DNA of 57,279 nt from a virus (lineage: Duplodnaviria > Caudoviricetes), in the IMG/VR virus record IMGVR_UViG_3300032265_001645, positions 1-57,279 of that record; one strand, 5' to 3'. The position numbers and the translations under genes were made by a program. The stretch's first letter is position 1, and each line of letters starts with the position of its first letter. The notes beneath the pieces were generated by a model, which worked only from the letters and a program-made list of their open reading frames with translations, was not told the DNA's origin and did no database searches. Positions 1 through 57,279 of this stretch are shown piece after piece.

Positions 1-87
1 CTACAAAATCATCGCTGAGGGTAAAAGAAAACATGGACACTCCATTTCAAGGGTATAAACGACTATTATCAGATAACAGGAAAAATG

Positions 88-1551
88 TTACTCAAGCCCA
101 TCTGAGAGGATTTGCGATACAGCAGTCTCAGATAGACCTTCATTTGGGAGCTCACGAAGAGATGTGGCTTTATCCCCGAACAAGGCTGACATTACACCGC
201 CAGAGGTCTGGCGCTCTACTGTCATCCTTACAAATTCTTTATTCTCCTCCAATTCCTTCATTTGCTTGACCAATCTAAAGAGTCGATCCATCTCTTGGGA
301 AGTATTTGGGTCAGGATACCCACCATTTAATTCTTCTGCAAATCGTGCAAAAGCAACGCGGGAGCCTTGTATTTCAATCATTGTATTCAATAAACTCTTT
401 AATTGGTCTTTAGTCTTTACCTCAATTGGGAGATTAAAAGCACATGAGTTGTTAGGTTTAAAGGCAGGGCAATTGTTTGCCACAAAGCAGGTGTTACACT
501 GGCGTAGCGATACAGTTGAGCTATTTAATACCGGAACATCTCTAATTGTGGTCTGACCGAACTCATCCTTCTCCATTACGGTCTTGCTAGAAATGCCAAA
601 AACCGGCAGAGGTTGAAGCGATTCTGGGTTTCTTGTCTCTAAATTATTCCGCATGTCTAGGGCCCTGTTATCAGGTTCGACCCCACCTGTTTCCGCTTCT
701 CCTGGATCATCCTTGAACTCACTGTTATCAGATAACAAGGGGTTAAAACCATTATTCAAAGAGTTCTCCAACTGTAGGTATGACCAGATTGCCAGCTTGG
801 TTACTTCATTAGAATCATCGGCTAGGATCAAATTATAGTCTAGCCCAGCATTTTCTATGACTGCCTTATATCGCGCACGAGCTTGATCTTTCATACGCTT
901 AGGATAACGGTGTAGCTTTTTACCGTCCCAAACTATGGTCTCTCCTCTCATCATTGGGGATAACCATGCCAGGGTACTTACCGAGGTAAAGGGGATCTGT
1001 CGTAGGTTCTCTGGGTTCATAAACCCTATGGCGTGGAACTTTGTGCCAAACTGTGTGACAAGAGCTCGTGTAATGCCAGCCAGAGCCTTATCCTCATTAA
1101 TGGACGGACCGTTAATGCCAACATTGGGGTATTTCTTTGCCAGACGATGAAGTTCATTGTGGCCCTGTGTATGATCCCAAATAGGTATAAAACGGTCATG
1201 ACCAAAATCTACCCAAAAGGTCTCTCTAGACTCTTCAAGGTAAGCTTTACCCAGAGATGAGTTGAACTCTATGGCCATATCGATACGGTCGCTGTTTATA
1301 ATAACCCAGTCTTCAAAGTTGGTATCAAACTCAACAAGCTCTTCTTTGGTTAGTTCTTTCTCATTATTGATCTTTGCGGTCACGTATACATGAGTGGCAT
1401 CATCAAAACGATCTGAGATCAAATAGTCTTTAGTTGTGGGTAGGCCACGCTTTACTAGGCGCCAGTAATTGACCCCAATATGCTTTACACCAGCTTCTTC
1501 TAAGAGTTTACGGTGAGATGGGACTTCCCCACCCAAAAATACAATATCCAT
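88..1551 (-). CDS. Hypothetical protein: N-terminal degenerate TGT/DpdA-like TIM barrel, acidic linker, C-terminal Cys4 Zn finger and helical region
   Basis: FHAIG...IPFTSVSTLAW resembles the TGT-like H(L/M)LG...P(F/W)xSxDSxxW signature with the Asp lost; C-terminal CNTCFVANNC...C. The fold call is tentative. Confidence 0.4.
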   Translation of the reverse strand: MDIVFLGGEVPSHRKLLEEAGVKHIGVNYWRLVKRGLPTTKDYLISDRFDDATHVYVTAKINNEKELTKEELVEFDTNFEDWVIINSDRIDMAIEFNSSLGKAYLEESRETFWVDFGHDRFIPIWDHTQGHNELHRLAKKYPNVGINGPSINEDKALAGITRALVTQFGTKFHAIGFMNPENLRQIPFTSVSTLAWLSPMMRGETIVWDGKKLHRYPKRMKDQARARYKAVIENAGLDYNLILADDSNEVTKLAIWSYLQLENSLNNGFNPLLSDNSEFKDDPGEAETGGVEPDNRALDMRNNLETRNPESLQPLPVFGISSKTVMEKDEFGQTTIRDVPVLNSSTVSLRQCNTCFVANNCPAFKPNNSCAFNLPIEVKTKDQLKSLLNTMIEIQGSRVAFARFAEELNGGYPDPNTSQEMDRLFRLVKQMKELEENKEFVRMTVERQTSGGVMSALFGDKATSLRELPNEGLSETAVSQILSDGLE

Positions 1552-1554
1552 CCG

Positions 1555-2019
1555 TTATTCCCATCTATGGGCGGATAGGTCATCAAATGCAAGCTTTGCC
1601 CTAAGCTCTTTTTGGTTTTCCAGCTCTGTTTTAAGCTCATCCCAAGGCTTTACTTGGCGCTTGGTTCTAACAAATTTAGGTGCGGCAAACATTAAAGAGG
1701 TTACGCCAGCCCCGTATGCCTTAGATATACGATCTACATCAGCATCAACAAAAAGCTCAACAACTCCCAAAGATCTCATGACCTGTAGCTGTCGCAGTCT
1801 TAGGTCCTGTCCTTCATAGGCTATAGTGTTATCTAACAAATCTGCATGACCAATAACCATATTAGCGCGAAGCCAATGCTCAGCCTCATCTTTTGTGCCA
1901 TCGGTAGCTATAACTACTCGGTAGCTTGTTAGGAGAACTCGATAAAGCTTTAGACCCTCATGTATTGGATCGCCCACTTCGGTTCGTAGAACTCCATCTA
2001 ACGAAACCAATGCTGTCAT
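1555..2019 (-). CDS. HAD-superfamily-like protein, nucleophile Asp absent
   Basis: LVSLDGVL (motif I, DxDG changed to SxDG), VIATDG (motif II), LFVDAD (motif IV). Confidence 0.6.
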   Translation of the reverse strand: MTALVSLDGVLRTEVGDPIHEGLKLYRVLLTSYRVVIATDGTKDEAEHWLRANMVIGHADLLDNTIAYEGQDLRLRQLQVMRSLGVVELFVDADVDRISKAYGAGVTSLMFAAPKFVRTKRQVKPWDELKTELENQKELRAKLAFDDLSAHRWE

Positions 2020-2948
2020 TTTTTCTTTTGCGCCACTCTTCTAATAAGGGTTCGGGCTGTTGGGAGTTCCACGCCGTATAGATCTAATTGAGTTTCTTTT
2101 TGAAGGTCATCTTTATAACTTTTAATTGCTTTTAAAGCTTGAACTACTCCAGATTTTTTACCTGCTTGCCACCTATAGTTGTGAAAATCATAGTAACCGG
2201 CACCTGTAGAACTAAAAGCCTCTTTACGTCCAGCGTGTATATCATCATACACTGCAACTGCTTGGTCTACGGCTAGCATAAGCCGTCTCTCGGCATTAAT
2301 TCTATACGCATCATTTGGTGCTGCTTTAATATCCGCCAAGGCAAGCTGGTATCTAGATACCAACTCCATAGCAACATTGTAATCACGATTAGACTGTTGT
2401 TCCCAAGCACGTGAAAAAGGTGCGTGATCTGAAGGGCTGGGCTCTACCGTCCAATTATCTTCAGTAAGATCGTAAGCAGCGTACGGGTTAATATCCTTGA
2501 TATCTGACTGAGGGTTGACGTAGTAGGTAAGCTCGTAACCATTCCAACTTTTTGTTTCTGGGAGGAGGTCTTCGTTAAAACCCTCATTGAACATAGAAGC
2601 GATTTCTGCATTAGATAGTCCCGCGTACTCTAGGTTGTGCTGTCTGAATAATGGGTAGTTAATTCCAACTAAACAATCAAGATCACCGGGATCTCGGTGG
2701 GCCGACCATTGATAAGAAACTCCGGAACCAGCAAGCCATACATGTGCCCACTTGCTGGGTCCAGAATATTCAAGAGATAAGTGATCAAATAAAAGTCTGG
2801 TTATATTATTTCTAACCCAAGGCTTTATGCGATTACCCGAAAAAAGGTTTGGATCTAATCCCGCATCAGGCGCGCTGAAGTAAGAGGTTGATCCCGGAGA
2901 GATATCAACCACTTCACCAAATTTAGCCAAAAGCCTGTCTTTGTCCAT
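2016..2948 (-). CDS. Pol beta-superfamily nucleotidyltransferase
   Basis: LAGSGVSYQW...GDLDCLV (hGS...DxD), later ELTYYV strand, C-terminal helical domain. Confidence 0.75.
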   Translation of the reverse strand: MDKDRLLAKFGEVVDISPGSTSYFSAPDAGLDPNLFSGNRIKPWVRNNITRLLFDHLSLEYSGPSKWAHVWLAGSGVSYQWSAHRDPGDLDCLVGINYPLFRQHNLEYAGLSNAEIASMFNEGFNEDLLPETKSWNGYELTYYVNPQSDIKDINPYAAYDLTEDNWTVEPSPSDHAPFSRAWEQQSNRDYNVAMELVSRYQLALADIKAAPNDAYRINAERRLMLAVDQAVAVYDDIHAGRKEAFSSTGAGYYDFHNYRWQAGKKSGVVQALKAIKSYKDDLQKETQLDLYGVELPTARTLIRRVAQKKK

Positions 2949-2981
2949 GGTCTAATTATCTACCTTTTTTGTCGTTACGTC

Positions 2982-3281
2982 TTACTTATTAGGCTCCTGT
3001 GATGCTGGTGGAGATAGGCGAAGAGTGGTGTACTCAGCAGCTGCTTGTGCTGCAAGGTCAAAAAGCACCTCTTGGCAGTAACGACGAACTTCAATTAGTG
3101 TAGCGTCACGTTCAACATCTACCCCTGCAATCGCAGCTTTGTTACGTTCAATGTACATTGTTCCATCAGTATCAACAAGAACTACAAATCCAAACTTAAT
3201 ATTTGGCAATGCGCTCTTTTGATCGTTGGTTGATCCGTCTTCGTTTACAATTGTTGCGTCATCTACTGTTGCTTCTGTCAT
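2982..3281 (-). CDS. Hypothetical protein
   Basis: 99-aa ORF with AGGAG RBS, in operon context. Confidence 0.6.
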   Translation of the reverse strand: MTEATVDDATIVNEDGSTNDQKSALPNIKFGFVVLVDTDGTMYIERNKAAIAGVDVERDATLIEVRRYCQEVLFDLAAQAAAEYTTLRLSPPASQEPNK

Positions 3282-3290
3282 TTGGTGCTC

Positions 3291-3869
3291 CTAATCGTTA
3301 TACATGCCGGCTTGTTTGCGTTTCTTTGTTACTACGAACGACTTCACTACACAGAAGTCACACAGGTAAATACTAGTGGTTGAAACTGGAAGTCCCAACT
3401 CTTTACGATCTGCCTGAGTCTTTGGTACGATCTTCTTGCGGTCTGAGCCATAATCTGCGCACATTCCTGCAGGGCGCAAGTGTAGGTCGTAACACTTCAT
3501 AGCATCTTCACCAAAGGTTGACTTAGTATGATAGTACTCTGGATCAATATCTGCAAGTCCGCCTCCTAGGCCACCTGCTTGCTCACGCAAACTCTTAATA
3601 ATCTGTTTACGTGCAGCTTCTTTGCTCCAGGTTTCACTACCAACTTTAAGAAGAGAGCCCGCATGTTTAACGCCTGCAGATTCATGTTTTTCAATTGCAA
3701 ACTCTAAAGTAATATCGTCATCGGGGTTTCCCTCAAAATCAGGCAGTTCCTCAATGGTTTTACAATCCCAGCAATAAAGCAGACGAATTTTATCGCTATC
3801 GTCCTTTACTTCAATGTATTCCCCGCCGAGATCAGCAGGGCTTTTAGCATTTCCAAATAGATCGCTCAT
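3291..3869 (-). CDS. Hypothetical Cys/His-rich (Zn-binding) protein
   Basis: CWDC, CYDLH...C, CDFC motifs; GAGGGAG RBS. Confidence 0.65.
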   Translation of the reverse strand: MSDLFGNAKSPADLGGEYIEVKDDSDKIRLLYCWDCKTIEELPDFEGNPDDDITLEFAIEKHESAGVKHAGSLLKVGSETWSKEAARKQIIKSLREQAGGLGGGLADIDPEYYHTKSTFGEDAMKCYDLHLRPAGMCADYGSDRKKIVPKTQADRKELGLPVSTTSIYLCDFCVVKSFVVTKKRKQAGMYND

Positions 3870-3898
3870 AGCACTCCCTCAATAGGAGAACTACTCTA

Positions 3899-4501
3899 TC
3901 ACATAGAGCCTTTAATATTAACTTCCTTGGGTTTTGGAGTAGATTTACGTTTTTTTGCCTCTTTTTTTGCCTTTACAGCATAATAGTTCTTTTCGGCAGC
4001 CTCAAGTACTCCACCCAATCTGGCGCTAGTAAAATCTTCTTCGTTTCTTCCAAAAGCAGCCTCTGTTGATAACCCCTGTTCACGCATAAAAGCGGTTCCT
4101 GCAGAGGTTCCTCTTTTTCTTTTTTCTTTTATATAGTTAGGCTGTTCTTTAGCAGCCTCAATTTTTGAACGATTTCTTCCAGGATTTCTAAAAAAGTATC
4201 TTTTAGACTTAGCAGCTATTTCTGCTCCAAGTTGAGTTTGGCCTCCATAAGTATGGCCTTCAGCTTGAAGGGAGCCTTCGTGCCCTATTTCGTTAGATTC
4301 ACCTAAACCGCCTCGCGGCATAGCGTTAAGTCTAGGATTAGAGCCTTCTCCAGAAAGGTTATTAAAATCAGATTTTCCGGTATCGCGTAAATATTTTTCA
4401 TTTGCTTGTTTTGTAGCCGCTAAATGTACTGCTAGGGGTACCGCCCCAGTTACAAGACGCTCGGATTGTTTACCTTTTTTCTCACTCATACTTGCCCTCA
4501 T
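3899..4501 (-). CDS. Basic low-complexity hypothetical protein (start uncertain)
   Basis: Lys/Arg-rich ORF in a tightly packed operon. Confidence 0.55.
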   Translation of the reverse strand: MRASMSEKKGKQSERLVTGAVPLAVHLAATKQANEKYLRDTGKSDFNNLSGEGSNPRLNAMPRGGLGESNEIGHEGSLQAEGHTYGGQTQLGAEIAAKSKRYFFRNPGRNRSKIEAAKEQPNYIKEKRKRGTSAGTAFMREQGLSTEAAFGRNEEDFTSARLGGVLEAAEKNYYAVKAKKEAKKRKSTPKPKEVNIKGSM

Positions 4502-5048
4502 AAATACCTTTAATAGCTTGATTAACTATCTCAGTTCTTTCCTTAGGAGTTCTACGTCGTTTTGCAACTTCCATATTGCGATCGCGATAGGCGCGACCAA
4601 TAGGGGTATCGCTATCTACGGCACTAATAGGCATGGCTCTTTCAGGATCAAGTTGATTAATTTTAATAGTATGGGCTTTTGTCATAGACTCAGGAGCTTG
4701 TCCCACAAGATGCGGGCGACTGCTATTTACTGGCCGCTTACCTTGAAGGCGCTCTCTATTAGCTTTATGTGGGTTAATTGCACGCGTGTCACCATCCATA
4801 GCTCGAAGGTTTTGTGCCATTTTTTTTGTTAAACGTTTAGACACTGGTGTTGCTAAACCACGAGTTTCAGCATTTTTATGTGCTTTTGTTTCACAATTTT
4901 TACATAAAGGAACAATATTGGCTTGAGAACCGTTTTCATCAAGAGAAGTAAGTACAACAGCTTTACGGGCAGGTGCTTCGCAATTAGGACCATGACAAGC
5001 GGAATATGTTTGAGAGGCGCCGCCATCTAAAATACTTTTACGGGCCAT
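4482..5048 (-). CDS. Basic hypothetical protein with N-terminal Cys4 motif
   Basis: CHGPNC...CKNC; start overlaps the upstream stop (TAATG). Confidence 0.6.
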   Translation of the reverse strand: MARKSILDGGASQTYSACHGPNCEAPARKAVVLTSLDENGSQANIVPLCKNCETKAHKNAETRGLATPVSKRLTKKMAQNLRAMDGDTRAINPHKANRERLQGKRPVNSSRPHLVGQAPESMTKAHTIKINQLDPERAMPISAVDSDTPIGRAYRDRNMEVAKRRRTPKERTEIVNQAIKGIYEGKYE

Positions 5049-5218
5049 TACTCGCCCTTCATTTCTTTAAATTTGCGATCTAATAAATTTTTATTATGAA
5101 CAGGGTGAGATGACGGAGCGTCATGTGTTGATCCAATAATAAGATTATCTAAACGTCCGGCCACTGTCTTAACAACTTTAAGAGCTGAGGATTTTTTTAT
5201 TCTCGGCTTTTTAGCCAT
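5048..5218 (-). CDS. Small basic protein (56 aa), missed by the ORF track
   Basis: Manual translation MAKKPRIKKSSALKVV...KEMKGE; AAGGAG RBS; TAATG coupling to the next gene. Confidence 0.6.
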   Translation of the reverse strand: MAKKPRIKKSSALKVVKTVAGRLDNLIIGSTHDAPSSHPVHNKNLLDRKFKEMKGE

Positions 5219-5227
5219 TTTGGCTCC

Positions 5228-5500
5228 TTAAAGAGTTGGGCCCATCTTATTAGTGTATGAGTCTGAGATACGGCGTGTTGAGCTTGTAGCCGTAATTTTT
5301 CCTGGAGACACCTTAGTAGCTGACTCTTGGTCGATGTAGTCATAGTTCCAGTAAGGATTGAGAGCACTGCGATTTGCGCGCACGATCTCATCGCCCATGC
5401 CTGGATCTACCTCTGTATTAGGGCGCACCTTGCGGTACTTGCCATCTGTAGAGCCTTCATTGAGTCCCTCATTTAGTGAGCGTGATTCGTTAGTTGCCAT
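5228..5500 (-). CDS. Hypothetical protein
   Basis: 90-aa ORF with AAGGA RBS. Confidence 0.6.
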   Translation of the reverse strand: MATNESRSLNEGLNEGSTDGKYRKVRPNTEVDPGMGDEIVRANRSALNPYWNYDYIDQESATKVSPGKITATSSTRRISDSYTNKMGPTL

Positions 5501-5514
5501 TATTTATCCTTTTC

Positions 5515-5985
5515 CTATTTCCAGCCGACTTGGCCGTTATTTAAATCACGGTAATGCGATACAGAACTTGCGCCACAGCCAGAACATTTTGATTTAACCA
5601 TTTTACTGTCTTTTGCTGGGGCCCAATGATGTCCTGGATGATCTTTAGTGTGTGCTTTTCTAATTCTGTTTCCATCAGAGTCTACGGTTGAAACGTGTCC
5701 TTTTCCAATGGTGTGCCCCACTGCGCTTCTTTCACTGGGGGTGTTTAGCCCTACTTGACGTTCTATTCCTGATCTAGGGTTGCTTTCGCGTGGAGCCATA
5801 ACATTTCCAGAAGCACGATTATTATCTTTAGCTCTAGGAAACCAGGTACCCACACCACTATCCATAGCTTTTGTATCTATTCTCCCCCATTTAGCTGCGT
5901 CACCGTAAGCTTCCATAGTCTTTTCATGATTACGAACAGACTTAGCTGTGCGACGTGGGTTCATTTCTCTACGTGGCTTAGACAT
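5515..5985 (-). CDS. Basic hypothetical protein
   Basis: TAATG-coupled; His-rich region and CSGC near the C-terminus. Confidence 0.55.
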   Translation of the reverse strand: MSKPRREMNPRRTAKSVRNHEKTMEAYGDAAKWGRIDTKAMDSGVGTWFPRAKDNNRASGNVMAPRESNPRSGIERQVGLNTPSERSAVGHTIGKGHVSTVDSDGNRIRKAHTKDHPGHHWAPAKDSKMVKSKCSGCGASSVSHYRDLNNGQVGWK

Positions 5986-6419
5986 TACTTCTTCTTTTTC
6001 TTTTTTGTCTTAGGAAGAAGTGCGCGTGCACGAGAGGCAGGAGATTTTTTCTTAAGCTTTTCTTTAGCTTCCATCTTTTCTTTAAGTACAGACTCTGTGG
6101 TCTTCTTCTTAATGTTTTCAATCTTTACAGAAGCTTTTTGCTCCCCCATTTTTTTGAAAAGTTCATCAGTAGGGTAACCTTTAGGCTTAGGTTTTTCTGT
6201 TCCTTTAGGGTTTTCTGGGTTTCTATTGTGATTTCTTTTCCCCTCCATAGAAGCATCATACTGCTCGTTATAGTTATTACGAGGTTTAGGATTAGGCGTG
6301 CCTTTATAAGGATGCTTTTTATCGTCCGGATTCATAGGATATTTCTTATCCCTAGCGGACTCATCTTTTTTCTTTTTCTTTGGGTCTTCCCACTCATGAT
6401 TAAACTGTTCGCGTGCCAT
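5985..6419 (-). CDS. Very Lys-rich, probably disordered protein
   Basis: AAGGAAGG RBS; poly-Lys tracts. Confidence 0.6.
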   Translation of the reverse strand: MAREQFNHEWEDPKKKKKDESARDKKYPMNPDDKKHPYKGTPNPKPRNNYNEQYDASMEGKRNHNRNPENPKGTEKPKPKGYPTDELFKKMGEQKASVKIENIKKKTTESVLKEKMEAKEKLKKKSPASRARALLPKTKKKKKK

Positions 6420-6477
6420 AGTAATCCTTCCTTAGATCCTTGTATTTTCCCTTAATTATGACAGATTGTCTGTGTAA

Positions 6478-6657
6478 CTACCGCGGTTTTGCCATTGCGG
6501 CTTTAAGATTCTTTGCGTGCCCACGATTGCGACAGTCTGAGCACTTACCGGTAGACCCGGCAAAGGTTGCTGCTACTGGATCCATAGGTGCTCCGCACCC
6601 AGGGCATTCTTTTGACCCACCGTATGTAGTCTCTGTATAGATCTGCTCGCGTGCCAT
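6478..6657 (-). CDS. Small Zn-ribbon protein (59 aa), missed by the ORF track
   Basis: MAREQIYTETTYGGSKECPGC...KCSDC; TAATG coupling. Confidence 0.65.
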   Translation of the reverse strand: MAREQIYTETTYGGSKECPGCGAPMDPVAATFAGSTGKCSDCRNRGHAKNLKAAMAKPR

Positions 6658-7019
6658 TACCAGAATCCCTGGCCTTGAGCGTTGCGAGCTGTTCCCTGAG
6701 CTCCTGCGGAACCGTAGGTATCCACACGAACTGGGTTTGGTGAAAAGTCTTCATTGACATTTATAACATCTCTGATGCCAAGAGCCCGCGTGCGATAACC
6801 CATTTGAGCTGGAAGAAACTGGATCTGCGGAAGATTTGGTCTAACAATTTCTTGAAGACGATCTCCCGGCATTGTTATAGCATTTAATGCTCTAGAAATT
6901 AAAGACTCTTGAACGCTAGCAAAAGGCCCTAAGTAGTCGTATCTAATCTCTTGTTCATTTGTATCTCCAACAATGGGGCGACCTTTAGAATGGTCATAAA
7001 CGCCGTCAGCTGAGTTCAC
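6657..7019 (-). CDS. Hypothetical protein
   Basis: 120-aa ORF, GTGA overlap with the upstream gene. Confidence 0.6.
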   Translation of the reverse strand: MNSADGVYDHSKGRPIVGDTNEQEIRYDYLGPFASVQESLISRALNAITMPGDRLQEIVRPNLPQIQFLPAQMGYRTRALGIRDVINVNEDFSPNPVRVDTYGSAGAQGTARNAQGQGFW

Positions 7020-7225
7020 TTAATGTCCTCATCAAAGCTAGCTATACGAGAAGCATGGCCCTCGATATGTGCACGTGAAAAACGTGTGTGCCCACCAAAA
7101 GTCTGAACGCCTTGGATGTAGCCTTTTTTGTGCCAGTTACGAATAGTTTTTGGGTCAACCATAAGCCTAACAGCGGCTTCGTGAGAAGTCATGAATGGTT
7201 TTTGAGGTCTTTTGTTTTTTGCCAT
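7016..7225 (-). CDS. BldC-like MerR-family / excisionase-like HTH DNA-binding protein
   Basis: EAAVRLMVDPKTIRNW...TFGGHTRF closely matches the BldC pattern VDPKTVTRW...TLGGHRRY; start reassigned to ATG 7225, just after the upstream stop. Confidence 0.75.
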   Translation of the reverse strand: MAKNKRPQKPFMTSHEAAVRLMVDPKTIRNWHKKGYIQGVQTFGGHTRFSRAHIEGHASRIASFDEDIK

Positions 7226-7226
7226 G

Positions 7227-7772
7227 TTAGTTCCAATGTGGTCGTAGATGAGTAAACTGACGAGAAACTGTTGGGTTAAACTCTGCAGGTACATTAGCGG
7301 AGATGTTTGCTTTACCGTCATTCACAAGGTGTGGGGCTGGAGCTAGCTTCATCTTAGGAGTATTGCGGTTTACTTTCATCGCAATGCCACCATCTATATA
7401 CTCTACTGAGTAAAGGTTTTGCTTTAATCTGCGATCTGGTGCTAATCCTTCGGGCCAAAAATATTGAGCTTGATCAATTCTTTCACCTTTGTGAACACCG
7501 CGTTGATACCCACGTTGGTTCTGTCTATTCTTAAGTGAATCTAAAACTGTGTCTGATGTTGATGATGCGCGACCGCGATCGTCACGACGAGAACGAATAG
7601 TTCCTAGGTAACCATCTGGATACTCTGCCTCTGGGGTACGACCAATACCAAGACGTAGGAAGTCCATATCATTACGAGGAATGACTGGAGTACCGCCACC
7701 GCCTGTGGTCGTGTAAGCACCTACGTAGCCATTGGCTCCGAGGTACTGCCAGTTTTGATGTGCTGAGGGCAT
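7227..7772 (-). CDS. Hypothetical protein, probably leaderless mRNA
   Basis: 181-aa ORF; TAGAAT lies 6 nt upstream of the ATG and there is no SD. Confidence 0.65.
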   Translation of the reverse strand: MPSAHQNWQYLGANGYVGAYTTTGGGGTPVIPRNDMDFLRLGIGRTPEAEYPDGYLGTIRSRRDDRGRASSTSDTVLDSLKNRQNQRGYQRGVHKGERIDQAQYFWPEGLAPDRRLKQNLYSVEYIDGGIAMKVNRNTPKMKLAPAPHLVNDGKANISANVPAEFNPTVSRQFTHLRPHWN

Positions 7773-7778
7773 GCTGTA

Positions 7779-7784
7779 ATTCTA
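7779..7784 (-). promoter_or_regulatory. -10 element (TAGAAT) of a leaderless transcript
   Basis: TANNNT hexamer 6 nt before ATG 7772, directly after a terminator. Confidence 0.55.
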
Positions 7785-7795
7785 CGCCTAAAAGC

Positions 7796-7822
7796 AAAAA
7801 GCGGGAGGGTTTACCTCCCGCT
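7796..7822 (-). terminator. Intrinsic terminator after the lysis genes
   Basis: AGCGGGAGG-taaac-CCTCCCGCT stem followed by a T-rich tail on the minus strand. Confidence 0.8.
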
Positions 7823-7837
7823 ATTTACTTTAATATG

Positions 7838-8032
7838 TTACTTGGATGCGCCAATTCCAAAAGCTGAGTCCTTTGGATTCAATGCACGAAGAAGCGGTCC
7901 AGCAATAGATGCAATAGCCGCACTTGCGAGCGCCTTACCATCGTGATTGCCTGCCATGTAAAGTGCTAGAACCGCTGAGACGGCAGTGCGAGCATATGAA
8001 GCTGCTACTGCTTGGATTGCCTTTGTATTCAT
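7838..8032 (-). CDS. Putative holin
   Basis: 64 aa, two hydrophobic helices, LRALNPKDSAFG C-terminus, immediately downstream of the endolysin. Confidence 0.6.
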   Translation of the reverse strand: MNTKAIQAVAASYARTAVSAVLALYMAGNHDGKALASAAIASIAGPLLRALNPKDSAFGIGASK

Positions 8033-8067
8033 TTTTCCTCTTTCGATAGGGTAGTTATATCTTACAC

Positions 8068-8562
8068 CTAAACTACAGGATATTTTGGCCGGGCAATGCC
8101 CATTACCAAGGAGTAAGCGCGGTGACGAACAAATACACCGTCTCCATTGGCCTGGGAACCACCGGTATGAGATTCGCCTGAGGTGTTTCCTTCTACGGTG
8201 GTTAGGGTTCCCTTACCATCGTTTGATACGACGATACCAACATGTTCTGCTGTATGGACGTCAGCATCAAAATTAAAAAATACGATATCCCCGGCCTGCG
8301 CTTTACCTACTGGGACAATTTGATTATTCTTTTGAAACCATGCAAAGCCTGCATTGCAAGCTGCAAAACCTTTTTTTGTAGAAGCAGCTACTAGTGGCGC
8401 AAGCCCTGCTTCGTCAAAGCATTTAGATACAAACATTGCGCACCAAGGTTGGTGGTTCATTCCGTACCAAATACCAAATACTGTGTCGTTATTTGTTCCT
8501 TCTTTGTAAGCCTGATCAGCGTACTTCTTTGCTGTGGCTACAACCGTTGCTGCGTTGGCCAT
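8068..8562 (-). CDS. Endolysin, CHAP-domain amidase/peptidase
   Basis: PWCAMFVS (catalytic Cys), GDIVFF, HVGIV (His), TVEGNT. Confidence 0.9.
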   Translation of the reverse strand: MANAATVVATAKKYADQAYKEGTNNDTVFGIWYGMNHQPWCAMFVSKCFDEAGLAPLVAASTKKGFAACNAGFAWFQKNNQIVPVGKAQAGDIVFFNFDADVHTAEHVGIVVSNDGKGTLTTVEGNTSGESHTGGSQANGDGVFVRHRAYSLVMGIARPKYPVV

Positions 8563-8870
8563 GAGTGCTCCTCAATATGTTGTTCAAATTTTCCTTCAAG
8601 CTTTGAAACAGTTTGACCAATTTCTACTTGGCCTGCTCTTAGCTCTTGGACTAGTGGTAATATCTGTAACTTTACCACATCTACTAGGGAGCTGCCACCA
8701 TTGTGTCGAAGCTCTATAGAGGCTTCTGCCATAGCTTCTTTAGTTTTTAGCCTGTTTTCTTCTACTACGTGCTGGATTGCTTTCTTTAACACGAACCACA
8801 AACCTCCCCCGATACCGGCAGTTACAAAAAAATAAGAGTAAACAATTGTTGCCCAGTCAGAAGCGGTCAT
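8538..8870 (-). CDS. Single-TM membrane protein with coiled coil (lysis-associated)
   Basis: N-terminal TM, then NGGSSLxD motif and coiled coil; upstream of the endolysin; start set to ATG 8870 (GGAG RBS). Confidence 0.6.
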   Translation of the reverse strand: MTASDWATIVYSYFFVTAGIGGGLWFVLKKAIQHVVEENRLKTKEAMAEASIELRHNGGSSLVDVVKLQILPLVQELRAGQVEIGQTVSKLEGKFEQHIEEHSWPTQQRL

Positions 8871-8966
8871 TAAGTTCTCCGGGGTTTGTAGGTACAGTGA
8901 CACTAATATGCCCTTAATAATACACCTTGTAATGCTAAACTCATGTACTGACAGAAGGAGACTTAG

Positions 8967-10598
8967 ATAAAAGCACTGCGCCTACTCGCAGCATTATCCG
9001 TCGCACTATTCGCAGCATTCTATCCAGTACTAATTGTATCAACAGCATTTGGTGATGAGCCAACACTTTCTGCACCCACAAATCTTCAAGCTGAAGTAAG
9101 TGATGGCGCAGTTAAACTTGAATGGGAACCGCCAAAAACGGGAGATGTAGGTAGATACGCTATCTTCTTTATGTGCCCAACCAGTACTGATGGGTGTGGA
9201 AATGGGTACGCAATTTCTACCGGAAATGGTGGAGATCAACAATCTTTAAAGACAAAGATGACAATACCTGTAGAGCTATTGAACTCTATAGTTCCAAATG
9301 CAACTACTTGGTCTTTTGAAATTCGTGCAGACAATGATGTAACACAGGTTTATTCTGCATTTTCAAATTTAGCTACGATTAGTCTTGGCCGTCCAGTTCT
9401 TCCCAAACCAACTCAAATCCCCACTCCCACGCCAAGTCCTCAGCCAACTCAATCACCAACTCTAACAAGTGATCCGAGTCCTTCTGCAAGCGCTTCACCC
9501 GAGGCATCGCCGACAAGTAGCCCAACACCAAGCCCGAGCCCAAGCCCAGAACCAACACAGCAACCAACACCATCTCCTAGTCCTTCCGCTTCAGTAGAAC
9601 CCACACCGCAAACAACACCGTCCCCCACACCGGGGCCAGTACAACCACCGGTATTAGATACCACAACAGTGACCACTTCTCCATCAGATAATCCTACTCC
9701 TGCTCCTCAACCTACAACTCCACCAGTGGACCCTGCCCCAACAAGTCCTGCTCCTGAGCCTGCTCCACGGCCGGAGCCTGTAGTTCAGCCACCTGCTGTA
9801 GAACCTGCGCCGCAACCTGCGCCAGAGCCTGAGCCTGCCCCTGCGCTAGAACCTCAGCCCGAGCCCGCTCCCGCTCCCGATCCAGCCCCTGCACCAGACC
9901 CAGCTCCTGCACCTGCCCCAGACCCACAACCTGAGCCAGCTCCTGGGCCCGAGCCAGCGCCAGACCCAGCACCCGCATCTGATCCTCAGCCTGCTCCCGC
10001 ACCAGATCCTGCGCCTGCGCCAGAGCCTGCACCAGAACCTGCACCTGCTCCCGAACCTTTACCTGCTCCTGATCCTGCACCTGAACCTCCTGTTGTAGAT
10101 GGGCTAATACCTAATAGCCCTAACCAATTACCAGAGGATACACCTAAAGAAGCGCCAAACGAACTGCTGATACCGCACATACAGGAAGATAAACCCGGTG
10201 TAGAAAACGGTGGTATTGAATTCTTCGGTACTAAAAGTCAACCGCAGGTAATTCAAGAGGATGGAACTTTGACCCCACCACCGCCACCACCTGGTTCAGG
10301 CTTACCTATTCCACCGGATGCAATTACAATTACGGACACATTTATAGGACAACCAGGCGGAACAACATTTAACGCACCAGACGTTGCCGTACCAATCGTA
10401 GAAACACCTGTAGAACTACCAGCAGCGCTTGACGCTATCCCTGGTGCAGGTGCTGCGATTCAATCACTAAACCATGCGTATGTTGCTTTGGCAAACATAG
10501 GCAATGACATGTCCCCAGTTACACGTAAAAAAGCTAAAAAGATTCTAGTAGCCACAATTGTTGCCTCTGGAATTTCACAACTAAGAAGGAGATTCTAA
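8967..10598 (+). CDS. Secreted/membrane-anchored protein: signal peptide, FN3-like domain, long Pro-rich linker, C-terminal anchor; probable ATA start
   Basis: Frame is open from ATA 8967 (AAGGAG 6 nt upstream, in-frame TAG just before). It reads KALRLLAALSVALFAAFYPVLIVSTAFG, then APTNLQAEVSDGAVKLEWEPP (FN3 signature), PAPEP/PAPAPD repeats and a hydrophobic/basic C-terminus. Confidence 0.75.
   Translation: MKALRLLAALSVALFAAFYPVLIVSTAFGDEPTLSAPTNLQAEVSDGAVKLEWEPPKTGDVGRYAIFFMCPTSTDGCGNGYAISTGNGGDQQSLKTKMTIPVELLNSIVPNATTWSFEIRADNDVTQVYSAFSNLATISLGRPVLPKPTQIPTPTPSPQPTQSPTLTSDPSPSASASPEASPTSSPTPSPSPSPEPTQQPTPSPSPSASVEPTPQTTPSPTPGPVQPPVLDTTTVTTSPSDNPTPAPQPTTPPVDPAPTSPAPEPAPRPEPVVQPPAVEPAPQPAPEPEPAPALEPQPEPAPAPDPAPAPDPAPAPAPDPQPEPAPGPEPAPDPAPASDPQPAPAPDPAPAPEPAPEPAPAPEPLPAPDPAPEPPVVDGLIPNSPNQLPEDTPKEAPNELLIPHIQEDKPGVENGGIEFFGTKSQPQVIQEDGTLTPPPPPPGSGLPIPPDAITITDTFIGQPGGTTFNAPDVAVPIVETPVELPAALDAIPGAGAAIQSLNHAYVALANIGNDMSPVTRKKAKKILVATIVASGISQLRRRF
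9400..10090 (+). repeat. Low-complexity Pro/Thr/Ser then Pro-Ala-Pro-Glu/Asp coding repeats
   Basis: Degenerate tandem PTPSP and PAPEP/PAPDP units. Confidence 0.85.
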
Positions 10599-10777
10599 TG
10601 AAAGGCATCTTGCAAGATTTAGCTAACCAAATTTGGACCTTTGTAGGTTTATTTGCTGCATGGTTGGTATTAACTGGTAGCGCTAAAACTGTGGTTGGAG
10701 ACGCAATCCTCATTTCTATCTTTTTATGGATAGCCACCTACCGTCTACGTAACCCTAAGGATAAAAAAGATGAATAG
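10598..10777 (+). CDS. Small two-TM membrane protein (59 aa), missed by the ORF track
   Basis: MKGILQDLANQIWTFVGLFAAWLVLTGSAKTVVGDAILISIFLWIATYRLRNPKDKKDE; AAGGAG RBS; TAATG coupling. Confidence 0.75.
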   Translation: MKGILQDLANQIWTFVGLFAAWLVLTGSAKTVVGDAILISIFLWIATYRLRNPKDKKDE

Positions 10778-11054
10778 AGTAACTAATACAATTGCTCGCA
10801 TATTTGCAGTATTTGCTGCTTCAGGATTATCAGTAATTGGTGCTGGAGCTTTAGCTGGTGTTTCAACTATGAAGGCTGTAACTATCGCTGGAATTACAGG
10901 GGTAGCTACTGTTGTAGAACGACTAGCCCGTTCATTCCTAGATGATGGCAAACTTGATAAGTTTGAAATTGATGCAGCTTTTTCTCAAATAGACAGTAAG
11001 TCTTTAACAGAAGAAGACATAATTCTAGAGAAGAAAAAGTATTCTAAAGCTTAA
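10770..11054 (+). CDS. Membrane protein with EF-hand-like acidic loop
   Basis: Two hydrophobic segments, then DDGKLDKFEID; AAGGA RBS. Confidence 0.65.
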   Translation: MNRVTNTIARIFAVFAASGLSVIGAGALAGVSTMKAVTIAGITGVATVVERLARSFLDDGKLDKFEIDAAFSQIDSKSLTEEDIILEKKKYSKA

Positions 11055-12235
11055 CGATCGTTATGGCCACCAAGAACTACTAGTTCACGACGTGGGTCAA
11101 AGCCATCACCAAGAACCATAGATACAATGCCGGGAGCACTCTCAAGCCCAGACTTATCTCTAAACCAAGCTGAACCGTTGTCCATTGCAGGGTTTTGAAT
11201 AAATAAACGTGGTCCTACGCTCTTGGCGTAGTAGTGGTGGTAATGACCAACGTTTAGTATGTCGGCATTTGCAACAGCGCAACGTCCCATGGATTGTCCT
11301 CCCCACCACTTGACCATGTCTCGTGATTGGTGGCCATGTGCCATACCAAATAACACACCGCTTAGATTTACTGCAATAGTGCTGTCATCTGAAGCTGGGT
11401 ATCTAAACTCTACTCGTTCTTTTAAGAAATCATTTTCTTGACAGATATCTTCTACTTGAGACACGACCTCTATCTGCCATGAATCTTCGGGACGACCCAC
11501 TAAGAATCTCTGAACTTCGTCGTGGTTTCCTGGAACTACAGGGACAATAATTTTATTAGCTAAAGGTGCCATGGCTTTAATTTGAGCAAGAAGCATTCTG
11601 CGCCCTACACGGACTTGCTCTGATACGCCAATATCATGGCGACCCATTACTTTACCTTTTTGACTTGTCATACCCTCAATACAGTCGCCAAGCTGAGGTA
11701 ATGCTATCTGACCAATATCATACTTCTTTGAAAGATATTTATGATGCTCTACAGCCTCATCTAATGAACGAAGAACACGATCAATAATTAACGGAGTATC
11801 GTCTTTTCCATATTGAGTATCACCAATGCTGTATACGGCCGTAAGGTCGCCATTAAACTCTGAAACTTTTCCCGGTTTCCATTTAGAAACTGTATCTAGT
11901 AACTGCTCTAAATCATAATCTTTTTCAGTACTACCGTGTACTGGAACCACATTAACTCTAAAAGACTCTAACCAATCCCCATTAAATGTTTGCCAACGAG
12001 AACGGCGATGAGATACTACTGCCCACTCTGCCGGATTTAAATTTGCTTCACGAAGTATGTCTTCTGCACCGGGTGTATTGCCGTCTGGACGAGGCGTTGA
12101 AACTACAAAACCGCCATCTGTTCCAATCTCAGAACGCGGGCGCCAGGCATCCGGAATACTTTTATTTACTTTATCTGATCCTTGATTGCCAGATTGAATT
12201 ATAGAATCATACTCATCTGCTAGGGACATCCGCAT
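11051..12235 (-). CDS. Calcineurin-like metallophosphoesterase (Mre11/SbcD-like nuclease family)
   Basis: GDTQ, LGDCIEG, PGNHD, HGH and GHYHH motifs. Confidence 0.85.
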   Translation of the reverse strand: MRMSLADEYDSIIQSGNQGSDKVNKSIPDAWRPRSEIGTDGGFVVSTPRPDGNTPGAEDILREANLNPAEWAVVSHRRSRWQTFNGDWLESFRVNVVPVHGSTEKDYDLEQLLDTVSKWKPGKVSEFNGDLTAVYSIGDTQYGKDDTPLIIDRVLRSLDEAVEHHKYLSKKYDIGQIALPQLGDCIEGMTSQKGKVMGRHDIGVSEQVRVGRRMLLAQIKAMAPLANKIIVPVVPGNHDEVQRFLVGRPEDSWQIEVVSQVEDICQENDFLKERVEFRYPASDDSTIAVNLSGVLFGMAHGHQSRDMVKWWGGQSMGRCAVANADILNVGHYHHYYAKSVGPRLFIQNPAMDNGSAWFRDKSGLESAPGIVSMVLGDGFDPRRELVVLGGHNDR

Positions 12236-12453
12236 TCTCCGTTTCGGTGTGTAAGCAGAGATGTTAGGCCAAAGGTTGCCCCTGCTTTTTGATACAACTT
12301 AAATAAACTTCTAGTTGAAAAGTCTACATCATTAATTGATGTGGTAAACGCTGCCCTATCGTTGTCGGTCAAAGAAACAGACCACTGACCTACTACGCAA
12401 TGATTATTAATTTTGCTTCTATCTTTAGCTTCTGCATAAAGATCGTCTAACAT
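12220..12453 (-). CDS. Small hypothetical protein (Cys/His motifs)
   Basis: AAGGAGG RBS; C...HRNGECGC. Confidence 0.6.
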   Translation of the reverse strand: MLDDLYAEAKDRSKINNHCVVGQWSVSLTDNDRAAFTTSINDVDFSTRSLFKLYQKAGATFGLTSLLTHRNGECGCP

Positions 12454-12518
12454 GTTGCCCCTCCTTGGACTTTATGTAGGGCCCCGTTAAGGGACCCTAC
12501 ATACAAGCCTACACTACT

Positions 12519-12818
12519 TTAGTAAGAAGTGCTCATTCCTTCGCCGAAGCTATCAACACTTCGTTTAATTGCTGGGTTCATTACACGACCATTTGCCTGT
12601 GTTGAACCGGCAGCTGGATCGGTTTGCTTCATGTATGTAGCTTTAATTGTATGGGCAGCGCCGTCTTTATCGGGAGCTGACATACCCTTTTTACCCATTG
12701 GTTGAGCATATGGGTCTACTGACTTTGAACTTTTCTTAGGAACAAGTGTTCCCGCCTTGGGTGAGGCTGAAGGTGAAGAGAACTTCGCTCCTTCTTTACC
12801 CATTGTTTGACGTGCCAT
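12519..12818 (-). CDS. Hypothetical basic/disordered protein
   Basis: AAGGA RBS, TATCCT -10 upstream. Confidence 0.6.
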   Translation of the reverse strand: MARQTMGKEGAKFSSPSASPKAGTLVPKKSSKSVDPYAQPMGKKGMSAPDKDGAAHTIKATYMKQTDPAAGSTQANGRVMNPAIKRSVDSFGEGMSTSY

Positions 12819-12866
12819 AGTTTTTACTTCCTTAAGGTTGAGTTGAGATCTCGGTGTAAGGATACG

Positions 12867-13139
12867 TTAGATACCGAAGATTGTAAAGACAATCGCCGAG
12901 ATTTGGCCGTCTCTTGAGTCAACTGTGGTAAATCCAGGAATGCAGGCCAACCTCATTCCTCGAGGGGCAACGTAGCCGCTAGCAATAGCAATAGCTTTAA
13001 CAGCTTGGTTTACAGCAGAGGCGCCTACAGCGCGTACTTTAACTTGTGGGGATTCATAGAGGGCATGAGCAATGGCTGAGCCTACTGATTGGGCATTTGA
13101 TCCAGCGCCAACGCGCAGGAATTTTTCTTCTTCTGTCAA
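12867..13139 (-). CDS. spoVS: SpoVS-family (Alba-like fold) protein
   Basis: S..SVGSAIA...AVGASAVNQAVKAIAIASGYVAPRG..L.CIPGF...ISAI matches the SpoVS consensus along the whole length. Confidence 0.9.
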   Translation of the reverse strand: MTEEEKFLRVGAGSNAQSVGSAIAHALYESPQVKVRAVGASAVNQAVKAIAIASGYVAPRGMRLACIPGFTTVDSRDGQISAIVFTIFGI

Positions 13140-13226
13140 TTTGTAGTCCTTTGGGTTCGATTTATAGTGATGCCCTCGGAACTAAGTATTACTGGTTTTC
13201 CCCGTATTTAGGGTCTAAAGGTGTAT

Positions 13227-13811
13227 CTACTTGCCAGTATAAGTTCCTTCTCGAAACTTTGGATCGTTTAATTTAGTTACTATCTCTTTTTCGTATGCGG
13301 TATCTGCCCTACCTGAGGCTATTCTAGCTAAACCATAAGAGTCTGCGGCATTGTCATCCGTGAATTCTATTCCCCATTTTTTAAACACATTTAAAAGTAT
13401 TTGATTCTTGTTAATTCCCGTACCTTTGCCGGTTATATACTTCTTTACCATTGAGGGGGAAACGATTAAGGGGTACTTTGCTTTACCATAATAACAAAAA
13501 CAAGCAATCTCCATTTTAGTCATAGCCCCAACTTCTCCGGCCATATGAGCCATCGTAGAAGAGTAGGCGTAGCCTTCCATAGCTGAATCAAGGATTACAT
13601 ATACCTCAAGAACGTGCTCTCCAAAAAATAAAGCAATATCTCGTAACCGATCAACTCCGCGTAGGGGTGATGAATAAACCCAAGTTTTATATCGCAAACC
13701 ATCTTCACTAATAACGGTTACGCCAAAATGAGTTAAGGACTGGTCGACACCTAAGTAAACCTTTTCGTTATCTTCTATTCCACCATCAAATACTAAAGTT
13801 TTTGATTTCAT
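13227..13811 (-). CDS. RuvC-like Holliday junction resolvase
   Basis: LGVDQSLTHFG, AMEGYAY, KKYITGKG, DDNAADSYGLA. Confidence 0.85.
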   Translation of the reverse strand: MKSKTLVFDGGIEDNEKVYLGVDQSLTHFGVTVISEDGLRYKTWVYSSPLRGVDRLRDIALFFGEHVLEVYVILDSAMEGYAYSSTMAHMAGEVGAMTKMEIACFCYYGKAKYPLIVSPSMVKKYITGKGTGINKNQILLNVFKKWGIEFTDDNAADSYGLARIASGRADTAYEKEIVTKLNDPKFREGTYTGK

Positions 13812-14302
13812 GTTGTAAATTTACGTTGACGAGAGCGCATTCCCCCATCAGAAGTGCGACGAGTAAGTTCACGAGATACAAGCGCGGCATCTCGCTCTAC
13901 ATTCTCCATACGTGCCTCTATAAGCTTACGAAAAGCATACTTAGTATCTAACTCTTTTGAAAGCTTTTGTATTTCGGGAGAGGCTGCAATAGTGGCTTTA
14001 ACTAGGGTGACGGTTGTTCCTTTTGCTCCGGTCCAGTTACTAAGGATTGCGGTAGCCTCTGCATTATCTAATGCGCGTTGCGCTTCTCTCTCATCTATGA
14101 CAGAAACAGCAAATAATCCTGATGCGTGGTCATTCCACTGAGTAAGCTGAACAAATAGATCCATAAGTGCCGGGTCGTCTAGCTCAGTTATATCTCTTGG
14201 TAAACTTGGAATCTCATAGTTAGGTTTTTTAGGTAAACTAAATCCGCCTTCTGAAAGCGTTGCGATTGCTTCTTGGCTTAACCCAACCTTACTTGATGTC
14301 AT
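13808..14302 (-). CDS. Helical coiled-coil protein, possible UvsY-like recombination mediator
   Basis: Helical protein ending VSRELTRR, inside the recombination module; function is inferred from context. Confidence 0.4.
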   Translation of the reverse strand: MTSSKVGLSQEAIATLSEGGFSLPKKPNYEIPSLPRDITELDDPALMDLFVQLTQWNDHASGLFAVSVIDEREAQRALDNAEATAILSNWTGAKGTTVTLVKATIAASPEIQKLSKELDTKYAFRKLIEARMENVERDAALVSRELTRRTSDGGMRSRQRKFTT

Positions 14303-15179
14303 TAGCATCTTCCCCCCTAAATGGTTTGCAACGAGCACATCCTAGCACAGCATCAATGGTGCAAACTGGTGGGCGCTCGTTCTCTACGGCCCACACTACA
14401 TCTAAGGCCGCTTCAAAGTAAGGCTTTGAGAACTCTGGATCATACGTTACAGAAAACTCTTTATAGTCCTGATTAGATTTAAGTTCGTACATGAAGACTA
14501 TCTCATTAGGTGCTGAGGGTAAAGTACCTTCTTCAGCCATGATGTGGCACAAATGCAGGTAAACCTGTCCTTGAAGTTGATGAGTTCTAAAAGGCTGGCG
14601 TATATTTCTCCAAGCTGTATCTAGATCATTACTCCCACCAAATAATCCTGGAGCCTCTATGCGTATAGTTCCGGCACCAATTGTTTTAATTTCAATTAAA
14701 AAATCTTCCCCTAAACCTTTAACCCAACCATCAGAGTGCCCTGACATGCGGTGTTTAGCGCTGTACAAGGGCACTTCTTCATACTCAAGATCGCGTAAAG
14801 CTATGCCACGGACATCTTTAGAAGTAGCCCAGGTGTAGTCCCCCGTGCGATGGTTGTGCCACTTACCAAATAAAACACCCATCTCACGGAGATAGCCCTG
14901 CCACTTTGCATGAGCCCCGTGCCCTGTGTCAAAAATAGACTGAAGGCGAAGGGTGGGCCGCTCTCGAGTCTCTATGTAATTACCATTAAGAGCATGATAG
15001 GCTGCGAGAGCGCACCACTCGGGTTTAATAATATCAGAAGGATGTAGAACAGTCTGACTGCGCTCTTCAAAAGGTTTTGATAGAATGTGGCGCTCAATTT
15101 CGCCCATCAAGCGAGTATCTCTCTTTTTAGTTTCTAAGTAATTCTTTAACTTGATACTAGATACTGCTTTTTCTCTCAA
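14289..15179 (-). CDS. Cas4-like / PD-(D/E)XK exonuclease
   Basis: HPSDI..C, FDTGHGAH, GHSDG, IEIKT, QGQVY and C-terminal C..C..C (Fe-S-type). Confidence 0.85.
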   Translation of the reverse strand: MREKAVSSIKLKNYLETKKRDTRLMGEIERHILSKPFEERSQTVLHPSDIIKPEWCALAAYHALNGNYIETRERPTLRLQSIFDTGHGAHAKWQGYLREMGVLFGKWHNHRTGDYTWATSKDVRGIALRDLEYEEVPLYSAKHRMSGHSDGWVKGLGEDFLIEIKTIGAGTIRIEAPGLFGGSNDLDTAWRNIRQPFRTHQLQGQVYLHLCHIMAEEGTLPSAPNEIVFMYELKSNQDYKEFSVTYDPEFSKPYFEAALDVVWAVENERPPVCTIDAVLGCARCKPFRGEDANDIK

Positions 15180-15180
15180 T

Positions 15181-15501
15181 TTAAAACTCCTTGTTTTTGG
15201 CCAGCCATTGGTCTAGTGTTAATCCTTGTTTAGTATACTTCCTTTTAAGCGCATTGCGCTCTCTGTGACTCATACCGCCAAAGATTCCGTGAAGCTCATC
15301 GTTTTTTATTGCTTCTTTTAAACATTTATCTTTTACTGGGCATGCGGGTCTTCCATCCCGCCCATAGCAAATAGCCTTTGCAGCATCTGCTATAGGCTTG
15401 TATAAAGCTTTGTCTCGGGGAGGAAAGAACATTTCTGTGTCTTCACCTTTGCACTTAGCCTCATATCGCCAAGACCAAGATACTGTGTCTTTTTCGTACA
15501 A
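15181..15501 (-). CDS. whiB: WhiB-family transcriptional regulator
   Basis: W..EAKC...FFP...AKAIC...CPVKDKCL...GIFGGMSHRER. Confidence 0.92.
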   Translation of the reverse strand: MYEKDTVSWSWRYEAKCKGEDTEMFFPPRDKALYKPIADAAKAICYGRDGRPACPVKDKCLKEAIKNDELHGIFGGMSHRERNALKRKYTKQGLTLDQWLAKNKEF

Positions 15502-15819
15502 CTATTCACCTCGAATTGAATTACGTAGTTCAAGAAAGTCCTCCTCTCCCAAAATAACATAGTTCTCACCGTCGAGATGAATCCCTAATACTGGCGTACG
15601 GCTATCTAAAATAGCTTCTTTTGTAATCTTCTTTAAAACATCTGACTTGATTGTTACAGTTTTCTTTCCAGTCCACTTGTGTTCAATCAATAAATCGTCA
15701 GTTCTAACATCACCTTTGCGTGACCAAAAAGCTCCGGATGCGGCGCTTCTCTGCCCACCAAGTGCTTTTTCTAAACGCTTCTCGTGCTTAAGAGACTGCT
15801 TCTGTCCCTCACTCTTCAT
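15502..15819 (-). CDS. Hjc-like PD-(D/E)XK Holliday junction resolvase/endonuclease
   Basis: HEKRL...ASGA....GDV...LIEHK. Confidence 0.7.
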   Translation of the reverse strand: MKSEGQKQSLKHEKRLEKALGGQRSAASGAFWSRKGDVRTDDLLIEHKWTGKKTVTIKSDVLKKITKEAILDSRTPVLGIHLDGENYVILGEEDFLELRNSIRGE

Positions 15820-16870
15820 CGACAACCTCAATACGAGTTGCTGAACCATGCTTGAGTGAATCCATCACCGCATCGGTCAGTGCCTCTTTAAGGTCAACTT
15901 CTTCACGAATTGAGTTGAGAAGGTTGATAGAACCTTGCCATTTACGCTCATTATAATACAGCCATCCGCCCCTACGTTCAACCACCCCGTTGAGAAGAGA
16001 CATGGCAATGATCTCCTTACCACTGTCATATGCTCCGGCATCTATTTCCCCGCCCTCAGAGAAGTAGAAATCCATATAAGCCGTCTGCTGGGGTGGAAAA
16101 GTCTTGTTCTTAATGGTTCGAACACGAATAGTTTGCCCTACACGTCGCTTATTTTCCCCTGTCCCCACGTCAATCCACTCATCACGCTTGACCTCACAAC
16201 GAATAGAGTAGGCATAGTCCTTGCCGAGTCCGCCTGGGGTTGTTCGAGGATCCCCATGCATAACGCCAATCTTCATGCGGTACTGGTTAATCATGATTCC
16301 AAGGATAGGACGCTCTGACCCATCCATCAATCGCTTTGTAACTCCCGATACTTTTCTAAAGAACTTATTGGTAATAAGTGCGCCACGACCCACAGTGAAT
16401 TCATCCATAGCCTTCTCATCCTCAGCATTAGGAACCAAGGCAGGAAGGGAATCAACCACAACCATGTCAACAGCTTTACTTTCCATAAATTGAATGACCG
16501 CTTCAAAAGCATCCTCCATACTATTAGTCTCTACAATAATAACGCGTGTAGTATCTACACCACACATCTCTGCGTAGCCGGAATCAAACTGCTCTGCAGC
16601 AATCCATACAGCTGTGAAGTCGTCATCACGAGATTGATTTGCTGCAATGGTTTTAAGGGCTAGCGCTGTCTTGCCATGCGAAGCTTCGCCTACTAGCTCT
16701 ACCCAATGATTCATTGGCCAACCGCCACCTAAAACTGTATCTAAAGTTAATGACCCCGTAGTAATTCTCGCAGGAATATTTACTGCATCAGCAAACACAA
16801 CTGTACCTGCGCCAAGTTTTTTATTGATAACTGCCATAACTTTGAGAGCATCTGAATTAATCTTTGACAT
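15809..16870 (-). CDS. recA: RecA recombinase
   Basis: TGSLTLD..LGGG.P, Walker A GEASHGKT, VVVDS, INQYRMKIGVMHGDP.TTPGG, KNKT.PP. Confidence 0.97.
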   Translation of the reverse strand: MSKINSDALKVMAVINKKLGAGTVVFADAVNIPARITTGSLTLDTVLGGGWPMNHWVELVGEASHGKTALALKTIAANQSRDDDFTAVWIAAEQFDSGYAEMCGVDTTRVIIVETNSMEDAFEAVIQFMESKAVDMVVVDSLPALVPNAEDEKAMDEFTVGRGALITNKFFRKVSGVTKRLMDGSERPILGIMINQYRMKIGVMHGDPRTTPGGLGKDYAYSIRCEVKRDEWIDVGTGENKRRVGQTIRVRTIKNKTFPPQQTAYMDFYFSEGGEIDAGAYDSGKEIIAMSLLNGVVERRGGWLYYNERKWQGSINLLNSIREEVDLKEALTDAVMDSLKHGSATRIEVVDEE

Positions 16871-17265
16871 TAGCCGATCCGATCTACGATTGTTGTTGGG
16901 TTAAATCCGCCTTCTTGGCCTACTTGTCTTGCAGCTTTTACAGTTCCATTTCCAGTACCTGAACTAGATAGTCCGGAACCTTGTTGAATTATTGGATAGC
17001 CACAATCATAGCAACGTTTGCGCTGCGTACCTAATGGAGCAAAATAGTTTCCAGACATACACCCAGGACACATCTCAGACTCTCTTGCGCTTTGCGCACG
17101 AGTAACAAGTTGATCTTCAGAAGGATCGTAGGTTACTGGAACATTTGGAGATTGACGTTGTTGCGGCGCATACTGAATACGTGCCGGTGGGGATGATGGG
17201 GGCGCTGAAGGCTGTGGTTTTGGTGACCCCATCTTTCTTGCATACCAATCTGCATTACTCATCAA
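16870..17265 (-). CDS. Zn-ribbon hypothetical protein
   Basis: CPGC...CYDCGYP. Confidence 0.65.
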   Translation of the reverse strand: MMSNADWYARKMGSPKPQPSAPPSSPPARIQYAPQQRQSPNVPVTYDPSEDQLVTRAQSARESEMCPGCMSGNYFAPLGTQRKRCYDCGYPIIQQGSGLSSSGTGNGTVKAARQVGQEGGFNPTTIVDRIG

Positions 17266-17689
17266 CCCGTACCTCCGTATCTAGTAGTCCTAAATCCATA
17301 AGAGTTGAAATAGCTGAAACTGATGAAGAAAGAGAAACAAGTCTAAACAAAGCTGTTATTGTTTCTAAGTGCTCTTCTTCGACTACTCCGTCTAACAAAC
17401 CATCATCAACAGACTCCAGGTTATAAGCAGTAGCAGCAATTCTTGCAGCGATATCTGCATGTGACTCTAAAAAAGGAACTAAAGCGGCAAAGGCGCGTAA
17501 GCGCTCAACACTAGCTTGGTCTTCCATATCAGAAACTTCTTTAGAGATAGGTGGCAATCCCATATGGTCTGCTATGTGCTCTGGGTCATCAAAGATAGAG
17601 TCATAGATCATCTGTCGAATTAAGATCGGCATACGAAGCTCTATAATCTTCGTAATCTTTCTCTTTTTCTTTCTACTAAACAAACCCAT
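17255..17689 (-). CDS. Hypothetical protein
   Basis: TAATG-coupled to the polA stop. Confidence 0.6.
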   Translation of the reverse strand: MGLFSRKKKRKITKIIELRMPILIRQMIYDSIFDDPEHIADHMGLPPISKEVSDMEDQASVERLRAFAALVPFLESHADIAARIAATAYNLESVDDGLLDGVVEEEHLETITALFRLVSLSSSVSAISTLMDLGLLDTEVRVDE

Positions 17690-19671
17690 TATTTTGCCTC
17701 TCCCCAACGGGACACTAGTTTAACATCTGCAATCAAAGGTATTGACAGCACATTAATGCCTTCCATAGCCGATCTAATTGCTTCCATAGTTTCCTCAGCA
17801 AGATGGTCTGGGGTAATGGTTACAAGTTCATCATGTACGGTAAGAATAAGGCTTGACTCTACAGGAATCATTGCCTGTGCCCTTACCATAGCAACCTTAA
17901 TCAGATCTGCTGCGGATCCCTGAATCATAGTATTAAAAGCTTGACGTTCTGCCTTAGCACGAGTCCACTGGTCTTTTGCACGAAGATCGGGAAGATAACG
18001 GCGACGCTTTAGTAGAGTAGTTACATAAGGTATTGGTGTTTGACGCCTACAATCGCTAATAACTTGACGCTTATAACGAGCAATAGCGGGAAACTTCTTA
18101 CCGAAGTTATCTAATAAGTCCCTAGCCTCTGTAAGAGAACAGCCAATCTCACGCGCAATTTTGTCTGGACCCACCCCATAAGCAAGGGCGAGTACCAGGA
18201 CTTTGCCTGCCTTTCGGTCTACACCCATCGTATTACCGATAGTTGTGTAAATGTCCTCGCCATTCTTATAGGCATCAACCATAACCCGGTCATTGCTAAA
18301 AGATGCAATAACTCTAGGTTCGATCTGTGAGTAGTCCGCTACTACTAGTTTATGTCCTTCGGGAGCTACGAAAAGGTTTCTAATAGCTTTACCGTTTGCA
18401 GTATGAGGGGCAGGTACATTCTGCAAATTTGGGTTCCGGCTAGAAAATCTACCGGTATCTGCGCCATACTGTACAAAGTCTGTGTGAATCCGTCCTTTGT
18501 ACATAAGGCTCTCTTTTGTTGTAATCTTTGTTTTACCAGCAAGAGTACGCGTGATATCTCCACCAAGATAAGGTATTACATAGGTAGTCATAAGCTTATT
18601 TAAATCCGAATAAGTGAGAAGCTGATCTACCAAGGAATCTTTACCTCTAAACACAGAAAGAGCAGGCTCTGATACAGAGTAGTCTCTGTAGGTAGATTTG
18701 TAATTTGAATCAGTGTCCATACGCTTTTGACCTGCGGGAGTCATTGTTTTTGGCTTAAGACCTCGTCCACCATCTTTACGAGGAGTAAACAGGATTTCTT
18801 GTTTCTCCGGAACTGAATTCATATTAAAAGCCCTCTTTGCTAATGCAAAGATCTTTCCTTTTGTGTCCTCAATCTGTTTTTCTAAATCAATCTTTAACTG
18901 TGATAGTTGATCCACATCTATATCGGCTCCACGCAACTCCATGTGGCAGATTACATTAAGTACATCCATCTCTAAATTAAAGATGGGGCTTAGTCCCTGC
19001 TCAACAATCATATCTTTATATTTTAAGTATAAGTTCCAAGTCCATTCAGCATCAAGCGCGGCATATGTACCGACATCTTGATATGAGTATGCCTCAATCT
19101 CTTTACCGACACCTTTAACCATCTCATACCCAAACTCACGCTTTAAACAGTCATCTAGACCTAAAGAGATGCGATTACGGTTATCAAGAATAAATGCCGC
19201 ATTTAAGGTACAAAAGTATGGTGCGGCAGGTAATCCTTTGTTGTATTTAGTTACACTCTGTAAATCAAATTTAAGATTATGTCCAACCTTTACCTTAGAA
19301 CTGTTAAGTAAAGGCTTGAGGGCAGAAAACACTTCAGCGGGAGTTAGCTGAGCGGGAGGCTTGTCAAAGATCTTAGTAGCCTTCTTTTCGTCTTTGCTGT
19401 AATCCTGTGGGCGTAACTCTTGTCCACGCTCAGCCTTTGCAACTGCTGAAGGAAGTAGAGGAAACTCTGTTCTTAGATACTCACCATTTGGGTGGCCCAT
19501 AGGAATCACATCGACTCGACCATGGGTTGCCATAGCAATCCACACAACCATATTTCTACGGGGGTCACCTCGGTGGTCGCCCATAGTTTCTACGTCATAG
19601 CAAAACGCGTCTTGTCCAGAGTAATACTCGACAAGATCATTTAAATCTTCAATGCTAGTTATAAACTTCAT
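17689..19671 (-). CDS. polA: Family A DNA polymerase with 3'-5' exonuclease
   Basis: Exo motifs YDVET, GHNLKFD, YAALDA; TGRFSSRNPNLQN, DYSQIE, K....LAYG, NTMIQGSAAD, VHDEL; start set at ATG 19671 behind GAGGG. Confidence 0.97.
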   Translation of the reverse strand: MKFITSIEDLNDLVEYYSGQDAFCYDVETMGDHRGDPRRNMVVWIAMATHGRVDVIPMGHPNGEYLRTEFPLLPSAVAKAERGQELRPQDYSKDEKKATKIFDKPPAQLTPAEVFSALKPLLNSSKVKVGHNLKFDLQSVTKYNKGLPAAPYFCTLNAAFILDNRNRISLGLDDCLKREFGYEMVKGVGKEIEAYSYQDVGTYAALDAEWTWNLYLKYKDMIVEQGLSPIFNLEMDVLNVICHMELRGADIDVDQLSQLKIDLEKQIEDTKGKIFALAKRAFNMNSVPEKQEILFTPRKDGGRGLKPKTMTPAGQKRMDTDSNYKSTYRDYSVSEPALSVFRGKDSLVDQLLTYSDLNKLMTTYVIPYLGGDITRTLAGKTKITTKESLMYKGRIHTDFVQYGADTGRFSSRNPNLQNVPAPHTANGKAIRNLFVAPEGHKLVVADYSQIEPRVIASFSNDRVMVDAYKNGEDIYTTIGNTMGVDRKAGKVLVLALAYGVGPDKIAREIGCSLTEARDLLDNFGKKFPAIARYKRQVISDCRRQTPIPYVTTLLKRRRYLPDLRAKDQWTRAKAERQAFNTMIQGSAADLIKVAMVRAQAMIPVESSLILTVHDELVTITPDHLAEETMEAIRSAMEGINVLSIPLIADVKLVSRWGEAK

Positions 19672-19676
19672 GTTTC

Positions 19677-19733
19677 CCTCACTTGTTAAGTTAGGGGACT
19701 CTGGAACAAAGGAGGTAAGAACAGAGTCCCCCA
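19677..19733 (-). promoter_or_regulatory. Stem-loop with anti-SD loop upstream of polA (candidate pseudoknot translational operator)
   Basis: 10-bp perfect stem (19694-19703/19722-19731); the 18-nt loop contains CCUCCUUUGUU, complementary to AACAAGUGAGG at the polA RBS. Confidence 0.5.
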
Positions 19734-19742
19734 ACGCCCCGA

Positions 19743-20450
19743 TTACTGGCCAGCCAGAATTTCTCGTGCGATTTCTTCAAGTTCAGCGGTAGTAGACATG
19801 CGCAATGCGTCTGCTCCTAGCGGCTTCATTTGAGAAATAACGCCTGACATTTGAACTGGGTCAATTTCCCAGTCCTCTGAGAGATCTCGCTCTTTAACAG
19901 GAAGGATTGAATATGAAGTTTTTGTGCCGGTGCCTGAACGGCTTACGGCCCAGTAAAGATCTGGACGATCTAATGGTCCAGTCTTCTTGTCTGAGTTTAG
20001 CTTCTCTAGTTGACCACAAAAACGAATGCCAACAGTCATTAACTGAATTGTTGGTGTTTCATCTGAAAGGTTTACAACGCTAAAAGCAAACTTGCGCTCT
20101 GGCTTATTGCCAACGCGTGCTAGTGGGTCTCCTTCCCAACCAATAAAGGATTTCTTACCCTTGCGGTCTACCCAGTGCTGGAAGAAGACCATTGGTTCGG
20201 ATGATAGGAACTTAATAAGTTGCACGTCTTCTTCGAACTTAAAATCATTCGTATAAGAACGGCTTGATTCAGCCACAGCTTTCTTTGCTGCTGCCCAACC
20301 AGTTTGAATTACAGAAGAGCGCTCAGGAAATTCTTCTTCGCTATCTTCTACGTATAGATCTTCTTCAACATCAAGTGTTGGATCTACTGGTGAATTTCCA
20401 ATGTAGCTATCTACATTTGGAACTTGACGAACTGTTGTATCTGGAGTCAT
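19743..20450 (-). CDS. Putative single-stranded DNA-binding protein (gp32-like OB fold)
   Basis: IKFL...FFQHWV, VSRSGTGTKTSYSI motifs; adjacent to the polymerase. Confidence 0.65.
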   Translation of the reverse strand: MTPDTTVRQVPNVDSYIGNSPVDPTLDVEEDLYVEDSEEEFPERSSVIQTGWAAAKKAVAESSRSYTNDFKFEEDVQLIKFLSSEPMVFFQHWVDRKGKKSFIGWEGDPLARVGNKPERKFAFSVVNLSDETPTIQLMTVGIRFCGQLEKLNSDKKTGPLDRPDLYWAVSRSGTGTKTSYSILPVKERDLSEDWEIDPVQMSGVISQMKPLGADALRMSTTAELEEIAREILAGQ

Positions 20451-20484
20451 TTAAGACGCCTTTCTTAGCCATTAGCCATAGGTA

Positions 20485-20952
20485 TTAGTTAGTTTCTTGA
20501 GTATGAATCTTAGTCCAGTTCTCCAGTATTTCTACCGATAGATCAGGGTGTCGATTCCAGTCAATCCGGGGGGCTTCAAGAAGTCCTCGAGATTGAAAAC
20601 TGTTTATTACTGAGAGAATCATATCACGGCTGTACATACGCCACCCGGGTTTCTTCTTCCCATCAACAATAATTGACTTTAGGCGATAAGGTGCACGTGG
20701 TATATAACCCTTTCGTTCCCAAAGACGTACAGTTACGAGAGGTCGCCCGAGGGCAAGAGCTAATGCTCCGGCACTGAATAACTCCACCTCTTTGCCGCTA
20801 GGCAGTTTTTTAACCTGAGGATTTTCTTCCCAGGAATCTATGTCTTCCTTTTTCTTCTTTATGGGATGTGCTAAAGACTTTCGCACTTGCTTAGACCCGG
20901 GATATGTTTTACCTAAGTTTCCAAACATAGCGTCTATAACATCATCAGACAT
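20485..20952 (-). CDS. MerR-like HTH DNA-binding protein
   Basis: FSAGALALALGRPLVTVRLWERKGYIP...RMYS. Confidence 0.8.
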   Translation of the reverse strand: MSDDVIDAMFGNLGKTYPGSKQVRKSLAHPIKKKKEDIDSWEENPQVKKLPSGKEVELFSAGALALALGRPLVTVRLWERKGYIPRAPYRLKSIIVDGKKKPGWRMYSRDMILSVINSFQSRGLLEAPRIDWNRHPDLSVEILENWTKIHTQETN

Positions 20953-21124
20953 CTTTTTGCGCTCGCTTTCTTAGCCATCGCTTTGATGCAGGAAATTCTA
21001 CCTGTATCCAGAAAAAAATCAAATCCAGAGAGCACTGTATGGTAGAAAGATGAATGCCTAAAGAAAATGCTTTAGTAAAAAACCCCCACTGAACCCAGAC
21101 TCGCCCCACCTTGCGTTCGTACAT
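20945..21124 (-). CDS. Small hydrophobic beta-rich protein (59 aa), missed by the ORF track
   Basis: MYERKVGRVWVQWGFF...LDLIFFWIQVEF; fills the gap between its neighbours. Confidence 0.5.
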   Translation of the reverse strand: MYERKVGRVWVQWGFFTKAFSLGIHLSTIQCSLDLIFFWIQVEFPASKRWLRKRAQKDV

Positions 21125-21126
21125 TG

Positions 21127-21564
21127 TTACTTCTTGCTTGGGACAAATGCCCAGGTAACTGTTTTAGGAAACATAGTGTCAATGTCTTTTTCAGAAAGCT
21201 TTCCTTCATAAAGACAGGCCATAACTTCATCTTCATCTACTGTGGGGATTGTCTTAATGCAACGATCTGCCAGCCCTTTTGTTGCTAATAAAGCAACCGC
21301 TGAATCCATATCAAGCTTTTGTGATACACGGCGTTGACGTTGTAAAGACACATATCCATCTACTTCTTCAGGAAGTTCTAGCCATAGATGACCTTTATCA
21401 TCCTCTACGCCATTGTTTTCTACTTCTTCCATTAATTCGTTTTTAACTTCAGATTGTGCTTTAGAAAGCTCATCAATCTTTTTCTTATAAGTAATGTACT
21501 CACGGACTTTTACAAGAAGAGGATTACTTGAAATCTTTCGTGGTGATGACTCAATATTTGGCAT
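21127..21564 (-). CDS. Hypothetical coiled-coil protein (Gam/Gp157-like architecture)
   Basis: N-terminal coiled coil plus beta region; AAAGGAG RBS before ATG 21564. Confidence 0.5.
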   Translation of the reverse strand: MPNIESSPRKISSNPLLVKVREYITYKKKIDELSKAQSEVKNELMEEVENNGVEDDKGHLWLELPEEVDGYVSLQRQRRVSQKLDMDSAVALLATKGLADRCIKTIPTVDEDEVMACLYEGKLSEKDIDTMFPKTVTWAFVPSKK

Positions 21565-21603
21565 TTTATGCTCCTTTAGTTCTAGTGCCGATTGGTATGC
21601 CAT

Positions 21604-21631
21604 ACACTAACAGAAAACCCCCCGGTGTCAA
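21604..21631 (-). promoter_or_regulatory. Sigma70/HrdB-type promoter TTGACA-N16-TAGTGT
   Basis: -35 TTGACA at 21631-21626; -10 TAGTGT at 21609-21604 with a TG extension. Confidence 0.55.
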
Positions 21632-21641
21632 ATCCGGGGGG
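21614..21641 (-). terminator. Intrinsic terminator overlapping that promoter
   Basis: CCCCCCGG/CCGGGGGG 8-bp stem followed by TTTT. Confidence 0.7.
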
Positions 21642-21670
21642 CTGTCTGGCAGGTGACTCTTAGGGCTAGT

Positions 21671-21814
21671 CTACTGCTCCAAATATTGTTTTAGAGCCTG
21701 GATAATCACGTCTGTAACTGTGCGCTTATCAGCGGCAGCCTTCTCTTTTACAGCGTTCCAGAGCTCATTTGAGACACGAATAGTGCGCGTGGGTGTCTTC
21801 GGTGAATTTGGCAT
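21671..21814 (-). CDS. Ribbon-helix-helix (Arc/CopG-like) DNA-binding protein (47 aa), missed by the ORF track
   Basis: PTRTIRVSNELWNAVKEKAAADKRTVTDVIIQALKQYL; AGGAG RBS. Confidence 0.85.
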   Translation of the reverse strand: MPNSPKTPTRTIRVSNELWNAVKEKAAADKRTVTDVIIQALKQYLEQ

Positions 21815-21821
21815 TACTCTC

Positions 21822-23435
21822 CTATGCGTTTAGTAGAAACGCCCTCAATGTTCCCACGGTAAGGTTTACCCCACCCTGGTCGTTAATGCCCTCGCCGTCT
21901 ATTACAGCATTTGCTATGGCAGACTTTTGCAACAACATCTCTCGTTGACGTTGCTCGAGTGAGTTCTCCATTAGTATATCTTGTACAACAATTCGCTCCC
22001 AAGTGCTGGAAGCACGTTTAATTCTTCCATTACGTTGAACCGCTAACCCGGCATTCCACGGTAGATCATAGTTCACTAGTAAGTTTGCCTGTGGTAAGTC
22101 TACACCATACCCCCCGGCATCGGAAGATATAAAGAGCCTACATTCAGGGTCTGTTTGAAACTTTATCTTTGCTTCTTCTTTTTGTTTTGCATTTAGCTGA
22201 CCCGTGTACACAACAGATCCATATGGAAGAGATTGTTGTAACAGCATAGTCATGCCAACAAAACTGGAAAATATAACGGCTTTGTTTCCGTCATATTGAG
22301 ATAAGAAATCATTTATGTATTGCTTTAATACTTCTAATTTAGGTCCAGAGTTCATTCCATCTAATAAACCCAGAGCTTTAAGCTCAGATGCATACCCAGA
22401 TCCTCCGTAAAAACCCGGAATGTTCAAGGTATTACCGTCAACAATTACTGTTCCATTATCAAACTTATCAGCACTTTTTAGTAAAAGCTGGGGATCATCG
22501 CAAAGTAGGCGTAAACAAGTCATCTTAGACATAATCAAGCCTCGAAGCTCATCCATCATTCCGCCTTGATCGCTTTGTCCATAATGTGAAAAAATATCAA
22601 ATCCAGAACCAAATGACTCTAATGCATCATCAAGATTTATAACAAGATCTCTAACAATGTGTGTGTACAATTTTTTACCTGCACGATCAAATGGGACAAA
22701 GATTGGTTCTGCGTGAATAGACTCTGGTAAGTACGGTGCTACATCGGGATCTGATTGTCTCTTACGTACTGATGCACTTCCTAAAGTTTTAGTAAGGAGG
22801 GGTAAGTTTCTGTATCTCTCTACGCCACCAAAACGATTACGCACAATAAACGTATTATCAAAAAGATCAAATCGTCCTAATACCTTTTGATCTACAAACT
22901 GCATAATACTGTAGAGCTCTTCTGGCTTACCATTTTCTACGGGGGTGCCAGTTAAAGCATACTTAACCGGACTATTAAGTTTCTTTACGTATTTAGCTCG
23001 TTTTGATCTAAAGGATTTGATGGCGGTTGCTTCGTCGCAAACAACAAAGGATCTGTTGAGCTGCTCAACGAGCTCCCAGTCGTTAACAACTTGCTCGTAG
23101 TTAATAATGACGTAATCAACGAGTGTATGCCCCCAGTCGAGAGCCTCTGTGTATTGTTGTGCTCGTTTTGACGGCGTTCCGTCAATGACCACAACGTTTG
23201 CAGATCCATCTGTAAATTTCTCAATCTGTTGTTTCCACTGATATTTCAGGGAAGATAGGCAGATTATTATACCTGGCCCCACTATCTCTCCGGAGTCCTT
23301 AAGTTCTTCCAAGGCAGCAATCGTAAGGACGGTTTTACCTAACCCAAGGTCATAGGCAACAAGCATACGCTTGCGAGAAACCATAGCCTCTACTGCCTCT
23401 ACCTGATAAGGCAATAAGGTGCCTGTAAAGCTCAT
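21822..23435 (-). CDS. SNF2-family (SF2) helicase
   Basis: DLGLGKT, VCDEAT, LTGTPVEN, GGYGVDL, YDLPWN...QRNGRI.R. Confidence 0.92.
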   Translation of the reverse strand: MSFTGTLLPYQVEAVEAMVSRKRMLVAYDLGLGKTVLTIAALEELKDSGEIVGPGIIICLSSLKYQWKQQIEKFTDGSANVVVIDGTPSKRAQQYTEALDWGHTLVDYVIINYEQVVNDWELVEQLNRSFVVCDEATAIKSFRSKRAKYVKKLNSPVKYALTGTPVENGKPEELYSIMQFVDQKVLGRFDLFDNTFIVRNRFGGVERYRNLPLLTKTLGSASVRKRQSDPDVAPYLPESIHAEPIFVPFDRAGKKLYTHIVRDLVINLDDALESFGSGFDIFSHYGQSDQGGMMDELRGLIMSKMTCLRLLCDDPQLLLKSADKFDNGTVIVDGNTLNIPGFYGGSGYASELKALGLLDGMNSGPKLEVLKQYINDFLSQYDGNKAVIFSSFVGMTMLLQQSLPYGSVVYTGQLNAKQKEEAKIKFQTDPECRLFISSDAGGYGVDLPQANLLVNYDLPWNAGLAVQRNGRIKRASSTWERIVVQDILMENSLEQRQREMLLQKSAIANAVIDGEGINDQGGVNLTVGTLRAFLLNA

Positions 23436-23983
23436 ACCAAAAGGTTTTGCATTCTAGAGTTTACAAGTCCCTCTAAATCGGAAATAGTCCCATTATTAGT
23501 AAAGATTTGATCTACTGGGTAGCCATCCATTTGAGACTCTGATACGTGCGCATTTACGGCCGATACTCCATTACGTTTGATTCTCCACAATTGAGAGTTG
23601 TCATACTTTTTAATGGCTTCAGCTTCGTTTTCAAAACGAACGTCAGTAATAACATAATTAGATGCTCCAAATAAACCAAGCCCATCTAAAGACTGCTTTA
23701 CCCAAAAGTCATCCCCAAATAGTTTACGAGCCGCAACTCCAGAGTTTTGTAATAAACGACGAATATGGGGAGATTTTTTAGCCTCTTCCCACCCATCACG
23801 ATCTACGCGTGCCTTAACAAACATAGGTTCTCCGGCAATAGAATCAAACATAGGATTAGTTTCATAAAGAAATTCACGAATTTTATCTGCAAAGGCTACG
23901 CGAGTAAAACCATGTTGTTCTACTAAAATTTTAGCTACGGTATCTTTTCCAGATTGTGCATATCCTGTAAGTCCAATAATCAT
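23432..23983 (-). CDS. Deoxynucleoside monophosphate kinase
   Basis: IIGLTGYAQSGKDTVA, AFADKIR, RRLLQ, ITDVRFENEA, H.SE. Confidence 0.9.
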   Translation of the reverse strand: MIIGLTGYAQSGKDTVAKILVEQHGFTRVAFADKIREFLYETNPMFDSIAGEPMFVKARVDRDGWEEAKKSPHIRRLLQNSGVAARKLFGDDFWVKQSLDGLGLFGASNYVITDVRFENEAEAIKKYDNSQLWRIKRNGVSAVNAHVSESQMDGYPVDQIFTNNGTISDLEGLVNSRMQNLLV

Positions 23984-24963
23984 TTTAAGATACCCCCTAG
24001 TTTTACACAGTGAACGGCGTGGTCAAGGCCCCATCTTATCGCATTTGTGCTCATATCTCCAATGTCTTTGGCCCCACTATCTGCGTAATTAAATGCCCAA
24101 AATTCTATTCCACGTTTTTTAGCCTCTACTTTAAAATCTTCTAACGCTTTATAGCCGGCGGGATCTATATTGGGGTTATCGAAAGCAATAATTAACTTAT
24201 CTGCTTTACGCATAAGGTCAAACTGAGCATCGCTGACGGTAGCTCCACAAAGAGCTACTCCTCCGCACTTAACTGCATCAAGTGGGGACTCTACAACAAT
24301 CATAGTTCCACCCTCCCAAGCGTCTATACCAAACAAAGACTTGGATTTTTTTAATCCTGTAGGTCGGTTCATAAAATGACGCTCTAATTGTCCTTTTTCT
24401 TGCCACCCCATTAAGTTTCCTGTTTCAGGCTCTCTTATTGGAAGAATCCAAGAATTTAAAGAAGTGGACCATTTTACCGAATATTTTTTACAAGCCTCAA
24501 CACTAACTTGACGTGCTTCTAAAGCCCACTCGGGAGGTTCTGTGAATACAGCTAAACGGGCTTCGCTCATTGGCACAACCGTAGGCAGTCTTATATATGA
24601 AGACCTAGATTCTTCCATTTGTTTAATAAGGTTTGGAAGATCTACATTTATACTGGAAGATAGCCACTCTTTTGCTGCGTCGTAATCAGACAGCCCGTAG
24701 TCTGTTTTAAAATCACGAAGATCACATATAAGACTAAGTAATGAGCCCTTATACCCACAAGAAAAACAGTTATGAACACCGGTATCCGCGTTTACCGACC
24801 AAGAAGGATTTATATCCTCTCTTCCGGTCCTCTCAACATGCATAGGACAATGTCCAGAGATTTCATGCCCATGTTCATAGGCATCAATACCAAGCTTTAC
24901 AAGTACTGTGTAAACCTCGTTATCCCTGAATGCAGCAGCCATCACACTTTCCTTCATGCTCAA
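23980..24963 (-). CDS. DnaG-like DNA primase (CHC2 Zn finger plus TOPRIM)
   Basis: CPMH...NPSWSVN...CFSCG; VVESPLDA; AFDN; KDIGD. Confidence 0.88.
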   Translation of the reverse strand: MSMKESVMAAAFRDNEVYTVLVKLGIDAYEHGHEISGHCPMHVERTGREDINPSWSVNADTGVHNCFSCGYKGSLLSLICDLRDFKTDYGLSDYDAAKEWLSSSINVDLPNLIKQMEESRSSYIRLPTVVPMSEARLAVFTEPPEWALEARQVSVEACKKYSVKWSTSLNSWILPIREPETGNLMGWQEKGQLERHFMNRPTGLKKSKSLFGIDAWEGGTMIVVESPLDAVKCGGVALCGATVSDAQFDLMRKADKLIIAFDNPNIDPAGYKALEDFKVEAKKRGIEFWAFNYADSGAKDIGDMSTNAIRWGLDHAVHCVKLGGILK

Positions 24964-25189
24964 ATTTAACTACGATATCTTTATTAGTTTCATCTGGATC
25001 TACGTGCCCAATACCATGAGAACATAAACGCTCCATCGCATATACAGTTGAGTTCCAAATCTGCGGCCAAGATCGCAAAGGATGATCACTACGATTGTGT
25101 AGAGTACAGGTAGTTCCTTTACATTTTCCAGGAACATGTGCGCGTGTAAAAACAACTTCTGAATGTTCTAACTGAGCTTTACCAATCAT
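24920..25189 (-). CDS. Small Cys/His-rich hypothetical protein
   Basis: CTLHNRSDH, RLCSHGIGH.DPD, CDGCC. Confidence 0.6.
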   Translation of the reverse strand: MIGKAQLEHSEVVFTRAHVPGKCKGTTCTLHNRSDHPLRSWPQIWNSTVYAMERLCSHGIGHVDPDETNKDIVVKFEHEGKCDGCCIQG

Positions 25190-25394
25190 AATCGTCTTCT
25201 TCCTCTAAGGGTTCTAATGGTACATATCCTTCCGGCATATCTGCAAGTGTAGGGGCAGTTGCTATAGTTCCGCAAAGTGCGCACTCCATATCAAGAAAAT
25301 ACATAGCAACTTGATAGTCTTTAAAGATTGTTTGAACTCTCCACAACTCTGATCCACAAGGACAAACGTGAGTAGGTACTCCTCTAATGTCCAC
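25179..25394 (-). CDS. Small Zn-ribbon protein
   Basis: HVCPCGS...ECALCG. Confidence 0.65.
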   Translation of the reverse strand: MDIRGVPTHVCPCGSELWRVQTIFKDYQVAMYFLDMECALCGTIATAPTLADMPEGYVPLEPLEEEDDYDW

Positions 25395-25656
25395 TTTTTA
25401 CCTTTTTATTTCTTTGACTTCTGATACGACTGCGTTGACGTGGTGTTGTTCCCGCCCAAATACCGTCAAGCCAAGGTGTAGACACTGCATACTCAAGACA
25501 ACTCATAACTAGGGGACAGGCGTTACACATGTCTCTTGCGGCAATAAGCTTATTTTGATCCATGTATTCTTCTGGAAAAAAAAGATCTGAATTAGACTCG
25601 TTACAAAGCTGTGTGCCATTAAAAGGATAATCCTCGTACTCAAAATTAAGCTCCAT
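25384..25656 (-). CDS. whiB: Second WhiB-family regulator
   Basis: LC...DLFFP...ARDMCNACPLVMSCLEYA...GIWAGTTPRQR. Confidence 0.9.
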   Translation of the reverse strand: MELNFEYEDYPFNGTQLCNESNSDLFFPEEYMDQNKLIAARDMCNACPLVMSCLEYAVSTPWLDGIWAGTTPRQRSRIRSQRNKKVKSGH

Positions 25657-26878
25657 ATTCTTGGAATTTCCCCTCTTCCCAGTCCCAAAGAAGCTCAACT
25701 TCTGCTGGCCCCGTATTACGGCTTGCTACAATCTTTAATAATCTAGAACTATCGTCTTCTTCATCTTGACGTTGAAGAGCAAATATGACATCTGAATCCT
25801 GATGAAATGATGATGAAAACGCAATAGAGTCCGCAGTTATCTGTCCCCCACGTACCTTGCTGTTCAATACTTGTGTTGTCTGTACAACTGGAATATCAAA
25901 CTTTTGCGCTACACGCTTTAAAGATTGCGTAATGTTTCTTAAAGCAATAGGTGTTCCACGTTCTCCGGAGATCTCATCTGTCATCAGATAGACGCCATCT
26001 ACAAAAAGGATATTAGGACGAAGTTTCTCCATCTTAAGGGAAAGCTGTGAAACGCTGTATGCTGAAATAGACTCAGTCAAATAAAAGTGATGCATAGTCT
26101 CCATGTCAGTAAGCATCTTTTGATAGCGTGTTTCTTCAGCAGGTTTTAAACAACCTCGAACTAAACGATTATTTGAGATATGTGCTCGCATTGCGTCGTG
26201 TCGATGCTCTTGTTCTGTATTACTCATTTCAAAAGATTGAAAGGCTGGTACCCAGCCATCATTATGTACGTTAACAGCCATCTGCATAGCGAGAACTGAT
26301 TTACCGGTTTTAGGTGGAGCAATAATGGTAATCAATTGTCCCCCTTGTAACCCTGCGGTAGCTAGGTCCATAACTTGAAACCCTGTAGCCATACCTAATA
26401 AACCATTTGGTCGGGTTTTAACATTTAGGTAGGAGTTGTATCGCCCCATTGGTTGGTCTGTAAGGTCAATGTCTTCACTGAGAACAGCGCCTTCATCTAT
26501 AAGGGCCGCGTAACCTTTGCCCATAATAGAAATGGCAGAGTTATGATCACCAGACTCAATTGCAGAAGCGGCTTGCTGAATAACGTCAATTGATTTATTG
26601 CGTCGTCTAAATTCTACTAATTGATCTAAAAGGTAATCTATTGCATCTTCTACCGCAAGAAGTCGGTAGGTTGGGAAGTTATCCATAACAGTTGTTGCTG
26701 TAGGAACTTCTTGATATTTAGTCCAATGATCTTTTAGGAAACGCCAAACAGCTTGATTTGAATCATTTAAGAACCAGCTGTCTTCAACACCACGAGCTAA
26801 AAGGGGGGCAATATCTCGTGACCTAATAGCTCGGGAAAGTAGTCTTAGCTCATTGTCTGCCGCCACTGTATCCCCCAA
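25646..26878 (-). CDS. dnaB: DnaB-like replicative helicase
   Basis: TGF..D..T.G.Q.GQLI, Walker A APPKTGKS, SFEMS, FVDG, QDSD, ASRN. Confidence 0.92.
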   Translation of the reverse strand: MGDTVAADNELRLLSRAIRSRDIAPLLARGVEDSWFLNDSNQAVWRFLKDHWTKYQEVPTATTVMDNFPTYRLLAVEDAIDYLLDQLVEFRRRNKSIDVIQQAASAIESGDHNSAISIMGKGYAALIDEGAVLSEDIDLTDQPMGRYNSYLNVKTRPNGLLGMATGFQVMDLATAGLQGGQLITIIAPPKTGKSVLAMQMAVNVHNDGWVPAFQSFEMSNTEQEHRHDAMRAHISNNRLVRGCLKPAEETRYQKMLTDMETMHHFYLTESISAYSVSQLSLKMEKLRPNILFVDGVYLMTDEISGERGTPIALRNITQSLKRVAQKFDIPVVQTTQVLNSKVRGGQITADSIAFSSSFHQDSDVIFALQRQDEEDDSSRLLKIVASRNTGPAEVELLWDWEEGKFQEYGA

Positions 26879-27275
26879 TATCTATATACTTAGAGCCCCA
26901 TCGAAGCGATCTACTTGGAATGTCTATAACATACACCACATCTGGTCTGTATGGCAATTCGCCAACAAGATCCGCAACTGTTGCATATCCGGTGTAATAG
27001 TTAAATGGATTTGTGCCCATATTATCTAAGTCCTCTTGTACTTCACGCATTTCTTTTCGCGTGTATCCAAAACCAGTTAGCTCCATTGAAAAAGGATTGT
27101 TATTAGACCAGCGCCAAAAAGATGCAAGAGATTGCCGGTTATAAGTAACTTCTTCTGTAGGAAGTTTTATTAGCCCGCCAAAAGAAGTTTTAATAATAGG
27201 TTTGCGATCAAGAATACAGTCCAAGGTAACAATAACTCTACTTGGAACTTCGTTTGAAATATCGCCCCCGCGCAT
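26850..27275 (-). CDS. Hypothetical protein, possible degenerate HAD fold
   Basis: VIVTLDCIL at the N-terminus, VYVID near the C-terminus; weak. Confidence 0.45.
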   Translation of the reverse strand: MRGGDISNEVPSRVIVTLDCILDRKPIIKTSFGGLIKLPTEEVTYNRQSLASFWRWSNNNPFSMELTGFGYTRKEMREVQEDLDNMGTNPFNYYTGYATVADLVGELPYRPDVVYVIDIPSRSLRWGSKYIDIGGYSGGRQ

Positions 27276-27278
27276 TTT

Positions 27279-27581
27279 CTAAAGCGCTAACGGTTTTCCA
27301 TATTTTAGGACTAGTTTCCTAAAAGCAGCATTTGACTTTTTTGCTTCGTCAAGTTCTGTCTCAGAGATATCTCCTGAAATAGGTATTGGGTATTCACCAT
27401 TCTTAATTTTAGAACGACACAAGTTTATGTGCCTACAGTTTTTTCGGCCAACGTAACCTTTACAAGTGCACATAAGCTCCGAGGCATGCGAGATCTGAAC
27501 CTCGCATACTTCATCCAGCGTTATAAAAAACTGGATTGTTTTCCAACCTAACATTTTTGTATCACTTGACTTTCTTGCCAC
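27279..27581 (-). CDS. SWIM-type Zn-finger protein
   Basis: CTCKGY....CRHI (CxC...CxH). Confidence 0.75.
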   Translation of the reverse strand: MARKSSDTKMLGWKTIQFFITLDEVCEVQISHASELMCTCKGYVGRKNCRHINLCRSKIKNGEYPIPISGDISETELDEAKKSNAAFRKLVLKYGKPLAL

Positions 27582-28251
27582 GACGACGATCCCCCTTGTC
27601 AGATTCTATAACCAATGGTAGGAAAGCTTCATGGGCAAAGCTACCCATTGATTCTCCATACACGCTTCCCCAATCTTTTAACGGCACGTTTGTCGTTACA
27701 ATTGTTGGAAGACCTGAATTAAAACGTGAACGCAACAGCGCGTCAAATTGGTTTTCTGCCCAGTGATTTGCTGTGCGATATTCTTTACCTAAGTCGTCCA
27801 ACACAAACACCTGAACATTATCGACCTGCTTCTGTGAATCTCCAAAGAGAGCCTTCATATCGTCCGCTAATTCCTCGTTTGCCCAGGAATCCTTCTGTGT
27901 CCTAAGAAGCTTGGGGTAGTCCATAAAACGCCCTAAACGGACTGGGAGTGAAACGGCAGGGGTAAAGATCTCTACTGGAATAGTCCTAATTAGCTCCTGA
28001 AGGGCTACAGAGGCCAGAGTAGTCTTTCCGTGACCTGGTTCTCCTGCCAGCAGTACACCCCACCCGCTACGGGGCTCTCCAGGCCGATTTATGACCATCC
28101 CTTTTTTGACAAGTTCACACCAGTCCATGAGGGCTTCTTTTTCAGCTGAATCGTCGAGATCAGAGAACTCCATTCCAAGGGACTTGGACGGGACTCCGGA
28201 TCGAAGTAATTGATTACGTACACTTGGTCGCTCCCCCTCTAATCCGAACAC
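27562..28251 (-). CDS. DnaC/IstB-like AAA+ helicase loader
   Basis: GEPGHGKT, VLDDLGKE, R.R...LPTIVTTN. Confidence 0.9.
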   Translation of the reverse strand: MFGLEGERPSVRNQLLRSGVPSKSLGMEFSDLDDSAEKEALMDWCELVKKGMVINRPGEPRSGWGVLLAGEPGHGKTTLASVALQELIRTIPVEIFTPAVSLPVRLGRFMDYPKLLRTQKDSWANEELADDMKALFGDSQKQVDNVQVFVLDDLGKEYRTANHWAENQFDALLRSRFNSGLPTIVTTNVPLKDWGSVYGESMGSFAHEAFLPLVIESDKGDRRRGKKVK

Positions 28252-28433
28252 TTATCGCACCGCTTTCTTGTGTCAACCTTATCAATGTCTACTTTAAACG
28301 TTGCGCCGCAAAAAAAACAAAGTACTTGAACTTTTTCAATTACTGTCTGTTCTTTATCATCATCCATTGCTCCGCAAATAGAACAAGTGACTTGACCATC
28401 CAAATCTTTTAGGAAATCGTGTTCGTGGGTCAT
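28239..28433 (-). CDS. Small Zn-finger protein
   Basis: H.H..CSIC, CFFC, CDKC. Confidence 0.55.
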   Translation of the reverse strand: MTHEHDFLKDLDGQVTCSICGAMDDDKEQTVIEKVQVLCFFCGATFKVDIDKVDTRKRCDKCSD

Positions 28434-28600
28434 CTTAATCCCTTTTCCCATTCCACCACATAAAATGCAAATAAACCAATATCTATTGTCCCACCTAAGT
28501 AACTTGTCTCATCCTCAAGATAATCAAAGAAGTCATCGTCCATAACTACAATTGGCAAGTCAAAACCTTTAAGCAATACTCCTTTAAGCATTACGTCCAT
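28430..28600 (-). CDS. Small acidic hypothetical protein
   Basis: Start moved to ATG 28600, downstream of the 28608 stop. Confidence 0.45.
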   Translation of the reverse strand: MDVMLKGVLLKGFDLPIVVMDDDFFDYLEDETSYLGGTIDIGLFAFYVVEWEKGLR

Positions 28601-28607
28601 TTTAAAT

Positions 28608-28742
28608 TCAACCACGTTTTTCCCTACACTCTCTACAAACTTTTTCAGGAATACTGTATACAATTAAGGTCTTGCAATCGGTTGCCCAATTGCCGCAATC
28701 ACTGCAATAGCCTTTTACATCTTTTACTTTTGTTGTGCTCAC
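28608..28742 (-). CDS. Small Zn-finger protein (44 aa), missed by the ORF track
   Basis: GTG start overlapping the upstream TGA; CSDC...C...CREC. Confidence 0.5.
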   Translation of the reverse strand: MSTTKVKDVKGYCSDCGNWATDCKTLIVYSIPEKVCRECREKRG

Positions 28743-29695
28743 TTCTTTCCTTTCAACATCTCAAGCATTGCTGCTTGGTGCTCATCAAACTCATCATTAC
28801 GATACTCGACCGGTACAGATACCGCAAGTCCGTGAACTGTTGGGTAGTAGGCAATAAAACGTTGCCATAAAGGTGTTCCAATTCCAACGTCGTGGAAGTT
28901 ACGGGGATCTGCAAAAAACATCCGCATACCTTTTAGAACTGAAATTCTAGGAACACCCTGTCCATAAAGCTTATTGATCCATTTAATAAGACTAGTTCCG
29001 TTAACTTGACCTGGAGCAGTTATCTTCTTCTCATCAATGAGAGCATAGAACTCTGCCACGATATCTCCGGACTTCCACTCTTCTTCTGGCTTCTCGCCTC
29101 GTGAACGATTATCAGACTCAACCTTAGAAGCTTTGCGCTTGTACTTAACATTTAGCACAGCCTGTTTATCCACAACCTTACCGATACCGCCGACTACGTC
29201 GTCGTTAATCTGACCGCGCTTGGCTTTCTTCTTTGGCTGTGGTTTATCATCCAGCATTGACCAGGACATATCCAGCTCCTTCTTAGTTACGACGCCTTGC
29301 GCGTCGTAAAGACTTAAAGTACGTAGTACTTTAAGGCTTCCTTTACTATTATCTATAGTATTAGTATTGACCGAAACACCGACGTCGGAATTTCGGTCTT
29401 CGGTCCTAGGCAAGTATCCCCAGTTAAAGAGATCTACAAATTTCTTAGCCGGCTCAGTAAACTCCCAGTAAGGATTCCAGGTACCGTTGTCTAAGCGTTC
29501 GCGTTTGAAGGCTAGATATCCTGCTTCTTGCAGTTCATTCATGCCTTTACGAATTGCCCCACGACCTTCGGTGAGAAAGTTGCTCTCGTAGATTTCTTTG
29601 GCAGATAGGGGCCTACCAACAGTTGCTAGAACACCCCATACAGCTTTTGCTACAGCAGATAAAGAGGGGTTGGTTGTTGGAATTGGAAGTTCCAT
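28739..29695 (-). CDS. Replication initiator with N-terminal winged HTH
   Basis: LSAVAKAVW..L...EGRGAIRKGMNELQEAGYL; upstream of the DnaC-like loader and DnaB. Confidence 0.7.
   Translation of the reverse strand: MELPIPTTNPSLSAVAKAVWGVLATVGRPLSAKEIYESNFLTEGRGAIRKGMNELQEAGYLAFKRERLDNGTWNPYWEFTEPAKKFVDLFNWGYLPRTEDRNSDVGVSVNTNTIDNSKGSLKVLRTLSLYDAQGVVTKKELDMSWSMLDDKPQPKKKAKRGQINDDVVGGIGKVVDKQAVLNVKYKRKASKVESDNRSRGEKPEEEWKSGDIVAEFYALIDEKKITAPGQVNGTSLIKWINKLYGQGVPRISVLKGMRMFFADPRNFHDVGIGTPLWQRFIAYYPTVHGLAVSVPVEYRNDEFDEHQAAMLEMLKGKK
29313..29405. repeat. Inverted repeats plus AT-rich tract inside the initiator gene (candidate replication origin)
   Basis: CTTAAAGTAC-gta-GTACTTTAAG; AT-rich 29341-29368; GACCGAAA..CCGACGTCGG..TTTCGGTC plus an extra TTCGGTC. 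Confidence 0.45.
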
Positions 29696-29707
29696 ATGCC
29701 CTCTTTC

Positions 29708-29983
29708 TTAAAGTTTATCTACCCGCTTTGGGAGTCCGCGAAACTCACGAACTGAGATTCCGGTGAAAGTCTGCTCTACTAATAGGGACATTGTCAAACT
29801 GAGGAATGTCACCGCTAAAGAATATACTGGTAGGAATCGTAGACCACATCCTAGAAGTATGCAACTAGGCACGGCCAGGACTAGCGCCACCAATCCTCGC
29901 CACTTATTTAATGAAACAACTAAGCTCTCAATTGCAGTAAGAATAGCTGCAACAGCTAACGAGGATATAAAAAGCGTAGTCAT
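29708..29983 (-). CDS. Small multi-TM membrane protein
   Basis: Three hydrophobic segments; AGGAG RBS before ATG 29983. Confidence 0.6.
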   Translation of the reverse strand: MTTLFISSLAVAAILTAIESLVVSLNKWRGLVALVLAVPSCILLGCGLRFLPVYSLAVTFLSLTMSLLVEQTFTGISVREFRGLPKRVDKL

Positions 29984-29990
29984 AGGACTC

Positions 29991-32900
29991 CTACTGTCTA
30001 AATACAACCCTATCCAGATGGAAGGCTTGTGAAGAGTTAAAGGTAGCAGGAGTAAAGCTTACTGTCAAAATTGCATAGGAGGCACCTTGGGTGGAGTAAG
30101 CAGGCATAACCAGGTTCATAAATGCCCAACGATCTGTGTTGGATATTGTTACAACCTTTTGTCGATAGGTGTCTGTTACGTTTGAATAGGCCCCTGTAAA
30201 TACAGTAGTGATATTGCTGTAGATATAGTTAGTGCCTACAAGACCATAATAAACTGGGATAACCGCCCCTCCAGCGCTGTAATAGTCAATACGAAGCTTA
30301 TAGGTGCCTAATGAGTTAGAGTTTGCTGGTCTTACTGCAATTGAGCTGTAATAACCATTTCCACCAAATACTGGGATCTGTGCGGTGGTGATCCCAAAAG
30401 TTTTATTTTGAGAGCTTCCAGCTGTTGTAATTAAGCAATACGCGGCGCCATGAGTTGCAAAATCCCCAGCAAGAGTTCCTTTAGAAACTACTCTATTTAA
30501 CGTAGAGCTTACACCTGTCCATGTCCCAAGATTTTTTTCAAAAGAAGCTGAGGGAATAAGCGATTTATCTAAATCAGGATAATCTAAAGTAGGGGTACCC
30601 GCCCTAACACACCAAGTAGATTCATGGGGCATAATAAGTGAAAGGGAATTTTTTAATCTAGACATCTTAACGCCATAATTAAAGATATAAGAGCTTTTAC
30701 CGCCATGATTACTCTTAATTTGAGCAGCATAAATATTTGTAGACGGGTTACTTGGATTTGATAAAGTTCCCACACCAGTAGCCGAAGGATTTACAAATTT
30801 TCCAGCAATACGCCCATATTCAGCTTGGGCGCCATCAATAAATACAACGCTAGTAGGAGCTAAAGTATAAGCAAATCCTGTTGGTGGAACTAAAGTTAGA
30901 GACAATGTAAATGAGGTTTCACCCTGTAAAAGTTGACGAACATCGTGAAGCCTAATCCACTGATATTGGTCGTGCTGAACTACTGCAGTTCTTGTTGATG
31001 TTGTTTTTCCAGAACCGTCAGTACCAATCGTATATGTACCCTCAGCACCACGAATATACGCAGATACAACCATATCTTCTCCACCAATAGCGGGGTAAGG
31101 AAGATAAATCGTAGTAGTTAACGTTATACCGGCAGAGCTAAAAGAGTTGTAAGAAACTTGCCCCATACTTGTTCCGTATCTAGGACCAAACACATCCGTA
31201 AATGTGACCAAACCATAGTTACCATCTTTAGTAACAACTCGACCACCACTAGCATTGGTTGTTGAGGAATTAATAGAGAACGTACCCCCAGTAACATTCC
31301 AGTTAGTGGTTGTTTCAAAGCTTGGATTTTGTACTAAGTTGTATACGTTCTTGGTTTCCCAAAAAGTATCATTAGAACTATAAAAATAATCCACTACAGG
31401 ATTGGTTGGGGCCGGGGCGCCATCTCCATCAAAAAATGGCTGGACAGTTGTGCTTGGTAAAAACTGTAAAGCATCAATCCACACAGTTGGTGGGAAGTTT
31501 GCCGCGTTTACGCCGGCGCCAGCCCAAGCGTCTGGGAAGTACAAGGACACCTTTGCCATAGGAGTTCCAGAATCACGAGTGTACTGTGGAGCAATTCCGG
31601 TTACGCTTACTCTGCGTAGTTGGGCAACATATTGTGGGGGCGTTCCAACAAGATATTGATCTACAACTATTGCTTGACCATTTGTTGCGGAAGTAAAGTT
31701 GACAGTAATAGGGGTTATAGTCTTTCCGTAATAAAGGTTTGCAAAGTCTGTTGGCGCAGCTTGACGCTGAACTGTAAATGTATCTGCAGTTGGGGTACTT
31801 GCAACAAAAGCTCCTACAAGGTTATAAGCTGCCGGAGTAAGGCCCGTAATAGTCACAGCTTCCCCCACAGACAAATTATGGCCTACAGATGTGTAGGTAA
31901 TTGTTGTTCCATTGGAGTTTTTAGAAGCGGATGTAATTGGATAAATTGTTGCTGGAGGATTTAAAAACGTACTGTCACCATCTACGTAGTAAGCCGTATT
32001 ATCGTAGTATTGACCGTTAACGTCAGTCAAAATACGGGTTTGTAAGTTTACAGATTCCCTGTTTGAGAATTCAATTCTAGGAATTGCTCGACCAAAATTT
32101 TGATATTCGCTAGAGACGTATCCGCTAAAGGTGTAGTTTTGCCCTGGATTTACGGGAAACCAATCAGAGGTTACATACGCGTTTCCTGCCCCAAGTACTG
32201 TAAGTTCACCAAGGCAAGAACCGTTAAAAATAGCCGTACTGTACACAGTTGGGTCTTGAGCAAATGAGCCATTAGGTGAAGCAGTCCAACCAGTAATGCC
32301 TTCTTCAAATGACGGGTTAGGAAGAAGGTTTTCACGTTCTCCTTGAAGGTACACTCTAACGCGGCGTGCGTCTTCAAATTCAAGGCTTAAAGATGCTTCT
32401 GCAAGTTGAAATAGATCAAATAAAATTGTTACAGCTGGTGATGTTTTTGTAACATTTAAACTTACTGTTGCAAAAACAGCGGTATCTGGGGCAATTTGCC
32501 CATTTCTTCCAGAATCAGATTTAGAGGTAAATTCAGCCCAGGTAGTGCTTATTGTTTGTGTTGAAGATACGGTATTAGAACTAATATAAATACCATTGCT
32601 GTCATACCATTTAAGCTGAACGCTTATTGATGCTCCAGTTGCTAAAGCTTTAATCCACCCAGTAAATAAGTATCTTGTTTTTCCTGTTACTGGAATGCCG
32701 TATAGATTTGCGGCAGAGGTGTTATCAGGTAAAGATGCGGTAGCTGTAAGCGTTGCCGATGGAATTAACCATGTTGCGTAGCCCAAAGCTCTATACGGGT
32801 ACACAGTGTCATAGAGATAGGGTACTGGTGGGGATTGCGGAGCTCCAATATCGGCCGCAGACGTTGCATAGCTTCTTGCGGTTAATGTTCCTGCGCTAAC

Positions 32901-33713
32901 TACCCATCGTCCTACAGATTCTTCAAATGAAGAGTCATTATAGTCAAGCATAAGGTTATGGCCTGTGGTTACTTGCGTACCCAAGTGAGTCAAACCAGTT
33001 ACGTAAGCATTTACAGATTTTGCTGTACCTTTAATATTGTTAATTACATTTCCGGACTTATACAGCGCTCTGTGATAGGTATCTCCTAAAGCAGGTTCAT
33101 AATTAAACCCAAGTTGATCCATCTGAGCTGGAAGCAAACTATTATGAACTGTATAAAGAGATGAGCTTTTTTGAAGAATATCCACTTCCGCTTTTAATTT
33201 GTCGTATGCAAATGTGTAAGCAGAAAGCGTTTTAGTAAGATCTGTTGCATCGTACTCTCCTAACGCTTCACCAATACCGTTAACTGAGTTTAACCAAGCT
33301 TTAGGTAACCATTTTGCAACAAGATCAAATGTATTTGTTTGCTTAACAACAATTGCGTTAGTATCTCCGCAATATATCCATCTAAGCCCGTTAAATAACC
33401 AAATAGAGTAATTTACTTGTTTGTTTTCTGTACCGGCAGCAAAGTCAATATATGAGTTTCTAAACCTGGAGTAAGTGTCCCCATCCATAAGTTCACCATC
33501 AAGAGGGTTGTCAGGCGTACCGCTATAGCTTTTAATTAACCGCCAATGAGTTGGTGCGGGGTCTGCAGGGTCCGCAGTAATAGAGTTCCAGTAAAGAGAT
33601 ACGGTTCCAAAGGTATAAGAAAGCGACCTAATACTAGATGCGTAATAGGTATAGCTAACTTGTCTTTCGCCATATATGGATGCTCCATATACTCCGGCAC
33701 CGTACTTTGCCAT
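29991..33713 (-). CDS. Large baseplate wedge/tail protein with repeated carbohydrate-binding-module-like domains
   Basis: Follows baseplate J; P2 gpI-like segment (LLPAQMDQLGF...KGT); repeated NL(L/V)xNPSFE...W starts typical of CBM-like jelly rolls. Confidence 0.75.
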   Translation of the reverse strand: MAKYGAGVYGASIYGERQVSYTYYASSIRSLSYTFGTVSLYWNSITADPADPAPTHWRLIKSYSGTPDNPLDGELMDGDTYSRFRNSYIDFAAGTENKQVNYSIWLFNGLRWIYCGDTNAIVVKQTNTFDLVAKWLPKAWLNSVNGIGEALGEYDATDLTKTLSAYTFAYDKLKAEVDILQKSSSLYTVHNSLLPAQMDQLGFNYEPALGDTYHRALYKSGNVINNIKGTAKSVNAYVTGLTHLGTQVTTGHNLMLDYNDSSFEESVGRWVVSAGTLTARSYATSAADIGAPQSPPVPYLYDTVYPYRALGYATWLIPSATLTATASLPDNTSAANLYGIPVTGKTRYLFTGWIKALATGASISVQLKWYDSNGIYISSNTVSSTQTISTTWAEFTSKSDSGRNGQIAPDTAVFATVSLNVTKTSPAVTILFDLFQLAEASLSLEFEDARRVRVYLQGERENLLPNPSFEEGITGWTASPNGSFAQDPTVYSTAIFNGSCLGELTVLGAGNAYVTSDWFPVNPGQNYTFSGYVSSEYQNFGRAIPRIEFSNRESVNLQTRILTDVNGQYYDNTAYYVDGDSTFLNPPATIYPITSASKNSNGTTITYTSVGHNLSVGEAVTITGLTPAAYNLVGAFVASTPTADTFTVQRQAAPTDFANLYYGKTITPITVNFTSATNGQAIVVDQYLVGTPPQYVAQLRRVSVTGIAPQYTRDSGTPMAKVSLYFPDAWAGAGVNAANFPPTVWIDALQFLPSTTVQPFFDGDGAPAPTNPVVDYFYSSNDTFWETKNVYNLVQNPSFETTTNWNVTGGTFSINSSTTNASGGRVVTKDGNYGLVTFTDVFGPRYGTSMGQVSYNSFSSAGITLTTTIYLPYPAIGGEDMVVSAYIRGAEGTYTIGTDGSGKTTSTRTAVVQHDQYQWIRLHDVRQLLQGETSFTLSLTLVPPTGFAYTLAPTSVVFIDGAQAEYGRIAGKFVNPSATGVGTLSNPSNPSTNIYAAQIKSNHGGKSSYIFNYGVKMSRLKNSLSLIMPHESTWCVRAGTPTLDYPDLDKSLIPSASFEKNLGTWTGVSSTLNRVVSKGTLAGDFATHGAAYCLITTAGSSQNKTFGITTAQIPVFGGNGYYSSIAVRPANSNSLGTYKLRIDYYSAGGAVIPVYYGLVGTNYIYSNITTVFTGAYSNVTDTYRQKVVTISNTDRWAFMNLVMPAYSTQGASYAILTVSFTPATFNSSQAFHLDRVVFRQ

Positions 33714-33723
33714 TTTTTAAGCC

Positions 33724-34278
33724 CTACATTCCTGACAATAAAAACGGATTAAATGAGGCCGCAGATGTGGCTGCTGTAAGGGCCGCATTTGCAGTACTTG
33801 TAACTGTAGCTACGTTTGCAGTTAAGGTTACGTAGTCTGAGCTGTTAACGTATAGAACGTTGTAAGTTCCTACTTTAGGAATACCATTATAGTCTACGTT
33901 AAACCCGATAGTTCCCGAGCTGTTTTTTGTACTTAGAATAGTACTTAAGTTACCCGCAGCACTTTGTAGAGTAAGGCCAATTAGCTGAGCTCCTGCTGTA
34001 ATTGTGGATCCCCCGCTAAGACCAACATAAGCTGATCCAGAACCTGTTCCGCTTACAAGACCATATTCAATGTTTGCAAGCCTTGCGCTTAAACTGGACC
34101 AAGTGGATGTTTGAACAAACGTTCCTGTATACGCAGAAGTAAGGGGGCTAGTGCCAATCGTGGTCTCTACAGCACGTACCTCATCTTGTAGTGAGTTTAC
34201 ATGATCCGCAAGAATGGTATCTTGAATGTCTACCTTTGCGGTAAAATTACGAACGGATGAGGGAAAGGTAGCTGTCAT
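33724..34278 (-). CDS. Minor tail/fibre-associated protein
   Basis: ATFPSS...ADHVNSLQDEV.A.E..IG motif; baseplate context. Confidence 0.6.
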   Translation of the reverse strand: MTATFPSSVRNFTAKVDIQDTILADHVNSLQDEVRAVETTIGTSPLTSAYTGTFVQTSTWSSLSARLANIEYGLVSGTGSGSAYVGLSGGSTITAGAQLIGLTLQSAAGNLSTILSTKNSSGTIGFNVDYNGIPKVGTYNVLYVNSSDYVTLTANVATVTSTANAALTAATSAASFNPFLLSGM

Positions 34279-34286
34279 TTTTTCTC

Positions 34287-35834
34287 CTATAGATTAATTC
34301 CGCCGCTAATATTAATAACTAAATTAGCTGCTAGTAGGTATGGGATTTGATTTGAATTCAATGCAATAGAAACAGCAGTTGCTGTTGCATCTGTATTACA
34401 TTGAACTATATCTACTGAAGCAACCCCATCAATATTTGACAGAGTAGCAATTACAGAAGATAAGGGTATTGATCGCCCAAATTTATTATTTGTGTAAGAA
34501 AATAATCCTGTAGATGAATCAAGCATGGATTTAAATACTGCTAACTTAACGACGTTTTGACGATAACTTGCATTAATTGCTACATTCACAGTTAAATAAA
34601 TAGGCACATAAGCAGGAGGCAAAACGTTTACAGTTACCCCTACTTGAACTTTATCTGCAAGATATGCTCTAACTTTTGCTGCAAGATTATTCCAAGAATT
34701 AGTAGCAACTCCTGAAACTAAACCTGGGGTAGTAGTTCCATCGTCTTGAGGCTGTGTATACACATTAATTAAACTATAAACCCCAGCCGCAGCGTTTGCA
34801 CGCCCAACTCCATTAACTTGTTCAGAAAGGTATTTATAGTCTAAAAGAGTAACTGCTCTACGACGAGAGATGATCGCAGCTTTAATTTTTTTTCTTAATT
34901 GAGAGACGTTATCCGCATTTGCCCCACCAACTGCCGCAGAAGGGTTAGTTACTGTAAACCAAGTTACAGCTTCAGGGTCAATGTTTCCTGGAATAAATGA
35001 TAGTTCAGAAATAGCTCCTGAGATAATATTTCCATATGTTCCAACGCTAGTTTTATAAAGTGCGCTAATAAGCTGCCCACTTGGTGGGATAGATCCATTA
35101 ACACCGTCACCAAATATAACTGTAAGTGTAGCGTCAGCATTTTGTTGAGTTGTAAAAACAAGGTCAGTTGGGCCATATTCTAAAAGAGTATCTACGTATT
35201 GCCATGGGGCAAATGCAATGCCTTGTCCAACATAAACAGTAAGAGAATCATCAATAATGTCAGTATCAAGAATTTTAATCTGTTGAGAAGACGACCCATC
35301 AGATGTGCCAATGTTTGATGGCAATGCTTGATGATAAACAGCATCAATATAATCTTCACGATCTGTATTTACAGTTTTACCTTCTGTACAAGTAATCGTA
35401 ATAGTTTGGTTTGGTTGAATAGCTGTATATCCGGCATTTGTTTCAAAGTAAGCTTGAGAATAAGGCCCGTAAGTTAATGGGGCCATAACTTGAGTTCCAG
35501 AAGGAAGGTCAATAGTCTGAGAGCTAATATTAGTAAATTGAACGTCTACAGATGAAGGAATGGGTCCTGAAGCTTTAAATCCATATAAAGCCGCAAATCC
35601 TAAAAGGGTGTCTGTTTGAACGGCGGTACTAACTGTAGTTTCATTTGCCACACGGTCGGTGTAATATGACATGATGTCTCCCATCATGGCAAATGCTTCA
35701 AGAAGAACGTTTCCTAAATCTGAGGGGTCACTGGGTACCCAGTTTTTGCCGGTCGTGTAGCTAACTAAAGAGATCATGTCAGCTTTAAGCGACTCGTAGT
35801 CTCTTGATGTGTAATCGATTTGAATTTCGCTCAT
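34287..35834 (-). CDS. Baseplate wedge protein (baseplate J / T4 gp6-like)
   Basis: IDYTSRDYESL, DLG..LLE.FA, FGDGVNG.IP, GGA, RAVTLLDY. Confidence 0.92.
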   Translation of the reverse strand: MSEIQIDYTSRDYESLKADMISLVSYTTGKNWVPSDPSDLGNVLLEAFAMMGDIMSYYTDRVANETTVSTAVQTDTLLGFAALYGFKASGPIPSSVDVQFTNISSQTIDLPSGTQVMAPLTYGPYSQAYFETNAGYTAIQPNQTITITCTEGKTVNTDREDYIDAVYHQALPSNIGTSDGSSSQQIKILDTDIIDDSLTVYVGQGIAFAPWQYVDTLLEYGPTDLVFTTQQNADATLTVIFGDGVNGSIPPSGQLISALYKTSVGTYGNIISGAISELSFIPGNIDPEAVTWFTVTNPSAAVGGANADNVSQLRKKIKAAIISRRRAVTLLDYKYLSEQVNGVGRANAAAGVYSLINVYTQPQDDGTTTPGLVSGVATNSWNNLAAKVRAYLADKVQVGVTVNVLPPAYVPIYLTVNVAINASYRQNVVKLAVFKSMLDSSTGLFSYTNNKFGRSIPLSSVIATLSNIDGVASVDIVQCNTDATATAVSIALNSNQIPYLLAANLVINISGGINL

Positions 35835-36247
35835 TATTGCCTCGTTATAGTTCCGTCATTGCCAAAGATGGCTGTGGTTGTATTTAGACTTGTAGAAATG
35901 CTGCCCGGGACGGTAATAAGTATCTCAATAGAAGCTATACCGTCAAAACCAGGGTTACCTATAATTACTTCATCAATAGTTATATCTGGTAACCAAGTTT
36001 TTGTAGCATTACGAATTGCTTCGGTTACGGCTTTGTTAAAAGTGGTTACATTTCCCGCATTAACAATGTATTCATTTTCAAAAAATGCTCTAGACAAATC
36101 TACCCCATAAGTGGGTCGCATAGGTCTTTGACCAACTTGAGTAGACAAAAGTGTTAGAAGCCGATCTTCATAAATTTTTGAAACTAAATCTGTGGCCCCC
36201 AACACACCAATAGTGTCTAGAGTAAAAGGATAGGATATGTAACTCAT
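35834..36247 (-). CDS. Baseplate wedge gp25/GpW-like protein
   Basis: LLST..GQRPMRPTYG...W.P.I. Confidence 0.88.
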   Translation of the reverse strand: MSYISYPFTLDTIGVLGATDLVSKIYEDRLLTLLSTQVGQRPMRPTYGVDLSRAFFENEYIVNAGNVTTFNKAVTEAIRNATKTWLPDITIDEVIIGNPGFDGIASIEILITVPGSISTSLNTTTAIFGNDGTITRQ

Positions 36248-36753
36248 GGCCTCACTCCAATCCAGATAGGGTATTCAGGGTCTCCAGCAACAAACATGAT
36301 CCAAACTTCTTGACCAACTCTAGGGATAAGTCTATGGGGTGTATGCTCATCTGTCGTGTTAGTCTCTTGCGAATCGTTCCAAAATTCAGTTGAATTAAAG
36401 TCCGTTTTATGAGAATGCTTTAAAGTGTTAGAGTTTTTAGCCACCACGGTTAATGCTGGTACCGTTGCAGAGTCCCCCCTAGAATCCGTAATACCTACTG
36501 AAGTAGTGGTTAGTAGGGCCGCTATTTGGGAAGCCGTATGCTCTGTATGATCCGGATGATTTGAGTTACTAGTTATTGGAAGGCAAGCCTCTGCCCAGTT
36601 AGTTTTTGAGGTCCCAAAAGGCTGGTCAACAGTAACTTTAATTCTATATTTTTTAAGGGGATCTTTTATATCAATAACTTTTCCAGAATAAATGCCCCAA
36701 AATCTGTGCCTTCCAAGGGGGTCAATACCATAATCAATTTCATTATTACTCAT
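36244..36753 (-). CDS. Baseplate spike gp5/GpV OB-fold protein with internal His-rich insertion
   Basis: GIYSGKVID.KDP...RIKV...WA..C and IPRVGQEVWIMF..GDPEYPIWIG. Confidence 0.85.
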   Translation of the reverse strand: MSNNEIDYGIDPLGRHRFWGIYSGKVIDIKDPLKKYRIKVTVDQPFGTSKTNWAEACLPITSNSNHPDHTEHTASQIAALLTTTSVGITDSRGDSATVPALTVVAKNSNTLKHSHKTDFNSTEFWNDSQETNTTDEHTPHRLIPRVGQEVWIMFVAGDPEYPIWIGVRP

Positions 36754-37346
36754 TGAATTACCCTAGTTCCTTTCTTTGCTTTCCAAGTAACAGTCCTCTT
36801 TACTTGAGAAAAATTTGGTGCACCAAGAGCGTATGGATCTGACGTGGGATTTGAAAAAGTAGTTGATCTGGGGGTAACTTTGGGTTCCGTAAGGTTACTT
36901 GTTGGTTCTGGAAGATAAGACTCATTTGGGGATAAAGTAAACTGCTCTAAAATAGAGTCAACTACACCAAGGCTTTGATCGTTGAGCTCGCCCTCAACAT
37001 CCCTGTAAGCAACCGCTTTGGGGGCAAGGTTGCTTGTTTCCCCTACTTTATCTGTTCCTACCATAAGGTCTAGCATGTAATAGCCCGGTTTTCCACCAAA
37101 CCTATGAACTACCGATATAACAGTCCAGTATCCCGATAAACCGTTGGGCAAATTATCTAAATATATGGGGTCATAAGGGCGTATGTTTACATCTCCTACC
37201 ACCGTAACTTCCGCCATATATTGATATTTATGATTTTTATTTTGGGCGTCGGCAATAAGCTTTGCGTCATTGGTGCTCGCAGCTACCTCAAAAGGATAGT
37301 GTTTTTTAAAGGTAGGTTTAGAAGATGCTTTAGAAAAAGAACTCAT
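36750..37346 (-). CDS. Baseplate hub (gp27/GpD-like), C-terminal part
   Basis: AEVTVVGD..IRP...IYL.......SGYWTV.SVVHRF. Confidence 0.7.
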   Translation of the reverse strand: MSSFSKASSKPTFKKHYPFEVAASTNDAKLIADAQNKNHKYQYMAEVTVVGDVNIRPYDPIYLDNLPNGLSGYWTVISVVHRFGGKPGYYMLDLMVGTDKVGETSNLAPKAVAYRDVEGELNDQSLGVVDSILEQFTLSPNESYLPEPTSNLTEPKVTPRSTTFSNPTSDPYALGAPNFSQVKRTVTWKAKKGTRVIQ

Positions 37347-38218
37347 TTTTTCTTAAAAAAATCCTTACTAGGCTTAACAGCGCCTTTAAAAGGTTTTTGA
37401 GCAGTTTTGCTTTTAGCGTGGGTTGTTTTAATAGCTTTACCTTTAGCATTGCTATTAGAAGCTGTTCTACCAGTAATAACTCTGTCTACATTTGAGTGTG
37501 TTTCCGGAGAACCATCAGAAATTATTGGATTAAAGTGAGTTATGCTTCCCAGCCCACGAAGACCTTCAGTAACAACCCCACCGTTAGGGTTATCAATATA
37601 CACAAAATAAGGAGCAGATTTTTTCTTAGTCAACGTTATTTTGTCTTTAGAAACAAACGTTACGGTTGTATTTTCGCAACGAAGGGCATGGCCTGTTTGC
37701 AAAGCTAATGATCTTAATAGCTGCCAATAACTTTGACCACTATGCACAATAGCATTTCGTACTCTTGCATCTCTTTGAACCACAGCCGATAAATTAAACT
37801 TTGAGCAAATTTGAGAAACTACTTGATCCGCAGTAGCTTTTGTATATACCTTTTGAGCAGTTTCTTTTAAAACAGACGAAGCACCGACAACTTCAAGTAT
37901 AGTTTCTGTAGTGCCTTTGATGGTATTTACTTGTTTTACTGCATGAATATACCCATTAAAAACAGATTTATTTTTGCCTGATTGGTAGGCAATAGACACA
38001 GGGTCATTATGGTGAATTTGAGTCTCTAATTTATAGGGTTTTCCTTTAAGGTGAATAATTGCAAAATCATGTTCCATTTGTTTTTGATATATCTCCATAC
38101 CCAAAGCAAGCAGCTCTAACTTAGGTGTTTTTGGCAAAGTTACGTAAAAATTAGCTCCAATAACATTGGAAGCCCATACAAACGGGCGCGGAACTGTAGG
38201 AATTGAGTTACTGGCCAT
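37343..38218 (-). CDS. Baseplate hub (gp27/GpD-like), N-terminal part
   Basis: FNGYI..V, TADQVV.QI, QSYWQLLRSLA...G. Confidence 0.75.
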   Translation of the reverse strand: MASNSIPTVPRPFVWASNVIGANFYVTLPKTPKLELLALGMEIYQKQMEHDFAIIHLKGKPYKLETQIHHNDPVSIAYQSGKNKSVFNGYIHAVKQVNTIKGTTETILEVVGASSVLKETAQKVYTKATADQVVSQICSKFNLSAVVQRDARVRNAIVHSGQSYWQLLRSLALQTGHALRCENTTVTFVSKDKITLTKKKSAPYFVYIDNPNGGVVTEGLRGLGSITHFNPIISDGSPETHSNVDRVITGRTASNSNAKGKAIKTTHAKSKTAQKPFKGAVKPSKDFFKKK

Positions 38219-38492
38219 AAGGAATCCTTATAATTGTTCCCGGGGCAATATTAAGCGGGTCTGTAATTTCTGGATTTATGTCCATAATTTCCCACCAGTA
38301 CTTAGACCCACCGCAATATCGGTCTGCTAATAGTGGAAGAGCATCGCCGTATACCCAAGTATAGGTAAAAAAAGTTTTTTCAAAATATTCAGGCCATTTA
38401 CGGTACACCGTGATTTGATAGGTCCCGGTATGGGCGTATTCGATCTGAGCTAAAGTGCCGTCGTTATAACGTGAAACTCTCTCAATAGGCAT
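38208..38492 (-). CDS. LysM / P2 gpX-like baseplate protein
   Basis: GD.L.LLA.RY.G...WW.IMD.NPEI.DPL.I.PG..IRIP. Confidence 0.85.
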   Translation of the reverse strand: MPIERVSRYNDGTLAQIEYAHTGTYQITVYRKWPEYFEKTFFTYTWVYGDALPLLADRYCGGSKYWWEIMDINPEITDPLNIAPGTIIRIPYGQ

Positions 38493-40252
38493 TAGGGATT
38501 ACCTCCTGTAGTTCCCCCACCAGCAGTTGTAGACGTTCCGCCAACAAATTTTCCAGAGTTTGCAACAAGGGCGCCTCCAGAAGCCGCAGCAAAACCAGCA
38601 ATGCCGGACGCGTCGTCTTTTCCTGAGCTTGCTACGTTGAAGATTGCTGGGTAACGAGTAAATGTAATATCAATTGTGGTTAAAATAGGAATCATATCTA
38701 AAGTAAACATGGCATGATTTACGTTTATATTTGTTATGGAACCAAATAATTTCATGTTATCGTTTATATATAGCCACACAGGTACAGTTTTTAAAATACC
38801 TATATCAGAACTACTACCGTTATAGCTAAGCATTGGGTTTTTACCCAAACTTTCATCTGGATCACCATTACAAACTCTATATAGGTACTCAAGGTCATAT
38901 TCTGTACCGCGATTTAGTATGCCTTCAATTTCAGGGGAACTTAAAGGTGGAGTATAACCTTTAGTTTTGTTTGTTCTTAATTGAGTCATGTCGGCAATTC
39001 TATTTAAATATAGTTGAAAAGTTACTTGTATATTGCCGGCAAGTAAAGCCGCCGGATCATTACTTCCTAATGTCCAGTCAACAGAAGTATTACCTTGAAT
39101 TGAGTATTGAATAGTTGTAGGGTTATATGTGTATCTAAAGCCCCATAAAGATTTTGGATCTTTTGTGTTTACAAGCGAAGCAGTATTTGGATCTTGAATA
39201 ATTCTTCCAAGTTTTCCAACAAATTGGCTGGGATTGACTGAAACTCTTTTATATTGACCTGAAATTCCCGTAGGAATTTGAGAATTGTTGCCAAGAGGCG
39301 TGTCAATTGCTGTTAACACATCAATACCTAAACCTCTAGAGTACCCCCTAGTTACCATGTGGCTCTGAGGATTATATCTGGCACTATCTAGGCTTGGAGA
39401 AGCAACACTTTGAACTTTTGGGGCTGTTCCCTGCCCTAATACCGGACTTTTTGTAGAAGTATTTTTTTGACCATTTACAGCGTCAATTAAAATATTATTT
39501 GCGGCAGCAAGACCAGTTTTATCTTTGCCTACAATTGTTGTTTTACTTGTTATTTGGGTACCTTTACTACCGGGATTCCAATATAACGCTGTATAAGTAG
39601 TACCTTTTCCAGGTACGATTGTTTTTTTAATTCCAACATACCATTTGTTTACTGGGTCATATTTAATTCCGGAATAGTCGTAGTTTTGTCCTGGCGCAAC
39701 GTCTGTATTTAAAGCATTAATAAGACCTTGAGGAACGGCAGGAATAGTGGAAGCTTTTGTAATTTTAACTGATTGGATTCCATTAGGTGGGGATGATAGC
39801 TTGACGCCGTTGGATTGCATACCTACACCAAGAGCATCCCATGAGGCTTGAGTTATTGCTTGAAAAGGTATGTCTGAATCATCTGATTTTAACTTAATAT
39901 TAAAAGTGGGGTGGACAAGGCCAGTACCTTTAGCTGTAAGCAAATTTATATTGTCAATATTTCCACTAAATTCAGCTACAAAATATTGATTGTTAACGGT
40001 TTGAACTTGATTAAAGTATCTACTCCATGTAGAAGATAAATTAACCGACATTTGATCCCCGGTAAGTTGAGTACTTGTTGCAGTCACACTGTCATAAGAG
40101 TATCCTTTTACAACCCAACCAAATTTAGTTGGATTTGTAGAACCAGATATAAGTTGAGTTGCGTTTACGTTAACTGATTGAGTTGTAACCGTAGAGTAAG
40201 TTCCGTTTAAAGACTGTTGTAAAAAGATGTTAAAATAGTATGTGGTAGCCAT
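38492..40252 (-). CDS. Tail tube initiator / baseplate-proximal tail protein with N-terminal extension
   Basis: GFRYTYNPTTI motif and tube-like C-terminal domain; lies between the tape measure and LysM genes. Confidence 0.6.
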   Translation of the reverse strand: MATTYYFNIFLQQSLNGTYSTVTTQSVNVNATQLISGSTNPTKFGWVVKGYSYDSVTATSTQLTGDQMSVNLSSTWSRYFNQVQTVNNQYFVAEFSGNIDNINLLTAKGTGLVHPTFNIKLKSDDSDIPFQAITQASWDALGVGMQSNGVKLSSPPNGIQSVKITKASTIPAVPQGLINALNTDVAPGQNYDYSGIKYDPVNKWYVGIKKTIVPGKGTTYTALYWNPGSKGTQITSKTTIVGKDKTGLAAANNILIDAVNGQKNTSTKSPVLGQGTAPKVQSVASPSLDSARYNPQSHMVTRGYSRGLGIDVLTAIDTPLGNNSQIPTGISGQYKRVSVNPSQFVGKLGRIIQDPNTASLVNTKDPKSLWGFRYTYNPTTIQYSIQGNTSVDWTLGSNDPAALLAGNIQVTFQLYLNRIADMTQLRTNKTKGYTPPLSSPEIEGILNRGTEYDLEYLYRVCNGDPDESLGKNPMLSYNGSSSDIGILKTVPVWLYINDNMKLFGSITNINVNHAMFTLDMIPILTTIDITFTRYPAIFNVASSGKDDASGIAGFAAASGGALVANSGKFVGGTSTTAGGGTTGGNP

Positions 40253-43164
40253 TAGTAAGTCATCACCACGCTTTTAGCTAAACCATGCTCAAGGCGCTTA
40301 GCAAAGTGCTGGAACATTTGCTCAGCTTCAGCTATACTTGATCGTTCAATGTGAACTTTCATTTCTACCTTTACCTGTGTTATGTGGTGCTTAGAGTTAG
40401 GATTGTTTGTGTTGATGTCCATAGGCATTCCACTGCCACCACCTTGGCCGGCTTCAGCACGATGAGCATCATCGATGTACTTAAGGAAAGATCCGTTTTG
40501 GTATGTAGCCCACGGCTTCCAGTTAGTTCCGCCTTTAGAAATAGTGAAAGCAGATTTAGCATTAAAGTCGGCATCAGTTAAGCGCTTGCCATCACGGTAA
40601 GGTTCGTTGTAGTCTTGCCAATGCTTTAAGGAACGAATTTGAAACATACCAAAACTTGGGCCCCATTTTTTAGTTTGAATACCAACGTCACCTGGACGAT
40701 CCATACGGCCACCAGATTCAGCCATAGCCACAGCAAAAGCTGTGTCTAACGCTTTGCCTGAGAACCCAGCTCTGCGAAGAACTTCAATCATTCCCTTACG
40801 ACTTCCTCCAGCCATGCGACTAGATAATTCGTCTTTGCCAGCGTTATAAGAGTTATTAATTAAAGAGTCTTGGTTGTGGTTTAAGTACATAGATCTTTTT
40901 TTAGATCCAAACCAATTCTCAATATCTGAATATCCTACAGACTTACCCCTATTTAAATCACCATTTAAGATTGAGGTAAGGCTGGCGCTACTAAGAGTTC
41001 CTATGGTTTTTCCAGCCATACTTTGAGTATTATGAAAAGGATTAGTTATTTCATTATGCGTATTTCCACCCGTGAGGAATCCGGCAACATTCTTAGCCAT
41101 ATTGATTCCGTCTTTAAATAAGTTGCCTAAGAAACCGCCAACTTTTCCAAAAAAACTTTGAGGGTTTACAGATTTATTTCCCCTTAAAACTTCTGCGTGA
41201 AGGTGGGGCCCAGTAGAGTTACCCGCACCAGCTGCGCCCTTAAGACCGCCAGATTTACCAATTACTTGACCGCGCTTAACAGTTTGACCCTGCTTTACAG
41301 AGATCTGGCTAAGGTGGGCATAACGGGTTGATACAGAACCGTGGTTTATGAGAACATAGTTACCCCAACCAGCTTTTTCATTTCCAACTTTAGTTACAAC
41401 ACCGTCAGCCATAGCTTGTACTGGAGTGCCTACTCGTGTTGCGTAATCAATGCCGGGGTGAAACCCCGGTTTAACTCCGTGTCCTCCAGGACGATTACCA
41501 TAAGGTGATGAAATAGGTGTTCCTCTGGGAACAGGCATACCCAACCCACCAGAAGATCCAGACGAGGTGCCGGTATTATTGTTTCCACCGCTACCATCGG
41601 AGCTGCCGCCCTTACCGCCAAATAACTGTGAAACAATTCCGTACCCAGTTCCCAATGTAGCGCCAATAGCTTCTGAGATACCAGTTTCACCCAATACCGG
41701 AATTAATGCTCCTATTGCAGTGCCAGTTAACGCATCTTTACCCACATTTGCTGCAAAGTTTCCAGCTTTAACAATTCCGCTATTTTGATGATTTTTAACT
41801 CCGGGTATAGAGTTAATAAGGGCTTGAGCAATGCTTGCAACTAATGCTCCACCACCAAGTTTTCCTGCACGACCTAGTTTAAAGTTTTTGGCACCTTTAG
41901 CTGCGTTTGCGGCAACACCCGTAGCCGCCGCTCCTTCTAACGCTGTTGCGCCTGAAGTAGCAAAACGACCAACACCAAGTACCTTACCCATCATTGCGGT
42001 TTGTAAAATTTCGCCACCCATACCACTAATCATTGAGCCGATGCCAGAAAGAGTTCCGCCCATATTTCCAGCTTGTGGGAACGTCTGAAGAGCGCCTTTA
42101 AGACTCATAAGTCCATATGTAACTGGACTTAATGTACTAGCAAGGTCAGCAAAGGCTCTGTTAAGTCCACCAACGGTATTTAAAGAAACGTTATATCCAT
42201 TTACTAAACCGGCTTGAGTTGCGGCAAGGGCCATGTTTTCACCTTTTGCAGCATTAAAATTAGATCTGATTGGGCTGTTACCCTCAACACCCATTATATT
42301 TAAAGCTTGGTTTGAGCTTTGTAGATCTTTCTTTGAAAGATTACTTCCCTTGCGGGCGCGAGTAATAACCGCCATAGCAATTGTATTCATAAGGGCGGTG
42401 TCGCCGCCAGTAAGCATTAATAGTGTTTGATAGCCCTTTGAGTTTGGGTTGAGTAACATTGCGGCTTGTTGTTCAGTAACTTTACGCCCACCGTATAGAA
42501 CTGTATATACTGAGTTGACAATCTGGTTAATAGGTAATAAGTTACCGTTATTATCGCGGATACGAACGCCTCCACGAAGGAACCCCATACCATTAATTCC
42601 GGCAAGGCTTGAGGCCACCTGCTCGTTGGTTCCACCAGTCATGGCGCTAAGACCGCCAAGGCTTGACATAATGTTCTTTGAGCTCAAGGAGTTGGCTGAG
42701 TAACCACCTTGATAAAAGAGATTAGCGGCTGCTGCAGTAGGTCCACCCGCGCTTGTAGCGCCCTGTACAAGGCGATTAGACTGACCAATTACTTGATTAG
42801 CCTTCATTCCACTAAGACCCGCTATAGAGTCCGCATACATCCTTTGAGCGACCGCTGACATGGTATTTGGAGCCATGCTCATGCCCATGGAACCGGCTAT
42901 TGCCATTCCACCCGCAACTTTTTGACCGGTGCTTAAAGATCCAAGCATCGACCTTAGAGGCATAGTTCCTAAACCAAGTTTGCCACCACCTACTTGATTT
43001 CCAGTATAAGCTCCAGCGGCACCCTCGGCATCTTTTTTAATGCCTGTACTTTCAACACGCATTTGCTTAATGACTTTAAGAGCTTTTTCAAACTCACGCT
43101 CAAAAGTCGGGCCAATGCCGTCTGCGTTACTCTCTTCTGGAGAGATAAGATTTTGAAGTGCCAA
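40252..43164 (-). CDS. Tape measure protein with M23 peptidase and lysozyme-like (lytic transglycosylase) domains
   Basis: Ala/Gly-rich helical N-half; HPGIDY...YAHL...STGPHLH (M23); AVAMAESGG...GMFQI...W.PW (lysozyme-like). Confidence 0.9.
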   Translation of the reverse strand: MALQNLISPEESNADGIGPTFEREFEKALKVIKQMRVESTGIKKDAEGAAGAYTGNQVGGGKLGLGTMPLRSMLGSLSTGQKVAGGMAIAGSMGMSMAPNTMSAVAQRMYADSIAGLSGMKANQVIGQSNRLVQGATSAGGPTAAAANLFYQGGYSANSLSSKNIMSSLGGLSAMTGGTNEQVASSLAGINGMGFLRGGVRIRDNNGNLLPINQIVNSVYTVLYGGRKVTEQQAAMLLNPNSKGYQTLLMLTGGDTALMNTIAMAVITRARKGSNLSKKDLQSSNQALNIMGVEGNSPIRSNFNAAKGENMALAATQAGLVNGYNVSLNTVGGLNRAFADLASTLSPVTYGLMSLKGALQTFPQAGNMGGTLSGIGSMISGMGGEILQTAMMGKVLGVGRFATSGATALEGAAATGVAANAAKGAKNFKLGRAGKLGGGALVASIAQALINSIPGVKNHQNSGIVKAGNFAANVGKDALTGTAIGALIPVLGETGISEAIGATLGTGYGIVSQLFGGKGGSSDGSGGNNNTGTSSGSSGGLGMPVPRGTPISSPYGNRPGGHGVKPGFHPGIDYATRVGTPVQAMADGVVTKVGNEKAGWGNYVLINHGSVSTRYAHLSQISVKQGQTVKRGQVIGKSGGLKGAAGAGNSTGPHLHAEVLRGNKSVNPQSFFGKVGGFLGNLFKDGINMAKNVAGFLTGGNTHNEITNPFHNTQSMAGKTIGTLSSASLTSILNGDLNRGKSVGYSDIENWFGSKKRSMYLNHNQDSLINNSYNAGKDELSSRMAGGSRKGMIEVLRRAGFSGKALDTAFAVAMAESGGRMDRPGDVGIQTKKWGPSFGMFQIRSLKHWQDYNEPYRDGKRLTDADFNAKSAFTISKGGTNWKPWATYQNGSFLKYIDDAHRAEAGQGGGSGMPMDINTNNPNSKHHITQVKVEMKVHIERSSIAEAEQMFQHFAKRLEHGLAKSVVMTY

Positions 43165-43179
43165 GGGTTATCACCGCCT

Positions 43180-43317
43180 TTACCTAATACGTAGTATCCA
43201 CATTGTTCTCTCACGAAAAGAGAACGATCTTATGTCCTGCAATGTCCAGCCTGGGTAGGCCTTCGAGAGTAATTCGTATGATTCAATTAAGAATTCATAA
43301 CTTAACTCACTCTTGAA
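43180..43317 (-). CDS. +1-frame extension of the tail assembly chaperone (probable programmed frameshift product)
   Basis: +1 frame reads FKSELSYEFLIESYELLSKAYPGWTLQDIRSFSFRERTMWILRIR, with no start codon upstream of the GW-L..I motif; TTT-C at 43318-43315. Confidence 0.6.
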   Translation of the reverse strand, partial: FKSELSYEFLIESYELLSKAYPGWTLQDIRSFSFRERTMWILRIR

Positions 43318-44125
43318 ATAGTTCCGCCAAGGTGAGCGGAAGCGGGACCTCCGACCCGCAGGACCTGCAGTTCTTCTTTATTGCGCCGAGTTGTGGACCT
43401 GGGTTGCGGTCTGATATTGCCTTAAGTATAGCTCTACGATCCTTGATTCCAAGGTCTTTAATGACCTTAGTATTTAAGACTGGCATGCTATTTATGGATG
43501 TTATACATCCGTTTAAAATGATTGTGTCGAGCTCAGCTGAGTTTTTATTTGAAGCATTTACCAGTGCCTTTTGTACGATACCGTTTGGAAGAGATACCTC
43601 AATATCCCCTACTTTGCTTTTTACAGTAAAGTGGCGGTCTGATTCGTCAAGCTGCTTAACCTCGACGTCTTCAGTTAAGTTGATAGTAAATGTCTGCTCT
43701 TCTGAACAGCTTGGGCATAGCCCAGGACCAACCTGGGTCTCTTCTCCAAAGGTTACCTTGCGAATAGCCAAAAGAAGCATTTCTCTGTCGCCAGCTAGTA
43801 AGCTGTCTAGAGTTTCTTTGTCCATAGGCTTATCGCCAATAGATTCTACTCCGCGCTCTAGGATAGTGAGCAAAGACTTACCAGGATCAGTAATTCTTGC
43901 AATAATTTCTTCATCTGCTCCAGTAAGTTCTCTTACTCTGGCAGTCTTGATTAAACCTTCAAAGGGATCATCAAGACCGCCAGGCAGAGTAACTTCACCA
44001 TCAGAGGGAGAGGCAACCGGGGGTTTCTCGGCTGACTCTACCGTCTGATCGGAAAGAGCATCTTCAACTAGTTTGTTAGCCATAGCTGGCGAATCCGCCG
44101 CGCTAATCGTTGTTTCAGTTGCCAT
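43307..44125 (-). CDS. Tail assembly chaperone (T4 gp26-like)
   Basis: VTLPGG, RELTGADEE.I, L.GDR..LLL.IR..TFG, CxxC motifs; lies between the tube and tape measure genes. Confidence 0.8.
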   Translation of the reverse strand: MATETTISAADSPAMANKLVEDALSDQTVESAEKPPVASPSDGEVTLPGGLDDPFEGLIKTARVRELTGADEEIIARITDPGKSLLTILERGVESIGDKPMDKETLDSLLAGDREMLLLAIRKVTFGEETQVGPGLCPSCSEEQTFTINLTEDVEVKQLDESDRHFTVKSKVGDIEVSLPNGIVQKALVNASNKNSAELDTIILNGCITSINSMPVLNTKVIKDLGIKDRRAILKAISDRNPGPQLGAIKKNCRSCGSEVPLPLTLAELFQE

Positions 44126-44146
44126 TTTGTATACCTATTTCTATTA

Positions 44147-44764
44147 TTAGTTTGTGAAGAGTGCTGCGCTTGTTGTATAGTCGCTTGCCATGATGACATC
44201 AAAACCTTCGTGAACGAGGGTCATTTCTTCAACCATGAGTGTGCTTTGTCCTGCATCTAAGTTGCTGTAACCAAGGTTAGCAATCCAAGCATTATACACT
44301 CGGAAGCGCATAGCTACGTGCTGCCCTTGATCTGTAGCTGAAGTTGCAGCTCCAGCTCCGGTAGCTCCAGCTGGGTTTGGATGGCTTAGAACAGCAATGT
44401 CAACGGTGCAACGGAAGTCCGCACCAACGCCTGCTGTAGCGCCTGGAGTTAAGATTGAGAATAAACGCTTCATCCACGCTTGATTCTGCTTTTGTCCTAG
44501 CATTTGTCCATGAGACAAAGTAATAGGGGTGAAAGACGATTGACCAGGGATCTGGTGCACGTTAGTGTTATATCCACCTTCGCGGTACGCAATAGGCTCT
44601 GTTGAGACGCTTAGTCCCGATAGAGATACAAAACCCATTTGGTTCCACTTAGCGACATCCCACTTACCATCGTCGGTATTAGGTGTGATTGTTACCAAGA
44701 ATTTAAACGTACGGATTGGATCCGTAGTTAAACCTCTCTTGATGTTATCAATTGATAGTGCCAT
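44147..44764 (-). CDS. Tail tube protein (T4 gp19-like)
   Basis: DP.R.FKF.V, GF..SGL...E...YREGG.N......PG, ITL..G, NAW, E...L.HEG. Confidence 0.93.
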   Translation of the reverse strand: MALSIDNIKRGLTTDPIRTFKFLVTITPNTDDGKWDVAKWNQMGFVSLSGLSVSTEPIAYREGGYNTNVHQIPGQSSFTPITLSHGQMLGQKQNQAWMKRLFSILTPGATAGVGADFRCTVDIAVLSHPNPAGATGAGAATSATDQGQHVAMRFRVYNAWIANLGYSNLDAGQSTLMVEEMTLVHEGFDVIMASDYTTSAALFTN

Positions 44765-44777
44765 GATTCATATCTCC

Positions 44778-46361
44778 TTATGCCGTAGCGTTTCCAGTGA
44801 GTTGACCGATCTTGATGATCACAAATTCGGCCGGATATTCAAGAGCAACGCCAATTTCAATATTAACTTTACCGCTCATAATGTCAGCCATAGAGTTATT
44901 GCTTGCGTCGCATCGTACGTAATAAGCTTCAGTTGGCTTGTTTCCACGCAAACCACCTTGCTGCCAGTAGCTACCCAAGAAGGTACCAATAGCAACGCCA
45001 ATACGATTCCATAAATTAGCATCATTGTTTTCAAAGATAGCAAAAGAGGTTAAATCTTTTACTTCTTTTTCAATGTATGTAAGAGAACGACGTACGTTGA
45101 TGTAACGTCCGCCAGCTGTAGCTTTTAGTGTACGTCCACCCATGATGCAGATACCAGCACCAGGAACCTGGCGGATAACGTTAACTGGATTTGAAGAGGT
45201 ATTAAGAGCATCAAGCTCAGCATTTGTAAACTGGTGATCTGTAGCTACTGCTAAGTTCACTCGGTTTGTTAATCCTGCTGGAGTCTTGAATACGCCACGA
45301 GATGCGTCTGTAGCAAGGTACTGACCAACTACAGAAGATCCTGGGGCTTGTAGACGAGTTACTCCCGGCGTAGCCTTTAGAGTATCTGGAATCAAAAGCC
45401 ATGGGTAGTAAACAGCACAAACACCACCATCAGATGAGGCGGCAAAAGCGGTGTCTACATCGTTTGCGTATGTCTGAACTTCTGAAGCTGAAAGTCCCTG
45501 AGGAGTATCCAGCACAGCAAAACCATCTCCACGTGCTTGGCAATATGTGACAAGGTCGCTAAGAATTCCAATGGAATTGGTACGATCTGTTCCACTACCT
45601 GTAGCGGTGTTGTAAAGGTATGGCGCATCAGCGTTGTACATTACAAGAGGGTTTTGAACTGGATCAAAGCTTAGCAAAGCTGTGTTGTAGTTAGTACGTG
45701 TTGGTGTTGATCCGTCCACACCTGCACCTGTTGCACCTAGTGCGTAGAGTGTTGCTCCACTTGTAGGCATATTTGTTGGCGCTGCAGAAGCTGAGTTCTG
45801 ATCAAATACGCCAATAAATGAAGACTGGGTGTTAATTACAGATACAAAGTATCGTGGATCTATTTTGTCCATGCTCAAATCTGTATATGTCTCAAGTAAG
45901 TTTGAGGTTGCATTTCCAGCAATAGTTGGTGAACCATAGACTGAAATACCAAACTTAGTTGTGCTACCAGCAGCATTTACAGAGACCGCTAGGGAGTTGC
46001 CCCAAGCGCCCTTGCTTGCAGCTTGTACAAGGATAGTGTTGAGGTGTGAAGATGAAGAGTCAGTAAGCATTACTGAAGCAGCTGCAGCTCCTGAACCCGT
46101 TACGCGTTGAACGTAAAGGTCGTGGCCGCCATTAGCATAAAAGTTATAGGCTGCCCAAGTTGTTGGGTAGGCATCTTGAAGTCCTCCAAAAATCTTGACA
46201 AATTGCTGCCAAGAAGAGACAAGAACTGGAACGTTCGTAGGACCCTTAGCCAAAGCACCGACAAATGCACCAATAGCATTGGTATTGTCAGAGAGGTCAA
46301 TCGTCTGCGGAAGCTCTACTTCTTGGATAAAGACGCCTGGTCTACTATAAGTTGTAGCCAT
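44778..46361 (-). CDS. Contractile tail sheath protein
   Basis: Y.RPGVFIQE, FVG...KGP, YYPW, RGVFK.PAG, YINVRR, FE.ND..LW, PAEFVII. Confidence 0.96.
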   Translation of the reverse strand: MATTYSRPGVFIQEVELPQTIDLSDNTNAIGAFVGALAKGPTNVPVLVSSWQQFVKIFGGLQDAYPTTWAAYNFYANGGHDLYVQRVTGSGAAAASVMLTDSSSSHLNTILVQAASKGAWGNSLAVSVNAAGSTTKFGISVYGSPTIAGNATSNLLETYTDLSMDKIDPRYFVSVINTQSSFIGVFDQNSASAAPTNMPTSGATLYALGATGAGVDGSTPTRTNYNTALLSFDPVQNPLVMYNADAPYLYNTATGSGTDRTNSIGILSDLVTYCQARGDGFAVLDTPQGLSASEVQTYANDVDTAFAASSDGGVCAVYYPWLLIPDTLKATPGVTRLQAPGSSVVGQYLATDASRGVFKTPAGLTNRVNLAVATDHQFTNAELDALNTSSNPVNVIRQVPGAGICIMGGRTLKATAGGRYINVRRSLTYIEKEVKDLTSFAIFENNDANLWNRIGVAIGTFLGSYWQQGGLRGNKPTEAYYVRCDASNNSMADIMSGKVNIEIGVALEYPAEFVIIKIGQLTGNATA

Positions 46362-46409
46362 TAGGTTTTCTCCTTAATTAGTTAGGTTGTTTTCTTGTGG
46401 GGCCGAGTT

Positions 46410-47054
46410 TTATATGAGTTGTGCTTGTTGCGTTTGTAACAGATGATATAGGTCGGTGTTTGGATTTACGGGTGTAGATCCTGTATCGGTTTTGACACCA
46501 ATATTTCTTGTTTGGACAATATAGTCCTTTGTATTGAATTCGGTTCTGAAGATTTCAGAAGCGATTCTTATTGAAAAGACGTTCATGAAAAGACGTTTGT
46601 CCGCTTCAGTTGTGTCTCTTTTGGAAAACCCAAGATTCTCCACTCTTCGATTTGTGTTATCTTGAGGGATTGTTAGGGCACCAAATCTAACTGGCAGTCT
46701 TCCTATACTAAGAAGCTGAGCCAGAATCTGTCTATCATGTCGTGGTTGACGAGAAAAAGTTGTGATTTGATAATCTAAATTTATTGGCATCGGGTAAGGG
46801 GTACGCAAGCTGGATACGCCATCCCAACCTTCTGGCTCATAAGGAACTACCACTGTTCCTGATTGAACACGTTCTGTAGCTTCAGATATATTAATTAAAT
46901 CAATAGTAATGTAAGGATAGTTTTGCTGACGGATTTCTTTATCCGGCTGGCCGTAAAAAACTCCTACAGGTCGTGACTGTGTTCCAGCATCGGCTACTGT
47001 CATTCCTGAAAGCAAAGACTTAAGCGCAGCTTCTTCGTTTAAAATAAATGGCAT
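46410..47054 (-). CDS. Tail terminator/completion protein
   Basis: YPYITIDL...P.P.NL.YQIT pattern; immediately upstream of the sheath gene. Confidence 0.65.
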   Translation of the reverse strand: MPFILNEEAALKSLLSGMTVADAGTQSRPVGVFYGQPDKEIRQQNYPYITIDLINISEATERVQSGTVVVPYEPEGWDGVSSLRTPYPMPINLDYQITTFSRQPRHDRQILAQLLSIGRLPVRFGALTIPQDNTNRRVENLGFSKRDTTEADKRLFMNVFSIRIASEIFRTEFNTKDYIVQTRNIGVKTDTGSTPVNPNTDLYHLLQTQQAQLI

Positions 47055-47329
47055 TAGCGACCTATCTTAGTAAAGTAGTTTCGCATTACCGGTGAGGGAG
47101 GCGTATCTTCTGTTCCGTACTCAAGGGTAAGAATATCGTGTTCTAAGTCTTTTGGATATCGAATCATGTAGTGGCCCTCGGGAGTAACTCGAACATGAAG
47201 TGAGCTGGTTAGGTGGGCAGGCCATCCTGAGGTATGTGCTTCATAGCGAAGATTAGTTGTATGTTCCCGAGCTTTTTTAACAATCTCGGAATGAAGTTTA
47301 AGGGCTGCTTTGCGATACAGTCTAGACAT
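47054..47329 (-). CDS. Neck/tail-completion protein (HK97 gp10-like)
   Basis: LEYGT...PP.P..R motif; start moved to ATG 47329. Confidence 0.55.
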   Translation of the reverse strand: MSRLYRKAALKLHSEIVKKAREHTTNLRYEAHTSGWPAHLTSSLHVRVTPEGHYMIRYPKDLEHDILTLEYGTEDTPPSPVMRNYFTKIGR

Positions 47330-47483
47330 TTTTGCGAAGAGCTTTCGAGAGTAAATATCCAGCGACAAATCCCACTGCGACTTTACGTCCGCCATCTTTA
47401 TTTAGATTGGCGATTCCTCGAACAAACTCTTCACGGTCGGCTTCGGACTCAGCCCGATTCAACCGGTTGACTAAAAAGATCAT
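47322..47483 (-). CDS. Small protein with C-terminal hydrophobic helix (53 aa), missed by the ORF track
   Basis: GGAGG RBS; MIFLVNRLNRAE...KVAVGFVAGYLLSKALRKNV. Confidence 0.6.
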   Translation of the reverse strand: MIFLVNRLNRAESEADREEFVRGIANLNKDGGRKVAVGFVAGYLLSKALRKNV

Positions 47484-47557
47484 AATTCCTCCATAGGAAG
47501 GCGCAAGGTAAAGCAGCAGGGTTCCGGATTTCTCCGGCGTCAGGTATAAGGGTAAAC

Positions 47558-47580
47558 GAAAAAGCCCCCTTTCGGGGGCT
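47558..47580 (-). terminator. Intrinsic terminator
   Basis: AGCCCCC-GAAA-GGGGGCT followed by TTTT. Confidence 0.85.
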
Positions 47581-47586
47581 AAGTCG

Positions 47587-47841
47587 TTACTTCTTCTTGG
47601 CCTTCTTTTTGATCTTTTTAGCTAATGCTTTGTCCATCTTGGCGTCTTCTTTAGGAGACGGCTTCTTTTTGTCCATCTTCTTGTCCGCTTTTTCAAAAGA
47701 AGCCTTCTCTTTAGGAGACATGCCCTTCATTACCTTGGCATCTTGCTTCTTATCTTTAGCCCCTGCGCATGTAGGGCAAGTACATTTGCAACCTTTTACT
47801 GGCTTACCGGCTTTACAGCCGCAGCCACACTTAGCGCACAT
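47587..47841 (-). CDS. Small protein with Cys-rich (metallothionein-like) N-terminus and Lys-rich tail
   Basis: MCAKCGCGCKAGKPVKGCKCTCPTC, 8 Cys in 25 aa. Confidence 0.65.
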   Translation of the reverse strand: MCAKCGCGCKAGKPVKGCKCTCPTCAGAKDKKQDAKVMKGMSPKEKASFEKADKKMDKKKPSPKEDAKMDKALAKKIKKKAKKK

Positions 47842-48002
47842 TACTTCTTCTTTTTCTTTCGTAGCATTGCAAAATCAGCACCGTCTAGCTTGCCGTTTTT
47901 GTTCATATCAAGCTTTCCCTGCTTACCTGTCATTTTCTTTGCAGGAGCTTTTTTAGCTGCTTTCTTAGCGGGCTTCTTGCCGCAACCACATGTAGCGCAC
48001 AT
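47841..48002 (-). CDS. Small basic protein with CxxCxC N-terminus and EF-hand-like loop (53 aa), missed by the ORF track
   Basis: MCATCGCGKKPAKKAAKK...DMNKNGKLDGADF; TAATG coupling on both sides. Confidence 0.65.
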   Translation of the reverse strand: MCATCGCGKKPAKKAAKKAPAKKMTGKQGKLDMNKNGKLDGADFAMLRKKKKK

Positions 48003-48166
48003 TATTCTTCATCCTTTTCTAAGGCTTCTTCAGATTCTTCAGAAGCTACGATATCTTCGAGTTTTGGGTTTTCTAGCGGGTAATCTACCCCAGGAGTAAT
48101 ATCAAAGTGAACAACTGCGTCATCAGATACAGTTTCACCTTCTGTTGAAATAATCTCTTCTGTCAT
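48002..48166 (-). CDS. Small acidic protein (54 aa), missed by the ORF track
   Basis: MTEEIISTEGE...LEKDEE; ATGA/TAATG coupling. Confidence 0.6.
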   Translation of the reverse strand: MTEEIISTEGETVSDDAVVHFDITPGVDYPLENPKLEDIVASEESEEALEKDEE

Positions 48167-48372
48167 TTTGATCCTGTCTTATTATGCGGGTGGGTCTTGT
48201 GGTAGGCCTTAGTTGCCTTTACCCCAGACTTAATAGTCTTGGCCCCAGCTACCTTAGTGAGGTTAATCTTATCCCATTTAGGGTCGTTTTTACCGGCATG
48301 GTCGACTATAACCTCGCCTTTTTTATTCTTCTTTACGACGTGGACCTTGCCAGTAACCTTGAGTTTAGCCAT
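48163..48372 (-). CDS. Small basic hypothetical protein
   Basis: 69-aa ORF abutting its neighbours. Confidence 0.55.
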   Translation of the reverse strand: MAKLKVTGKVHVVKKNKKGEVIVDHAGKNDPKWDKINLTKVAGAKTIKSGVKATKAYHKTHPHNKTGSK

Positions 48373-48948
48373 CTAATTGACCGGCTCATCTGTGGCATTC
48401 CAGTTTGCAAAGTACTGGAACTGGCTGTCATTGACCATTTCTTCAGAGTTGACCTGGACGCAATCGACAGCCAAAATGGTGTATCGGTTGTTTACAAGTC
48501 CCATGCCCTGAATACGGTCCGGGCTAAATACTTCGTTTCTAAATACAATACGATCTCTCAAGAAGTGGTCTGGGTTAGTCAAGATATCACTGAAATGGCG
48601 AGAGGTGTCCGCTTCCATACCATAAAGGTTTGTAGCATGCTCAATGACGTCCATGTTCATAGTTATACGCAAGATGTCGGTGTTGTAGAAACCGCGGTCA
48701 TTCTGCATAGAAGCACCCTGATAAACAACCGCTTTAATTACTGGGATAGTCAAAGGGTCGTACCACACACGTCCACCAGCTGAACTGCCCACATCGTAAA
48801 TAAGGTCTACAACAGTAGCCACTGAGTTATAGACATACCATTGAACAGAGTTTCCAACTGTACGGACAAGCTCAGAAGAGGTGCCCGCAATAATTGAGGA
48901 CCGCTCATTGGGCATATTAAACCGCCCAATTCGACGTTCTCCACGCAT
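48373..48948 (-). CDS. Putative head-to-tail connector/stopper
   Basis: D.IYDVG, DRIVFRN.VF pattern; AAGGAG RBS with TATAAT upstream; neck-region context. Confidence 0.55.
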   Translation of the reverse strand: MRGERRIGRFNMPNERSSIIAGTSSELVRTVGNSVQWYVYNSVATVVDLIYDVGSSAGGRVWYDPLTIPVIKAVVYQGASMQNDRGFYNTDILRITMNMDVIEHATNLYGMEADTSRHFSDILTNPDHFLRDRIVFRNEVFSPDRIQGMGLVNNRYTILAVDCVQVNSEEMVNDSQFQYFANWNATDEPVN

Positions 48949-48982
48949 ATTGGCTCCTTACCTTAGGGAAGTATTATAGGGG

Positions 48983-49192
48983 TTAGCCTTCTTCTCTGCC
49001 CCACTTAACCCTGTTCCAAACTCGCTCATGGTAGTAGTACAGCGCAGTTTTTGTTAAGACCTCAAACCCCGCAATTGAAGCGGCGGTTATTGGTTTATGG
49101 GTAATCAATAAAGATAAAACAAAAGTATCGAACGTACCAATTACTCTCCAAGTAATGGCTTTTATCCCAGACCTTTGTTTTGTTACCTTCAC
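48983..49192 (-). CDS. DUF2061-like small membrane protein
   Basis: RS..KAITWRVIGT.DT...E..TK..LYY.HERVW..VKWG. Confidence 0.85.
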   Translation of the reverse strand: MKVTKQRSGIKAITWRVIGTFDTFVLSLLITHKPITAASIAGFEVLTKTALYYYHERVWNRVKWGREEG

Positions 49193-49935
49193 AGCCCCAT
49201 TTCCCTGCGCCTCTGAGTAGCTGATATAGCGTGTATATCTGCTCCCAGGTCTACTTGCTCAATCCTGTACCCCACATCACGGCCATATACAATATTGGTA
49301 ATGTTGGGGACTTTCATAATAAATGATCCGGGTACTCCGGAAACAATATGCTCAGCAACTTGCTGATACGGTAACGGATCTTTTTCCGACGTTCCATGCG
49401 TATCTCTGACCGCAATAAGAACTTGATCTGTTCTCTCATGCGCTTTCTCCAATAACGCTTGATGGCCTTCATGCCAAGGTTGATACCTACCAAGAAGAAG
49501 AGTAGTAGGGGCCTTCCAGTCATGAAGATTAGAAGTAAATATAATATTGTTTACGTGAGCTTTTGAGTCAAAGGTTTCAAACTTATAGTCAAAGACTGCG
49601 GGGGTTTCCCACATCTTATTGGTATCTTCAAAACGACCTTCTTTAATGGTGTCCATCCAAACCAGGATATCGGATTTACCAAATGCCTCACGAGTTGTTT
49701 GTGTTGGGCATATAAAGTCAACTACTACATCTAAGCCCTGTCCAGACAATAGGCGGGCCATCTCTCCCATACGGCGGGCATGTTCTTTGCGATCTTCAGG
49801 AGTAAACCCAAGATCAGAGTTAATAGTAGAGCGTACGTAATCGGCGTTTAAATGTACTGCGTTAATACGGCCGGCTAGTTCTGTAGCCAGGGTTGTTTTA
49901 CCTGACCCAGGCAACCCAATAATCTGAATGATCAT
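49189..49935 (-). CDS. cysC: Adenylyl-sulfate (APS) kinase fused to an HxGH nucleotidyltransferase domain
   Basis: GLPGSGKTTLA, LNAD.VR, DLGF..EDR.EHARR, DFICP; C-terminal GRYQPWHEGH. Confidence 0.85.
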   Translation of the reverse strand: MIIQIIGLPGSGKTTLATELAGRINAVHLNADYVRSTINSDLGFTPEDRKEHARRMGEMARLLSGQGLDVVVDFICPTQTTREAFGKSDILVWMDTIKEGRFEDTNKMWETPAVFDYKFETFDSKAHVNNIIFTSNLHDWKAPTTLLLGRYQPWHEGHQALLEKAHERTDQVLIAVRDTHGTSEKDPLPYQQVAEHIVSGVPGSFIMKVPNITNIVYGRDVGYRIEQVDLGADIHAISATQRRREMGL

Positions 49936-50492
49936 TGAAACTTACTCCAAACTTCTTCAGTAATTTCTTTTCTAATCACTGATAGGTATGAAGGGCCTTT
50001 AGTAATGTACCAGTGTTCTGGCTCAACATAGTGAAAGAATATCATGGTAACTTTATTATTAAGCGGATTCGTAAACTCTTCCCGCCAGTGCTCTTGGTCG
50101 TTACCGTAATAGGCTAGTGCCTCATTCTCCTGCAACGTATAGGGTTTTCCCTCTACCCAAAGCTCCCAGGGTGTAACCTGAGACACGCACATGTCTAGTG
50201 TATAAGTACAGGCGTTATCATCTTTGTGGCTCGTCAACCTTGCTTTAGGGGTTTTATACATAGCGCACAAAGAATATGACGGAACTAGTGTTGGGCTATT
50301 AAAAGCCTCTCTAGCTACAGGCAATAACTGTTTGGCAATGTCGTCTAAAAATCCATCTTTACCTAGTAAATATCTTCCAAAACCATCAGACCATTCTAGG
50401 GTAGCTTTATCTCTTGAGTCTAAATAGCTACGTAAAGCGGTATAGGTATCTTCATCAAGTATGTCTTTAATTAGTTTAGGGTCTGGTCTCAT
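49932..50492 (-). CDS. 2OG-Fe(II) oxygenase-like protein
   Basis: SYS...Y...L..HKD...C.YT; Y.G...EHWRE; IFFHYV. Confidence 0.75.
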   Translation of the reverse strand: MRPDPKLIKDILDEDTYTALRSYLDSRDKATLEWSDGFGRYLLGKDGFLDDIAKQLLPVAREAFNSPTLVPSYSLCAMYKTPKARLTSHKDDNACTYTLDMCVSQVTPWELWVEGKPYTLQENEALAYYGNDQEHWREEFTNPLNNKVTMIFFHYVEPEHWYITKGPSYLSVIRKEITEEVWSKFQ

Positions 50493-51100
50493 ATGTCCCA
50501 CCAACCAACTACAGCATATCTTGTTCCAGATACTACGGGGTGCACAGTATGTGTATACACATAGTTAGACGGAAACATAATCATTTCATTTGCCTGAGGT
50601 TTGATCTTTAGACCAAACTTGGTAAACTCAATTTCTCCACCCTCATAATCATCATTAAGATAAAAGCTCATAGATACTGTTCTTGGGTAAACAGTTGAGT
50701 CGTCAAAATGGTTTACGAAGTGCCCATCTTTTCCGTATTTAAGGATTTGCCACCCTTCCGAAACCTTCCACTGCTGTGCAGCATATAAGTCTAGGTAATG
50801 GTTGATAGGGCCATAAAGATTGTCGTTTAAAAAGTTATGGACTGATGATGTCCCCAAAGAAAACACATTAACAAGGTTTGGATCCAAGTCAAATTTTGGC
50901 AAAGAAATGACGTTGCAGTCTCTCACAGCTCTATTCTTTTTTGGTGTTGGATCGTTAGCGCTATCAGACTGCGTCCCAGAATTCCAAGATAATTGACCAA
51001 TTTCAACCAAAGATTCTAAGTCAGTTATAAAACCTTTTGGGTCTTCCAAGACGTCTGTGTAGCGTACGATTCCTGGAGCAAGATCTTCAAACCTGTACAT
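50489..51100 (-). CDS. 2OG-Fe(II) oxygenase, prolyl-4-hydroxylase-like
   Basis: LKY...GHF..HFD, YLNDDYEGGE..F, FPSNY.Y.H.V.PV.SGTRY. Confidence 0.9.
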   Translation of the reverse strand: MYRFEDLAPGIVRYTDVLEDPKGFITDLESLVEIGQLSWNSGTQSDSANDPTPKKNRAVRDCNVISLPKFDLDPNLVNVFSLGTSSVHNFLNDNLYGPINHYLDLYAAQQWKVSEGWQILKYGKDGHFVNHFDDSTVYPRTVSMSFYLNDDYEGGEIEFTKFGLKIKPQANEMIMFPSNYVYTHTVHPVVSGTRYAVVGWWDI

Positions 51101-51350
51101 CTATTGCTCCCCACTTTCCAACTGGACACTCTGCATTAGCCATTTTTGTTTTTAGCTTCATTACGCACCCACATTTTTTGCATTGGGTGGTTAGCTTAAT
51201 GTACTCTGGACATTGTTTACAGATAGAAAATCTAGCCTCAGAATCCTCTTCTGGTACCCACTGAGTATTAGGATTTACTACGTCCCACGGCCTAGTATCG
51301 CCAAGAGTTTTTTTATACCTTTGTAGAACTGTTAGTTTTTCATCTGACAT
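51087..51350 (-). CDS. Small Cys-rich protein
   Basis: RFSICKQCPE...QCKKCGC.M.LKT....ECPVGKW. Confidence 0.7.
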   Translation of the reverse strand: MSDEKLTVLQRYKKTLGDTRPWDVVNPNTQWVPEEDSEARFSICKQCPEYIKLTTQCKKCGCVMKLKTKMANAECPVGKWGAIDVQV

Positions 51351-52170
51351 TTGAGTGCCCCTCACCATTATATACGTACTCGTACAACTCAAAATCAAGA
51401 AGGTTTAGCTCTAAGAACCTTTCTACCTCGCTATCAGAAAGCTTTTCTTTAAGCATTCCGGTAGTAAAAGTTCCATCTTTTAACTTAACTTCTGACTGAT
51501 TAACCTTAAATATTGGAGTGCTTAAGGTTTTAAATCTTAGATCTGGATAGTGTGTATTGTACCACCCAACAAGCCTAGATATAAAAACGTTTATATTATT
51601 TGTAGTGTTAACGATCTCAAAGCTGTCTACACAGGATTTGACCAGGTTAAAGTCTATTTCTATATCTTTTAAGTACCATTGTTTTGACCGTGTCAAGTAG
51701 TCAGACTCTTCGTCTGTTGGTATGTCCTTAAACATATTAGTCTCTGGCTCAGAGCAGATAAACTTTGATTGTATATTTCTGTGTGGTATATACACTGGGT
51801 CGTCAAATAGGTAGTGCTTTAAACGATCTTCCATAGAGTCAAGGTTTGTGTACTCAGGCCTAGAAAACAAAACCCTATCATAGATATACAAAAAGTTACT
51901 GATTGCTCTATCTAAAGGGTCCCTAACAACTGTAGCAACTGAAAGGTTTTCTAGCTTTGAGATTGGGTACCTACCCAAATGGCCTTGAATAAAGGCATAC
52001 TCAGAAGAAACATCGCTGTGAGGAGGTGGTGACGGTGGATATTTTGGCAGGTTGTTAGTGATCAAAAACTGTGCAAAGTTCACGCCTACAGTCATACCAG
52101 CAGTTTTGGGTATGTGTAAAAAGTACAGCTGCTTATTTATCTCCATAGGATTTCCTTCTTGTGCGCTCAC
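51340..52170 (-). CDS. Sulfotransferase (PAPS-dependent, Sulfotransfer_2-like)
   Basis: FLHIPKTAG.T (5'-PSB loop), GH, VRDPLDRAIS.F (3'-PB), N..D.ELY. Confidence 0.88.
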   Translation of the reverse strand: MSAQEGNPMEINKQLYFLHIPKTAGMTVGVNFAQFLITNNLPKYPPSPPPHSDVSSEYAFIQGHLGRYPISKLENLSVATVVRDPLDRAISNFLYIYDRVLFSRPEYTNLDSMEDRLKHYLFDDPVYIPHRNIQSKFICSEPETNMFKDIPTDEESDYLTRSKQWYLKDIEIDFNLVKSCVDSFEIVNTTNNINVFISRLVGWYNTHYPDLRFKTLSTPIFKVNQSEVKLKDGTFTTGMLKEKLSDSEVERFLELNLLDFELYEYVYNGEGHSNVR

Positions 52171-52182
52171 TTAATAAGTATA

Positions 52183-52842
52183 TCATGTAGAAGTATATCC
52201 CTGAAAATTGCCGCAGTTATCGTAGACGCAGACATTGTATCCGCAAGGCACGAAGTGAACGTTTCCATTGTATACGCATGGTGCTGGACCAGGACTAGGA
52301 CTAGGAGTAGGAGTAGGGGTTGGCTGCGGGGTAGGGGTAGGTACGGGAGAAGGTACGTTAATAGAAGGTACGCAATAACCAAACACAGGTAGTAGAGGTA
52401 CTGCACCGTCATAAATTTGAAAGTTTACGCACTGCCCTGCAAACTGACCCGCAAAAATTGTTACGGAGTTGATGTCAAAGCTATAGCTTAAATATGAACC
52501 ATTTCCTGTAACATTTGTAATTGCTTGCGGAAAGTGTCCAGACCAAGTAAATGAAGTACTGCCATTGTTTCCTTGAAGCCCTCCCAGATAGCCCAGTTGA
52601 ACTGGATCTGGTGTAGGAGTAGGAGTAGGGGTTGGAGTCGGCGTTGGTGTAGGAGTCGGCGTTGGTGTAGGAGTAGGCGTTGGTGTAGGAGTCGGTGTAG
52701 GAGTAGATACAGAAAAAAATGATCTCCAAGTTCCATTTACCTTAATAAACGAGGCGGAAGAAGTTCTCCAAGCACCATTAACTTTAACGTAAGGATTAGA
52801 GGCAGTTCTCCAAGCACCACTTACTTTTATACTCTCGGGCAT
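52183..52842 (-). CDS. Thr-Pro repeat protein, probable virion fibre/decoration
   Basis: Three KV.G.WR repeats, (TP)16, a second Pro-rich tract and a Cys-rich C-terminus. Confidence 0.75.
   Translation of the reverse strand: MPESIKVSGAWRTASNPYVKVNGAWRTSSASFIKVNGTWRSFFSVSTPTPTPTPTPTPTPTPTPTPTPTPTPTPTPTPDPVQLGYLGGLQGNNGSTSFTWSGHFPQAITNVTGNGSYLSYSFDINSVTIFAGQFAGQCVNFQIYDGAVPLLPVFGYCVPSINVPSPVPTPTPQPTPTPTPSPSPGPAPCVYNGNVHFVPCGYNVCVYDNCGNFQGYTST
52609..52704 (-). repeat. (Thr-Pro)16 coding tandem repeat
   Basis: 16 ACN-CCN units with synonymous variation and an underlying 18-bp periodicity. Confidence 0.95.
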
Positions 52843-53039
52843 CAGCTATACTGAACCCAAATATCTCCATCTGCCCCATCGCCGGATGTTGGTGCGGAAG
52901 TGGAGGCGTAGATATTTCTAAGCGCGCCAACAGTTACAGTTGTAGGTGAAGTAACCTTTGTAGCTGTTGTATTAAGAATTATATTTGAATTCTCACGACC
53001 AGCGCCCTCGCTGGATTCTGGGAAGGTTCTTTTAGACAT
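52842..53039 (-). CDS. Small fibre-associated protein
   Basis: RNIYASTSAPTSGDGADGDIWVQY motif typical of phage fibre segments. Confidence 0.65.
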   Translation of the reverse strand: MSKRTFPESSEGAGRENSNIILNTTATKVTSPTTVTVGALRNIYASTSAPTSGDGADGDIWVQYS

Positions 53040-53383
53040 TATACTAACTGACTTCCAAATGCGTGGAATGTTAAGGAGCTAGATGTACCAGACGCTACAT
53101 AAACTGTGTCATAAGCGCCAAGGGTTAAGCCAATAGTAAGTGTCTGCGTAGTATTAGCTGTAATAGGCATTTGATAAATAAGTGCATTTGCTGTAGATGC
53201 TGCGGCAGGTGAAGAGCCGGTAGCCTTGCATACGTATACTGTAGCTGTTGCTGAAGAGCTTGTGGTGTTGCAAATAGCGATAGTAGACATTACGGTCTGA
53301 GTAGCCGCAGGTGTGGCGTATAGTGTTGCGTTAGATCCTGCAGGTGTAGCTTGACCTAAAATTAGATAGCTTGCGGTGGCCAT
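53039..53383 (-). CDS. Small beta-rich virion accessory protein
   Basis: Y.ILGQ..P.....TLY..P..T.T..STI..CN...LT.GLTL...F.AFG. Confidence 0.65.
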   Translation of the reverse strand: MATASYLILGQATPAGSNATLYATPAATQTVMSTIAICNTTSSSATATVYVCKATGSSPAAASTANALIYQMPITANTTQTLTIGLTLGAYDTVYVASGTSSSLTFHAFGSQLV

Positions 53384-54444
53384 TATTGCTCCTGTAACTT
53401 TGCGGTGTAATGACTAATATTAACGGCTAAGCGTTCATTAGTCGGGTCTAAACTATAAGCAATTTTACCCTGTTCTAGAGCAATTTCATACTTCCCCAGG
53501 TTATAAGAGGATATGGCTAAATAATCGTTTGGTAAAGATCCCCAAGCCCATGGCTCACAGAAGTAGTCTAAACTTTTGGTCTCTATATCTAGAGCTTTCT
53601 TAGCCCACTCTCTACACATAACCCAGTCTTCTTTGTTGTAATAATACTCGGTAAGCTTTACCGCACACTCTCTACGAATAGGGTCTTCTTGATATCCCTT
53701 TGTCCACCAAATAACTGCGTTATCTGGATCGCACTCTCCAAGGTATCTGTAGGAAGCTGCGCGTTGAGCTTTCCACCAGGCCTTAGGTAATGAGAGGTGG
53801 CGCTTAAATTCTTCCGCAGCATCTTCATATGATCTGTAAAAGTAAAGTTCACGTGCGTAGTAAAAAGCGCACCTATCATCATCTGGGTTTTCTTTAGCGG
53901 CCTCTTGTAGTAGGGGCAAGTACTGCCCACGAGATTTATCATCATCGGGATGGTGCTCGATCTGTAGATCTACCCATCCGGTAGTCTCTTCGATTCTGTA
54001 GGGTTCCGGCATTTCATGTATTGGATATACCCAACGGTAACCGTTGCGAGCGTGGATTCTAAAACCGCTGAACTGCATGCCCGGTGATCCGTCAGGATTC
54101 CAGCTTGTAGTAAATAGGTATCGTGGACGAGTCCATTTGTTTGTGTTGGCAACCTCTAAATGTTGGCGCCAACCAGGAACTAGAGTTTCATCTAGATCAA
54201 GAGCAATGCAATAATCAATATCACTGGGTATAAGAGACAGGCTAGCATTGCGAGCATCATCAAACCTCCAAGGTTTTACACTAATTGTGTGGCACACAAT
54301 GCCTAGTGACTTAGCTAACTCTACCGTATTATCTGTGGATCCGGTATCAGCTATAAGGAGATAGTCAGCTTCTATAGCTGATTCATACCAACGTTCAATA
54401 AACTGCTCTTCATTCAGAGCAATTGCGTATACTGCTACTTTCAT
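53383..54444 (-). CDS. GT2-family glycosyltransferase with C-terminal TPR repeats
   Basis: YAIALNEE, ADTGSTD.T, WRFD.ARN.SL, LDLDE (DxD), IHE, followed by TPR-like helices. Confidence 0.9.
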   Translation of the reverse strand: MKVAVYAIALNEEQFIERWYESAIEADYLLIADTGSTDNTVELAKSLGIVCHTISVKPWRFDDARNASLSLIPSDIDYCIALDLDETLVPGWRQHLEVANTNKWTRPRYLFTTSWNPDGSPGMQFSGFRIHARNGYRWVYPIHEMPEPYRIEETTGWVDLQIEHHPDDDKSRGQYLPLLQEAAKENPDDDRCAFYYARELYFYRSYEDAAEEFKRHLSLPKAWWKAQRAASYRYLGECDPDNAVIWWTKGYQEDPIRRECAVKLTEYYYNKEDWVMCREWAKKALDIETKSLDYFCEPWAWGSLPNDYLAISSYNLGKYEIALEQGKIAYSLDPTNERLAVNISHYTAKLQEQ

Positions 54445-54462
54445 GCGCCCCCGCTTAGTATA

Positions 54463-55320
54463 TTAGAGACCGGCTCCAGCTAGGTTAGCCATAATCTGGC
54501 GACCGTAGATAAGTGAACCATCTCCAGGAGCGGTAAATAGATAGATACTGCGCCCACCAATAGCCTGTGTAGGAGTAACGTTATTATGCCATGAAACGCC
54601 AGACCAAGTAATAGCAGGTGTAGATGTAAAAGCTGTTCCAGAAGCAATAGATCCAGTTGTTGCAGCAGATAGAGTGACTACGTTGTTTGATACGGAAGTT
54701 ACATATGTGCTTGCAGCAAGACCTGTGCATGTGGCATTTGTACCACTGCCGCTTAAAGTTACAATATTAGCTACGCTTGTAAGTGGAAGAGCTGTAACTC
54801 CAATTGGCCAAGTAGAGTTAGTTGGCGTAAATGTAAAGGAAGTGCCTTTAAATAGATCACGATTAATAGCGTTTGATAGGGTTATTTGATTAAATCCTAC
54901 AGAAAATACAGTGGTAGCGTTAGGAATTCCTACGCCAGATACGGTTAAACCAGAAACAATTCCCGCAGTGCTTGAAACGTTAATAACTGTACTACCAGAA
55001 GCTGCCACCGAATCTGTTGTTAAAACAGATATAGATGCGGCTACAGTGGTGCTTACAGTAAGCGTTGGCACATAAATCTCAGCATACCAGGTAGAACCAT
55101 AAGTTGTGCTAGAGGGGGCGGACCAAGAAAGGGTAGTTGTCTGGCCTGTTGGGATAGATGCGTAAACATACCCACCCGTTTGGTATGCGCCAAGAGACTG
55201 TGTAGAGCCTACAAAACCTGTTGCAAGTAGCTGCCCGCCAACTCCGTTGTAAGTAATGCCAGCGTTAATATATGCCTGTGCACTCTTTTGAAATGGCTGA
55301 GGATATGTTGTAAGACCCAT
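54463..55320 (-). CDS. Fibre/accessory virion protein
   Basis: Thr/Ser/Gly-rich; G..VSG.GIP..TTV..V....ITLSNA repeat-type segments. Confidence 0.65.
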   Translation of the reverse strand: MGLTTYPQPFQKSAQAYINAGITYNGVGGQLLATGFVGSTQSLGAYQTGGYVYASIPTGQTTTLSWSAPSSTTYGSTWYAEIYVPTLTVSTTVAASISVLTTDSVAASGSTVINVSSTAGIVSGLTVSGVGIPNATTVFSVGFNQITLSNAINRDLFKGTSFTFTPTNSTWPIGVTALPLTSVANIVTLSGSGTNATCTGLAASTYVTSVSNNVVTLSAATTGSIASGTAFTSTPAITWSGVSWHNNVTPTQAIGGRSIYLFTAPGDGSLIYGRQIMANLAGAGL

Positions 55321-55775
55321 TAGTAGTTCACCAATACCTTTGCTTTAACGTTAAGTCCATCAAGAGTGTAGAACTGGTAAACCGCATATGTTGTTGGTCC
55401 AGATGGAGCAGATCCACCGTCCCAAACAAGAGAGGTTCCTGAGGCTGGGGATGTGATTGCAAAGTTAAGGATTTGCCCTGAAGTATTAGGCACATACTCT
55501 ACAGTCCAAACAGCAGCAATAGCTGAAGATGTGGTTGTATAAGTAACGTTTCTTAGGGGAATGTAAGCCTGTGCACCAGTAAAGTTAGTTGCAATATCAA
55601 AGTTAAGTGTAATAACTGTAGAAGGTCGATTTACCTTTACGTATGGTGTTGCTAAAGGATTAACCGTTTGGCTTGAGCTAGGTGTTGCAAAAATGCTTTT
55701 TGTAGATAAAGCAATAGCAGTGTTGTACGCAGAAGTACCCGCACGGTAAAGATCAGGGTAAGATGAAAAAGGCAC
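55320..55775 (-). CDS. Fibre/accessory virion protein
   Basis: WDGGSAP...YQFYT.DG C-terminal motif. Confidence 0.6.
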   Translation of the reverse strand: MPFSSYPDLYRAGTSAYNTAIALSTKSIFATPSSSQTVNPLATPYVKVNRPSTVITLNFDIATNFTGAQAYIPLRNVTYTTTSSAIAAVWTVEYVPNTSGQILNFAITSPASGTSLVWDGGSAPSGPTTYAVYQFYTLDGLNVKAKVLVNY

Positions 55776-55783
55776 GGTACTCC

Positions 55784-56161
55784 TTAGGAAGCTAGATTAG
55801 CGTGAAACAAAGCTCCGTTAATTGAGTTACCAAAAAACGAAGTAAAGATAAGGGTAGTACGTCCAGCGGTAACAATAGATGGGGCAGAGCCGCCGTCCCA
55901 AGTTACTCCGTTAAAGGTTACGTTTTTAGTTCCGCGGTTAGCGATTTCTACGTACCAAACAGTTGGCTGGCTTGGAATACCTATAAAGTTAACTGTTGTG
56001 TCTGCTGCTATAGAGTTTAACTGAACAAACCCGCCATCGGTTGGGTTTACGTTAAAGGTTCCTGAGCAGTTTGGAAACACCTGTACCCGAGATAACTGGG
56101 CACTACTAATAGTGGCATCTTGTCCTTGAACAAGTACCCCGGGTACAGATGTAACTGACAT
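55784..56161 (-). CDS. Fibre/accessory virion protein
   Basis: VTWDGGSAPSI....R..L.F.S motif. Confidence 0.6.
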   Translation of the reverse strand: MSVTSVPGVLVQGQDATISSAQLSRVQVFPNCSGTFNVNPTDGGFVQLNSIAADTTVNFIGIPSQPTVWYVEIANRGTKNVTFNGVTWDGGSAPSIVTAGRTTLIFTSFFGNSINGALFHANLAS

Positions 56162-56165
56162 TTAG

Positions 56166-56459
56166 TTAGTCTTCCTTCTTAGCGGATTTCTTAGGTGCTT
56201 CAAGAGCAGCCTGGATAAGCTCTACTGTAATGGCTGGATCGTTAAATCCAGCGCCATTCCAGTCAGTCTTGGTCTTGTCAAGAGTGCGTGGAGGAAACCA
56301 TACATCCCCTTCAAGAGTCCAGTTTACAGAAGGCTGTGGGTAGACGTTAGTGACGTCAACAACATCATAGATTGATGCCTGCTCACCTAGGTCCGCCACT
56401 GATGCCGCGAGAAGGTGATTAATAACCTTACCGTTTGATAGTAATGCGTAATTAGCCAT
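56166..56459 (-). CDS. Putative fibre assembly partner
   Basis: YALL.NG.V.N...A...W......F.PP pattern, following the Gly-rich fibre gene. Confidence 0.55.
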   Translation of the reverse strand: MANYALLSNGKVINHLLAASVADLGEQASIYDVVDVTNVYPQPSVNWTLEGDVWFPPRTLDKTKTDWNGAGFNDPAITVELIQAALEAPKKSAKKED

Positions 56460-56472
56460 TTATATGCTCTCC

Positions 56473-57279
56473 TTAGAGTGAAGTCTTGTCGAAGTAACGA
56501 ACGATAGCATAACCGTCAGCACCGTTACCGCCTTGACCGATGTATCCAAGATACTGTACTGCTGCTGTTGCGTTATCGATATAGACAACGTCACCACCAT
56601 CAAAGTAATCGAATTCATATGTTAGATCGAAGAAGTAAGCGTTTGCAGGAGCCTGCAGTGTTGCCCAACCACCAGGCTGTGTGTAGCCTGCTGTAGGTCC
56701 AATGTAGGTGGTTGTTGTTAAGTTTGTAAAGATTGCGTCATATGCTGGGCGATCTTCACGAATGATTGTGTTGGATGCATCCTTCCAACGAACTGTTGGA
56801 CGAACACGCTTTGACAATCCTGGGAAGAATGTAGCGTTTGTAACACCCTGAGGTGCTACCGCTAAGTAGTAACCAGTATTTGCAAAGTATAGAACTGTAC
56901 GAGGAAGGATTGGGAATTCTTGCCAGTTAGTTACAACCTTAGCAGAACCGTTATCTCCAATTGTAACTCTCATACCGTATGTACCAGCAATAATAGCTGC
57001 TGATGCATCCTGGATAACAGTTGCGTTATACAGGCCTGTCATCTTGTAGTTATCTTGTGACCAGTTTTCAAAGTTAAGCGTGTTAGTTGCAGCTGTGTGC
57101 GTGATAAGGGTATATGGAAGGTTGTTCTGTAGAGAACCGCCACCACCTCCGCCACCACCGGTGTTAGGTGTAGCATCAAGGCCACGAGCAAAGTAGTACT
57201 GGTTGTTGTATTCGTCAGCGATATATGTTCCGCCGCCCTTACCACCGCCACCGTTTCCACGGCCTGGGTATGTAAGTGA
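56473..57279 (-). CDS. Gly-rich tail-fibre-like protein, 5' truncated by the window edge
   Basis: Frame is open to 57279 (NTGGGGGGG...) and ends GGNGADGYAIVRY; CBM-like insert. Confidence 0.7.
   Translation of the reverse strand, partial: SLTYPGRGNGGGGKGGGTYIADEYNNQYYFARGLDATPNTGGGGGGGGSLQNNLPYTLITHTAATNTLNFENWSQDNYKMTGLYNATVIQDASAAIIAGTYGMRVTIGDNGSAKVVTNWQEFPILPRTVLYFANTGYYLAVAPQGVTNATFFPGLSKRVRPTVRWKDASNTIIREDRPAYDAIFTNLTTTTYIGPTAGYTQPGGWATLQAPANAYFFDLTYEFDYFDGGDVVYIDNATAAVQYLGYIGQGGNGADGYAIVRYFDKTSL

What the first reader, a model, noticed from the sequence alone, without database searches (positions are those of the whole stretch)
49189..49935. APS kinase-HxGH fusion may be a minimal bifunctional PAPS synthase
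Seen: a roughly 140-aa CysC domain with an apparently shortened lid, fused to a roughly 105-aa domain starting LLGRYQPWHEGH. Known: Sat-type ATP sulfurylases belong to the HxGH nucleotidyltransferase superfamily, and animal PAPS synthases have the same order (kinase then sulfurylase). However, GRxQPxHxGH is also the NMN-adenylyltransferase signature. Inference: a 248-aa ATP+sulfate -> APS -> PAPS enzyme, far smaller than known ones. The adjacent DUF2061 membrane protein could be sulfate-related.
Basis: partly seen in the sequence, partly recalled or inferred. Interest (0 to 1): 0.7.

Follow-up and report, generated by a model that had tools for sequence, protein, structure and literature searches.

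The report
Phage mini PAPS synthase candidate
A phage gene joins a trimmed APS kinase to a tiny NMNAT-like adenylyltransferase that, judging by gene context in phages and bacteria, probably makes activated sulfate (PAPS) without any known ATP sulfurylase, although nobody has assayed it.

Summary
Window 49189-49935 (-) encodes a 248-aa protein: an APS-kinase-like domain with an 18-residue lid deletion, plus a 113-aa HxGH/ISxT nucleotidyltransferase domain.

By sequence profile the small domain is closest to NadM-type NMN adenylyltransferases, not Sat. It lacks about 38 internal residues of a real NMNAT and has family-specific conserved arginines (R177, R219).

The two domains occur fused in both orders, with trimmed and with fully canonical APS kinases, and as adjacent separate genes. 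In bacteria the fusion sits beside sulfotransferase genes (11 bases away in one 2.06-Mb chromosome contig). In 8 of 11 bacterial genomes examined that carry it, no Sat or CysD was found.

My best reading (about 0.6) is a self-contained PAPS synthase whose small half is an undescribed, NadM-derived ATP sulfurylase. This is unproven:
- There is no assay.
- Depletion of CysD is not significant in the unbiased sample.
- Most related phage records show no sulfotransferase.

DUF2061 is a conserved phage-only neighbour (75 of 80 loci) with no sulfate link found. This scan reached the same reading earlier on other DNA.

The parts
49189..49935 (-). Whole ORF, 248 aa: APS-kinase-like domain plus HxGH nucleotidyltransferase domain (candidate PAPS synthase)
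   Evidence: ORF. phrog_10255 end-to-end match, E 2.3e-59. AlphaFold2 model pLDDT 95.8, pTM 0.87. 48% identical over 251 aa to a bacterial fusion that lies in a sulfotransferase operon.
49531..49935 (-). N-terminal APS-kinase-like domain (residues 1-135), lid shortened by 18 residues
   Evidence: Pfam APS_kinase 62 bits. All 32 listed top Foldseek matches are APS kinases or PAPS synthases except one RNA-repair kinase at rank 44. Profile match to solved APS kinases over positions 3-134. Lid gap relative to P0266.
49891..49917 (-). P-loop GLPGSGKTT (residues 7-15); K13 is invariant in the family
   Evidence: Alignment A1 of 57 full-length proteins.
49192..49530 (-). C-terminal minimal HxGH nucleotidyltransferase domain (residues 136-248); candidate ATP sulfurylase
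   Evidence: AF2 pLDDT 93.8. Best PDB matches are NMNAT 1f9a (E 2e-11, Z 9.5) and PPAT (Z 9.5); Sat 1v47 reaches Z 8.0.
49462..49491 (-). GRYQPWHEGH (residues 149-158), the HxGH catalytic motif
   Evidence: Read from the DNA. G149, R150, Q152, P153, H155, G157 and H158 are conserved in at least 90% of 57 sequences.
49267..49287 (-). YGRDVGY (residues 217-223), a family-specific motif; G218, R219 and G222 are invariant
   Evidence: Falls in register with the Sat GRDHAG loop only in permissive profile alignments (not significant).
49207..49227 (-). ISATQRR (residues 237-243), the ISxTxxR motif; R243 is invariant
   Evidence: Aligns to SGTEIRRRM of NMNAT MJ0541.
48983..49192 (-). DUF2061 small hydrophobic protein, translationally coupled downstream partner
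   Evidence: Pfam 71.4 bits. Immediately downstream on the same strand in 75 of 80 related viral loci, or 71 of 81 by ORF clustering.
51340..52170 (-). Marginal sulfotransferase-like ORF (276 aa), possible PAPS consumer
   Evidence: Sulfotransfer_2 at 22.8 bits against a cut-off of 22, E 1.2e-4. phrog_3347 E 8.3e-5. No PDB sequence match. Homologues lie near the fusion in 11 of 81 loci.

Best explanation
The gene encodes a self-contained, 248-residue PAPS synthase.

Inferred first step: the C-terminal 113-residue HxGH domain uses ATP to adenylylate sulfate, giving APS and pyrophosphate. This domain is derived from the NadM/NMNAT branch of the nucleotidyltransferase superfamily. It has been stripped of the NMN-binding segment and carries two family-specific conserved arginines (R177, R219).

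Inferred second step, on stronger grounds: the N-terminal lid-less APS-kinase-like domain phosphorylates the 3'-OH of APS to give PAPS.

Fusing the two would pull the thermodynamically unfavourable first step (established knowledge of ATP sulfurylase). The phage would then supply activated sulfate during infection, either for its own sulfotransferase where it has one or for host enzymes.

Shown here: domain identities, motif conservation, fusion in both orders, and the gene-context link to sulfotransferases. Inferred: sulfate as the acceptor of the small domain, and PAPS as the product.
For: 1. Kinase half. It matches APS kinase by Pfam (62 bits), by PDB profile (2yvu 7e-20, positions up to 3-134) and by fold. 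In the printed alignment to human PAPSS1 APSK, the block 'R..lN.dLGF.pEDR.e..RR' is kept. K13 and R35 are invariant, and D32, F44 and R49 are at least 90% conserved in 57 sequences.

2. Small half. HxGH, ISxT..R, R177, G218, R219 and G222 are conserved (invariant or in at least 90% of rows) across 57 sequences down to 31% identity, as expected of an active nucleotidyltransferase.

3. Functional coupling. The same small domain is fused C-terminally to a full canonical APS kinase (P0266, 158 bits) and N-terminally to one (P0164, 212 bits, profile 2-151 of 152). It lies as a separate gene next to the short kinase in G378.

4. Sulfation context in bacteria.
- G183: the fusion (48% identical to the window's) is followed after 11 bases by a Sulfotransfer_3 gene, amid housekeeping genes.
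- G387: the fusion, an arylsulfotransferase-like gene and a Sulfotransfer_3 gene lie within about 3.5 kb.
- G177, G044 and G024: strong sulfotransferases lie 7.5-16 kb away on the same contig.
- In total 8 of 9 fusion-bearing genomes tested have a sulfotransferase over cut-off.

5. Pathway hole.
- In the order of G024 (25 genomes): Sat 0 of 25. CysD/CysH gave only weak partial hits in 5 of 25. APS kinase was found in 3 of 25, and each is the fusion ORF. Sulfotransfer_3 was found in 5 of 25.
- G183 (2.06-Mb contig), G177, G057 and G378 also show no Sat or CysD.

6. In phages a sulfotransferase-like gene lies near the fusion in 11 of 81 loci, including this window.
Against: - There are no biochemical data for any member. 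Four literature searches found no description.
- By profile the small domain is NadM-like and is not a Sat family member (hhalign probability 10.8%, 19 columns).
- Fold does not discriminate: NMNAT and PPAT score Z 9.5, one Sat scores Z 8.0 and the other Sat entries 5.1-5.8.
- Three of 11 fusion-bearing bacterial genomes (G025, G257, G387) also have CysD-type genes.
- In the unbiased class sample, CysD/CysH occurs in 3 of 8 domain-bearing genomes against 241 of 393 others. Fisher p = 0.27, or 0.12 without the unpublished G254.
- The tool gave no completeness values for the bacterial genomes, and the order of G024 consists of 0.9-1.6 Mb assemblies.
- Among 24 long viral records with the fusion, only 7 show any Sulfotransfer_2 or Sulfotransfer_3 match (3 of the 9 near-complete records).
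- The window's own sulfotransferase-like ORF is marginal (22.8 bits against 22; no PDB match).
- The kinase lacks the lid. It has N-A-D-Y where APS kinase has D-G-D-N (the motif's role is from passages of PMC11697783). It scores 61.3 against the TIGR00455 cut-off of 138.7.
Confidence: 0.6

Rival explanations
1. Only the kinase half belongs to sulfate activation. It turns host-made APS into PAPS. The HxGH domain does something else: a regulatory nucleotide-binding or oligomerisation module, or an adenylyltransferase for an unrelated small acceptor.
For: - The kinase assignment is much better supported than the acceptor of the small domain.
- Three of 11 carrier genomes have CysD, so APS can come from elsewhere.
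- The review PMC12713726 (table passage) lists viral cysC as an unvalidated sulfate-assimilation gene.
- Fungal Sat carries an APS-kinase-like allosteric domain (recalled), so non-catalytic partner domains do exist in this pathway.
Against: - The catalytic residues of the small domain (H155, H158, S238, R243) are conserved, invariant or in at least 90% of rows, across 57 sequences. That is unusual for a purely regulatory remnant.
- Eight of 11 carriers show no Sat or CysD, so their kinase would have no APS source.
- The fusion occurs in both orders and as an adjacent split pair.
Confidence: 0.2
2. The two halves together build a PAPS-like donor that is not sulfate-based: a 3'-phospho-nucleoside-5'-diphospho-X. 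The parallels are Campylobacter jejuni Cj1415-Cj1418, which make CDP-phosphoramidate 3'-phosphate, and PPAT plus dephospho-CoA kinase, which make CoA.
For: - The logic 'nucleotidyltransferase then 3'-kinase' is shared. PMC11800397 (passage) states that Cj1415-Cj1418 make CDP-phosphoramidate 3'-phosphate. That Cj1415 is CysC-like is recalled.
- PPAT ties with NMNAT as the best structural match (Z 9.5).
- The kinase departs from canonical APS kinase in the lid and in DGDN.
Against: - The recurrent neighbours are PAPS-type sulfotransferase families (Sulfotransfer_3, Sulfotransfer_1 and Sulfotransfer_2).
- No glutamine-kinase or amidohydrolase-type genes turned up among the 20 recurrent neighbour clusters annotated.
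- Some fusions carry a fully canonical APS kinase.
- PPAT profile matches are weak (E about 1e-3).
Confidence: 0.1
3. The protein is an NAD-salvage enzyme in the manner of NadR. The HxGH domain is a true NMN adenylyltransferase and the P-loop domain is a nucleoside or nucleotide kinase. It would serve phage NAD+ replenishment.
For: - The best sequence and fold matches of the small domain are NMNATs.
- The GRxQPxHxGH and ISxTxxR motifs are of the NadM type.
- In Xylella phage Sano the upstream gene is a NADAR-domain protein.
- NadR fuses an NMNAT to a P-loop kinase (PDB 6gye is listed).
Against: - The alignment to MJ0541 covers residues 4-71 and 110-133 only. About 38 internal residues and the C-terminal tail of a real NMNAT are missing.
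- NCBIfam NMNAT models score 22.5-28.7 bits against cut-offs of 127-341.
- The kinase half is APS-kinase-like, not RNK-like (6gye E 0.1, against 9e-13 for APS kinase).
- The context in bacteria is sulfation, not NAD metabolism.
Confidence: 0.05
4. The small domain is a decayed, non-catalytic remnant, and the protein is just a short kinase of unknown substrate.
For: The domain is only about 105-113 residues, smaller than any characterised family member in the match lists (115-190 aa).
Against: - Both nucleotidyltransferase motifs are conserved across sequences down to 31% identity.
- The fold is confident and compact (pLDDT 93.8).
- The domain also exists as a stand-alone 136-aa ORF next to the kinase and in reversed fusions. 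That argues for selection on the domain itself.
Confidence: 0.03

Closest known systems
Bifunctional PAPS synthases and Sat-APS kinase fusions (human PAPSS1, PDB 1x6v; Aquifex aeolicus 2gks; Thiobacillus 3cr8; Penicillium 1m8p)
   Same: An APS-kinase-type domain and an HxxH-type nucleotidyltransferase domain sit on one chain. The order kinase-then-transferase matches PAPSS1. The inferred product is PAPS. The kinase half matches these chains (E 1e-17 to 1e-15 with the family profile).
   Different: Only the kinase part of those chains matches (1 stretch each). Their sulfurylase is a roughly 380-aa Sat with a PUA-like N-domain. Here the domain has 113 aa, is NadM-like, and shows no family-level similarity to Sat (hhalign 10.8%). 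Total size is 248 aa against 546-630 aa.
NadM / archaeal NMN adenylyltransferases (MJ0541, PDB 1f9a; M. thermoautotrophicum 1ej2; Francisella NadM-Nudix 2qjt)
   Same: This is the closest family of the small domain by profile (E 2e-11 to 6e-9) and by fold (Z 9.5 and 9.1). It shares GRxQPxHxGH, the NP motif after strand 2, and S-x-T-x-x-R.
   Different: The phage domain lacks about 38 internal residues (MJ0541 72-109) and the C-terminal helices. It has a conserved Arg (R177) where MJ0541 has Gly in 'GIGS' and a family-specific YGRDVGY motif. It is below all NMNAT model cut-offs. Its context is sulfation, not NAD metabolism.
Stand-alone APS kinase CysC (PF01583, TIGR00455; e.g. PDB 2yvu, 1m7g, 3uie)
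   Same: The fold, the P-loop and the APS-binding block aligned are shared. The Pfam cut-off is passed.
   Different: The lid is deleted by 18 residues. It has N-A-D-Y instead of D-G-D-N. It scores 61.3 bits against the equivalog cut-off of 138.7. It is always joined to, or next to, the HxGH domain in the family studied here.
CysD/CysN GTP-driven ATP sulfurylase, including the CysN-CysC fusions (PDB 4bzq)
   Same: It performs the same pathway step that I infer for the small domain, and CysN-CysC is another example of a sulfurylase subunit fused to APS kinase.
   Different: CysD is a PP-loop ATPase (PF01507) and needs the CysN GTPase. It has no structural relation to the HxGH domain. CysD was not found in 8 of 11 carrier genomes.
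C. jejuni O-methyl-phosphoramidate donor pathway (Cj1415-Cj1418); PPAT plus dephospho-CoA kinase in CoA synthesis
   Same: Both follow the same two-step logic: a nucleotidyltransferase makes NDP-X, and a kinase then adds the 3'-phosphate to give the transfer-active donor (PMC11800397 passage; the CoA steps are established knowledge). PPAT is an HxGH enzyme with Z 9.5 to the small domain.
   Different: The acceptors differ (phosphoramidate, 4'-phosphopantetheine). The partner kinase in CoA synthesis is of another P-loop family. No such pathway genes lie near the fusion.

Membership tests
APS kinase (CysC; Pfam PF01583 / NCBIfam TIGR00455) | Match to the family model above its curated cut-off | tested here: inconclusive
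   The Pfam cut-off is passed (62 against 21.1 bits), but only over profile positions 4-91 of 152. The NCBIfam equivalog is not passed (61.3 against 138.7).
APS kinase (CysC; Pfam PF01583 / NCBIfam TIGR00455) | P-loop plus the D-G-D-N phosphotransfer motif | tested here: not met
   The P-loop GLPGSGKT is present and K13 is invariant. The motif reads N30-A-D32-Y in the alignment to human PAPSS1. Only the second Asp is conserved (at least 90%). The motif's role is taken from passages of PMC11697783.
APS kinase (CysC; Pfam PF01583 / NCBIfam TIGR00455) | Mobile lid (KGLYKKAR...FTGI) closing over the substrates | tested here: not met
   There is an 18-residue gap relative to family member P0266, which keeps 'RRDPKGLYKKARARDIKYFTGIS'.
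APS kinase (CysC; Pfam PF01583 / NCBIfam TIGR00455) | APS kinase fold | tested here: met
   The Foldseek top ranks are APS kinases, E 2e-8 and below, TM (target) 0.55-0.75.
Sat-type ATP sulfurylase (Pfam PF01747) | Match to the family model or profile | tested here: not met
   No PF01747 hit in the protein or the window. No Sat among the 60 shown of 70 PDB profile matches at E <= 10. hhalign against 12 real Sat sequences gives probability 10.8% over 19 columns.
Sat-type ATP sulfurylase (Pfam PF01747) | Motifs QxRNPxHxxH, GRDHAG and SGTxxR in this order | tested here: inconclusive
   The Sat motifs were verified in 38 Sat ORFs from fetched loci. The phage family has GRxQPxHxGH, YGRDVGY and ISATxxR in the same order but with shorter spacing. 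They fall in register only in permissive or global hhalign runs, probability 11-21%.
Sat-type ATP sulfurylase (Pfam PF01747) | N-terminal PUA-like domain and a catalytic domain of about 200 aa | tested here: not met
   The domain is 113 aa and is preceded directly by the kinase.
Sat-type ATP sulfurylase (Pfam PF01747) | Shared catalytic-core fold | tested here: inconclusive
   1v47_B scores Z 8.0 with 109 residues aligned at rmsd 3.1. The other Sat entries score Z 5.1-5.8. NMNAT and PPAT score Z 9.5.
NadM/NadR-type NMN adenylyltransferase | GRxQPxHxGH and ISxTxxR motifs; detectable homology | tested here: met
   1f9a E 2.1e-11, 2qjt 8.9e-11, 2qjo 1.5e-9 with the C-domain profile. The motifs are conserved.
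NadM/NadR-type NMN adenylyltransferase | Score above the family model cut-offs | tested here: not met
   TIGR01526 28.7 against 341; TIGR01527 22.5 against 181.2; NF002243 26.4 against 127.
NadM/NadR-type NMN adenylyltransferase | Complete domain including the segment between strand 3 and the GY..SGT region (NMN side of the site, as recalled) | tested here: not met
   Only MJ0541 residues 4-71 and 110-133 align, so about 38 residues and the C-terminal tail are absent. That this segment binds the nicotinamide moiety is recalled, not tested.
Cytidylyltransferase-like HxGH superfamily (PF01467 / TIGR00125) | Model match above cut-off, and the fold | tested here: met
   PF01467 22.1 against 21. 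TIGR00125 28.4 against 27.7. The top 33 VIA matches are all members of this superfamily.
PHROG phrog_10255 ('kinase') | End-to-end profile match | tested here: met
   E 2.3e-59, residues 1-247 against profile positions 2-229 of 230.
ATP sulfurylase activity (function, not family) | Formation of APS from ATP and sulfate | not testable with these tools
   This needs an enzyme assay. Only context evidence is available.

The most novel reading that the evidence does not exclude
The 113-residue domain is a third, previously undescribed class of ATP sulfurylase, evolved from a NadM-type NMN adenylyltransferase by loss of the NMN-binding segment. That would make this 248-residue protein the smallest PAPS synthase known. 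The same enzyme would be the missing sulfate-activating step in small-genome aquatic bacteria that have sulfotransferases but no Sat or CysDN. Phages would carry it, with a DUF2061 partner, to make activated sulfate on their own during infection.
Probability: 0.55. Interest if true: 0.85.

Novelty: new variant of a known kind. Interest (0 to 1): 0.72.

Why it matters
Two kinds of ATP sulfurylase are described: Sat and the GTP-driven CysDN. A third, much smaller kind would change how sulfate activation is annotated. Genomes called "unable to activate sulfate" could in fact make PAPS. Viral "cysC" genes listed as sulfur-assimilation helper genes (review table, PMC12713726) would be complete PAPS synthases.

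It would also offer a compact single-chain PAPS generator for enzymatic sulfation. And it would point to sulfation of virion or host-envelope components as a widespread phage trait.

If the small domain turns out to have another acceptor, the family is still a very common, conserved two-enzyme fusion of unknown product. At least 586 viral contigs carry it.

Tried and rejected
- **Gene-context look-up.** I used the search for related loci, the genome search and the fetch from genomes instead.
- **Genome scan with an alignment.** I then used the single protein P0164, as the message suggested.
- **DUF2061 fused to enzymes.** The 'longer' search found 7 proteins, all carrying DUF2061 only. This gives no functional lead.
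- **DUF2061 binding to the fusion.** Complex prediction with alignments A1 and A4 returned 'no answer' (score 0.00, mark 0.32). This is neither for nor against binding.
- **DUF2061 hydropathy.** The best 19-residue Kyte-Doolittle mean is 1.5, which is borderline for a transmembrane helix.
- **Sat membership.** Standard hhalign gave probability 10.8%. Permissive and global runs put the three motifs in register, but at 11-21%. I do not count that as evidence of homology.
- **ATP sulfurylase by Foldseek.** No ATP sulfurylase appears among the 50 ranks shown for the C-domain. VIA-align lists 1v47 at Z 8.0.
- **The window's sulfotransferase-like ORF.** No PDB sequence match. It remains marginal.
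- **Anticorrelation with CysD/CysH.** Not significant in the class sample: p = 0.27, or 0.12 without G254. It reaches p = 0.03 only after pooling related, incomplete genomes, which is not a fair test.
- **Fusion versus Sulfotransfer_3 within the order.** Two genomes are shared among 4 and 5 of 25, p = 0.17.
- **Distant phages.** Sano and DLP_6 have no DUF2061 downstream. Sano has a NADAR gene upstream. phiRSL1 ORF238 showed no HxGH hit in its C-terminal half. These contexts did not help.
- **Model coordinates.** I could not check whether R177 and R219 line the acceptor site or whether the two active sites face each other.
- **Papers.** I saw only search listings and the 'find' passages cited. 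I requested no supplements.
Full report
**The observation.** Window 49189..49935 (minus strand) is an ATG-started ORF of 248 aa. It overlaps the stop of the upstream ORF (49932..50504) by four bases. It also overlaps the GTG start of the downstream DUF2061 ORF (48983..49192) by four bases. The three are therefore probably translated as a unit. The window is a whole IMG/VR viral record of 57 kb, estimated 59% complete. The gene lies among a tail sheath gene, two 2OG-Fe(II)-oxygenase-like ORFs, a Cys-rich DUF6171 ORF and a marginal sulfotransferase-like ORF.

**The kinase half.**
- Pfam APS_kinase matches at 62 bits (E 8.5e-17), but only residues 2-84 against profile positions 4-91 of 152.
- The NCBIfam equivalog TIGR00455 scores 61.3 bits against a cut-off of 138.7.
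- With a profile of 57 full-length relatives, solved APS kinases match at 7e-20 to 4e-13, some over profile positions 3-134.
- The AlphaFold2 model (pLDDT 95.8, pTM 0.87) finds APS kinases at the top of the PDB Foldseek list.
- In the printed alignment to the human PAPSS1 kinase domain, the block around the APS site is kept. The D-G-D-N motif reads N-A-D-Y. Passages of PMC11697783 say that mutating both Asp residues abolishes APS kinase activity. Here only the second Asp, D32, is conserved.
- Relative to a family member with a canonical lid (P0266, 'RRDPKGLYKKARARDIKYFTGIS'), the window protein has an 18-residue gap.

**The small half.**
- Residues 136-248 fold confidently on their own (pLDDT 93.8): three strands that DSSP calls, with intervening helices.
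- The motifs GRYQPWHEGH (149-158) and ISATQRR (237-243) are the two signatures of the HxGH nucleotidyltransferase superfamily.
- In 57 sequences down to 31% identity, G218, R219, G222 and R243 are invariant. G149, R150, Q152, P153, H155, G157, H158, R177, P210, Y217, V221, I237 and S238 are kept in at least 90%.
- A C-domain-only profile finds NadM-type NMN adenylyltransferases first (1f9a 2.1e-11, 2qjt 8.9e-11, 2qjo 1.5e-9, 1ej2 6e-9). PPAT and pantothenate synthetase follow at E about 1e-3 to 1e-1. No ATP sulfurylase appears among the 60 shown of 70 matches at E <= 10.
- In bifunctional Sat/APS-kinase structures only the kinase part matches.
- Foldseek ranks NMNATs first (E 5e-4) and shows no Sat in the 50 ranks listed.
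- The independent aligner gives NMNAT 1f9a Z 9.5, PPAT 4nah Z 9.5, NadM 2qjt Z 9.1, one Sat (1v47_B) Z 8.0 with 109 aligned residues, and the other Sat entries Z 5.1-5.8.
- Fold therefore says 'generic HxGH core', and it is the sequence that says 'NadM branch'.
- The domain is not a complete NMNAT. Only MJ0541 residues 4-71 and 110-133 align, so about 38 internal residues and the C-terminal helices are missing. R177 stands where MJ0541 has Gly in 'GIGS'.
- All NMNAT family models are far below cut-off.

**Comparison with real Sat.** I extracted 38 Sat ORFs lying next to cysC in loci fetched. All have Q-T-R-N-[PA]-x-H-x-x-H, then [IV][IV]GRDHAG about 94 residues later. The consensus also has ILSGTKVR. 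Standard profile-profile comparison of the phage-family C-domain with 12 of these gives probability 10.8% over 19 columns around HxGH. Permissive and global runs place HxGH, YGRD/GRDHAG and ISAT..R/LSGTKVR in register across Sat residues 169-359, but at probability 11-21%. I take this as motif collinearity within one superfamily, not as membership.

**How common it is, and what goes with it in phages.**
- The protein matches phrog_10255 ('kinase') end to end (E 2.3e-59).
- GenBank phages hold 12 full-length relatives at 37-41% identity. These are Xylella phages Sano, Salvo and Bacata, several Stenotrophomonas and Xanthomonas phages, and Clavibacter phage 33. They are annotated 'kinase', 'hypothetical protein' or, once, 'adenylylsulfate kinase'.
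- The 5.8-billion-protein collection gives 5952 hits. The best 120 are 241-259 aa long and 68-100% identical.
- IMG/VR holds at least 586 relatives.
- In the 80 best viral loci, a DUF2061 gene lies immediately downstream on the same strand in 75 of 80, even where it is only about 38% identical. ORF clustering gives 71 of 81 loci.
- Everything else around the gene varies: 2OG oxygenases (33 of 81 loci), SNase (34), CHAP (33), WhiB (27), DUF6065 (19), HSP20 (17), thioredoxin (17), carbamoyltransferase (12) and Asp/Asn hydroxylase (10).
- Homologues of the window's sulfotransferase-like ORF lie near the fusion in 11 of 81 loci.
- Among 24 long records with the fusion, Sulfotransfer_2 matches weakly in 4 (none over cut-off). 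Sulfotransfer_3 matches in 5, of which 3 are over cut-off.
- The union is 7 of 24 records, and 3 of the 9 near-complete ones. In G003, G004 and G021 these genes lie within about 2 kb of the fusion. Most related phages thus show no recognisable sulfotransferase of these two families.

**Architectural variants.** The exhaustive representative search returned 5609 hits at E <= 1e-3 and 89 at E <= 1e-30.
- P0266 (269 aa) has a full canonical APS kinase (158 bits, profile 3-151) followed by the same small domain.
- P0164 (311 aa) has the small domain first, then a full canonical APS kinase (212 bits, profile 2-151 of 152). This is the reverse order. That order recurs in viral contigs.
- P0125 and P0248 carry an N-terminal DUF4118 membrane domain in cis.
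- In genome G378 a 137-aa short kinase and a 136-aa small domain are adjacent separate ORFs.
- Fusion in both orders, plus an unfused adjacent pair, is the classic sign that the two activities work together. Some partners are unmistakable APS kinases, so the shared pathway is most simply APS to PAPS.

**Bacterial context.** P0164 has a 68%-identical full-length counterpart in a marine alphaproteobacterial single-cell genome (record title 'OCS116 cluster bacterium'; L084, G024). It lies between glutamate synthase, a carboxyltransferase, a POT transporter and an RTX protein, so it is chromosomal and not a prophage.

In the 25 genomes of that order (0.9-1.6 Mb; completeness not given):
- The small domain is present in 4, always in 310-319-aa ORFs or at a contig end.
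- Sat was found in 0 of 25.
- PAPS_reduct (CysD/CysH) gives only weak hits (19.5-30.5 bits, to the first half of the profile only) in 312-432-aa ORFs of 5 genomes.
- APS kinase was found in 3 of 25, and each is the fusion ORF.
- Sulfotransfer_3 is present at 85-149 bits in 5 of 25. In G024 and G044 it is on the same contig as the fusion, about 16 and 7.5 kb away.

In an even sample of 401 genomes of the class (completeness of at least 90 requested), the domain occurs in 8. I examined six of them, leaving out G024 and the unpublished G254:
- None has Sat.
- G257 and G387 have cysHD-type genes. G057, G177, G183 and G378 do not.
- The fusion ORF is the only clear APS-kinase match in G057, G177, G183 and G387.
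- The five of these that I also tested for sulfotransferases (G057, G177, G183, G378, G387) all have one over cut-off.
- In G183, on a 2.06-Mb contig, the fusion (260 aa, 48% identical to the window's over 251 aa, E 6e-82) is followed after 11 bases by a Sulfotransfer_3 gene. Housekeeping genes flank the pair.
- In G387 the fusion is followed by an arylsulfotransferase-like gene and a Sulfotransfer_3 gene within about 3.5 kb, between DNA polymerase III alpha and an ABC transporter.
- In G177 a 164-bit sulfotransferase lies about 9 kb away.

**What this does and does not show.** It shows that the family belongs to sulfation gene sets. It also shows that several carriers have PAPS consumers and this kinase but no recognisable source of APS. 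The small domain is the obvious candidate to fill that gap.

It does not show activity, and the statistics are weak:
- CysD/CysH-type genes occur in 244 of 401 sampled genomes.
- They occur in 3 of the 8 domain carriers. Fisher p = 0.27, or 0.12 without G254.
- Pooling all 11 carriers I examined (3 with CysD) gives p = 0.03, but these genomes are related and partly incomplete.
- Three carriers do have CysD, so the fusion is not strictly an alternative to it.

**DUF2061.**
- It was found in 0 of 5 fusion-bearing bacterial genomes. Among the 14 control genomes only Caulobacter has it.
- No enzyme fusions were found.
- In the papers that mention it, it appears in tables of iron- or Fur-responsive genes: Caulobacter CC_0155 and Shewanella SO_4740 (passages).
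- Its hydrophobicity is borderline for a membrane helix.
- The complex prediction with the fusion gave no verdict.
- It is thus a strongly linked phage-lineage companion of unknown role, not a required part of the enzyme. I found nothing that ties it to sulfate.
- Other members carry a DUF4118 membrane domain in cis. That hints at membrane association of the enzyme, but this is inference.

**Mechanism proposed.**
- Step 1 (inferred): the HxGH domain binds MgATP through H155, H158, S238/T240 and R243, as in all family members (established for the superfamily). Sulfate attacks the alpha-phosphate, held by the family-specific R177 and/or R219. I could not check the placement of these residues because model coordinates cannot be read here.
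- Step 2 (better supported): the kinase domain transfers the gamma-phosphate of a second ATP to the 3'-OH of APS. D32 would act as the base (its role is recalled from fungal APS kinase work) and R35, F44 and R49 would hold APS.
- Fusion would help to pull the unfavourable first equilibrium.
- The lost kinase lid may be compensated by packing against the small domain (pTM 0.87 for the two-domain model). This also is inference.

**Literature.** Searches for phage + sulfotransferase + APS kinase + PAPS, ATP sulfurylase + nucleotidyltransferase + HxGH + NMNAT, APS kinase + cytidylyltransferase + sulfotransferase + fusion and novel ATP sulfurylase + PAPS synthase + nucleotidyltransferase returned no paper describing this fusion. 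The library is limited to open-access papers and bioRxiv. Viral cysC is listed as an unvalidated aquatic sulfate-assimilation gene in the review PMC12713726 (table passage). Public annotation calls family members 'adenylyl-sulfate kinase', 'kinase', 'cytidyltransferase-like protein' or 'hypothetical protein'.

**Earlier notes of this scan.** Several first readers and follow-up agents flagged the same fusion on other DNA and reached the same reading, citing SAR11 and SAR86. These are unchecked AI notes. I did not use their genomes. My bacterial evidence comes from the order of G024 and from a class-wide sample.

**Verdict.** The best explanation is a minimal PAPS synthase whose sulfurylase half is a new NadM-derived member of the HxGH superfamily (confidence 0.6). 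It is a new variant of a known kind of system. Interest is high for its size, its abundance and the annotation gap it may close, but everything rests on an assay that has not been done.

Noticed in passing
window 47587-47841 (-) and 47841-48002 (-): Two adjacent small ORFs (84 and 53 aa) start with Cys-rich strings (MCAKCGCGCKAGK..., MCATCGCGKKPAKK...) and continue as Lys/Ala/Asp-rich low-complexity tails. They lie between the tail-sheath region and the fusion gene.
   Followed up: no
window 52183-52842 (-): A 219-aa ORF has a long (Thr-Pro)n run and a second Pro/Thr/Ser-rich stretch. It sits directly beside the sulfotransferase-like ORF and the two oxygenase-like ORFs, so it is a possible modification substrate. 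Homologues are near the fusion in 4 of 80 loci.
   Followed up: partly
window 49932-50504 (-) and 50489-51100 (-): Two consecutive oxygenase-like ORFs lie upstream of the fusion. The second is a clear 2OG-FeII_Oxy_3 protein (63.5 bits). The first has no Pfam hit and matches only phrog_2954, whose label 'ferrochelatase' looks like a mislabel.
   Followed up: partly
proteins P0125 (395 aa) and P0248 (277 aa): Relatives of the fusion carry an N-terminal DUF4118 membrane domain (57-61 bits) in cis. This may be an alternative to the separate DUF2061 partner.
   Followed up: partly
G378:C2:449418-450172 (locus L248): A 1.3-Mb alphaproteobacterial genome has the short kinase (137 aa) and the HxGH domain (136 aa) as adjacent separate ORFs, plus a second stand-alone APS kinase (179 aa, 80.8 bits) on another contig.
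   Followed up: partly
L001 5553-5996 (Xylella phage Sano gp34): The gene just upstream of Sano's fusion is a NADAR-domain protein (92 bits). Sano also annotates a 'cysteine dioxygenase' and a MazG nearby.
   Followed up: no
L003 4989-6585 (Ralstonia phage phiRSL1 ORF238-ORF237): phiRSL1's 'APS kinase' ORF238 (231 aa) has no detectable HxGH half. It is followed by a TET-associated glycosyltransferase-like ORF237. Two nucleotidyltransferase-like ORFs and a 'sulfotransferase-like' ORF232 lie further along.
   Followed up: no
L256 7565-9166 (-) (G387): An arylsulfotransferase-like (ASST, PF14269, 83.9 bits) ORF sits between the fusion and a Sulfotransfer_3 gene. ASST enzymes are PAPS-independent as far as I recall, so its presence in this cluster is unexplained.
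   Followed up: no
related viral loci, e.g. L078 7872-8156: WhiB-family regulator genes lie about 3 kb downstream of the fusion in 27 of 81 related loci, which suggests actinobacterial hosts for that part of the lineage. The window itself was not in that cluster.
   Followed up: no
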